Source: Pseudanabaena sp. UWO311
Lineage (GTDB): Bacteria > Cyanobacteriota > Cyanobacteriia > PCC-6307 > Cyanobiaceae
Length of the DNA stretch: 32,000 nt
Direction: 5' to 3'
Assembly (NCBI GenBank): GCA_943370385.1
Contig: CALRQT020000008.1
Location: 118,214 to 150,213 of the forward strand
The position numbers were made by a program, and so were the translations under genes. Shown in pieces: positions 1 through 32,000 of the stretch. The notes below the pieces were generated by a model. The model searched no databases, was not told the DNA's origin, and saw only the letters and a list, made by a program, of their open reading frames with translations. How positions within the stretch are numbered: position 1 is the first letter of the stretch; the number at the start of each line of letters is the position of its first letter.

Positions 1-667
1 CGCCGAGGGGGCAGGTATTAAGCCGATGGCGCAGGTCCCGCAGGCGGCCCCGGTCCCGTTCCGCCATCTCCACATAGGCGAGCAGGTGGTGGGCCAGGCA
101 AACCGGCTGGGCCCGTTGCAGGTGGGTGTATCCCGGAATCAGGGTGTTGGCCTGGGCCTCGGCCTGGGCCAGCAGGGCCCTCTCAAAGCGCAGCAGGGCG
201 CCATCGATCAGGTCCACCTTCTGGCGCAACCACAGGCGCAGGTCCGTGCCCACCTGGTCGTTGCGACTGCGGCCCGTGTGCAGGGTCTTGCCAACCGGAC
301 CGAGCAGCTCGATCAGGCGCCGCTCCACCGCAAAGTGCACGTCTTCGGCCTCCAGGCCGGGACGAAACTCGCCCGCAGCAGCCTCCTGGCGCACCTGCTC
401 TAAACCGGCCACCAGCTGCTGGGCTTCGGCGGCGGTGATCACACCACAACTGCCCAACATGATGGCGTGGGCGATCGAGCCGTCGAGATCCTGCTGCAGC
501 AGCTCGAGATCGAAGCCGATCGAGGCATTGAAGCGTTCAATCGCCGGATGGAGCCCCTCCTCGAAACGGTCGCTCCAGCCCGCCGCCCCACCGCCAGTGA
601 CCCCACCAGGGAGACCGGCGCCAAGGGATTCGGGGCCGGGGACGATCTCAGAATTGGGGGCTGCCAT
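1..667 (-). CDS. argH: Argininosuccinate lyase, N-terminal part (C-terminus lies beyond the window start)
   Basis: The minus-strand frame is open from the window edge to the ATG at 667. It is absent from the ORF track because it runs off the edge. My translation reads [64 protein letters not shown], which is the fumarate-lyase / ArgH signature region. Confidence 0.9.
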
Positions 668-689
668 CGGGCCTGGTTGCCGCAACCGC

Positions 690-2150
690 TCAGCTTGGCA
701 GGCTGGCCAGCGCTGGCTGGTCCTTCACCTTGAGCACCACCAGGGAGGCGTCATCCTCCAGGGGGCGATCACTGCCAACGAAGCGATCCAGGCGGGCAAA
801 GAGTTGGTCGAGGATCGCCTGGGCCCCCAGACCAGCGCGGCAGGCCTCCTGCAGGCAGGTGAGCAGCCTCTGCTCCTCGAAGCGTTCACCGCTGATGCCG
901 GCGGCTTCGGTTACCCCATCGGTGTAGCAGAGCAACACGTCACCAGGCTCGAGCACGGTTTGCTCACAGCCGTAATCGGCCTCCGCCTCCAGGCCAATCA
1001 ACAGCCCGGGCGCATCGAGCCGCTCCACCTGCTGGCGCTGGCGCCGCCAGACCAGGGGCGGATTGTGGGCCGCATTGGCGTAACGCAGCAGGCGGCTGGC
1101 CGGATCAAAGTCGGAATAGAAGAGGGTGACGAAGCGGTGGGAGTGGGCCAGATCCTCCTGGGCCAGTTGGTTGAGGTCGTGGAGGATGCGATCGGGGGGC
1201 AGGCCCGTCAGCACCTCGGCCCGCAACATGCCCCGCAGCAGGGTCATCAGCAGGCTGGCGGGCACGCCCTTGCCCATCACATCGCCTATCACCAGAGCCC
1301 AGCGCCCCTGCTCGCGGCCGCGGCCCTGGAGCTGGGGCCGGGTGGGGATGAAGTCGTAGTAGTCGCCGCCCACCAGGTAGGCCGGCCGGCAGCGGGCCGC
1401 CAAGTCCACCCCCTCGATCACCGGGCAGTGATCTGGCAGCAGTTGGGCTTGGATCTCGGCGCCGGTGCTGAGCTGGCGATCGAGGCGTTCATGGCGGCGC
1501 CGTTCCTGCAGCAGCAGGTCGTTTTCCAGGGCCACCCCGGTGAGGTCGGCCACCAGCTGGCCATGGCGGCGATGCACATCGCTCCAGCCCGAGGCACCGG
1601 CAGGGCCGAATACGTAAAGGCGTCCCCGCTGGAGACTGCGGGCCACCACCGAGGTGCCGACCAGGGCTCCCTCACCCCAATGCTGGGCCACTACCTGATC
1701 CAGGCGGGCCACCAGGCCAGCCTCACCCGCCGATGCCAACAGACTGGCGTCGTCTAAGGCGGCCAGCTGGCGGAGCACGTCCCGGCTGCGCTCGGGTGGG
1801 GTGCCCTGGAACTGCTCCCGCCAGAGGTGGCCATTGGCATGGAAGGGCAGCAGCAGGGCCCCCTCGGCCTCCATCAAGCGAGCCGCCACCAGGGGCACCA
1901 ACTCCAGGAAGCGGTTCAGGTTGGTAAAACTACGCAGGGCAAAGGCCAAGGAGGCCAGCAGCTCCTGGTTGCGGCGTTGCTCCCGGCTGAGGCTGTCGAG
2001 CAGCTGGCGCAGGGAGGCCGTTGCCGAGGCCGTGGGGGGAAGGGGATGGGGCGGAGGTTGAATCCGCGGCGGCTTGCTGCCCAAGGAGGGGCCGCAATGG
2101 GACCCGCAAGGTAGCAGTGTTGCCACCATTGTCCCGGCCCTGGGAGCCAT
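690..2150 (-). CDS. PP2C/SpoIIE-family protein serine phosphatase with an N-terminal GAF-like sensor region (RsbU-like)
   Basis: 486-aa ORF. The C-terminal half has SpoIIE/PP2C-type motifs ([35 protein letters not shown]). It lies between argH and ftsY, as the rsbU-annotated gene does in Prochlorococcus (from memory). The start is ATG 2150 or ATG 2129. Confidence 0.8.
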
Positions 2151-2237
2151 TCGGCCCGATCAGCCCCTAACCAAGCAGGCCAACCAGCCACGAGGCAGGT
2201 CACCACCCTGGCGGGCAACCCGGGGGCCGATCAACGA

Positions 2238-4181
2238 CTAACCGTCCAGCAGGGCCTCGATGAATTCGAAGCTGTTGAACGGGCGCAGATCCCGGATGCC
2301 TTCGCCAGCGCCGATGAACCGGATCGGCAGGCCCGCTTCCGACGCCACCGCCAGGGCCACGCCGCCGCGGGCACTGCCATCGAGCTTGGTGAGCACCACG
2401 CCGGTGAGGCCAGCCGCCTTGGCAAAGGCCATGGCCTGGCGCAGGCCGTTCTGGCCCTGGCTGGCATCGAGCACCAACAGGGATTCCACCGCCGCCTCGG
2501 GGGCCAGGCGATCGACGATGCGACGCACCTTGGCCAGTTCCTCCATCAGATTGTGCTTGGTTTGCAGGCGGCCGGCCGTGTCGACCAGAACGAGGTCGAG
2601 GCCCTTGGATTGGGCGGCGCCGATCGCATCGAACACCACCGCCGCGGGATCGGCATTGGCGGAGGGATTGGACACAACCGTGACGCCACTACGATCGCCC
2701 CAGACCCGCACCTGCTCGACGGCCGCGGCCCGGAAGGTGTCGGCGGCAGCGATCAGGCAGCTGTAGCCGCTGCGGGTGGCCAAATTGGCCAGCTTGCCCA
2801 GGGTGGTGGTTTTGCCCACACCATTGACCCCCACCAGCAGCCAAACGTTGAGGCGATCGCGCTGGGGGGCGAGCAGGGCAGTGCCGCTGGCGCGAATCGG
2901 CGCCTCCAACAACTCTTTGAGCTGGTCCTTGAGGAAGCGAATGCCTTCGCTGGGATCCACCACCTCCACATTGAGGCGCTCGCGCAGGGCCCCCAGGGCC
3001 TGGTCCGTGGCCTTCACGCCCACATCAGCCCGCAACAGCAGGGTTTCCAGCTCGTCGAGCACCTCCGGGGTGAGGGGATCGTCGCCCAGGTTGGTGAGCA
3101 GCTGGGTAACGAAATTGCGACGGGTCTTCTCCAGGCCCCGGCGCAACCGGCCGAGCCAATCAATTTCCTCGAGGGACACCTGATCAGCGCGGCGGCCCTG
3201 GGCCGCCAACACCTCGGCCGACCAGGTGAAATCAGCATCAAAAGCACCCAGCTGGGGTTCCGCGTCAGCAGCGGTGGCCGGGGTCTGGGGAGCCGGAACC
3301 GGAGCCACGACAGCAGCCGCGCCGGCGATGGTGGCACTCCAGGTGCCAGGGGCAGAAGGCCCTGGTGGAGCCCCTGGGGGCACCGGAGACGCCGGTTCCT
3401 CGATCGCACGGGCCAGCAACTCCCGCTGGCGTTCGGCCCGCTGGGCCGCGGCCTGCTCCAGCAAGGACAACCCGGGCGCCGGACTGGCGGCAGGCTGGTC
3501 CGTAGGAACCCCTACAGCCGCGGCGGACTCAGGACGCTCGGGCTCCTGGGCCGGCAGCGAAGCCAAGGAACCCCCCTCCGGCTGGCTCGGGCTTGGCTCG
3601 GGGTTCGCTGGCTCGGACCCCTGGGGAACAGGGCCAGGCTGGGGTTCGGCAGCGCGTTGCGTTGATGGCTCCGGCTGGTCTGGCGCCAAGCTCTGGGGCT
3701 GGGGCGCCGGTTGATCCGCCTGCCAGGGCTGGCCGGGCGTGGGGGCCGCAGGCGCCCCAACCGCTGCAGGGGGTGCAGGGGCGGAAGCTGGCCCAGCGGC
3801 CGCTGGCGGCTCAGGTGATAGCGGCTCCTGGGGGGCTGGTTCGGGGGGACGGGCCTGGGCCTGCTGGCGAGTGGCTTCTTGCTGGGCCTTGAGGCGGGCA
3901 TAGGCCTGGCGGGCCCATTCGAGGGCTTCGCTATCGACGCCAGCCATGGGCGCCGGGCTGGCCGGAACCGCTGGCGAGGCTTGGGGCCCACCGGCGTCAG
4001 CCCCAGGGGGGGACTCCGGGGGTGAGGGGGCGACGGATTCGGAGAGCCCCGGGGATTCGCTGGGTTCAGGGGCCGGGGCGTCAGCCGCTTGGGGGGCCGG
4101 CGGCGGCCCAGGCTCCAGTTCGGGCTGGTCCCCTGACTGACCCTCGGGGACGGAAGTGCGCTGGAACCAGTCGAACACCAT
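2238..4181 (-). CDS. ftsY: Signal recognition particle receptor FtsY with a long Pro/Ala/Glu/Ser-rich N-terminal region
   Basis: 647-aa ORF starting MVFDWFQR. The C-terminal NG domain has the SRP-GTPase motifs GVNGVGKTTTLGKLA, DTAGRLQ and TKLDGSARGG. The stop of upstream nusB is 7 nt from this start, suggesting an operon. Confidence 0.95.
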   Translation of the reverse strand: MVFDWFQRTSVPEGQSGDQPELEPGPPPAPQAADAPAPEPSESPGLSESVAPSPPESPPGADAGGPQASPAVPASPAPMAGVDSEALEWARQAYARLKAQQEATRQQAQARPPEPAPQEPLSPEPPAAAGPASAPAPPAAVGAPAAPTPGQPWQADQPAPQPQSLAPDQPEPSTQRAAEPQPGPVPQGSEPANPEPSPSQPEGGSLASLPAQEPERPESAAAVGVPTDQPAASPAPGLSLLEQAAAQRAERQRELLARAIEEPASPVPPGAPPGPSAPGTWSATIAGAAAVVAPVPAPQTPATAADAEPQLGAFDADFTWSAEVLAAQGRRADQVSLEEIDWLGRLRRGLEKTRRNFVTQLLTNLGDDPLTPEVLDELETLLLRADVGVKATDQALGALRERLNVEVVDPSEGIRFLKDQLKELLEAPIRASGTALLAPQRDRLNVWLLVGVNGVGKTTTLGKLANLATRSGYSCLIAAADTFRAAAVEQVRVWGDRSGVTVVSNPSANADPAAVVFDAIGAAQSKGLDLVLVDTAGRLQTKHNLMEELAKVRRIVDRLAPEAAVESLLVLDASQGQNGLRQAMAFAKAAGLTGVVLTKLDGSARGGVALAVASEAGLPIRFIGAGEGIRDLRPFNSFEFIEALLDG

Positions 4182-4187
4182 CTGCGA

Positions 4188-4817
4188 TCAGCCGGGAAGA
4201 CTCGTGAGGCGCCGCAGCACCCCATTGATCATGCGACGGCCCTGCTCGTCGCTGTAGCGATTGGCCAGTTCCACCGCCTCGTTACAGGCCACCGCCGGCG
4301 GCGTGCCGAAATCCTCCATGTCCGTGGCGGCCAGGCGCAGGATGTCGCGATCGATGCGGGGAAGCCGGGTGAGCCGCCAGCCCTCCATCACGCCATCCAG
4401 GCGCTCATCGAGCTCCTGGCGGCGACTCACCACGGCGCGGGTGCGCTCAAGGGCGCCCTTACGCACCTCTTCCTGGTTGGCGAGCAGCAGCAGGCGCGGG
4501 AGTTCCAGGCTGGCGGAGAGGCGATTGATGGCCTGTTCGGCGTGGGAGAGGCCCTGTTGGAGGTGGGTGCGCACCTGGGGCAGGCTGTCGCCGCCGGCAT
4601 CAACGAGCTCACTATCGAGCAGCTGCTGTTGGGCCTGCTCCAGCTCTGTGGCGGATTGGTCGAGGGCTTCACGCACGTGCTGACTCAGGCTGGCCAGGGC
4701 CTGGAGCAACAGCGCGTCCAGGGGCGTTGTGCGGGAGAGATCGCTAGCGGGTTGACGATCGCTGATCTGGCCAAGCATCAGCAGGGCCAATTCTCTGGCA
4801 ACGGAACGACTCTGCAT
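4188..4817 (-). CDS. nusB: Transcription antitermination factor NusB
   Basis: 209-aa ORF. The N-terminus SRSVARELALLMLGQ and the C-terminus ELANRYSDEQGRRMINGVLRR are typical of NusB. It is tightly linked upstream of ftsY. Confidence 0.85.
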   Translation of the reverse strand: MQSRSVARELALLMLGQISDRQPASDLSRTTPLDALLLQALASLSQHVREALDQSATELEQAQQQLLDSELVDAGGDSLPQVRTHLQQGLSHAEQAINRLSASLELPRLLLLANQEEVRKGALERTRAVVSRRQELDERLDGVMEGWRLTRLPRIDRDILRLAATDMEDFGTPPAVACNEAVELANRYSDEQGRRMINGVLRRLTSLPG

Positions 4818-4838
4818 GGGACAGGCACTCAGGACCGA

Positions 4839-5615
4839 TCAGGCCTTATTAGGAGGAACGGGGGAATAGGCGGGAGCCCGCAGCTGGGCCAGCAGGCTGG
4901 AAAAACTGCGACTGGCAGGGGTTTCGCGTTCATCGGGGCTGACAATGCCAGCCGAGATGATCGTGCGGAAGGCATCCTCCACCGAGAGATCCAGGTCCCG
5001 CACCGAGGTTTCCGGCACCACCGCGTACCAGCCGGTGGTGGGATTGGGGGCGGTGGGGATGAAGACGCTGAGCATGGGCTGGTCAAAACCGGCCTGCACC
5101 GAGGAACCCAACACCCCGGTCACGAATCCGAGGGCATAGAGACCCTGGCGGGGATACTCCACCAACACCACCCGACGAAAGCGGGACGAGTTGTCGCGCA
5201 GGAAGGTTTCCAGCAGTTGCTTGAGGGTCTTGTAGACCGATCCCGCCAGGGGGATGCGCTGCAGGGTGCCTTCGCCAAATTCGAGCAACCAACGACCGAC
5301 GATGTTGCGGGCCATCAGGCCGATGAGCAGGATCGCCAGTAGGGGCACCAACAGCCCCACCCCCAGGTTGATCAGCTCCTGCAGGAGCGGATTGAGGGTG
5401 TTGAACGGGTTGACCTGCTTCGGAACCGACGTGAGGAAGGCCAGCACAAAACGGCTCACCGTGGTGGCCAACCAGATGGTGGTGGCCAGGGGGATCACCA
5501 CCAGCAGGCCAGCGATCAGGTCGTTCTTGAGATCCTGCTGAAGGCGGTCGCCAAGCGGCTGATCAGGTCTGGGACTGGATTGCACCAACTGACCCCCCGG
5601 TGATCCGGACTGCAC
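4839..5615 (-). CDS. DUF502-family integral membrane protein
   Basis: 258-aa ORF with two N-terminal TM helices (LIAGLLVVIPLATTIWLA; LLVPLLAILLIGLMA). They are followed by the conserved IPLAGSVYKTLKQLLETF and RVVLVEYPRQG region remembered from DUF502 proteins. Confidence 0.75.
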   Translation of the reverse strand: MQSGSPGGQLVQSSPRPDQPLGDRLQQDLKNDLIAGLLVVIPLATTIWLATTVSRFVLAFLTSVPKQVNPFNTLNPLLQELINLGVGLLVPLLAILLIGLMARNIVGRWLLEFGEGTLQRIPLAGSVYKTLKQLLETFLRDNSSRFRRVVLVEYPRQGLYALGFVTGVLGSSVQAGFDQPMLSVFIPTAPNPTTGWYAVVPETSVRDLDLSVEDAFRTIISAGIVSPDERETPASRSFSSLLAQLRAPAYSPVPPNKA

Positions 5616-5684
5616 ATCGCTGTGGGCAACTTAGCCAGCCGGCTGGCCAGGCCCGCTGGAGAGACCCGATTTCAGAGAACCGGT

Positions 5685-6335
5685 TCAGAGAACCGAAGCC
5701 AGGGCCAACAGGGTGAAGGCAATCGCCATCACCAGGGCCGTGCCCGTGCCAGCGATGGAGCGCTGGTTTGCCGCCAGATCACGGGCCTTCTGGGCCTCCT
5801 TGATCTGGCCTTCGGCCTGCTGCAGCTGGCCATTGATAAAGCGGGTGGCCGCCTCCTTCTTCTGGGCTTCAGGGGCATCAGGGGGAATCTGGCCGGCACG
5901 CTCGCCCTGGAGCACCACCTGCTCGATCACCTGGGGGTTCTGCATTTGGGTGCGGGCCATGGCGACCTGACCCTTCTTGGCGGTGAGGGCCTGGTCGGCC
6001 TGCTCGGTGAGGGTGCGATCACCACTAATCGACACCGGAATCGCCACGAGCATCGAGATCGCCAGCAGGCCGCTGATCACGCAAACCACCCAGCGCAGGG
6101 GCGTGAACCGCTCCTGGGGCGAATCGAGGCGGGAGCCAAACAGCACCAACAGCAGGCCCACCAGGGCCATCGGCGACTGGTTGACCAGGCGCTCCACCAG
6201 CAGCTGGTTGAAGCTCTCCTCGCCCCAACCATTCACGGAAAGGAGGGCGAGGAGCTGCAGGCCCAGCAGTAGCACCAGGGTCAGGCCCAGCCAGCGCAGC
6301 AGGACGCTGAAACGACCCAGGGAAGCGGAACTCAC
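5685..6335 (-). CDS. Hypothetical membrane protein (3 N-terminal TM helices, Q/A/E-rich coiled-coil-like segment, C-terminal TM anchor)
   Basis: The track ORF is 5685..6482, but its first 128 nt would overlap queG on the other strand. An in-frame GTG at 6335 gives (M)SSASLGRFSVLLRWLGLTLVLLLG.., which begins right at the first TM helix. The family was not recognised and the start is uncertain. Confidence 0.55.
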   Translation of the reverse strand: MSSASLGRFSVLLRWLGLTLVLLLGLQLLALLSVNGWGEESFNQLLVERLVNQSPMALVGLLLVLFGSRLDSPQERFTPLRWVVCVISGLLAISMLVAIPVSISGDRTLTEQADQALTAKKGQVAMARTQMQNPQVIEQVVLQGERAGQIPPDAPEAQKKEAATRFINGQLQQAEGQIKEAQKARDLAANQRSIAGTGTALVMAIAFTLLALASVL

Positions 6336-6354
6336 AGCAGGATGGCGGAATCGA

Positions 6355-7365
6355 GTGACTTTAGGGGTGGAAACGCAGGCCTCCCAGTTAGCAGCGCGGT
6401 TGAAGCAACAAGCCCGAACACTGGGGTTTGGTCCGGTGGGCATCGCTGCCCTGCCCGGCAGTCCCCGGATTGGACTGCGCACCGCCGCCCTAGAGCGCTG
6501 GCTGACGGCCGGTCACCAGGCCGACATGGCCTGGATGGCCGACCCCCGGCGCCGGGCCGCCGAAAGCCTGCTCCCCGGCGCCCGCAGCCTGCTGGCCGTG
6601 GGACTGAACTATTACGTGGCGGCTGAACGCCAACCCGGCAGCCTGAAGGTGGCGCGCTATGGCTGGGGCCGGGACTACCACCGGGTGATCGATGGCCGCC
6701 TACGACAACTAGGCCGCTGGCTGGAGCAGGAGGTGCCTGGCCTGGGTTGGCGCGCCTGCGTCGATAGCGCCCCCTTGCTCGATAAGGCCTGGGCGGAAGA
6801 AGCGGGCCTGGGCTGGATCGGCAAGAACGGCAACCTGATCCATCCCCGCCAGGGCTCCTGGTTGCTGCTGGGCCACCTGCTCACGACCTTGGACCTGCCG
6901 GCGGACCAGCCCGCCGACCCCCTCTGTGGCCGCTGCAGCCGCTGCATCGAGGCCTGCCCCACCGGCGCCATCACCGAGCCCTTTGTGGTCGATGCCCGCC
7001 GCTGCATCGCCTTTCACACCATCGAAAATCGAGACGCCGAACTGCCCGAAACCATTCAGGCCGGCCTGGGCGCCTGGGTGGCCGGCTGCGACATTTGCCA
7101 GGACGTCTGCCCCTGGAATCAGCAGGCCCTGGTGAGCAGTTCTGAGCCGGATCTGCAGCCTCGAGACTGGCTTTTAAACCTGCAGGCGGATCAGGTTGCG
7201 AGCTGGAGTGAGGCGGATTGGGACGAACGGTTGCGGGCCTCGGCCCTGCGGCGTATCAAGCCCTGGATGTGGCGGCGCAATGCCGCCGCTGCGGCACCAG
7301 CCCAGCCCAAAAGTGCCGCCAACATCAGGCCATCAACGGACTCGCGTCACCAGCCCCAAACCTGA
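6355..7365 (+). CDS. queG: Epoxyqueuosine reductase QueG
   Basis: This is the C-terminal two-thirds of track ORF 5977..7365. The recognisable QueG sequence begins near GTG 6355 (or GTG 6367): LAARLKQQARTLGFGPVGIA.., AVGLNYY. Two ferredoxin-type clusters are present (CGRCSRCIEACPTGAI and CDICQDVCPWN). Confidence 0.9.
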   Translation: MTLGVETQASQLAARLKQQARTLGFGPVGIAALPGSPRIGLRTAALERWLTAGHQADMAWMADPRRRAAESLLPGARSLLAVGLNYYVAAERQPGSLKVARYGWGRDYHRVIDGRLRQLGRWLEQEVPGLGWRACVDSAPLLDKAWAEEAGLGWIGKNGNLIHPRQGSWLLLGHLLTTLDLPADQPADPLCGRCSRCIEACPTGAITEPFVVDARRCIAFHTIENRDAELPETIQAGLGAWVAGCDICQDVCPWNQQALVSSSEPDLQPRDWLLNLQADQVASWSEADWDERLRASALRRIKPWMWRRNAAAAAPAQPKSAANIRPSTDSRHQPQT

Positions 7366-7427
7366 GCCCAGCGCAGGCAACTGGCCGGGAATGGGCTCCT
7401 AGGCTGGGGCTTGGAACGAACGCCACC

Positions 7428-8324
7428 ATGGCACCGCGCTGGTTGAGGTCCCTGGTAGCTCTGCCCCTGGTTGTGGGGGTTGGACTTGGCTCTGCCCCAA
7501 CGGCCCAGGCCCAGGTTCCCTACGTGGTGCTGCCCGCGCCCCAGGACATGGAAGCCGCTGGCCTGGGGATTGCCCAGGCCGCCGCCCGCCTGCTGCGCAT
7601 CGGCCAGGCCGAGGAAGCCGCCCGGCTAGCGGCCTTGACCGTGCAACTGATTCCCGGTGACCCCCGCGGCTGGATCCTGCTGGCCGAAGCCCAGCTGCGC
7701 AGCAAACAACCGAAATTGGCGGCCACCGCCCTCGACCAGGCCAAACGGCTCGATCCCAAAAATCCCGGCATCTGGTTTGCCGAAGGCTCCCTAGCCCTCC
7801 ATGACAACCATCCCCAACAGGCGATCCAGTTGTTAGAGCAGGGCCTGAAACTGGATCGCAAAAACGCAGGCGCCTACTTCGATCTCGGCAATGCCCAGAT
7901 CTTGCTCGGCAAACTGCGACCGGCCCTAGTGGCCTTCGAAAAAGCCGCCTCACTGCGGCCCAATTTCTGGGAATCGATCAACAACCAGGCCCTGGTGCTG
8001 TTTGAGCTGGGTAAACCGCTTGAAGCGATCAGCCGTTGGCACCAGGTCCTGCGCATCAAGGCCAATGCGGCCGAACCCAGCCTGGCCCTAGCCGCCGCCC
8101 TCAATGGCCTCAAGCCGGGCAGCCAGGACGCGATCGAGCTGGCCAATCGGGCCCTGGCGGCCGAACCCAACTACGCGCTCGAGACTTACCAGAAGGAGCA
8201 GCTCTGGGGGCCGCGCCTACGGGCAGCCACCCGCCAGCTGGTGCACCGCAACGAGCTCAAAGCCAGTCTGGAGCGGGCCTTGGCCAATGCGAGCGGCAGC
8301 AGCGACAGCCAGGACGACCAATAG
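7428..8324 (+). CDS. Secreted/lumenal TPR-repeat protein
   Basis: An internal ATG at 7428 of track ORF 7218..8324 gives the signal peptide MAPRWLRSLVALPLVVGVGLGSAPTAQAQ. It is followed by repeated 34-aa TPR-like units (e.g. GIWFAEGSLALHDNHPQQAIQLLEQGLKLDRKNA, GAYFDLGNAQILLGKLRPALVAFEKAASLRPNF). Confidence 0.75.
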   Translation: MAPRWLRSLVALPLVVGVGLGSAPTAQAQVPYVVLPAPQDMEAAGLGIAQAAARLLRIGQAEEAARLAALTVQLIPGDPRGWILLAEAQLRSKQPKLAATALDQAKRLDPKNPGIWFAEGSLALHDNHPQQAIQLLEQGLKLDRKNAGAYFDLGNAQILLGKLRPALVAFEKAASLRPNFWESINNQALVLFELGKPLEAISRWHQVLRIKANAAEPSLALAAALNGLKPGSQDAIELANRALAAEPNYALETYQKEQLWGPRLRAATRQLVHRNELKASLERALANASGSSDSQDDQ

Positions 8325-8403
8325 GTTCCCCAGGGTCTCGCCCCGGCCAGCCTCGACAGGATCTGTAGGCTGAGCGCCGATCGCCCTCAGACACCAACAG
8401 CGG

Positions 8404-10881
8404 ATGGCCGAGGAGCAGAACGGGCAGCGAATCCAACCGATCGCCCTGCATCAGGAGATGCAGCGTTCCTACCTCGAATACGCCATGAGCGTGATCGTGG
8501 GGAGGGCCCTTCCCGATGTGCGCGACGGCCTCAAGCCCGTGCAGCGCCGCATCCTGTTTGCGATGCAGGAACTGGGGCTCACCCCCGATCGTCCCTACCG
8601 CAAATGCGCCCGCGTCGTCGGCGACGTGCTCGGCAAGTACCACCCCCATGGCGACCAGGCCGTCTACGACGCCCTGGTGCGCCTGGTGCAGACCTTCGCC
8701 AGCCGCCATCCCCTGCTCGATGGCCACGGCAACTTCGGCTCGGTGGACGACGACCCACCGGCCGCCATGCGGTACACGGAAACGCGGCTGGCGCCGATCG
8801 CCAACGAAGCCTTACTCGATGAGATCGGTAGCGACACGGTTGATTTCGCGCCGAATTTCGATTCCTCCCAGCAGGAACCCACGGTCCTGCCGGCCCAATT
8901 GCCCTTCCTGATCCTGAACGGCTGCACCGGCATCGCCGTGGGCATGGCCACCAGCATTCCGCCCCACAACCTGGGCGAAGTGGTGGATGCCCTGATCGCC
9001 CTGATCCGCAAACCGGAACTCAGCGACGAGAAACTACTGGAGCTGGTTCCCGGGCCCGATTTTCCCACCGGCGGTGAAGTGCTGATCAGCAGCGGCCTGC
9101 GCGATACCTACCTGCTGGGTCGCGGCAGTATCGCCATGCGCGGTGTCGCCCACATCGAGGATGTGCAGCCCGGAAAGGGCCGCCATCGTCGCAGCGCCGT
9201 GATCATCACCGAATTACCCTACCAATTAAGCAAGGCGGGTTGGATTGAAAAACTGGCCGAACAAGTAAACGATGGCAAGATCACTGGCATCGCCGACATC
9301 CGCGATGAGAGTGATCGCGATGGCATGCGAGTTGTGATCGAATTGCGCCGCGATGCCGAGCCGGAAAAGGTATTAACCGAACTGCAACGACGCACCGCCC
9401 TACAAAGCAATTTCGGTGCCATTTTGCTGGCGCTGGTGGATGGCAAACCGCTGCAATTGTCCCTGCGGCAGCTGTTGCAGCATTTCCTCGACTACCGCGA
9501 ACTCACGATCATCCGCCGCACCCGCCATGCCCTGAAACGGGCTGAAGATCGGCTGGAGGTCGTTGAAGGCTTGATCATCGCCCTCGATGCCCTGCCCCAG
9601 GTGATCGCCATGATCAGCGGGGCCGCCGATGCGGCCAGTGCCAAGGCCAGCCTGCAGGTCCATCTCAATTTGAACGAACGCCAGGCCGATGCCGTTCTGG
9701 CGATGCCGCTACGGCGGCTCACCGGCCTGGAGCAAACCAGCCTGCGCAACGAAGCTGAAGATCTGCGCCAGGAGCGCAATCGCCTGCGCCACCTGCTCGA
9801 TGACCGCAGCACCCTGCTCGACACGATGGTGAGCGAATTCAAGGGGCTGAAAAAGCGCTACGCCACACCCCGGCGCACCCGCCTGATCGAAGGGGGCGAT
9901 GACCTGGTGGCCCAACGGGCTGCTGCAAGCCGTCCAACGGCGGAACTGCAACGGCAGAAAGCCCTGGAAGGACTCTCCAGCGATGGCAAGGTATTGATCC
10001 AGGCCGATGGCCAGGTGAAGATCGTGGCGCCCCAATTGCTGGGCCGCCTCCACCTCGATGAAGCCATCGAAGCGGGCGATCACCCGGCACCGGCCAGGCT
10101 GATCCTGCCAGTGAGTGAAAAACCGTCGCTGTTGGCCTTCACCAGCAGTGGCCGAGTGGCCCTACTGCGCTGGGAATTTGCCGGCCAGAACCCCGGAACC
10201 CTGGAGCAGTTCCTGCCCGATGGTCTGCTGGGTGAACGGGTGGTCCAGCTGCTGCCCCTGCCCAGCGATGACGCAGCGGGCCTAGGACTGCTGACCAGTG
10301 ATGGTCGCCTGAAGCGGTTGGCCCTGCAGGAGTTCCAGGAGCTTTCGGGCCGGGCCGCCACCGTACTCAAGCTCAAGGATGGAGTGGAACTGCGGCGGGT
10401 GGTGACCTGCCGAGATGGCGACAGCCTGGTGGTGGGCACGAGCACCGGCCGCCTGTTGCGCCTCCTGGTCGATGAGAGTGCCGTCCCAACCATGGGCCGC
10501 ACGGCCCAGGGGCCGGTCATGCTGCGACTCTTGCCTGGAGAAACGGTGGCTGGGGCCGCCTGCGGACCCGCCGATGGAGATCTGCTGCTAGCCACCCGCC
10601 GGGGCCAGATCAAACGGCTGCAAATCGCCAGCCTGCGCCTGGCTCAGCGGGGAGATCTGGGCCAAATTGGCCTGCACTTTGGCCAACGGGATGACCAGCT
10701 CAGCGACCTGCAGGACGGCACCTCCAAGCTGGTGGCCATCGTGCTGAAGGAGGGTCGCAGCCTCCGGCTGGCAACCCAATCCCTGGAAGCCCAGGATTGC
10801 AGCGGCGCCGGCGAAACTCTCTCCTTGAAAGCGGATGAAGCGATCAACGAACTGATTCCCCTCCTCCAAAGCAATTCCTGA
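8404..10881 (+). CDS. Type IIA topoisomerase subunit A paralog (GyrA/ParC family; ParC-like, no GyrA box seen)
   Basis: 825-aa ORF with [55 protein letters not shown] and the catalytic-Tyr motif AAMRYTE. The C-terminal repeat region lacks a QRRGGKG-type motif. Confidence 0.9.
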
Positions 10882-10967
10882 TCGCTTGAGGATGGGAAAC
10901 AGAAAATCTAATCATCGATACGGTCTTTCGCTTTCGCCCAAATAAAGGTCTTTTCAGGTTAAATCCT

Positions 10968-12476
10968 TTAAGCCTTCGCCACTAAAGTGGGTTCTAAGGT
11001 GAGTTTACTAGCACGCACGTCCTCATCCATGGGAATGGGATAGGCGCCGTCAAAACAGGCTGTGCAGAAGTGATTGGAATTATCCTGGGCCGCTTCCACC
11101 ATGCCTTGCTTACTCAAGTAGGCGAGCGAATCCACGCCTAGGTGGCGTTCAATCTCCGCCAGGGTCAAGCGGGCCGCGATCAACTGGTCCTGGGTGTCGG
11201 TATCGATTCCGTAGAAACAGGGATGGGTCACCGGCGGAGAACTGATGCGCATGTGCACCTCGGTGGCACCGGCGTCCCGCAGGGCGGCCACCAGCTTGCG
11301 GCTGGTGGTGCCGCGCACGATCGAATCATCGATCACCACGACCCGCTTGCCAGAAAGCACATCGGGCAAGGGATTGAGCTTGACGCGAATACCGGCCTCA
11401 CGCATGGCCTGGGTCGGCTGGATGAAGGTGCGACCGACATAGCGGTTCTTAATCAGGCCATCGGCAAAGGGAATGCCACTTGCCTGGGAGTAGCCAATGG
11501 CAGCCGGGATTCCTGAATCGGGAACCCCAATCACAATGTCAGCCTCTTGTGGCGTTTCCCGCGCCAGGATTTCGCCGATTCTCACCCGATAGCTATAGAG
11601 GGATTCACCAAAAAAGCGACTATCAGGCCTAGCAAAATAGATCATCTCGAAGATGCAGAGCTTGGCAGGCTCTTCACACCAAATCTGACGTAATGGCGTT
11701 GGATCGCCGGCACGGAAATGGATTAATTCACCAGGCTTGACATCATCTAAATAGCTGGCACCAATAATATCGAGTCCGCAGGTTTCACTGCTGGCGACCC
11801 AGTGACCCTGCTCCGGCTCCCCCAGGCGACCAAAAACCAGGGGCCGAATGCCATGGCCATCGCGCAGGGCAAACAGGCCCTCGGGAGTTCCAATCACCAG
11901 GCTAAAAGCCCCTTTACAGAGGCCCGCGGCCGCCACAATCGCCGCCTGCCAATCAAGACCGCCATCAACCGCCTGCTGGAGGGCAAAGGCAATCAATTCC
12001 GAATCGGTGGTGGAGGTGAATTCCACGGCAGTGGCCGTAGCCAGGGCCGTGGCCGCAATCGATCGGTTCAGGTCGGCCGCATTCACCAAGTTGCCGTTAT
12101 GGGCCAAGGCAAAGGGCCCGAGCCGGGTCATCAACACCACTGGCTGGGCGTTGCAAACTTTGCTGCTGCCGGTGGTCGAATAGCGGTTGTGGCCGATCGC
12201 TAGATCACCGGGCAGGCGCTCCAGCACCTCCTGGTCAAACACCTGGCTGACCAGGCCCATGTCCTTGTGCAGGCAAACCTTGGCGCCCTGGAAGGCGGCA
12301 ATCCCCGCCGATTCCTGGCCCCGGTGCTGCAGGGCATAGAGCCCGAAATAGGTGAGGTTGGCGACCGCCTGCCCCGGGGCCAGCACGGCAAACACGCCAC
12401 AGGCTTCTTCAGGCTTATCAGGCCGTTCAGGCTGCTCGAACGGCACTGACAAATCGTCCCTCTGCAAGAAACCCAT
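10968..12476 (-). CDS. purF: Amidophosphoribosyltransferase
   Basis: 502-aa ORF with a propeptide followed by the nucleophile Cys (EEACGVFAV). Also present are YALQHRGQESAGIA, the PRPP-binding VVVIDDSIVRGTTS and C-terminal Fe-S cysteines (PCFYGID, CTACFDG). Confidence 0.95.
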   Translation of the reverse strand: MGFLQRDDLSVPFEQPERPDKPEEACGVFAVLAPGQAVANLTYFGLYALQHRGQESAGIAAFQGAKVCLHKDMGLVSQVFDQEVLERLPGDLAIGHNRYSTTGSSKVCNAQPVVLMTRLGPFALAHNGNLVNAADLNRSIAATALATATAVEFTSTTDSELIAFALQQAVDGGLDWQAAIVAAAGLCKGAFSLVIGTPEGLFALRDGHGIRPLVFGRLGEPEQGHWVASSETCGLDIIGASYLDDVKPGELIHFRAGDPTPLRQIWCEEPAKLCIFEMIYFARPDSRFFGESLYSYRVRIGEILARETPQEADIVIGVPDSGIPAAIGYSQASGIPFADGLIKNRYVGRTFIQPTQAMREAGIRVKLNPLPDVLSGKRVVVIDDSIVRGTTSRKLVAALRDAGATEVHMRISSPPVTHPCFYGIDTDTQDQLIAARLTLAEIERHLGVDSLAYLSKQGMVEAAQDNSNHFCTACFDGAYPIPMDEDVRASKLTLEPTLVAKA

Positions 12477-12482
12477 TCTGCC

Positions 12483-14846
12483 TCAGACCCCGGTTGCCAT
12501 CCGCCGGGGGATCGCCTGCTCATAACTCTCCTTGAGCTCACTGATCGGCAGCTGCACCAAGGCCTGATCCGCCTGGCTGATCACCAGTTCAGCGCTCGCC
12601 TGCACCTGGCCCAACCGTTGGGCGGGAATGGCCGGGCCTGCGCCACCGGCTTGGTCGAGGGCCTGCTGCCAGACTTGGGCCTGCTCTGGGGCCACGCTCA
12701 CGAGGATGCGGGCACCGCCTTCGGCAAACAGGAGGCGATCCGGGCGGATGGTGCCAGCAGGAACCTCAACGTTCACCCCCAGGCCCGAGGCCATGCAGGC
12801 TTCGGCCAGGGCCACGGCCAGTCCGCCATCGGCCAGGTCATGGGCACTGGCCACCAGACCGGCAGAGATCGCCTGGCGCAGGAAGGCCTGCACCCCCCTT
12901 TCCAGGTCCAGATCAACCAAAGGCGGCCGGCCCGTGAGCAGGCCGTGAATGCACTCCAGGTAACTGGTGCCCGCCAGGGTCAGCCGGTCATCCAGAGCCG
13001 GGGTCCCAGGGCCAGCTGGGGCCTCCAAGGGAACGCCTAGGAGCCAAATGGCGGCGCCAGCTTGCTGCCAGGCCAGGCCCGTGACCTGGGCCAGGTCGTG
13101 GACCAGGCCAACCATGCCCACCACGGGGGTGGGATGGATGGGCTGCATGCGGCCATCGGGCAGGCGGGTCTCGTTGTAGAGGGAGACGTTGCCGCCGGTC
13201 ACGGGGGTGTCCAGGGCGCTACAGGCTGCCGAAAGGCCCTTACAGGCCATGGCCAACTGCCAATAGCCCGTGTCCGTGTCTGGCGAGGGGAAATTGAGGT
13301 TGTCGGTGACGGCCAGGGGTTCGGCGCCGACGCAGCTGAGGTTGCGGGCGGCCTCGGCCACCGCCGCCATGGCGCCGCGCTCGGGGTCCAGGGCCACCCA
13401 GCGGTTGGGACAATCCACCACCGCCGCCACGCCGCGGCTAGCCGTCTCCATCGCCCAAGCGCCCTGTTGGGGCCGCAGGCGCACCACGGCCGCATCGGCG
13501 CCGCCGGGGGGCACCACGGTGTTGGCCTGCACCTGCTGGTCGTACTGGCGGTAGACCCAGCGCTTGCTGGCGATGGTGGGGTCATCGAGCAGGGCCAAGA
13601 GCACCTGGTTCCAACTGCGGGAACCGATCCCTGCCGCGCTGGCGACAGGCAGCTGGTCCTCCGACCAGCGCCAATGGGCCTGGATGTCAGCTGGCGGTTC
13701 GCTGATCAAGGTGTGCTGGTTAATCGGCGTGTCATCGGCCAGGGCATTGGCGGGCACTTCAGCGGCCACCTCGCCGTGCTGGAGCACGCGCACCACGTTC
13801 TCGGCCAGGACCCGGCCCACCACGGCCGCCTGCAGGCCCCAACGGCGGAAGCGGGCCATCAGGGCCTCTTCGCGGCCCTTGGCCACCACGAACAACATGC
13901 GCTCCTGGGATTCCGAGAGCAGGAACTCGTAGGCCGTCATGCCCTGCTCCCGGGCCGGCACCAAATCGAGATCGAGCTCCACCCCCACGCCGCCCTTGGC
14001 GGCCATCTCCGAGCAACTGCAGGTGAGGCCGGCGGCGCCCATGTCCTGGGCCGCCACCACATCGCCGCTCTGGAAGGCCTCCAGGCAGGCCTCAATCAGC
14101 CCCTTCTCCAGGAAGGGATCGCCCACCTGCACGGCGGGCCGGTCATCGAGGGAGGCTTCGGTGAGTTCGGCGCTGGCAAAACTGGCGCCGCCCATGCCAT
14201 CTCGGCCCGTGGTGCTGCCCACGTACACCACCGGATTGCCAACGCCACTGGCGCCCGAGCGCACGATGTCCTCGGTTTCCATCAGCCCCAGGGCCATGGC
14301 ATTCACCAGGGGGTTGCCGCTGTAGCTGGGATCAAAGGCCACCTCACCGCCCACGGTCGGCACGCCAACGCAGTTGCCGTAATGGGCGATGCCGGCCACC
14401 ACCCCTTCCATCAGGCCCACGTTGCGGTCCTCCTCCAGGGGACCAAAACGCAGGGCATTGAGTAGGGCGATCGGCCGGGCCCCCATGGTGAAGATGTCCC
14501 GCAAGATGCCGCCCACCCCAGTGGCCGCCCCCTGGAACGGCTCCACCGCTGAAGGGTGGTTGTGGCTTTCAATCTTGAAGGCCAATCGCTGGCCCTCGCC
14601 CAGGTCCACAACGCCGGCGTTCTCGCCCGGTCCCACCAGAATGCGGGGGCCGGTGATGGGGAACTGGCCCAGCAGGGGCCTGGAGTTGCGGTAGCAGCAA
14701 TGCTCCGACCACATCACCCCAAACATGCCCAGCTCGGCCCGGTTTGGTTCCCGCCCGAGCCGGCGCACGATTTCGTCGTAGTCGGCCTGGCTGAGGCCCT
14801 CCTTGCGCAGTGCCTCGGCAAGCGAAAAGGGCGGTGTGGCGACCAC
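12483..14846 (-). CDS. purL: Phosphoribosylformylglycinamidine synthase subunit PurL
   Basis: 787-aa ORF with [42 protein letters not shown] and the duplicated AIR-synthase-like domains typical of small PurL. Its stop is 7 nt upstream of the purF start. Confidence 0.95.
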
Positions 14847-14917
14847 AGCAGCGAAGCAGATGGCCCCACTCTGGCTGAGGGCCCTACCGGCTGGTGGGAC
14901 CAGGGCCTGGAACCGAC

Positions 14918-15772
14918 CTAGATCCAGGGATCCTCATCGGAGTCGGGGTCCTGGCCCGGGGCGGGGCGTTGACGGGGATCCGGACGGGACGGGGAGCGGC
15001 GATCGCCAGGAGGGTCGTAGCGGCTGCCATAGGGATCCGGATCTGGATCCTCACCCCAGGCTTCCCAAGCCCCATGGCTGTCTACGGAGGAGTGGCTGGC
15101 CCCATAGGGGGAGCGGCGGGGCGAATCGGGACCATCGGGCTCCTCCAACCAGCCCTCAAGCCGTTCCTCAAAGCGACCGCCCACCTCTTGAAACTGGTCC
15201 CGCAGGCGGGAGGTTTCCTCGCCGATCTGGTCCCGCCAGCGACGGGAGCGGCGCAGGAATTCCTGACGCACGCTGGCCCGGGCCAGGGGGAGTTCATCCA
15301 GTTGGCTTAGGGCGGTGACCACCTGGCCCGGTTGCTGATCCAGCAGGCGATCGGGGGTGAGGCGCCAGCGGCTACTGCCGGGAAGCCTCGGGTCACTGCG
15401 GGCTACTAGGTAGTGGAGGATGCGGCCGCTGCTGAGCTCCACGGCCGCATCGGCAACGCTGCCCAGCACCTGGCCCTGCTGGCCAATTAAGGCGGCATCG
15501 ATCAAGGTCGGCAGCCGTTCGACCGTGAGCAGGTCGGTGTCGGCCCCCTCGCCCTGGACGAACAGCTCCTGTTCGCCCAGGCCACGCAACTGGTTCAGGC
15601 GCCAGGCCAGGCGCTTGGAGCCAAAATTGCTCGGTTTGCTGATCCAGCCCAACAGGCGATGCACCGGCGGATGCATCCACGCCAACACGCCAATGCCGTG
15701 CTCATGGCCTTCCTCGCAGCGCACCTGGCGCCGCAACAGGTCGCTGAGGAGCAATTGGTCGGGCAGGGCCAT
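14918..15772 (-). CDS. Conserved hypothetical protein with two PRC-barrel-like segments and an acidic Pro/Asp-rich C-terminal tail
   Basis: 284-aa ORF. PRC-barrel-like stretches are [27 protein letters not shown] and [30 protein letters not shown]. The tail is [28 protein letters not shown]. It occupies the slot between dnaN and purL, as the second gene of Prochlorococcus genomes does (from memory). Confidence 0.6.
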
Positions 15773-15802
15773 GGAATCAACGTTGGCGTCTGGTGAAGGG
15801 GC

Positions 15803-16969
15803 TCAGCTCCGGATCTGAACCGGCATCACCAGGTAGGTGAAGCCAGGCTCACCCACGGGCACCAGGATCACCGGCGTGGTGGGGGCATTGCAATGGAGCT
15901 CCACCTGGTCAGCGGCGATCGCTTTCAAACCATCGATCAGGTAACGCACGTTGAAGGCAATTTGGATCGCCTCGCCACTCACCACCGCCGCCAGGCTCTC
16001 GGAACCACTGCCCACGTCCTGGGCGTCGGCACTGATCAACAACTGGCCGGCCAGGGGATCACTGACGATCTTGACGACGTTGTTGTGTTGATCGGCCAGC
16101 ACCGCCACCCGCTCCAGGGCGGCGATCAGGGCCCGGCGATCCACCTGCAGCTGGCGACTGAAGCTGTCTGGGATCAACTGGCGGTAGTTGGGGTAGGTGC
16201 CATCGAGGCTGCGACTCGTGAGCACCTGATCCGACCAGAGGAACACCACCTGGCCCCGATCGCAGAACAGGCTCACCGGTTCGCCCGACTGGCGGGCCGA
16301 GAGCAGGCGCTCCAGTTCCCGCAGGGAGCGGGCCGGCACGGTGACGTCCACCGAGTTGGCGTCGGTGCCAGCGGAAGCACCCCCAGGCGCGCCCTGTTCG
16401 GGCAGGGCGTGGTTGAGCTTGAGCACGGCCAGGCGATGGCCATCGGTAGCGGCGCATTCCAGGCCCTGGCCGTCTAGGCCCAGGTGCACCCCAGTGAGAA
16501 TCTGCTTGGCCTCATCGCTGCTGCTGGCAAACAGGGTGGCCCGCAAGCCCTTCACCAGCACCTGGGGATCCAATCGGATCGGTTCACCGCTCTGGACCAG
16601 GGGCAGGTCGGGGAAATCGTCCGCCGGCATGCCCCGCATCTGGTAGGTGCCCGAGCTGCTGGTCAGATCCACCTGCTCGCTGCCTTCGTCGCTGCTGAGG
16701 GTGATCGGGCTATCGGCAGAAAGGCGCGACACGATCTCGCCAAACATCTTGGCGGGCAGGGTGATGGCGCCACTGGTCTCAACGGCGGCGGCCAGACTGG
16801 TCTGGATGCCAAGGCTGAGATCAAAGCCGGTGAGGCTGAGCCGGCCCGTGCCGGCGTCGGCCGTGAGCAACACATTGGCCAGGACCGGATGGGTCGGGCG
16901 ACTGGCTACGGCGCGGCTGACCAGTTGCAGGCTGGCGCTGAGTTCGGCCTGGGAGCAAACCAGCTTCAT
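15803..16969 (-). CDS. dnaN: DNA polymerase III beta sliding clamp
   Basis: The track ORF is 15803..17020. The ATG at 16969 gives the typical N-terminus MKLVCSQAELSASLQLVSRAV..RPTHPVLANVLL. The three-domain length (388 aa) and the C-terminus YLVMPVQIR fit DnaN. Confidence 0.95.
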   Translation of the reverse strand: MKLVCSQAELSASLQLVSRAVASRPTHPVLANVLLTADAGTGRLSLTGFDLSLGIQTSLAAAVETSGAITLPAKMFGEIVSRLSADSPITLSSDEGSEQVDLTSSSGTYQMRGMPADDFPDLPLVQSGEPIRLDPQVLVKGLRATLFASSSDEAKQILTGVHLGLDGQGLECAATDGHRLAVLKLNHALPEQGAPGGASAGTDANSVDVTVPARSLRELERLLSARQSGEPVSLFCDRGQVVFLWSDQVLTSRSLDGTYPNYRQLIPDSFSRQLQVDRRALIAALERVAVLADQHNNVVKIVSDPLAGQLLISADAQDVGSGSESLAAVVSGEAIQIAFNVRYLIDGLKAIAADQVELHCNAPTTPVILVPVGEPGFTYLVMPVQIRS

Positions 16970-17101
16970 GGGCCAGCGCAAGGGGACCCCCACGCTTCCA
17001 CAGGGCCGGCCTAAGCGCAACGGTCCGGCTTGTCGGCTTCCCGTCCCTTCTTCTGATTAATGGATTGATCTCTTAAACAAAGAAGCAATCCAGTAGCAGT
17101 A

Positions 17102-17117
17102 GGGGCTGGGGAAAACA
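17102..17117 (+). repeat. Direct repeat copy 1 (GGGGCTGGGGAAAACA)
   Basis: Exact 16-bp match to 17221-17236. It contains the TGGGGAAAA box-like motif. Confidence 0.9.
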
Positions 17118-17220
17118 GGGAAAACCTCAATAAGCCTGATAGCTACTACGGTTTTACCAATTCAGGACAGGGAAAAGCAATTCCCATCATCGTAAAAACA
17201 ACCGTTTTCCACTTTTTCCC

Positions 17221-17236
17221 GGGGCTGGGGAAAACA
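17221..17236 (+). repeat. Direct repeat copy 2 (GGGGCTGGGGAAAACA)
   Basis: Exact 16-bp match to 17102-17117, with 119 bp centre-to-centre spacing. Confidence 0.9.
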
Positions 17237-17343
17237 ATGACCCATGGGGGAGATTGTTCTTCCGTTTTTTTCCCAGGTTCGGCCCGGCCCAATCCCCAGC
17301 CTTTCCATCGGCCGGTTCCCCAGTTGGTTAGGCCAAAAGTCAC

Positions 17344-17371
17344 AAAAAAGGGCTCACCCTTCGGTGAGCCC
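17344..17371 (-). terminator. Rho-independent terminator (minus strand)
   Basis: The plus strand reads AAAAAA-GGGCTCACC-CTTC-GGTGAGCCC. On the minus strand this is a perfect 9-bp GC-rich stem with a GAAG loop followed by UUUUUU. It lies 183 nt downstream of the thrC stop and just before the DnaA-box cluster. Confidence 0.75.
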
Positions 17372-17553
17372 AATCAAGCCCCCATGGCGTTGAACCGTTT
17401 TCCAGCCGGATCGCCCCCATAGCGGGTCTGTTGGAGCCTGCGCTAGGGGTGTTGCCCCCCCTTTGGGAGGGGCGGTTTCAGACAGGCCTGGCTTAACGCC
17501 CGGGGCACCAGGCTGGGGCGAAGGGTTGGTTGTCGGTGTCGATGGGCCCGAAC

Positions 17554-18612
17554 TCAGAAGCCGAGCACCTGGGCCACCGTGGCGGTGTTGGGCTCGATAC
17601 CGGTGTGGAATTTCGAGTCGTTGTTTTCGATCGCCGTATCGGGGTCCTTGAGGCCGTTGCCCGTGAGCACGCAAACCACCGTGGCGCCAAACGGCACTTC
17701 CTCGCGGCGCTTGATCAAACCGGCCACGGAAGCGGCGCTGGCCGGTTCACAGAAGACCCCTTCGCCACTGCCGAGCAGCTTGTAGGCCTCGATGATCTCG
17801 GCGTCGGTCACGGCCATAAAGGCGCCCTGGCTTTCGCCCTGGGCTTTCAGGGCGTTCTCCTTGTTCACCGGGTTGCCGATGCGGATCGCCGTGGCGATCG
17901 TGTCGGGCTGCTCCACGGTGTGGCCGAGCACCATGGGTGCTGCCCCGGCGGCCTGGAAGCCCATCATGCGCGGCAGGGTGCGGCTGCGGCCAGCGGCTTT
18001 GTATTCCTTGAACCCCATCCAGTAGGCGCTGATGTTGCCGGCATTGCCCACGGGGATGCAGAGCCAATCCGGCGCATCTCCTAGGGCATCCACCACTTCA
18101 AAGGCGGCGGTTTTCTGGCCCTGGAGCCGGAAGGGGTTGAGCGAGTTCACCAGGGTGATCGGGTAGGTGTCCGCCACCTCGCGCACGATCGCCAGGGCCC
18201 GGTCGAAGTTGCCCTTCACGGCCAACACTTCGGCGCCGTAGAGCAGGGCCTGGGCCAGCTTGCCCTGGGCCACGTAGCCATCGGGAATCAGCACAAAGGC
18301 CCGCATGCCGGCCCGGCGGGCATAGGCCGCCGCCGAAGCGGAGGTGTTGCCGGTGCTGGCGCAGATCACGGCCTCAGAGCCGGCTTCGCGGGCCTTGCTG
18401 ATCGCCATGGTCATGCCCCGGTCCTTGAAGGAACCGGTGGGATTAAGACCGTCGTACTTGAGGAACACCTTTACGCCCCGGCCGATCCGCTCCGAGATCA
18501 CGGGCGCCGGGATCAGGGGGGTTGCCCCCTCGCGCAGGGTGATCACCGGCGTGGCTGCCGAAACCGGCAGCCAGGACCGGTAGGCCTCGATTAGGCCTGG
18601 CCAGTCCTGCAT
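17554..18612 (-). CDS. thrC: Threonine synthase
   Basis: The track ORF is 17554..18657. The ATG at 18612 gives MQDWPGLIEAYR.. PLP-enzyme motifs are present (NPTGSFKDRGMT with the Schiff-base Lys, ICASTGNTSASAAAYA, PVGNAGNISAY). Confidence 0.95.
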   Translation of the reverse strand: MQDWPGLIEAYRSWLPVSAATPVITLREGATPLIPAPVISERIGRGVKVFLKYDGLNPTGSFKDRGMTMAISKAREAGSEAVICASTGNTSASAAAYARRAGMRAFVLIPDGYVAQGKLAQALLYGAEVLAVKGNFDRALAIVREVADTYPITLVNSLNPFRLQGQKTAAFEVVDALGDAPDWLCIPVGNAGNISAYWMGFKEYKAAGRSRTLPRMMGFQAAGAAPMVLGHTVEQPDTIATAIRIGNPVNKENALKAQGESQGAFMAVTDAEIIEAYKLLGSGEGVFCEPASAASVAGLIKRREEVPFGATVVCVLTGNGLKDPDTAIENNDSKFHTGIEPNTATVAQVLGF

Positions 18613-18700
18613 CACCGGCTTGGAACCCAGGCGCCGGAGGGCGGACAGCAGAGGCACGGGCAGCGAAGGGAGGGTTGGGATGAATCTACGGCTCAGGCCA

Positions 18701-18725
18701 AAAGCCCTGAGGGCAAGGGCTTTTT
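18701..18725 (-). terminator. Hairpin terminator candidate downstream of the DUF1400-like gene
   Basis: AAAGCCCT (18701-18708) pairs with AGGGCTTT (18716-18723) around a 7-nt loop, flanked by A/T runs on both sides. On the minus strand the stem ends in a UUUU run. It lies about 55 nt after the stop at 18779. Confidence 0.45.
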
Positions 18726-18778
18726 AGCCGGTTTGATCCCCAAGGGAGTTCCTGGGGTAGGGGATGGTCCCCCCAAGC

Positions 18779-19420
18779 TCATTTGCTGCTGCTCGTTTCG
18801 CCCTTGAGACCATCTAGGGGGGCATTCGAGAAGAAATTGACCAGATCGGCGATGGAGCTGGCCTTGCTGGCGATGGCCATCAGGGCCGGAATACTCACCT
18901 CCATCTCGCTGGTGGGGTAGGCCTTGAGGAAGCTGATCGCCGAAAGGCTGCCCTTGCTGTTGTCTAGGCCCAGGATCACGCCGGCCTTCAGGGCGGGCAC
19001 GCCATAGGCCTTGGCCTTGAGCGGGAAAACGATCTGGGCCACCCTTGCCAGGATCGCTTCGCCGATCCGGGTGTTGAGCAGCCGGCTGGTGAGCACGATC
19101 GGCAGGGTTAGTTGCTGGTTGAGCAGCTTGGCCACATCGGCCGGTTTCTGTTTGCTGAGGGTGATCACATCGGCGAGCAAGCCCCTGGCCTGGCCGGTTT
19201 GGGCCAGGCTTTCGAGATCCGCCACCGAGATCGAGCGCATGAAGGCGCCACTCACGAACACCACATTGGTGGCCGCCTGGGCGGCGGGCATGGAGGTGAA
19301 GAGGCCCAGGCCCAGCAGGGCAGCGGCAATTTGAAGTCGTTTGCGGCCCCTTTGACGGGGCTGGGTGGCGTTATGGCGGCGGCTGATCCGGCCCGTAAGC
19401 CTCGGCAAAACCTGGGTCAA
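18779..19420 (-). CDS. Secreted DUF1400-like protein
   Basis: 213-aa ORF (TTG start, uncertain) with the signal peptide RKRLQIAAALLGLGLFTSMPAAQA. The body (VVFVSGAFMRSISVADLESLAQTGQARGLLADV.., LLNTRIGEAILARVAQIV) resembles the cyanobacterial DUF1400 domain as I remember it. This was not verified by search. Confidence 0.5.
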   Translation of the reverse strand: MTQVLPRLTGRISRRHNATQPRQRGRKRLQIAAALLGLGLFTSMPAAQAATNVVFVSGAFMRSISVADLESLAQTGQARGLLADVITLSKQKPADVAKLLNQQLTLPIVLTSRLLNTRIGEAILARVAQIVFPLKAKAYGVPALKAGVILGLDNSKGSLSAISFLKAYPTSEMEVSIPALMAIASKASSIADLVNFFSNAPLDGLKGETSSSK

Positions 19421-19452
19421 AACCTGATTACCTAAGGGTGTTGCCAGGGATT

Positions 19453-21609
19453 TTAGGCTCCGCCAGCGGCGGCCATGCCCATGGCCCGGCGGTTCGACGG
19501 GGAGACCAGCACATCGCGCAGCAACCGCACCACGCCCCGTTCGGCCAGGCCCCGGGCCAGGTCCAGGCCCATCTGGCGCAGGTCCGGTTCCTGCATGAGG
19601 CGCGGCAGGCGCTTGAGCAGCAGTTGGGGCTCAAAGCCTGGCAATTGCTGCAGGATCACCACCAGCCGTTGGATCGGCTCGAGGGAGAGCAGCTCCACAT
19701 CACTGGTGCTGATCGGATCGCGGTCGCGCAGGCCGGGGGGTTGGAGCCGTTTCGGCAGCCGTTGGCTGAGCCGCAGGGCCGCCTGCCAGCCCAGGGCATC
19801 CATCTGGTTGACCAGGCCATCCACCAATTGCTGGCGCAGCAGGCCGGCATGGGGAGAGAACAGAAAATCCAGCACCTGATCCAGCAGGCCATCGAGATCG
19901 AGCTCGGCACCTGAGGCGGCACTGGTGATCAGGTTGTCGAGCCGTTGCCAGCGGAAGATTTCGCCATCGAAAAGCATTTCCCGCAGGCTGTCGCGCAGCT
20001 GGGGATCGGGATCTTCCATCAGGCGCCGGGCGAAATAGGGATAGGCGGCCCCAAGGATCTTGAAGTTGGGATCCACGCTCAAGGCAATGCCTTCCAGGGT
20101 TACCAGGGAGCGGATGATCAGGGCGTAATAGGGGGGAACGCGGAACGGGAAGCGATACATCACGCCGGATAGGTCGTCGGTGACGGCCTTGAAATCCATG
20201 CGGCTCACACCCATCTCCAGGGCCTGGCTGAACACACTTTCAAAGGCAGGAACAATCGGTTCCAGATTCACGTCGTTAGCGAGGAATCCCAGGCTGACAA
20301 AGTCTTTAGAAAGAGCTGGAAAATTGCGATTGACGAGGTGCACCACAGCCTGGATTAGGCCGGTGCGGGCTTCGCGGCTCACCTCACTCATCATGCCGAA
20401 ATCCAGGTAGGCCAACCGGCCATCGGCCAGGGCCAGCAGGTTGCCGGGATGGGGATCGGCATGGAAGAAACCGTGTTCGAGCAGCTGTTGCAGGCTGCAA
20501 TTCACGCCCACCTGCACCATGTCATCGGGATCCATGCCGATGGCCCGAACCGCTTCGAGGTTGGTGAGTTTGACCCCATCAATCCACTCCATGGTCAGCA
20601 CGCGGCGGCTGGTGGCCTGGTGGTAGATCGCCGGCACGGCAATGCGCTTGTTATGCCGATGGAGGGCGGCAAATTGTTCGGCGTTGGCGGCTTCGTTGAG
20701 GTAATCCATCTCTTCGAAGACCCGTTTACCCAGTTCGTCGATCAGGGCGACAAGATCACTGCGAATCAGGCCAATATTCTGGTTGAGCCAAGCGGCGATA
20801 TTGCGAACAATATAAAGATCCAGGGTGATCTGTTCCCGCAGGCCAGGCCGTTGCACCTTGACGGCCACCTTTTCGCCGCTGAGCAGCACGCCCCGATGGA
20901 CCTGGCCGAGGGAGGCGGCCGAAATCGGTTCCCGTTCCAGTTGGGCATAGATCTGGTCCACGGGAGCGCCCAGGTCCTCCTCGATGCAGGCCATGGCCAG
21001 GCCGCTGTCGAAGCCGGGAAGTTGGTCCTGCAGTTGGGCCAGTTCCTCGAGCAATAGGGGCGGAATGATGTCGGGCCGGGTTGAGAGGGCCTGGCCGGCC
21101 TTAATGAAGGCTGGACCCAAATCGGCCAGCAGTTCGGCGCATTGGCGCGCCCGCTGGCGGCCCCGGTCCCGGTCCTTCAGTTGGCCCGTAAACCAGTCAA
21201 AGCCCACGCCGAGCAGATAGAGGCCGATCGGCACCAGGGTTTGCCAAAGGCGCCGGATCAGCCGCTGGGGGTGGCCGGCGTAGATGCGGGTGATCGCCGC
21301 CGGGTCGTAGCTGAGCAGGCCAGAGGCTTCGATGAAATCCCCCAGGTCCTGGTTTTGGGCCAGGGGGGTGGCTTGGCGGGCGGCGGAGTTCAGGACCTGA
21401 CCGTGGCTAGGGGGATCTCCGAGCGGTTCTTGGCTCGCCTGGCTGGGGTCCTCTGGTCCGTCCTTAGCCAGAAGCGTTCCCACCGGGTTCGGCGTGCTGT
21501 TCACCAACGTGTTGGGCTGCTCTAGTTCCGCCGGCTCTGGTTCAAGCGGTTCGCCCGTCACAGCCCGATGCATCGCGGCGACGGCGGCTTCAGCGGCGGT
21601 ACGAACCAT
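19453..21609 (-). CDS. ABC1/AarF/UbiB-family atypical kinase
   Basis: 718-aa ORF with the family motifs LGPAFIKAGQALSTRPDIIPP, PISAASLGQVHRGVL..GEKVAVKVQRPG, GFFHADPHPGNLL and LAYLDFGMM. Confidence 0.9.
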   Translation of the reverse strand: MVRTAAEAAVAAMHRAVTGEPLEPEPAELEQPNTLVNSTPNPVGTLLAKDGPEDPSQASQEPLGDPPSHGQVLNSAARQATPLAQNQDLGDFIEASGLLSYDPAAITRIYAGHPQRLIRRLWQTLVPIGLYLLGVGFDWFTGQLKDRDRGRQRARQCAELLADLGPAFIKAGQALSTRPDIIPPLLLEELAQLQDQLPGFDSGLAMACIEEDLGAPVDQIYAQLEREPISAASLGQVHRGVLLSGEKVAVKVQRPGLREQITLDLYIVRNIAAWLNQNIGLIRSDLVALIDELGKRVFEEMDYLNEAANAEQFAALHRHNKRIAVPAIYHQATSRRVLTMEWIDGVKLTNLEAVRAIGMDPDDMVQVGVNCSLQQLLEHGFFHADPHPGNLLALADGRLAYLDFGMMSEVSREARTGLIQAVVHLVNRNFPALSKDFVSLGFLANDVNLEPIVPAFESVFSQALEMGVSRMDFKAVTDDLSGVMYRFPFRVPPYYALIIRSLVTLEGIALSVDPNFKILGAAYPYFARRLMEDPDPQLRDSLREMLFDGEIFRWQRLDNLITSAASGAELDLDGLLDQVLDFLFSPHAGLLRQQLVDGLVNQMDALGWQAALRLSQRLPKRLQPPGLRDRDPISTSDVELLSLEPIQRLVVILQQLPGFEPQLLLKRLPRLMQEPDLRQMGLDLARGLAERGVVRLLRDVLVSPSNRRAMGMAAAGGA

Positions 21610-21692
21610 GGCAGCAAGGGGCGGCGATCCAGCGGGATGGAGATGGCCAGCCCCCTTCTAAACGAATCCCACAGCCGCTACGGTCGGCCCGA

Positions 21693-23396
21693 TTGCCTGG
21701 GGCCGCTGTGCTGACGGGTCTGCGCCTTGAAAACATTGCCCTGATTGAGAGCTTGGAGCTCGGCTTCAGCGGTGGCTTCACGGTGCTCACCGGGGAAACC
21801 GGCGCTGGCAAGTCGATTTTGCTCGATGCCCTCGATGCTCTGCTGGGGGGCGCCCAGGGAGCGGCGGGCGCCAGGTTGTTGCGCCAGGGCCAGCAGCGGG
21901 GCCGCATCGAAGCCAGTTTCAGCGTGACGCCGCCCCTACAGAGCTGGCTAGAGCAGCAGCACTTTGAGCTGGAGGAGGACGACCTACTGCTCAGTCGCGA
22001 ATGGCGTTTGCAGGAGGAGCGGCTCACCAGCCGGCACCGGCTCAATGGCGTGGTCGTCAGTCGCGCCCAGGTGCAGGAGCTCCGTCCCCTCCTGCTCGAT
22101 CTCACCGTTCAGGGCCAGACCCAGCAATTGGGCCGGCCCGGCCAACAGCGCCGCTGGCTCGATCGCTTTGGCGGCCCCGAGCTGGCCCAGGCCCTCGAGC
22201 CCGTGGCGCTGGCCTATCGCCACTGGAAACAGGCGGCCGCCACCCTGGAGACGGCCCGGCGCGATTGGCAGCAGCTGCAACAGGAACGGCAACAACAGGA
22301 GCAACTGCTGCTGGATCTCGAAGCCGCCCAATTGGACGATCCCCAGGAGCGTCAGGAGCTGGAGCTGGCCCAGGACCGGCTCGTGCACGGGGTGCGCCTA
22401 CAGGAGGGGGTGATGACCCTGCTGGGTCGGCTGATTGAGGGGGCCGACCAGGCTCCCTCTGCCCTGGACCATCTCGCCGCCTGCGAACAGGAGTTGCAGC
22501 TGCTGGAGGCCATCGATCCCAGCCTGCTCGCCCTGCGCCAGGCCTGCACCGATGGCCTGGCCCAACTCCAGGACCTGGCCCGCGATCTCGATCGCTATGG
22601 CGCCAGCCTGGAGAGCGATCCCGAAACCCTGGCCTCCCTGCAGGAGCGCATCGCCCAGCTGAAGACCCTGGAGCGGCGCCATGGCCAAGGCCTGGGCGAA
22701 TTGATCGCCCGGCGTGATGAGCTGCGCCAGCTCCTGGCCCCCGGCGGCGGAGAGGCGGCGCTCAGTGAGCTCGAAGCCCAGGAGCAGCAGAGCCGTGGTC
22801 GGCGGGATCGCTGCAACGGCCAGCTCAGTGCCGCCCGCCGCCTAGCGGCCACGGCCCTGGAGGGCCAGCTGATGGAGGCCCTGCGGCCCATGGGCCTGGC
22901 CAATGTGCGCTTTGCCGTGGCCATCAGTGCGGCGGCGGCCAGCGAGGAGGGCGCCGATGGGGTGCAGTTCCTGTTTTCAGCCAATCCGGGCCAACCCCTG
23001 GCTCCCCTGGCCGAGGTGGCCTCCGGCGGGGAGATGAGCCGCTTTCTCTTGGCCCTGAAAACCTGCCTGGCGGCGGCCGATCCCCACGTCACCCTGCTGT
23101 TTGATGAGATCGACAGTGGCGTCAGCGGCCGGGTGAGCGGCGCCATGGCGGCCCTGCTGCAGAAGTTGGCCCAACAGCGCCAGGTGTTCTGCGTCACCCA
23201 CCAGCCCCTGGTGGCCGCCGCCGCCGAGCACCATTTTCTGGTGTCCAAATGGGTCGAAGCGGGCCAGACCCAAACGCGAGTGTCCCAACTGCGGGACACC
23301 CAGGCCCGCCAAAAGGAACTGGCGGAACTGGCCGGGGGCGATTCCGGCGGGGCCCGCAGCTATGCGGCCAGCCTGCTCGCCAGCCCCCCGGGCTGA
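21693..23396 (+). CDS. recN: DNA repair protein RecN
   Basis: 567-aa ORF with LRLENIALIESLELGFSGGFTVLTGETGAGKSILLDAL (Walker A), a long coiled-coil middle and the C-terminal SGGEMSRFLLAL..LLFDEIDSGVSG. The start is TTG 21693 or GTG 21708. Confidence 0.9.
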   Translation: MPGAAVLTGLRLENIALIESLELGFSGGFTVLTGETGAGKSILLDALDALLGGAQGAAGARLLRQGQQRGRIEASFSVTPPLQSWLEQQHFELEEDDLLLSREWRLQEERLTSRHRLNGVVVSRAQVQELRPLLLDLTVQGQTQQLGRPGQQRRWLDRFGGPELAQALEPVALAYRHWKQAAATLETARRDWQQLQQERQQQEQLLLDLEAAQLDDPQERQELELAQDRLVHGVRLQEGVMTLLGRLIEGADQAPSALDHLAACEQELQLLEAIDPSLLALRQACTDGLAQLQDLARDLDRYGASLESDPETLASLQERIAQLKTLERRHGQGLGELIARRDELRQLLAPGGGEAALSELEAQEQQSRGRRDRCNGQLSAARRLAATALEGQLMEALRPMGLANVRFAVAISAAAASEEGADGVQFLFSANPGQPLAPLAEVASGGEMSRFLLALKTCLAAADPHVTLLFDEIDSGVSGRVSGAMAALLQKLAQQRQVFCVTHQPLVAAAAEHHFLVSKWVEAGQTQTRVSQLRDTQARQKELAELAGGDSGGARSYAASLLASPPG

Positions 23397-23481
23397 ACCT
23401 CAGCGGCGCCGGGACTCCGCCCGGGCGGACCCAACCGGGCCCCGGGTCCCACCTAGAATCGCCCCTTATCGGATCCCGTGG

Positions 23482-26400
23482 ATGGCTCGCGCGAGCGCCA
23501 GTTCTGATCGGCCTGCCACCAGCTCCGCCGCGCCAGCCCGCACCATCAACGAGAAGGCGGCCCAGTTGAGTGCCAGCCGCCTGCTCAATGGCGGCAGCCT
23601 GGAGGACGTGATCCGGGTGCGGGGCGCCCGCCAGCACAACCTCAAAAACGTTGACCTGACGATTCCGCGCAATCGCCTGGTGGTGTTTACCGGGGTCAGT
23701 GGCAGCGGCAAAAGCTCCCTCGCCTTTGACACGATCTTTGCCGAGGGCCAGCGCCGCTACGTCGAGAGCCTCTCGGCCTATGCGCGCCAGTTTCTGGGCC
23801 AGGTGGATAAGCCCGATGTGGATGCGATTGAGGGGCTTTCACCCGCCATCTCGATCGATCAGAAATCCACCAGCCATAACCCCCGCTCCACCGTTGGCAC
23901 GGTGACGGAAATACAGGATTATTTGCGGCTTCTCTATGGCCGCGCCGGCGAACCCCATTGCCCCCAATGTGACCGCTCGATCCGCCCCCAAACCATCGAT
24001 GAGATGGTGGACCAGATCAGTGCTTTGCCTGAAGGTACCCGCTATCAACTGCTGGCGCCGGTGGTGCGCGGCAAGAAGGGCACCCATGTGAAATTACTGG
24101 GCGGTCTGGTGGCGGAGGGTTTTGCCCGGGTGCGCATCAATGGCGAAGTGCGCGAACTCGCCGACAACATCGAACTCGATAAGAACCACGCCCACCACAT
24201 TGAGGTGGTGGTGGACCGGTTGGTGGCCCGTGAAGGCATCCAGGAACGGCTCACCGATTCCCTGCGCACGGCCCTAAAACGCGGGGATGGCCTGGCTTTG
24301 GTGGAGGTGGTGCCCAAGGCCGACCAGCCCCTGCCCGAGGGGCTGGAGCGGGAACGGCTCTATTCGGAAAACTTCGCCTGTCCGGTTCATGGTGCCGTGA
24401 TGGAGGAACTGTCGCCCAGGCTGTTCTCCTTCAACAGCCCCTATGGAGCCTGCCCCGATTGCCATGGCATCGGCCACCTGCGTAAGTTCACGCTGGAGCG
24501 GGTGGTGCCCGATCCAACGCTGCCCGTGTATGCGGCGATTGCCCCTTGGAGTGATAAGGATAATTCCTATTACTTCTCAATGATTTATAGTGTGGGCGAA
24601 GCCTTTGGCTTTGAAATTAAGCTTCCCTGGAACCAACTCACAACCGAACAGCGGGATATTTTGCTGCATGGCAGCACCGAAGAGATCGCCATCCAGGCCG
24701 ATAGTCGCTACCGCAAGGGTCAGGCCTACATGCGCCCGTTTGAGGGCATTTTGCCGATCCTGGAGCGGCAACTGCGCGATGCCAGTGGCGAAGCCGTTCG
24801 CCAAAAATTAGAGAAGTTCCTGGAGATGGTGCCCTGCGCCACCTGTAAGGGTTTGCGGTTGCGCCCCGAGGCCCTGGCCGTGAAGGTGGGCCCCTATGGG
24901 ATCCATGAACTCACGGCCGTGAGTGTGGGCGAAAGTCTGCTGCGGATCGAGGCCTTGATGGGGGTGGGGGCCAGCGAAGGGGCCGATCCCCTGATCACGC
25001 CCCGCCAGATCCAGATTGGTGATCTGGTGTTGCGCGAGGTGCGCATGCGCCTCAAGTTTCTGCTCGATGTGGGCCTCGATTACCTGAGCCTGGATCGCCC
25101 CGCCATGACCCTCTCCGGTGGCGAGGCCCAGCGGATTCGCCTGGCTACCCAAATTGGCGCGGGTCTCACGGGTGTGTTGTATGTGCTCGATGAACCGAGC
25201 ATCGGCCTGCACCAACGCGATAACGATCGCCTGCTGGCCACCCTGTTCAAGCTGCGGGATCTCGGCAACACCCTGATCGTGGTCGAGCACGACGAAGACA
25301 CAATCCGGGCCGCTGATTATGTGGTGGACATCGGTCCTGGCGCCGGCGTCCATGGCGGCCACATCGTGGCCCAAGGTTCCTTAGAAAACCTGCTGACGGC
25401 AGAGGAGTCGTTAACGGGCGCCTATCTGAGCGGCCGTTTGTCGATTCCTACCCCTGCCCAGCGCCGCAGCAGTGGCAGTCGGCGCATCAGTTTGGTGAAT
25501 TGCCAGCGCAACAATCTCAACGGCTTCGATGTGGACATTCCCCTCGGACGCTTGGTGTGCGTGACCGGCGTGAGTGGCAGTGGCAAGAGCACCCTGGTGA
25601 ATGAGCTGCTCCATCCAGCCCTGGAGCACAAGTTGGGCATGAAGGTGCCCTTCCCGGCGGGCCTGGATGAACTCAAGGGCATCAAGGCGATCGACAAGGT
25701 GATCGTGATTGACCAATCCCCGATCGGTCGTACACCCCGCTCCAACCCGGCCACCTACACGGGCGCCTTCGATCCGATTCGCCAGGTGTTTGCGGCCACG
25801 GTGGAGGCCAAGGCCCGCGGCTACCAGGTGGGCCAGTTCAGTTTCAACGTGAAGGGCGGTAGGTGCGAGGCCTGCAGCGGCCAGGGCGTGAACGTGATTG
25901 AGATGAATTTCCTGCCCGATGTCTATGTGCAATGCGACGTGTGTAAGGGTGCTCGCTACAACCGTGAAACCCTGCAGGTGACCTATCGCGGCCACAACAT
26001 TGCTGAAGTGCTGGAGATGACGGTGGAGCAGGCCGCCGAGGTGTTCTCCGCCATTCCCCAGGCGGCGGATCGCCTGCGCACCCTGGTGGATGTGGGCCTG
26101 GGCTACGTCAAACTCGGCCAACCCGCCCCCACCCTCTCCGGCGGTGAAGCCCAACGGGTGAAGCTGGCCACGGAACTCTCGAAGCGGGCCACCGGCAAGA
26201 CCCTCTATCTCATCGATGAACCCACCACGGGCTTAAGTTTCTACGACGTCCATAAATTGATGGATGTGATGCAGCGGTTGGTGGATAAGGGCAACTCGAT
26301 CTTGGTGATCGAGCACAACCTCGATGTGATCCGCTGCGGCGACTGGGTGATCGACCTAGGACCCGAAGGCGGCGACAAGGGCGGCGAGATCGTCGTGGCG

Positions 26401-26499
26401 GGCACGCCTGAGGAGGTGGCGGAGCATTCCACTAGCCATACGGGCAGGTATCTCAAGCAGGTGCTGGCGCAGCATCCGCCGATGGTGGTTGATGCCTGA
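23482..26499 (+). CDS. uvrA: Excinuclease ABC subunit A
   Basis: The track ORF is 23362..26499. The ATG at 23482 is followed by IRVRGARQHNLKNVDLTIPRNRLVVFTGVSGSGKSSLAFDTIFAEGQRRYVESLSAYARQF. Both ABC modules and the zinc-finger cysteines are present (CPQCD, CPDCHG, CEACSGQG..CDVCKG). Confidence 0.97.
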   Translation: MARASASSDRPATSSAAPARTINEKAAQLSASRLLNGGSLEDVIRVRGARQHNLKNVDLTIPRNRLVVFTGVSGSGKSSLAFDTIFAEGQRRYVESLSAYARQFLGQVDKPDVDAIEGLSPAISIDQKSTSHNPRSTVGTVTEIQDYLRLLYGRAGEPHCPQCDRSIRPQTIDEMVDQISALPEGTRYQLLAPVVRGKKGTHVKLLGGLVAEGFARVRINGEVRELADNIELDKNHAHHIEVVVDRLVAREGIQERLTDSLRTALKRGDGLALVEVVPKADQPLPEGLERERLYSENFACPVHGAVMEELSPRLFSFNSPYGACPDCHGIGHLRKFTLERVVPDPTLPVYAAIAPWSDKDNSYYFSMIYSVGEAFGFEIKLPWNQLTTEQRDILLHGSTEEIAIQADSRYRKGQAYMRPFEGILPILERQLRDASGEAVRQKLEKFLEMVPCATCKGLRLRPEALAVKVGPYGIHELTAVSVGESLLRIEALMGVGASEGADPLITPRQIQIGDLVLREVRMRLKFLLDVGLDYLSLDRPAMTLSGGEAQRIRLATQIGAGLTGVLYVLDEPSIGLHQRDNDRLLATLFKLRDLGNTLIVVEHDEDTIRAADYVVDIGPGAGVHGGHIVAQGSLENLLTAEESLTGAYLSGRLSIPTPAQRRSSGSRRISLVNCQRNNLNGFDVDIPLGRLVCVTGVSGSGKSTLVNELLHPALEHKLGMKVPFPAGLDELKGIKAIDKVIVIDQSPIGRTPRSNPATYTGAFDPIRQVFAATVEAKARGYQVGQFSFNVKGGRCEACSGQGVNVIEMNFLPDVYVQCDVCKGARYNRETLQVTYRGHNIAEVLEMTVEQAAEVFSAIPQAADRLRTLVDVGLGYVKLGQPAPTLSGGEAQRVKLATELSKRATGKTLYLIDEPTTGLSFYDVHKLMDVMQRLVDKGNSILVIEHNLDVIRCGDWVIDLGPEGGDKGGEIVVAGTPEEVAEHSTSHTGRYLKQVLAQHPPMVVDA

Positions 26500-26687
26500 G
26501 GTTCTTCTTAGATAGTCCCAATGTATCTTATTGGCTAAAGACACGACAACTGAAGGGATTTTAATATAGATGCGTTGTGCCAGGATTTCTGGCCTTTATT
26601 CTCTATCTTGTTATTTTTGGCAGTTAATTTGTTGTTGGTGCCAAGCAGCAAGGGGTTGCAGTACGTTTTGCTTTCTTTTGGCTGTTA

Positions 26688-27599
26688 TTAAGGTCCAACC
26701 GTTTTTTCATTTAGGCTTTTATATAAAGCCTCGTCAACCGACATTCCTATTGCCTTAACTAGTCGCAGGCGAACTAATAGCTCTTCCTCTTTGCTGAGGA
26801 GACCGTTAGTAAAACGCTTGTTCAAAGAGCTAAAGTTTCGAACGTGGGAGAGGGTAAAAATGTCAATAGCTGCGAAGCGCCAGTCCCCTAAATGGGCGGC
26901 ACACAGTGGTAGGGCGAAACGATCTAATCCATAGCCACTTCGAATGCCAGTGCTAAATGGCATGGCCAGTTCGAGAAGGTCAGTGCGTATGAACGGAGCC
27001 ATAATTTCAACAATTGGCACGCGATGTAAGGTATGGCCAGGTCGCTGACGCAGCCATCCATATTCTTGGCTAAGACTGCTTGTGTGACTCACCGCTGGTT
27101 GTAAAGCCGAAAGGTTATAAATCCGTGCAAGTGCTAACAAGGTAATGACGTCGCTACTACGCAACATCACATCATCATCAATAAAGCCCGTGTAGTGGCC
27201 GGCCGGTGGTCTTGCCAGCCGTTGATAGGCCACTTCCATCAGATGACCCTTGCATTCAGTAGCTTCACTAAGGAGTTCCCATCCATGCGGATTACTGCCT
27301 GCTTCAAAGCCTTCGCCCGTCCAGTCGAACAGCACGACGCGACAGGGAAATTGCTGATCGACCAGCACACAGTGCCTGCCTCTTTGTGAAGCAATTACAA
27401 TCAGATCGTTTGGCTGGGCACTTGGATTAATAGTAGGCTTGCCATTAGTGATTGGATCCTGGCTTTCAAGTTCTTCGATTTTCTTTGCCATTTCGGGCAA
27501 AAATTGATCGCTATGGCTGTCAATAACCCAACGCTTCCATTGCAGTCGCTCTGCGTTGGGTGCCGCATCAAGTAGCTTGGGAAAGCTAATGGCAGCCAT
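26688..27599 (-). CDS. DUF707-like protein (putative glycosyltransferase-fold, function unknown)
   Basis: 303-aa ORF in low-GC DNA. It shares the ordered motif pattern I remember from plant/bacterial DUF707: RVVLFDWTGEG, TGFIDDDVML (DxD-like), LSALQPAV, IVEIMAPFIRTDLL and SGYGLDRF. An HMM search is needed to confirm this. Confidence 0.6.
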   Translation of the reverse strand: MAAISFPKLLDAAPNAERLQWKRWVIDSHSDQFLPEMAKKIEELESQDPITNGKPTINPSAQPNDLIVIASQRGRHCVLVDQQFPCRVVLFDWTGEGFEAGSNPHGWELLSEATECKGHLMEVAYQRLARPPAGHYTGFIDDDVMLRSSDVITLLALARIYNLSALQPAVSHTSSLSQEYGWLRQRPGHTLHRVPIVEIMAPFIRTDLLELAMPFSTGIRSGYGLDRFALPLCAAHLGDWRFAAIDIFTLSHVRNFSSLNKRFTNGLLSKEEELLVRLRLVKAIGMSVDEALYKSLNEKTVGP

Positions 27600-28043
27600 G
27601 GATATACAGTTGACTAGGTTGGCCTGCTGTTAGTATGACTGATCAACGGCACTTTTGGCAGGAAATTTTTATTACGGATCTTATCTGTTGGATAGCTTAA
27701 AGTAGGATGGTTTTTGGGAGGCGATGGAGGCTTTAATTAAGGGCTTAAGATGTTTGGATCACAACAGTGTCCCCCCGCCGATTTATCCCGCTGCCATAGC
27801 TCATGCACTTGCCCCTCTAGGGCTTGAAAACCCTTGGGGATTGGGTGGCGGGGAAAGGCGCAGGCCACCGGCAAGATCTGGCCTGAATCGTCGCTTTGAT
27901 CGATGTCAATAATCGCTTGATCTCCAAATTGACCTTATTAGGGGGAGAAGATGATTATTTTTGCATCGGCATCGATTGATAATTGGCGCGACTCTCAATA
28001 AACGAAGCTGCCGATATTGGCGGCTGTGTACACATTATAAAAA

Positions 28044-28226
28044 ATGGAGCTTGAAGCTGCTCTCTGTGAATTCCTAAGCAGAGTGGCTCCAGACTTGGTG
28101 ATGCAACCATTTTGTTTTGAATTGGCAGGCCAGTACCTTGTATTCATCGAGAATGGCGGCCATTGGTGCTATGCAGTAATTTTTTCTAATGATAACCTAG
28201 GCAAGACCAATTTATATTGGAATTAA
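28044..28226 (+). CDS. Hypothetical small protein (60 aa)
   Basis: This ATG-initiated ORF lies in about 38% GC DNA (23/60 GC in 28141-28200), where a 60-codon open frame is less expected by chance. It has no recognisable family and could be a fragment. Confidence 0.25.
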   Translation: MELEAALCEFLSRVAPDLVMQPFCFELAGQYLVFIENGGHWCYAVIFSNDNLGKTNLYWN

Positions 28227-28292
28227 TTTAGCTTGGTCAATCATCCTTCCTGCTTGTTATACATCATCAAGCCAATCTTTTGGCCGCGCCTA

Positions 28293-28637
28293 TCAGCGCT
28301 GCGGTTCTTGCGCTTCCTTGCCACCAGGGCGATAACGATCCATCACAGTATCCAAGCTCTGGTTGGTGATCTTTGGATTACTCTGTTGTAAACAGGCCAG
28401 AAGAACGGCCTTATTGGCCTGCACGCGCTCCCTGGTGGGACGATTCCCTTGGGAGCTTGGCTGAACTTTGGAAAAACAGGTCTTAAATACGCTAGCTGGA
28501 ATGCCAAGATCACGGCTGATTTGATCCACGGGTCGCCTTGGATCATCCGATAACATCGCTGGCGCAGCTGCTCCAGCCTTGGGGGTGCTGGCGATTCCCA
28601 TGAGGATGAATAGCTGAATCAAGATGGCTCGTTGCAC
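28293..28637 (-). CDS. Small secreted protein, unknown family (about 114 aa, 2 Cys in the mature part)
   Basis: The track ORF 28293..28841 would overlap the divergent gene. An in-frame GTG at 28637 gives the signal peptide (M)QRAILIQLFILMGIASTPKAGAAAPA followed by MLSDDPRRPVDQISRDLGIP..VLLACLQQSNPKITNQSLDTVMDRYRPGG. Confidence 0.5.
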   Translation of the reverse strand: MQRAILIQLFILMGIASTPKAGAAAPAMLSDDPRRPVDQISRDLGIPASVFKTCFSKVQPSSQGNRPTRERVQANKAVLLACLQQSNPKITNQSLDTVMDRYRPGGKEAQEPQR

Positions 28638-28761
28638 CGGTTTGGTATTTTGGAGTTTGCATTTATTTTTGCACGCCTTGACCCGCGATGATGGCTGTCC
28701 TGCTTCCAGATCATGGCTTAAGCTGGTCAGTAAGAATTGGCCAAATCTTCGTAGGTGACCC

Positions 28762-29139
28762 TTGACCATTTTTCGTTCTCTTTTCGTAGTCTGCTTAGCG
28801 TTGGTATCCACGTCTGCTGCCCTAGCTGAAACCTGGACCACAACAGGGCGTTGTTCGTTTAATCGGGCATCTCAGAACTGCACGGTGCGCGCTAGTGCCG
28901 ATCTGTCCTCTCCCGCTTGGAGCGCCCGCTATGTGTTGCTATGGGCCGATGGTATCCGTCAGACGATAACAGTGGGCAGTGATGTGCGGGCTACGGTCAT
29001 CGTTGGCGGTAAGAGTATCGCCGCCGAGCAATTGCCCCCCGATCAAGCGGGCCATTGTGTGATTCGCTCCGTCACTGGCAATGTGACCAAATTTGATTCC
29101 GGTCGCCTTGGGGTGGTTAAGGATCAGCCTGGCTGTTGA
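28762..29139 (+). CDS. Small secreted 4-Cys protein, unknown family (125 aa)
   Basis: The TTG start is preceded by AGGTGA. A clear Sec signal, TIFRSLFVVCLALVSTSAALA, is followed by ETW. The mature part has Cys in the contexts GRC, QNC, GHC and PGC. It is on the same strand as, and 109 nt upstream of, the alpha-CA gene. Confidence 0.55.
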   Translation: MTIFRSLFVVCLALVSTSAALAETWTTTGRCSFNRASQNCTVRASADLSSPAWSARYVLLWADGIRQTITVGSDVRATVIVGGKSIAAEQLPPDQAGHCVIRSVTGNVTKFDSGRLGVVKDQPGC

Positions 29140-29248
29140 GTTGTTGGGGTTGCTCTGGTGCAGGTGTAGCTATTAAATCGAAGATGAATGGGCGATCCAG
29201 GCGAATTTCTGCTATGGTTTGATAGTTAATGTACTAACATTGATTTCC

Positions 29249-29992
29249 ATGGTTTCCAAGGTTGTTCCAGCAACTGCTTTGCTGCTGAGCTTGGCCCTGC
29301 CGGCCGCGGGTCTCGCCAAGCCCAAATACGGTTATTCCGGTGATATTGCCCCTGAAAAGTGGGGTAAACTCAGCCCTGATTATGCAGCTTGTTCCATTGG
29401 TACAAGTCAGGCTCCCCTCAATATCATTACGGCGAAAACCGTTAAGGATTCTAAGAGCCTGCCCCTAAAGCCCAATTACATCCCTGGCCCCGCCGAAGTA
29501 GTCAATACTGGCACTGGTATTCAAGTCAATCTTAAGGGGGACCTAAAGATCGGCCCAGCCGATTATAAGTTGTTGCAGTTCCACTTCCATGCCCATGGAG
29601 AGGAGGCGATTAACGGTGTTCATTATCCCCTCAATGCCCACCTGGTCCATGCCAACAGTGCCGGCAGCCTTCGGGTGATTGGTGTCAATCTCAAGGTTGG
29701 AGCTCCGAATGCCTATTTGGATTCGTTCTGGAGCAAGCTGCCTGCCAAGAAGGATGGAACGGTGAAAGTTGAACTGCCTTCCCTGGCTGGTTTGTTGCCC
29801 AAGTCCCTGGCTTACTTCACCTACACCGGCTCCCTGACCACCCCTCCTTGCACCGAGGGCGTTCAGTTCTTCATTCTTAAGGAGCCTGTGACGATTTCGG
29901 CCAAGCAACTAGACACCTTCTTAAAACTGTACCCAAACAACGCCCGTCCCGTTCAGCCTTTGAATGGACGTGTGATCAAATCCAGCAACTGA
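29249..29992 (+). CDS. ecaA: Alpha-class carbonic anhydrase with a Sec signal peptide (EcaA-like)
   Basis: The ATG at 29249 gives MVSKVVPATALLLSLALPAAGLA. The mature part begins YGYSGDIAPEKWGKLSPDYAACSIGTSQAPLNI and contains QFHFHAHGEEAINGVHYPLNAHLVH (three zinc His), YTGSLTTPPCTEGV and NARPVQPLNGR. The Cys pair is typical of periplasmic bacterial alpha-CAs. Confidence 0.9.
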   Translation: MVSKVVPATALLLSLALPAAGLAKPKYGYSGDIAPEKWGKLSPDYAACSIGTSQAPLNIITAKTVKDSKSLPLKPNYIPGPAEVVNTGTGIQVNLKGDLKIGPADYKLLQFHFHAHGEEAINGVHYPLNAHLVHANSAGSLRVIGVNLKVGAPNAYLDSFWSKLPAKKDGTVKVELPSLAGLLPKSLAYFTYTGSLTTPPCTEGVQFFILKEPVTISAKQLDTFLKLYPNNARPVQPLNGRVIKSSN

Positions 29993-30021
29993 TTGCTGCG
30001 GCTATTATCAACGAAGTTTTA

Positions 30022-30053
30022 GGGCGCTTCCTATCAGGAGCGCCCCTTTTTTA
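30022..30053 (+). terminator. Rho-independent terminator of the alpha-CA gene
   Basis: GGGCGCTTCC-TATCA-GGAGCGCCC (one bulged T) is followed by CTTTTTTAT, about 30 nt after the stop at 29992. Confidence 0.65.
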
Positions 30054-30182
30054 TGGCCGAAATGCAGCCACGGTGACCTTGTTTAGGGGTTGGTTATGGC
30101 TCCCTATCTATGGGTTTGGCACTGGCTTTTGCCTCAATGATCGTTGTTCCTGTTATTGCTTTTCTTGTCCTCCTAGGGCTCC

Positions 30183-30602
30183 CTAGTCCTCAGGGGAACG
30201 GGGTTGGCCCTGCCGTTTCCCCTTAATGGCGCTGCGCTGTTTTTTGGCCGCTAGCCGCCGCTCCACCGATCCCCGCGTCGGTTTTGTGCGTCGCCGCGGC
30301 GGCGCAGGAGGGGCGATTGCTTCCTTCAGCAGGTCCACCAAACGCCGTTGGGCGGCGACCCGGTTCTGCCATTGGGAGCGGTGTTCCGAGGCCACGATCA
30401 CTAAGGCTCCATCCACCAACCGTGGAGCCAACCGCTCCAGGGCTCGGGCCTTGAGCGCCGGTGGTAGGGCGGCAGAAGATGCCAGGTCAAAGAGCAACTC
30501 CACCCGGGTATCGGTGCTGTTGACGTTCTGACCGCCGGGTCCGGAGGAGCGAGAAAAACGCCACCCCAACACGGCCACGGGAATCGAAACTCCTGGGGTC
30601 AA
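30183..30602 (-). CDS. arfB: Alternative ribosome-rescue factor ArfB (peptidyl-tRNA hydrolase, YaeJ family)
   Basis: 139-aa ORF (TTG start) with the GGQ motif SSGPGGQNVNSTDTRVEL, then EHRSQWQNR and a basic C-terminal tail (RRRTKPTRGSVERRLAAKKQRSAIKGKR). Confidence 0.85.
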   Translation of the reverse strand: MTPGVSIPVAVLGWRFSRSSGPGGQNVNSTDTRVELLFDLASSAALPPALKARALERLAPRLVDGALVIVASEHRSQWQNRVAAQRRLVDLLKEAIAPPAPPRRRTKPTRGSVERRLAAKKQRSAIKGKRQGQPRSPED

Positions 30603-30640
30603 GGTGAGGTGGTCGTTGCGCTGATCGATGGCTAGTCACT

Positions 30641-31387
30641 TCAGATTACGGTTACTTTGCCAGTGCCGATATCGAAGTAGGCCGATTTGATCGCTAGTTT
30701 GCCGCTGGCCTGGGCCTGCTTGAGCACGTCGCTGCGTTGGGTGAGCGTAGCGGCCGAATAGAGGGCATTGCCCTGAATGGCCTTGGTGAGATCGTCGCCA
30801 GGCTTGAGCGAGGCTCGAATCGGCTTCACCAACCCTTCCAGCAGCGGGGTGAGGGGTGCGGAAGCCATCGCGGCCTTGACGGCACCACAGGCGCTATGGC
30901 CCATGACCAGGATCAGCGGCACTTCCAGCACGGCGACGGCGTATTCCATCGAAGCAATCGCATCGTCAAAGGCCGTATTGCCGGCGGCCCGGACCTGGAA
31001 CAGTTCACCGGAACCGGCAGCAAAGATCCATTCCGGGGCCACCCGGGCGTCGGCGCAGCTCAGCAGGGCGGCCCAGGGCTTCTGGCCTTCAGCTAAGGCG
31101 GCTGGGTTGATTTGGCAACCAGCGGCAAAGATCGACTTGGTTAACTCCATGCGCTGGCTTGCCGTGGGTGCACTCACCGCTTGCTGCCAGGCCTTGCTGA
31201 ATGTGCCATTACGTCGCAACAGTTCAGCGAGGGGATCCGTAGGGGGTGAACAGACGGTGAGATCCTTGGCCAGTTTCGAGTCCGTAGCGCCCGCAGCCTG
31301 GGCAGCTCCGCCGCTCAACTTCGGTAGGACTAGCCCACTAGCAACCAAGCTAGCTGCTTGGAGTAAGTGACGTCTAGAAAGTGCCAT
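30641..31387 (-). CDS. Beta-class carbonic anhydrase with a twin-arginine (Tat) signal peptide
   Basis: The track ORF is 30641..31402 (TTG). The ATG at 31387 gives MALSRRHLLQAASLVASGLVLPKLSGGAAQAAG. The beta-CA zinc-site motifs are SCADARVAPE (C-x-D-x-R) and VMGHSACGAV (H-x-x-C), with FQVRAAGN also present. Confidence 0.85.
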   Translation of the reverse strand: MALSRRHLLQAASLVASGLVLPKLSGGAAQAAGATDSKLAKDLTVCSPPTDPLAELLRRNGTFSKAWQQAVSAPTASQRMELTKSIFAAGCQINPAALAEGQKPWAALLSCADARVAPEWIFAAGSGELFQVRAAGNTAFDDAIASMEYAVAVLEVPLILVMGHSACGAVKAAMASAPLTPLLEGLVKPIRASLKPGDDLTKAIQGNALYSAATLTQRSDVLKQAQASGKLAIKSAYFDIGTGKVTVI

Positions 31388-31570
31388 TAGAATGTCATTC
31401 AATGGTCTAGCCGGGTAAGCCCTGGCATTTAGGGCAAATCTAGGGGCGAAACTTTGAAAAGGGTCTCACCAGGGCCCCTTTAAGCCAGAGCGATGGGCTG
31501 ATGGGGGCCGTCTTGCGTGAGCGACCAACGAGGACGGGCCAGATTTCAGTGGCCCAGACGACAGGGGTGA

Positions 31571-32000
<430 letters not shown>

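Follow-up and report, generated by a model that had tools for sequence, protein, structure and literature searches.

A low-GC block downstream of uvrA as a probable small, old flexible genomic islet of a freshwater picocyanobacterial genus

How did a block of DNA that is much poorer in G and C than its surroundings come to lie between uvrA and arfB in a GC-rich picocyanobacterium, and is it a recent arrival? The window, i.e. the whole stretch of 32,000 nucleotides analysed here, holds such a block, and we compared the genome under study (G000) with eight congeners (G001–G008) and with a relative from a lake metagenome (L064). The block, its contents, and the genes that frame it are the following.

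23362–26499, plus strand: uvrA, the conserved left anchor, 62% GC (PF17760, 1.8e-38; PF17755, 3.9e-29)
26500–30182, no strand: the low-GC islet, 49.2% GC overall
26688–27599, minus strand: o303, a predicted 303-aa GT-A-fold glycosyltransferase-like protein
27770–28163, minus strand: pseudogene of a 133-aa gene, with one frameshift near 28041 and four in-frame stops
28293–28841, minus strand: o182, an ORF for a putative small exported protein
28762–29139, plus strand: o125, a small secreted Cys-containing protein, nearly genus-restricted
29249–29992, plus strand: alpha-carbonic anhydrase (alpha-CA) of periplasmic type with a signal peptide, 247 aa from the ATG at 29249
30022–30045, plus strand: terminator-like hairpin of 9 pairs, 7 of them G-C, followed by a T run, just past the alpha-CA stop
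30183–30602, minus strand: arfB, the right anchor (NF006718 ArfB equivalog, 152 bits at a cut-off of 100)
30641–31402, minus strand: beta-class carbonic anhydrase (beta-CA), conserved right flank (PF00484, 1.2e-30)

The original prediction had placed an abrupt drop in GC right after the uvrA stop. The 500-bp GC profile bears this out: values of 0.58–0.63 across uvrA from 23501, and of 0.61–0.63 at 25001–26500, give way to 0.44–0.53 from ~26500 to 30250 and then return to 0.60–0.63, and the four hand counts behind the claim are exact (21/60 at 26581–26640, 27/60 at 27601–27660, 23/60 at 28141–28200, and 41/60 at 23161–23220). The flanks have 62% GC on both sides compared with 64.5% genome-wide, and GC is back to 62–65% at arfB. 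Within the islet, a variable half at 26500–28292 has 46.3% GC and a genus-conserved half at 28293–30182 has 52.0% GC. Both the abruptness of the drop at the uvrA stop and the third-position GC, which is 0.43–0.57 in the ORFs of the block as opposed to 0.76 in uvrA and 0.70 in arfB, speak for a recent import, i.e. a strain-specific 3.7-kb cassette inserted between uvrA and arfB from a lower-GC foreign donor.

The dip is, nevertheless, not exceptional for this genome. Compared with every 3.68-kb window of the 3.07-Mb genome, the block has a GC z-score of −2.7, and 2.5% of the windows are as low or lower; ~7% of 3.68-kb windows are similarly low, and low-GC segments of at least 2.5 kb (n = 51) make up ~10% of the genome. 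The tetranucleotide distance of the block lies at the 96.7th percentile from the genome mean and at the 4th percentile to the centroid of the genome's low-GC segments, and the GC-corrected signature is unremarkable (76th percentile); the profile is typical of the genome's low-GC class. These numbers, together with the persistence of low GC over genus-level divergence, would suit the view that there is no island at all and that the dip is ordinary compositional variation, e.g. weakly expressed resident genes drifting to AT, an objection that the original prediction had itself raised. Such dips are indeed common here; however, the extent of this one matches exactly the single region between the conserved anchors in which gene content varies, arguing for an islet rather than ordinary gene-to-gene variation, and its genes are sporadic in the family, with alpha-CA in 14 of 201 genomes (4 of 64 genera) and o303 also in 14 of 201. 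We consider it very improbable that no island is present.

The frame around the block is conserved. uvrA has 97–98% amino acid identity in all eight congeners, and the beta-CA beyond arfB has 90–93% in six of the seven congeners with data there (G006, with no match, is the exception; the G007 contig was not followed that far) and no match in L064 or L065. The identities initially proposed for uvrA, arfB, and alpha-CA were confirmed, and the hairpin listed above, strong and terminator-like, lies where a terminator had been reported at the end of alpha-CA. Because the assembly is a draft in 29 contigs, an assembly or binning artefact joining foreign low-GC DNA into the contig might be suspected. 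Yet, the block lies inside a contig of 153 kb, and the same junctions with uvrA and arfB are seen in the independent assemblies G001–G008, L064, L065, and L066, leaving this explanation with a negligible probability.

In the variable half, the stop of o303 is 188 bp from the uvrA stop. The protein is without a Pfam domain and had been described as DUF707-like (PF05212), a label that we do not retain since it gave no match even at E ≤ 1; among 37 homologues, sub-threshold matches to DUF707 were found in 5 (best E 0.017) and to GT2 in 11 (best E 0.0097). D142 and D143 are invariant in these 37 homologues. The best Foldseek matches of an AlphaFold2 model (pLDDT 89.9) are TarS, WrtF, GlfT2, and K4CP, all GT-A enzymes, with E-values of 5e-6 to 5e-4 and TM-scores of just 0.40–0.46. 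Because the predicted fold is GT-A-like, the resemblance to DUF707 would be at the superfamily level only. All named homologues of o303 (n = 193 in total) are picocyanobacterial, and within the genus the gene was found in G000 and G001 only (two of nine genomes), although some relatives are fragmented assemblies and some absences, e.g. in G004, may be assembly gaps. o303 is a sporadic picocyanobacterial accessory gene for a predicted GT-A-fold glycosyltransferase-like protein. Its presence in so few genomes of the genus is a further point in favour of a recent import.

Next to o303 lies a broken gene. In a tblastn search the 133-aa ORF of G006 (L016:4500-4901:-) matched the minus strand in two frames with stops (E 8e-39); this gene is intact in relatives, and an intact copy adjoins o303 in L064. 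Two plus-strand ORFs at 27724–27912 and 28044–28226, previously taken for orphan small genes, are antisense to this pseudogene. o182, the true start of which is probably internal, overlaps the start of o125 by 80 bp, has no family match in domain and family searches, and is shared at full length, with 65–66% amino acid identity, by G002 and G008 only; the ORF called for it in G008 is 114 aa long, and its N-terminus is hydrophobic. A search of 5.8 billion clusters gave just 26 homologues of o125, almost all of them with 77–91% identity; o125 precedes alpha-CA in G002, G003, and G008, and has 56% identity in L064.

The alpha-CA matches PF00194 at 2.1e-38 (132.8 bits at a cut-off of 27), and its best solved relatives are the bacterial alpha-CAs 4c3t (7.6e-53) and 6im0 (1.1e-49), with which the zinc ligands (HxH and a third His) align, while the position aligned to the proton-shuttle His is Thr. 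The gene adjoins arfB in six of the eight congeners (G002, G003, G004, G005, G006, and G008; 84–92.5% amino acid identity) and in L064, and in genus g62 it directly follows uvrA, where a conserved recN-uvrA block ends. In the alpha-CA tree the genus forms one clade (100/100 support), within a picocyanobacterial clade that a long branch sets apart from the sampled proteobacterial alpha-CAs. Together, the gene order, the tree, and the near restriction of o125 to the genus clearly indicate that the arfB-proximal half (o125 and alpha-CA) was inherited within the genus, contrary to the initial suggestion that the block could be strain-specific. Inheritance was not purely vertical; the alpha-CA of G004 has 79% DNA identity compared with 86% for its flanks, suggesting some recombination. 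EcaA-type external alpha-CAs of cyanobacteria (PMC9570166, PMC11360081) are likewise alpha-class enzymes with an N-terminal signal peptide and, like the islet alpha-CA, accessory rather than universal; by the same comparison, the islet enzyme differs in its separate picocyanobacterial clade and in the Thr at the shuttle position.

The junction is occupied by accessory cargo in every congener, and this cargo is low-GC in all except G007, which has other accessory genes with higher GC after uvrA (its contig was not followed to arfB). In the six genomes with both anchors on one contig, the uvrA-arfB interval is 3.7 to 9.9 kb. The uvrA-proximal half is different in each of the eight congeners, the cargo comprising Glf, DUF3431, FGE-sulfatase/CHRD proteins (785–799 aa), a PPC protein, and IS3 fragments. 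An 11-kb island in L064 has o303, the 133-aa gene, o125, alpha-CA, and arfB in this same order, collinear with G000 at 71–77% DNA identity, with 26705–28142 aligning contiguously at 71.5%, alpha-CA at 77.1%, and arfB at 77.2%. This fuller island also has a glycosyltransferase/methyltransferase gene after o303, an IS, a haemolysin-like gene, and a large PPC-domain gene, all of which G000 lacks. The collinearity strongly indicates that the gene order predates the split from this relative, and the G000 block is a reduced version of the L064-type island in which the 133-aa gene is broken.

All of this weighs against the recent import introduced above: the shared order at L064-level divergence, the monophyly of alpha-CA and its place by arfB, a pseudogene that shows long residence, and the congeners' own cargo. 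A search of homologues, advised earlier as a way to a donor lineage, pointed to no foreign donor; the closest relatives of every block gene, where named, are picocyanobacterial. A recent foreign import is thus largely refuted, its probability hardly above that of there being no island. The islet is an ordinary one that is old and has partly decayed, rather than a recent insertion specific to this strain. Low GC has characterised the locus for a long time and should not be read as a mark of recent foreign origin. Of the modes of origin that the original prediction had left open, an old decayed island fits the pseudogene, the truncated glycosyltransferase operon, and the collinearity with a larger island in a relative; its picture of a low-GC, accessory block without mobility genes is also supported by the sporadic distribution of alpha-CA, o303, and o125.

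How, then, did cargo enter and leave? At the G000 locus itself we found no tRNA and no Rfam match, no direct repeats >22 nt in 25800–30800, and neither integrase nor transposase domains in the block (domain search including PF00589), in line with the earlier report that such features are missing. The relatives are more informative, specifically in the following segment.

26300–26525, plus strand: uvrA-end segment, the last ~190 bp of uvrA and ~25 bp downstream (fragment alignment); single copy in G000, displaced extra copies (att-like repeats) in relatives

An nhmmer profile of this segment finds uvrA alone across the whole G000 genome but 2–3 copies in G001, G002, and G008, where the displaced copies (two in G002) sit between cargo modules. 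A second partial copy was also seen in G187, G288, G096, and G159; altogether, 14 of 186 matching family genomes, from 8 genera, have at least two copies. The first copy in G002 and its downstream DNA are orthologous to the live uvrA end of G008 and its downstream DNA. In G187 and G288, both of another genus, a tyrosine integrase (PF00589; 2e-15 and 8.5e-17, respectively) lies ~250 bp from the displaced copy, while no integrase was found in the congeners' islands examined. The displaced copies and adjoining integrases indicate that, in this family, integration takes place at the uvrA 3' end. Because G000 has neither a displaced uvrA fragment nor an integrase remnant, an integrase-mediated origin of its own block is only inferred. 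With the G187 and G288 integrases as tblastn queries, the block gave no integrase-like match, and the sole match in G000 (C1:287376-288440, outside the window) lies in an islet inserted into mpg, another DNA-repair gene.

Alternatively, the cargo could have been swapped solely by homologous recombination in the flanks among congeners, with no role for an integrase in the G000 block. The missing att scar and integrase in G000, and likewise in L064, are consistent with this, as are the mosaic similarities of the G000 block, with a likeness to G004 in the left junction (94%), to G001 in o303 (82%), to G006 in the pseudogene (71%), and to G003/G005 in the right half (87–90%). Moreover, as in flexible islands of the replacement type, glycosylation-type cassettes alternate at one place, one combining o303 with GT4/methyltransferase and the other Glf with DUF3431. 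L064 has no displaced uvrA copy between uvrA and arfB and carries a DDE transposase, so that transposition or plain homologous replacement may have built its island. Against replacement as the sole process, the displaced uvrA ends in three of eight congeners and the integrases adjoining them in G187 and G288 argue that site-specific insertion does feed the locus. The two processes are not mutually exclusive, and we regard replacement alone as unlikely, albeit less remote than the other alternatives.

Our favoured explanation, which we hold to be likely, sees in the block a flexible genomic islet, small and old, at a variable site just downstream of uvrA that is common to this freshwater picocyanobacterial genus. 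In the relatives, integrative elements would insert into the last ~190 bp of uvrA and turn over the cargo, each bringing a replacement uvrA end and pushing the old end and older cargo downstream. In G000, deletions and homologous recombination among congeners would have trimmed and shuffled the modules, erasing the att scars and the integrase. The cargo products (the predicted glycosyltransferase-like protein of GT-A fold, the small secreted proteins, and the carbonic anhydrase, which is exported) would act at the cell surface or in the periplasm, as is usual for such islets.

Elements that enter the 3' end of a protein-coding gene and bring a replacement end include e14 and phage 21, which use icd in E. 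coli, and ICESt1 and ICESt3, which target fda of Streptococcus thermophilus; CIMEs are derivatives of such elements that lack an integrase. As with these elements, uvrA would stay intact through the incoming 3' end, the old end persisting as a decaying downstream fragment, and the 3.5-kb first module of G002, flanked by both uvrA-end copies and without an integrase, is CIME-like. In contrast to them, G000 shows the outcome alone, an intact uvrA followed by low-GC cargo, without a second repeat. A likeness also exists to tycheposons and tandem tyrosine-integrase elements: in Prochlorococcus, elements are stacked and separated by partial tRNAs (bioRxiv 10.1101/2020.12.28.424599), and our relatives share modules split by partial target 3' ends, newer elements that would push older ones inward, and an integrase by the displaced copy (G187 and G288). 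Here, the target is instead the uvrA 3' end, and the G000 block has neither partial copies nor an integrase. More speculatively, and with appreciably less confidence than in the flexible islet as such, the last ~190 bp of uvrA could be a dedicated family-wide attachment site for one tyrosine-integrase lineage, the G000 islet including alpha-CA being an eroded residue of its cargo; as the only G000 homologue of that integrase sits in the mpg islet, the lineage may specialise in the ends of repair genes.

The deviant composition, the variable content between conserved anchors, and the sporadic accessory cargo place the block with the flexible or hypervariable islands of marine and freshwater Synechococcus, Cyanobium, and Prochlorococcus (PMC7522525), with which it shares a fixed site, strain-variable cargo, GC below that of the core genome, glycosyltransferase-like and surface or secreted cargo, and occurrence among many per genome (the 51 low-GC segments here). 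It differs from typical flexible islands in its very small size (3.7 kb), its anchoring on protein-coding uvrA rather than a tRNA, and the stable inheritance of half of it (o125 and alpha-CA) within the genus.

These observations caution that an abrupt GC drop in a GC-rich picocyanobacterium can mark a long-lived flexible locus and not necessarily a recent import; the low-GC genes here stayed low-GC through genus-level divergence. The uvrA 3' end would be a landing pad for accessory DNA in at least eight genera of the family, and elements both with and without an integrase are stacked behind it. This adds a protein-coding target to a picture of picocyanobacterial island formation that centres on tRNAs, and it offers a concrete site at which to seek active elements and to see how lake populations exchange genes for surface glycans and inorganic carbon.

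The GC content falls abruptly after uvrA, as the original prediction had stated. In 500-bp windows, it is 0.58-0.63 in uvrA, 0.49 in the window straddling the uvrA stop, 0.44-0.53 through to ~30250, and 0.60-0.63 thereafter; the four 60-base GC hand counts made earlier were all exact on recount. The block (26500-30180) has 49.2% GC compared with 64.5% for the host genome (G000; 3.07 Mb in 29 contigs, the window being G000:C8:118214-150213), corresponding to z = -2.7 against all 3.68-kb genome windows, 2.5% of which have a GC content equal to or below that of the block. Third-position GC is 0.43-0.57 in the block ORFs, 0.76 in uvrA, and 0.70 in arfB. The variable left half of the block (26500-28292) has 46.3% GC and the right half (28293-30182) 52.0%. 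The genes of the block and its flanks are as follows:

23362-26499, plus strand: uvrA, identification confirmed by domain match
26688-27599, minus strand: o303, an ORF of 303 residues without Pfam or NCBIfam family
27770-28163, minus strand: 133-aa pseudogene, a copy of a gene intact in the same-genus genome G006, with one frameshift and four in-frame stops
28293-28841, minus strand: o182, an ORF of 182 residues conserved in the same-genus genomes G002 and G008 only
28762-29139, plus strand: o125, an ORF of 125 residues, secreted, with 26 homologues
29249-29992, plus strand: alpha-class carbonic anhydrase (alpha-CA; PF00194), with bacterial periplasmic alpha-CAs as best solved relatives
30183-30602, minus strand: arfB, ArfB equivalog (152 bits)
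30641-31402, minus strand: beta-class carbonic anhydrase (beta-CA), identification confirmed by domain match

The GC dip is not exceptional in this genome. Using a 1-kb window and a threshold of 0.54, we found 119 low-GC segments in G000 (392 kb in total), 51 of them reaching or exceeding 2.5 kb and together covering 293 kb. The tetranucleotide vector of the block is far from the genome mean (96.7th percentile of distance) but near the centroid of the low-GC windows of G000 itself (4th percentile); after normalization for base composition, its distance is unremarkable (76th percentile). Because low-GC segments are numerous and the profile of the block is close to their centroid, the block is typical of a large group of islets in G000. 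The objection that such dips are ordinary in this organism, foreseen in the original prediction, therefore holds for the size of the low-GC class, while the variable gene content of the site argues against it.

Pfam and NCBIfam scans with o303, o182, and o125 gave no match. o303 has 193 homologues, every named one of which is picocyanobacterial; an Asp-Asp pair (D142 and D143) is invariant in 37 homologues, and the confident predicted structure of o303 (pLDDT 89.9) resembles the GT-A glycosyltransferases TarS, WrtF, GlfT2, and K4CP (E 5e-6 to 5e-4, TM 0.40-0.46). The earlier label of o303 as a DUF707-like protein was not confirmed, as the DUF707 matches, seen in 5 of 37 homologues, were all sub-threshold. 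The homologues of o125 number only 26 among 5.8 billion clusters, with 77-91% identity in almost all. Two small ORFs previously taken as orphan genes, 27724-27912 and 28044-28226 (both plus strand), were rejected as antisense artefacts of the minus-strand pseudogene. A strong terminator-like hairpin lies 3' of the alpha-CA gene. Neither a tRNA nor an Rfam family was detected anywhere in the window, and the block contains no repeat longer than 22 nt, no integrase, and no transposase, in agreement with the reported absence of an integrase, a transposase, a tRNA, and a flanking direct repeat. In uvrA itself, the longest ORF begins ~40 codons ahead of the second Met (residue 41); this N-terminal extension (window 23362-23480) is Pro/Arg-rich and unmatched in alignments of most relatives, and the internal ATG is probably the true start.

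To a scaffold of a lake-metagenome relative, L064, the block is collinear. L064 carries an 11-kb island between uvrA (98% amino acid identity) and arfB, in which a haemolysin-type gene, a DDE transposase, a 677-aa GT4/methyltransferase gene, o303, an intact 133-aa gene, an o125 homologue, a 933-aa PPC-domain gene, and the alpha-CA gene follow each other from uvrA to arfB. The stretch from o303 through the pseudogene (window 26705-28142) matches L064 with 71.5% identity over 1454 contiguous bases, and the DNA matches of the alpha-CA gene and arfB are 77.1% and 77.2%, respectively. Because these identities are similar, the island has diverged about as much as its flank, and its gene order is older than the split. 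The genes between uvrA and o303 as well as the PPC-domain gene are gone from G000, and the 133-aa gene is broken. The block is thus a trimmed version of this island. The older collinear gene order together with the lost and broken genes supports an old decayed island, one of the two origins suggested in the original prediction, over a recent insertion confined to this strain.

Accessory cargo follows uvrA in all eight same-genus genomes (G001-G008) and is different in each. In the six genomes with uvrA and arfB on one contig, the interval between them is 3.7 kb (G000), ~4 kb (G001), 4.8 kb (G003), 7.2 kb (G006), 7.8 kb (G008), and 9.9 kb (G002) with a GC content of 47-53%; G007 has other accessory genes of higher GC without G000 orthologues. 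The cargo of the relatives includes UDP-galactopyranose mutase, DUF3431 proteins, a PPC-domain protein, IS3 fragments, and secreted FGE-sulfatase/CHRD/DUF4114 proteins of 785-799 aa, and no integrase was found among the examined ORFs of the congeners' cargo. The alpha-CA gene adjoins arfB in six congeners (G002, G003, G004, G005, G006, and G008; 84-92.5% amino acid identity) and is preceded by o125 in G002, G003, and G008. This shared position and the collinear gene order in L064 contradict the proposal that the block is strain-specific. Within the genus, o303 is otherwise present only in G001 (87% amino acid identity), which lacks the alpha-CA gene; across the family, 14 of 201 genomes contain o303, and both genes have a patchy distribution beyond the genus. 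The GC content of o303 homologues from other genera is 57-71% and in most cases differs by no more than ~0.1 from that of the flanking DNA; the copies in G000 and G001 are at 49-53%, so that the low GC of this gene is peculiar to the present locus or lineage. Insertion-sequence genes also lie within the uvrA-arfB interval of relatives (IS3-type fragments in G003, L015:2753-3396; an intact DDE transposase at L064:12155-13723), so that transposition too remodels the site.

Partial copies of the uvrA 3' end, ~110-190 bp long, lie between cargo modules in G002 (two copies), G008, and G001. They start at nearly one uvrA position, about residue 978-986, and the longer ones keep a ~30-bp G-rich motif found after the uvrA stop. 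Elements that target the 3' end of icd or fda for integration show such a displaced-end pattern. Because the live uvrA end of G008 and the sequence behind it are the orthologues of the first copy in G002 and of what follows that copy, a 3.5-kb module entered G002 within the uvrA end, bringing a new end and displacing the old one. In a family survey that scored up to two uvrA-end copies per genome, 14 of the 186 matching genomes, from 8 genera, had at least two. In two genomes of genus g10 (G187 and G288), a tyrosine recombinase (PF00589, 2e-15 and 8.5e-17) is encoded ~250 bp from a displaced copy, at the far end of the inserted element. G187 also contains a gene pair (118 aa and 388/392 aa) twice, once inside the integrase element, where it has no Pfam family, and once beyond the displaced uvrA end (L045:442-2082 and L045:7220-8872), an arrangement that stacking of two related elements would produce. 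Additional decayed uvrA 3' copies on other contigs of G001, G002, and G008 (L041:7597-7816, L042:7652-7876, L043:160-384, and L044:1743-1934), mostly where GC turns from low to high, suggest that old elements, or fragments of rearranged islands, lie outside the uvrA site.

The uvrA 3' end (by blastn and tblastn) and an nhmmer profile of the relatives' fragments matched uvrA alone in G000, the block contains no integrase remnant, and L064 has no displaced uvrA copy between its anchors. A 17-nt repeat (26184-26200 and 27860-27876; 16/17 identical) was rejected as a displaced remnant, as its second copy lies inside the 133-aa pseudogene, where the last 110 uvrA residues have no tblastn match. Thus, it is from the behaviour of the uvrA site in relatives that we infer that integrase elements may have founded the islet. 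The similarities of the block are mosaic, with the left junction similar to G004 (94%), o303 to G001 (82%), the pseudogene to G006 (71%), and the right half to G003 and G005 (87-90%), which suggests that the present block was shaped by deletion and homologous recombination. The only G000 homologue (59% identity) of the uvrA-site integrases lies outside the window in a 4.1-kb low-GC islet (L063:1470-5684 = G000:C1:286969-291183), which also contains an IS200-like transposase fragment and is bounded by 129-bp direct repeats (81% identical), the left one within an N-terminal fragment of the methylpurine-DNA glycosylase gene mpg; this islet looks like an integrative element targeting another DNA-repair gene.

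Aligned with the bacterial enzymes 4c3t and 6im0, the alpha-CA retains the three zinc His, the Thr-Thr-Pro-Pro-Cys loop, and the Cys pair; Thr aligns to the proton-shuttle His, and Asn stands in place of the Glu two positions ahead of the third zinc His. It is encoded by 14 of the 201 family genomes, which fall into 4 of the 64 genera. The alpha-CAs of picocyanobacteria group as a single clade, separated by a long branch from the proteobacterial sequences sampled, with a genus sub-clade of 100/100 support. A search for a foreign donor gave none, the nearest non-cyanobacterial enzymes (Burkholderiales, Rhodoferax, and Dyella) being at most 51% identical across that branch. In genus g62, the alpha-CA gene immediately follows uvrA, closing a conserved recN-uvrA block beyond which synteny is lost; in genera g63 and g65 it has no adjoining uvrA in ~3.7-kb loci, and larger loci place it at other low-GC sites. 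In the window, arfB is flanked by alpha-class and beta-class carbonic anhydrases (29249-31402); in G006 and L064/L065, the beta-CA gene was not found beside arfB, where spermidine synthase and arginase genes lie instead.

Overall, the original interpretation is partly supported: the block is accessory, old, and decayed, but it is neither strain-specific, recently inserted, nor exceptional in G000. The most useful by-product of the analysis is the uvrA-end attachment site; its stacking in relatives has the same pattern as the tandem tRNA-targeting elements described in Prochlorococcus (bioRxiv 10.1101/2020.12.28.424599). Small flexible genomic islets have long been described in picocyanobacteria (PMC7522525), and the block is of this kind, its hotspot being anchored on the protein-coding uvrA and not on a tRNA.

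Follow-up and report, generated by a model that had tools for sequence, protein, structure and literature searches.

Two independently distributed genes for predicted exported carbonic anhydrases flank arfB in a freshwater picocyanobacterium

The role of the external carbonic anhydrases (CAs) of cyanobacteria has, to our knowledge, been unsettled for 25 years, and almost all the work on them has been done on beta-cyanobacteria. The Sec and Tat systems of cyanobacteria serve the plasma and thylakoid membranes alike. Price and Badger are said to have found in 1989 that a CA placed in the cytoplasm collapses the cyanobacterial carbon-concentrating mechanism. Two described external enzymes are closest to the proteins studied here. 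The first, EcaA, is an alpha-class enzyme of Synechococcus elongatus PCC 7942, Anabaena PCC 7120 and Cyanothece ATCC 51142 (PMC11360081, PMC9570166). The second is EcaB (slr0051) of Synechocystis PCC 6803, a beta-CA with a Tat signal that is mostly thylakoid-associated and has been proposed to act with CupA/B (PMC10096703, PMC11360081).

Cabello-Yeves et al. (2022) reported alpha-CAs scattered through the picocyanobacterial subclusters 5.2 and 5.3, as well as a beta-CA clade restricted to alpha-cyanobacteria, and proposed transfer from beta-cyanobacterial Synechococcus (PMC9477826). Export signals and gene neighbourhood are not discussed in that paper (PMC9477826). Among 40 Cyanobium genomes of its Table S5, 2 have an alpha-CA, and both are without a clade A-D beta-CA (PMC9477826). 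The CA classes of freshwater subcluster 5.2/5.3 picocyanobacteria are thus already published (PMC9477826), and the locus described here is no new kind of system.

We analysed one stretch of 32,000 nucleotides, called the window below. Its gene order (rsbU-ftsY-nusB-DUF502-queG-TPR-gyrA-purF-purL-x-dnaN, and thrC) is picocyanobacterial, as a preliminary description had recognized. The features around the two CA genes are listed in Table 1. We propose, with a probability of about 78%, that this high-GC freshwater picocyanobacterium has two independent functional genes for exported CAs, which are accessory neighbours around arfB and were not gained together as a unit.

Table 1. Coordinates of the features at the carbonic anhydrase locus (positions within the window)
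Feature	Position	Strand	Remarks
uvrA	23362..26499	+	Core gene, left boundary of the island; Pfam UvrA_inter and UvrA_DNA-bind
Low-GC mosaic flexible island	26500..30180		From uvrA stop to arfB stop; contains orf303, orf182/orf125 and, at its edge, the alpha-CA gene
Alpha-class carbonic anhydrase precursor, EcaA-like	29249..29992	+	247 aa; Pfam PF00194
Predicted Sec-type signal peptide of alpha-CA	29249..29317	+	Residues 1-23; cleavage GLA/KPK
Intrinsic terminator	30022..30055	+	30 nt past the alpha-CA stop codon
arfB	30183..30602	-	Peptidyl-tRNA hydrolase for alternative ribosome rescue; same strand as beta-CA and 38 nt downstream
Beta-class carbonic anhydrase precursor	30641..31387	-	248 aa; Pfam PF00484; N-terminal extension
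Predicted Tat signal peptide of beta-CA	31295..31387	-	Residues 1-31; SRRHLLQ motif; cleavage AQA/A
speE (spermidine synthase), 5' part	31574..32000	+	Core gene, divergent from beta-CA, continues past the window end

The alpha-CA matched the Pfam Carb_anhydrase family with 132.8 bits (cutoff 27, E = 2e-38). The scan used a longer, 257-aa ORF that starts with TTG at 29219, and the match spans residues 45 to 256 of that ORF. His112, His114 and His131, which form the zinc site, are invariant in 34 homologues, as are Glu118, Thr197/198 and the pair Cys48/Cys201. Glu118 and Thr197/198 correspond to the gatekeepers Glu106 and Thr199 in hCA II numbering. The proton-shuttle residue His64 is replaced by Thr (NTGTG, versus NNGHT in the outgroups and in the solved structure 4C3T), and its equivalent is missing from every member of the picocyanobacterial alpha-CA clade. 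This His is typical of fast alpha-CA isoforms and is not a requirement for membership, but because it is missing, the turnover of the enzyme may be modest.

The predicted alpha-CA leader begins with MVSK, with one Lys in the n-region, continues with 19 uncharged residues, and has small residues at positions -3 and -1 of the cleavage site. A similar hydrophobic leader is present in all full-length alpha-CA homologues, which also conserve KP(K/Q)YGY as the mature start. With its putative cleavable signal and its Cys pair, the protein appears to belong with the periplasmic bacterial alpha-CAs and the EcaA type. Its dN/dS is 0.04 to 0.09. In a rough neighbor-joining (NJ) tree, the alpha-CA fell into a clade of picocyanobacteria only, monophyletic in 100 of 100 bootstraps, which grouped with proteobacterial sequences. 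The outgroups of this tree were proteobacterial alpha-CA loci from an alpha-CA profile search of genome contigs. With such non-cyanobacterial sequences included, the tree does not support the proposed transfer from beta-cyanobacterial Synechococcus. The patterns SLTTPPC[TS]E and NARP[VL]QPL are universal to alpha-CAs, and the matches listed for them are proteobacterial loci, with no picocyanobacterial genome among them. An exact look-up found no sequence on record that is identical to the alpha-CA of the window.

The beta-CA matched Pfam Pro_CA with 107.2 bits (cutoff 25.7, E = 1e-30). Its catalytic residues, Cys111, Asp113 and Arg115 (Cys-x-Asp-x-Arg) and His164 and Cys167 (His-x-x-Cys), are invariant in 34 aligned homologues, and so are Arg5 and Arg6 of the twin-arginine motif. 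The N terminus reads MALSRRHLLQ, followed by 16 uncharged residues, by Lys23 in the c-region and by the AxA site. A TatFind-like rule, which asks for 13 or more uncharged residues after RR, is passed by 101 of 106 full-length beta-CA homologues. The RR motif, the h-region, the basic c-region residue and the AxA site together mark the beta-CA as a predicted Tat substrate. After the AxA site there is a soluble N-terminal extension of 60 residues, with two invariant extra cysteines, Cys46 and Cys91. A lipobox at LTVC(46) was rejected, because it is too far from the h-region, with charged residues in between. A role as a COS or CS2 hydrolase was also rejected, since 30 of 30 PDB matches are named carbonic anhydrase. 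The full-length architecture was seen in only a few clusters at 50% identity, and all named members, including WH5701_03850, are picocyanobacteria. The family was found only in picocyanobacteria.

Both signal assignments follow from simple rules and from conservation among homologues. They agree with the preliminary description, which had named the two CA classes, the Sec-type signal and Cys pair of the alpha-CA, and the twin-arginine motif of the beta-CA, and had predicted that both enzymes act outside the cytoplasm. The signals of both proteins are conserved as protein across homologues at 57 to 95% identity, so neither enzyme is expected to remain cytoplasmic.

We considered that one or both signals could be start-codon artefacts, and the enzymes cytoplasmic or unexpressed. 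Some beta-CA relatives are called from an internal Met just past the AxA site, as 214-aa versions; in-frame TTG codons lie within the alpha-CA leader; and one relative has a decayed alpha-CA. However, in the beta-CA of the window that internal residue is Thr, and the sole in-frame Met further downstream is residue 80. A start at Met80 would delete a conserved N-terminal region that includes the invariant Cys46. A true start downstream of the signal, an objection foreseen in the preliminary description, is therefore unlikely for the beta-CA. The RR pair is invariant, the leaders are conserved, and dN/dS stays at 0.04 to 0.13 across the full length. The reported collapse of the carbon-concentrating mechanism by a cytoplasmic CA also speaks against such artefacts, and we regard them as highly improbable. 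Both CA genes look real and functional and are under strong purifying selection, with dN/dS for the beta-CA covering the whole range from 0.04 to 0.13.

The two genes lie within 2.2 kb, 650 bases apart, on opposite strands and convergent. Such closeness is hard to ascribe to chance alone, which counts against our proposal: for two genes dropped at random into some 3 Mb of genome, we roughly estimate 0.15%. The terminator between them has a stem of 9 bp, 7 of them G-C, together with a T-run and a loop of 6 nt. Also between them is arfB, which matched NCBIfam NF006718 (E = 7e-45, exceeding the curated cutoff) and was left unnamed in the preliminary description. The flanking genes have close counterparts at locus L001, where uvrA is 96.6% identical; speE was assigned by its 94% identity to the L001 speE, which itself has a Spermine_synth Pfam match.

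The alpha-CA gene is part of a block that differs in composition from its surroundings, as the preliminary description had stated. In 200-nt windows the GC content of the island is 0.40 to 0.57, and that of the flanks about 0.65. GC3 ranges from 0.45 to 0.59 between 26.5 and 30.0 kb, including the alpha-CA (0.585), versus 0.76 to 0.86 in most core genes; purF has 0.68. The alpha-CA is low in GC in other lineages too. The best relatives of the island differ segment by segment, and its content is a mosaic even among relatives whose uvrA is 96 to 98% identical. By its deviant composition and its varying content between close relatives, this block is a genomic island. We found no tRNA in the region and no direct repeats flanking the island; the repeat families that do occur amount to short matches in two copies, and the ORFs scanned gave no match to an integrase family. 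An island mediated by an integrase or a tRNA was rejected, because the tRNA and the flanking repeats are missing. A search of the region for RNA elements gave no Rfam match. The GC3 of the beta-CA (0.68) is somewhat below that of most core genes, so its allele may also have come by recombination.

The distribution of the two genes bears on the view, taken in the preliminary description, that they form a horizontally acquired module for periplasmic inorganic-carbon handling, transferred and selected together. We surveyed 39 informative metagenome loci anchored on speE. Both CA genes are present at 4 of these loci and the beta-CA only at 3, while 32 picocyanobacterial speE loci carry neither. 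The absence of both genes from most of these loci fits the module view. The 4 loci with both genes are all those whose speE is 96 to 98% identical to that of the window, and they represent its own population. The pair is also co-located at L008, where the alpha-CA is a pseudogene with 8 stops. Because the pair is always together in this population (the 4 loci and L008), selection for the combination is possible. The dS of arfB and both CAs exceeds that of the flanking speE, which is consistent with a recombining cassette, and the position of the alpha-CA on the low-GC block agrees with acquisition of that gene.

However, each gene also occurs without the other. The alpha-CA is found without the beta-CA at L001 and L002, and the beta-CA without the alpha-CA at L003 to L007. 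A MAG with the label Synechococcus lacustris represents a lineage in which the alpha-CA lies beside uvrA, at 65% identity and without a beta-CA. The beta-CA beside speE and arfB, without an alpha-CA, is an arrangement kept at 55 to 63% identity; Synechococcus BSF8S keeps it at 60% identity, and its composition there is native. The pairing of beta-CA and arfB is also kept in metagenome loci. In view of the BSF8S locus, recent acquisition of the beta-CA, which the module view implied, is not supported. Nor is joint inheritance, in view of the uvrA-linked alpha-CA and of the close relatives with a single gene or a decayed alpha-CA.

The organization of the locus also argues against a module. The two convergent genes are separated by arfB and a strong terminator and are unlike in composition (GC3 0.585 versus 0.68); mobility genes, a tRNA and flanking repeats were not found in the region. 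With convergent strands, an intervening terminator and separate presence and absence, the pair does not fit an operon or a co-inherited module. Co-location holds for the nearest relatives and gives way elsewhere to alpha-CA only, beta-CA only or neither. Among the loci compared, adjacency is limited to the organism's own population. What stands of the acquired module is the alpha-CA on a low-GC island; the separate transcription units and independent distribution leave the module as a whole unlikely.

Two independent accessory genes account for these results as follows. The alpha-CA belongs to a clade that would circulate in the flexible gene pool; here it lies on the margin of the low-GC mosaic and has its own terminator. 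The beta-CA would belong to an older family, is probably co-transcribed with arfB, and would share its promoter region divergently with speE. Adjacency would then reflect two accessory genes that settled on the two sides of arfB, within a uvrA-speE interval prone to recombination. The arrangement is fixed in this population but would not have been acquired as a unit.

The alpha-CA would cross the membrane unfolded through Sec. Beyond it, in an oxidising compartment that is most probably the periplasm, the enzyme would bind zinc and form its Cys48-Cys201 disulfide. The beta-CA would fold and bind zinc in the cytoplasm before Tat exports it, either to the periplasm or into the thylakoid lumen. 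Each enzyme would accelerate CO2/HCO3- interconversion outside the cytoplasm. The exported CAs could in this way supply bicarbonate transporters or recapture leaked CO2, and the cytoplasmic bicarbonate pool would not be short-circuited.

The preliminary description had called both enzymes periplasmic. Sec and Tat signals are equally compatible with the periplasm and the thylakoid lumen, and most EcaB is associated with thylakoids (PMC10096703, PMC11360081). The thylakoid lumen or membrane could be the destination of the beta-CA and perhaps also of the alpha-CA, with a role like that of EcaB or Chlamydomonas CAH3 in NDH-1-type CO2 uptake or photosystem II in place of external inorganic-carbon acquisition. 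The translocons work in both membranes, and EcaB, as a proposed CupA/B partner with a Tat signal, is a precedent. Among the 40 Cyanobium genomes of Table S5, chpX is present in 40 and chpY in 38 (PMC9477826). The invariant Cys46 and Cys91 of the beta-CA fit an oxidising compartment, either of the two. However, unlike the Tat beta-CA of Aphanizomenon (RR...LTAC), the beta-CA of the window has no lipobox right after the h-region; it is only 35 to 40% identical to beta-cyanobacterial Tat beta-CAs; and the sequence favours neither destination. We regard a thylakoid location as possible but doubtful. A division of labour, with the alpha-CA periplasmic, the beta-CA in the thylakoid lumen and the adjacency around arfB selected, seems to us quite improbable. 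If it is correct, an alpha-carboxysome cyanobacterium would have a lumenal CA that aids NDH-1-type CO2 uptake or recapture, and this beta-CA would be an independently evolved analogue of EcaB or CAH3.

Under our preferred reading of two independent exported enzymes, purifying selection maintains both an EcaA-like CA and a predicted Tat-exported beta-CA in a common freshwater alpha-cyanobacterial population. Near relatives that have one gene or a pseudogene offer natural variants suited to comparative physiology. The compartment of the Tat beta-CA family can be tested in cultured strains, for instance Synechococcus WH 5701 or CBW1107.

Among solved structures, the best matches of the alpha-CA are the periplasmic enzymes of Thermovibrio ammonificans (4C3T, E = 8e-53) and Neisseria gonorrhoeae (1KOP), which, like it, have a signal peptide, the zinc site and the disulfide Cys within an SLTTPPC motif. 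They differ from it at the proton shuttle, since they have the His (NNGHT) and the whole picocyanobacterial clade has NTGT. The closest solved beta-CA is Mycobacterium tuberculosis Rv3588c (2A5V, 1YM3; E = 2e-24), with the Cys-Asp-Arg/His-Cys site in common. This match is limited to residues 95 to 245 of the window beta-CA, and the Tat signal and the Cys-bearing extension have no counterpart there.

Among cyanobacterial enzymes, the alpha-CA of the window differs from EcaA in its Thr at the His64 equivalent and in its Sec-type signal, versus the Tat signal described for Anabaena EcaA. It is 39 to 44% identical to sampled beta-cyanobacterial alpha-CAs (Pseudanabaena, Leptolyngbyaceae and Nostoc) and falls into a separate NJ clade. 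It resembles EcaA in its alpha class, its predicted N-terminal export signal, a Cys pair as in S. elongatus EcaA, and a patchy, apparently dispensable occurrence (PMC11360081, PMC9570166). The beta-CA departs from EcaB-type lipobox proteins in that its AxA site is followed by 14 partly charged residues and then Cys46 (LTVC), versus RR...GTLTAC in Aphanizomenon, and its catalytic domain is 35 to 40% identical to beta-cyanobacterial Tat/lipobox beta-CAs, which served as stand-ins for slr0051. Its likeness to EcaB lies in the beta class, the twin-arginine signal, the cyanobacterial origin and a possible dual destination in the periplasm or the thylakoid (PMC10096703, PMC11360081).

The window carries two carbonic anhydrase genes, alpha-CA and beta-CA, with predicted Sec and Tat export signals, respectively, and both products most likely act outside the cytoplasm. 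The window has a GC content of about 65 to 70%. Its gene order is SpoIIE-type phosphatase, ftsY, nusB, DUF502, queG, TPR protein, gyrA, purF, purL, conserved hypothetical, and dnaN, followed by thrC, DUF1400, ABC1 kinase, recN, and uvrA. This is the origin-region order of Prochlorococcus and cluster 5 Synechococcus/Cyanobium genomes, and the picocyanobacterial placement in the preliminary description is therefore sound. The 533-nt noncoding gap separating dnaN from thrC (17021 to 17553) is probably oriC. Across the window, four sites nearly match the cyanobacterial DnaA box TTTTCCACA, a total not above chance; three of them are grouped at 17107 to 17234.

Between the uvrA stop (26499) and about 30180, the GC content drops to 0.40 to 0.57. 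This stretch contains three ORFs and then alpha-CA, whose GC3 of 0.585 bears out its assignment to a compositionally deviant block. GC3 is 0.45 to 0.55 in the other ORFs of this island, 0.68 in beta-CA, 0.70 in arfB, and 0.76 to 0.86 in most core genes, purF being lower at 0.68.

Features from the low-GC island to speE
Feature	Position	Strand	Match
orf303	26688-27599	-	No significant Pfam/NCBIfam match
orf182	28293-28841	-	No significant Pfam/NCBIfam match
orf125	28762-29139	+	No significant Pfam/NCBIfam match
alpha-CA	29249-29992	+	Pfam Carb_anhydrase, E 2e-38
arfB	30183-30602	-	NCBIfam equivalog, E 7e-45
beta-CA	30641-31387	-	Pfam Pro_CA, E 1e-30
speE	start after beta-CA	+	

Across 34 aligned homologues, alpha-CA shows no variation in its three zinc-binding histidines, Glu118, Thr197/198, or the two SLTTPPC-type disulfide cysteines. 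The nearest solved structures are the periplasmic bacterial alpha-CAs of Thermovibrio (4C3T) and Neisseria (1KOP). The leader consists of MVSK and 19 uncharged residues, with predicted cleavage between GLA and KPK. Comparable leaders occur in homologues down to 45% identity, and the mature start KP(K/Q)YGY is kept throughout the picocyanobacterial clade. The disulfide Cys pair and the export signal, the latter predicted here by simple rules and conservation, stand as first described.

The beta-CA has an invariant Cys/Asp/Arg/His/Cys site, and its nearest solved relative is M. tuberculosis Rv3588c. Its leader comprises MALSRRHLLQ, 16 uncharged residues, a c-region lysine, and a predicted cleavage site between AQA and A. 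Arg5-Arg6 is invariant, and the TatFind-like rule that predicts the twin-arginine signal is passed by 101 of 106 full-length homologues. No further in-frame Met occurs until residue 80, and translation from there would drop a conserved region that includes the invariant Cys46; initiation beyond the signal is therefore unlikely. Gene callers often start relatives at a Met right after the predicted AxA site, without the signal (214-aa members of the P0132 protein cluster, e.g., P0437). This Met occurs in relatives with AGAMDSK, in which it would yield a cytoplasmic isoform; the window protein has Thr there. Cys46 (LxxC[ST]P) and Cys91 (GCQI) are invariant extra cysteines in the N-terminal extension of this family (31115 to 31252, residues 46 to 91), and they may form a disulfide, fitting an oxidising compartment. 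When 1.84 billion representative proteins were searched with a profile, the full-length architecture (Tat signal plus 60-residue extension with invariant Cys46/Cys91) turned up in only a handful of clusters, whose named members are all picocyanobacteria (Synechococcus WH 5701, CBW1107, BSF8S, and Cyanobium). The remaining matches covered the catalytic domain only.

Most probably, alpha-CA would be exported by Sec and acquire its disulfide in an oxidising compartment, and beta-CA would fold with zinc before export by Tat. Acting outside the cytoplasm, both would equilibrate CO2 and HCO3- without short-circuiting the bicarbonate pool inside it. The export signals support this location. However, "periplasmic" is an assumption, above all for beta-CA, because cyanobacterial sequence cannot distinguish the periplasm from the thylakoid lumen.

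The presence of two enzymes with predicted export signals is confirmed. The interpretation first given is partly supported, but its reading of the pair as one acquired inorganic-carbon module is not. Against a module, the genes are convergent, differ in GC3, and are separated by arfB and a strong terminator (9-bp stem and T-run, 30 nt 3' of the alpha-CA stop); they are also gained and lost separately. The beta-CA and arfB genes lie on the same strand, 38 nt apart, and probably share a transcript.

We located relatives (loci L001 to L008, L012 to L014, and Synechococcus BSF8S) by exact-protein look-ups. L001 and L002 (uvrA 96.6% identical) have uvrA, a different island, alpha-CA (86%), arfB, and speE, and lack beta-CA. 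L003 to L007 (close relatives, speE 91% identical) have speE, beta-CA (91%), arfB, and orf303, and lack alpha-CA. L008 (close relative, uvrA 96% identical) has the window's order and an alpha-CA with 8 in-frame stops (2665 to 3450, minus strand), intact only in its last 102 codons; this could be gene decay or noisy metagenome assembly. BSF8S has speB-speE beside beta-CA-arfB (beta-CA 60% identical, native GC3 of 0.89) and no alpha-CA within 8 kb. L012 to L014 have recN-uvrA-alpha-CA (65%) and then unrelated genes; a MAG labelled Synechococcus lacustris belongs to their protein cluster.

A metagenome scan anchored on the core gene speE gave 80 loci, 39 with at least 3 kb upstream. Window-like alpha-CA, arfB, and beta-CA were found together in 4 of these 39, all with speE 96 to 98% identical and therefore from the same population as the window. 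Three had beta-CA only, and 32 had neither, with arfB 100 to 200 bp from speE. Therefore, the pair is fixed in one narrow lineage, and in picocyanobacteria at large each gene appears and disappears independently of the other. The refuting condition set in the preliminary description, that related genomes never have the two genes together, does not apply, but the module reading gains no support. Of 65 loci with enough sequence, 11 have beta-CA upstream of speE, and a few others have it about 3.8 kb downstream. In L102, L129, L155, and L168, a same-family beta-CA (55 to 60% identical) lies beyond speE-speB, with the speE start about 3.8 kb upstream, and not in the arfB/speE interval; beta-CA is repeatedly tied to the polyamine locus, at differing positions.

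The island is a mosaic whose segments match different relatives. A search of it for tRNAs, integrase matches, and flanking repeats found none. All lineages examined have a low-GC alpha-CA. A rough NJ tree places the picocyanobacterial alpha-CAs in a single clade (100/100 bootstraps) among proteobacterial sequences, apart from the Pseudanabaena, Leptolyngbyaceae, and Nostoc enzymes and with no resolved sister group. This pattern fits a single ancient arrival in the flexible gene pool of picocyanobacteria, with later exchange inside it, and does not fit a recent import. Both CAs have dN/dS values of 0.04 to 0.13 versus relatives. ArfB is 73 to 93% identical between close relatives, versus 96 to 98% for UvrA and 94 to 98% for SpeE, with dN/dS (0.11 to 0.26) above its neighbours; it seems to recombine together with the flexible region. 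Among the island ORFs, orf303 is 86 to 88% conserved among relatives, and orf125 (80 to 92%) has a clear signal-peptide-like N terminus and several Cys. The orf182 reading frame shares 80 nt with orf125 and is possibly not a genuine gene. In relatives, the corresponding islands contain genes for glycosyltransferase, UDP-galactopyranose mutase, and PPC-domain proteins.

Both enzymes belong to known kinds. Their usefulness lies in a picocyanobacteria-only Tat beta-CA family and in relatives that naturally carry alpha-CA alone, beta-CA alone, or a pseudogene. EcaA (alpha class) and EcaB (beta class, with a Tat signal and lipoprotein site) are known from cyanobacteria, and both occur in Cyanothece ATCC 51142; their roles are unsettled, and EcaB is mainly thylakoid associated (PMC10096703, PMC11360081, PMC9570166). 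Cabello-Yeves et al. (2022) reported sporadic alpha-CAs in freshwater subclusters 5.2/5.3 and one beta-CA clade confined to alpha-cyanobacteria; among 40 Cyanobium genomes in their Table S5, 2 have an alpha-CA, both without clade A-D beta-CAs (PMC9477826). Like EcaB, the window beta-CA is a predicted Tat-exported enzyme. However, its h-region is not followed by a lipobox, where an Aphanizomenon protein has RR...GTLTAC, and it shares only 35 to 40% identity with beta-cyanobacterial Tat beta-CAs. The alpha-CA should work like EcaA and other periplasmic alpha-CAs, except that its whole picocyanobacterial clade has Thr at the position of the proton-shuttle His64 (hCA II). The clade reads NTGT(G/T) (29500 to 29530, residues ~86 to 89), versus NNGHT in other bacterial alpha-CAs, and this substitution may slow turnover or route protons differently.
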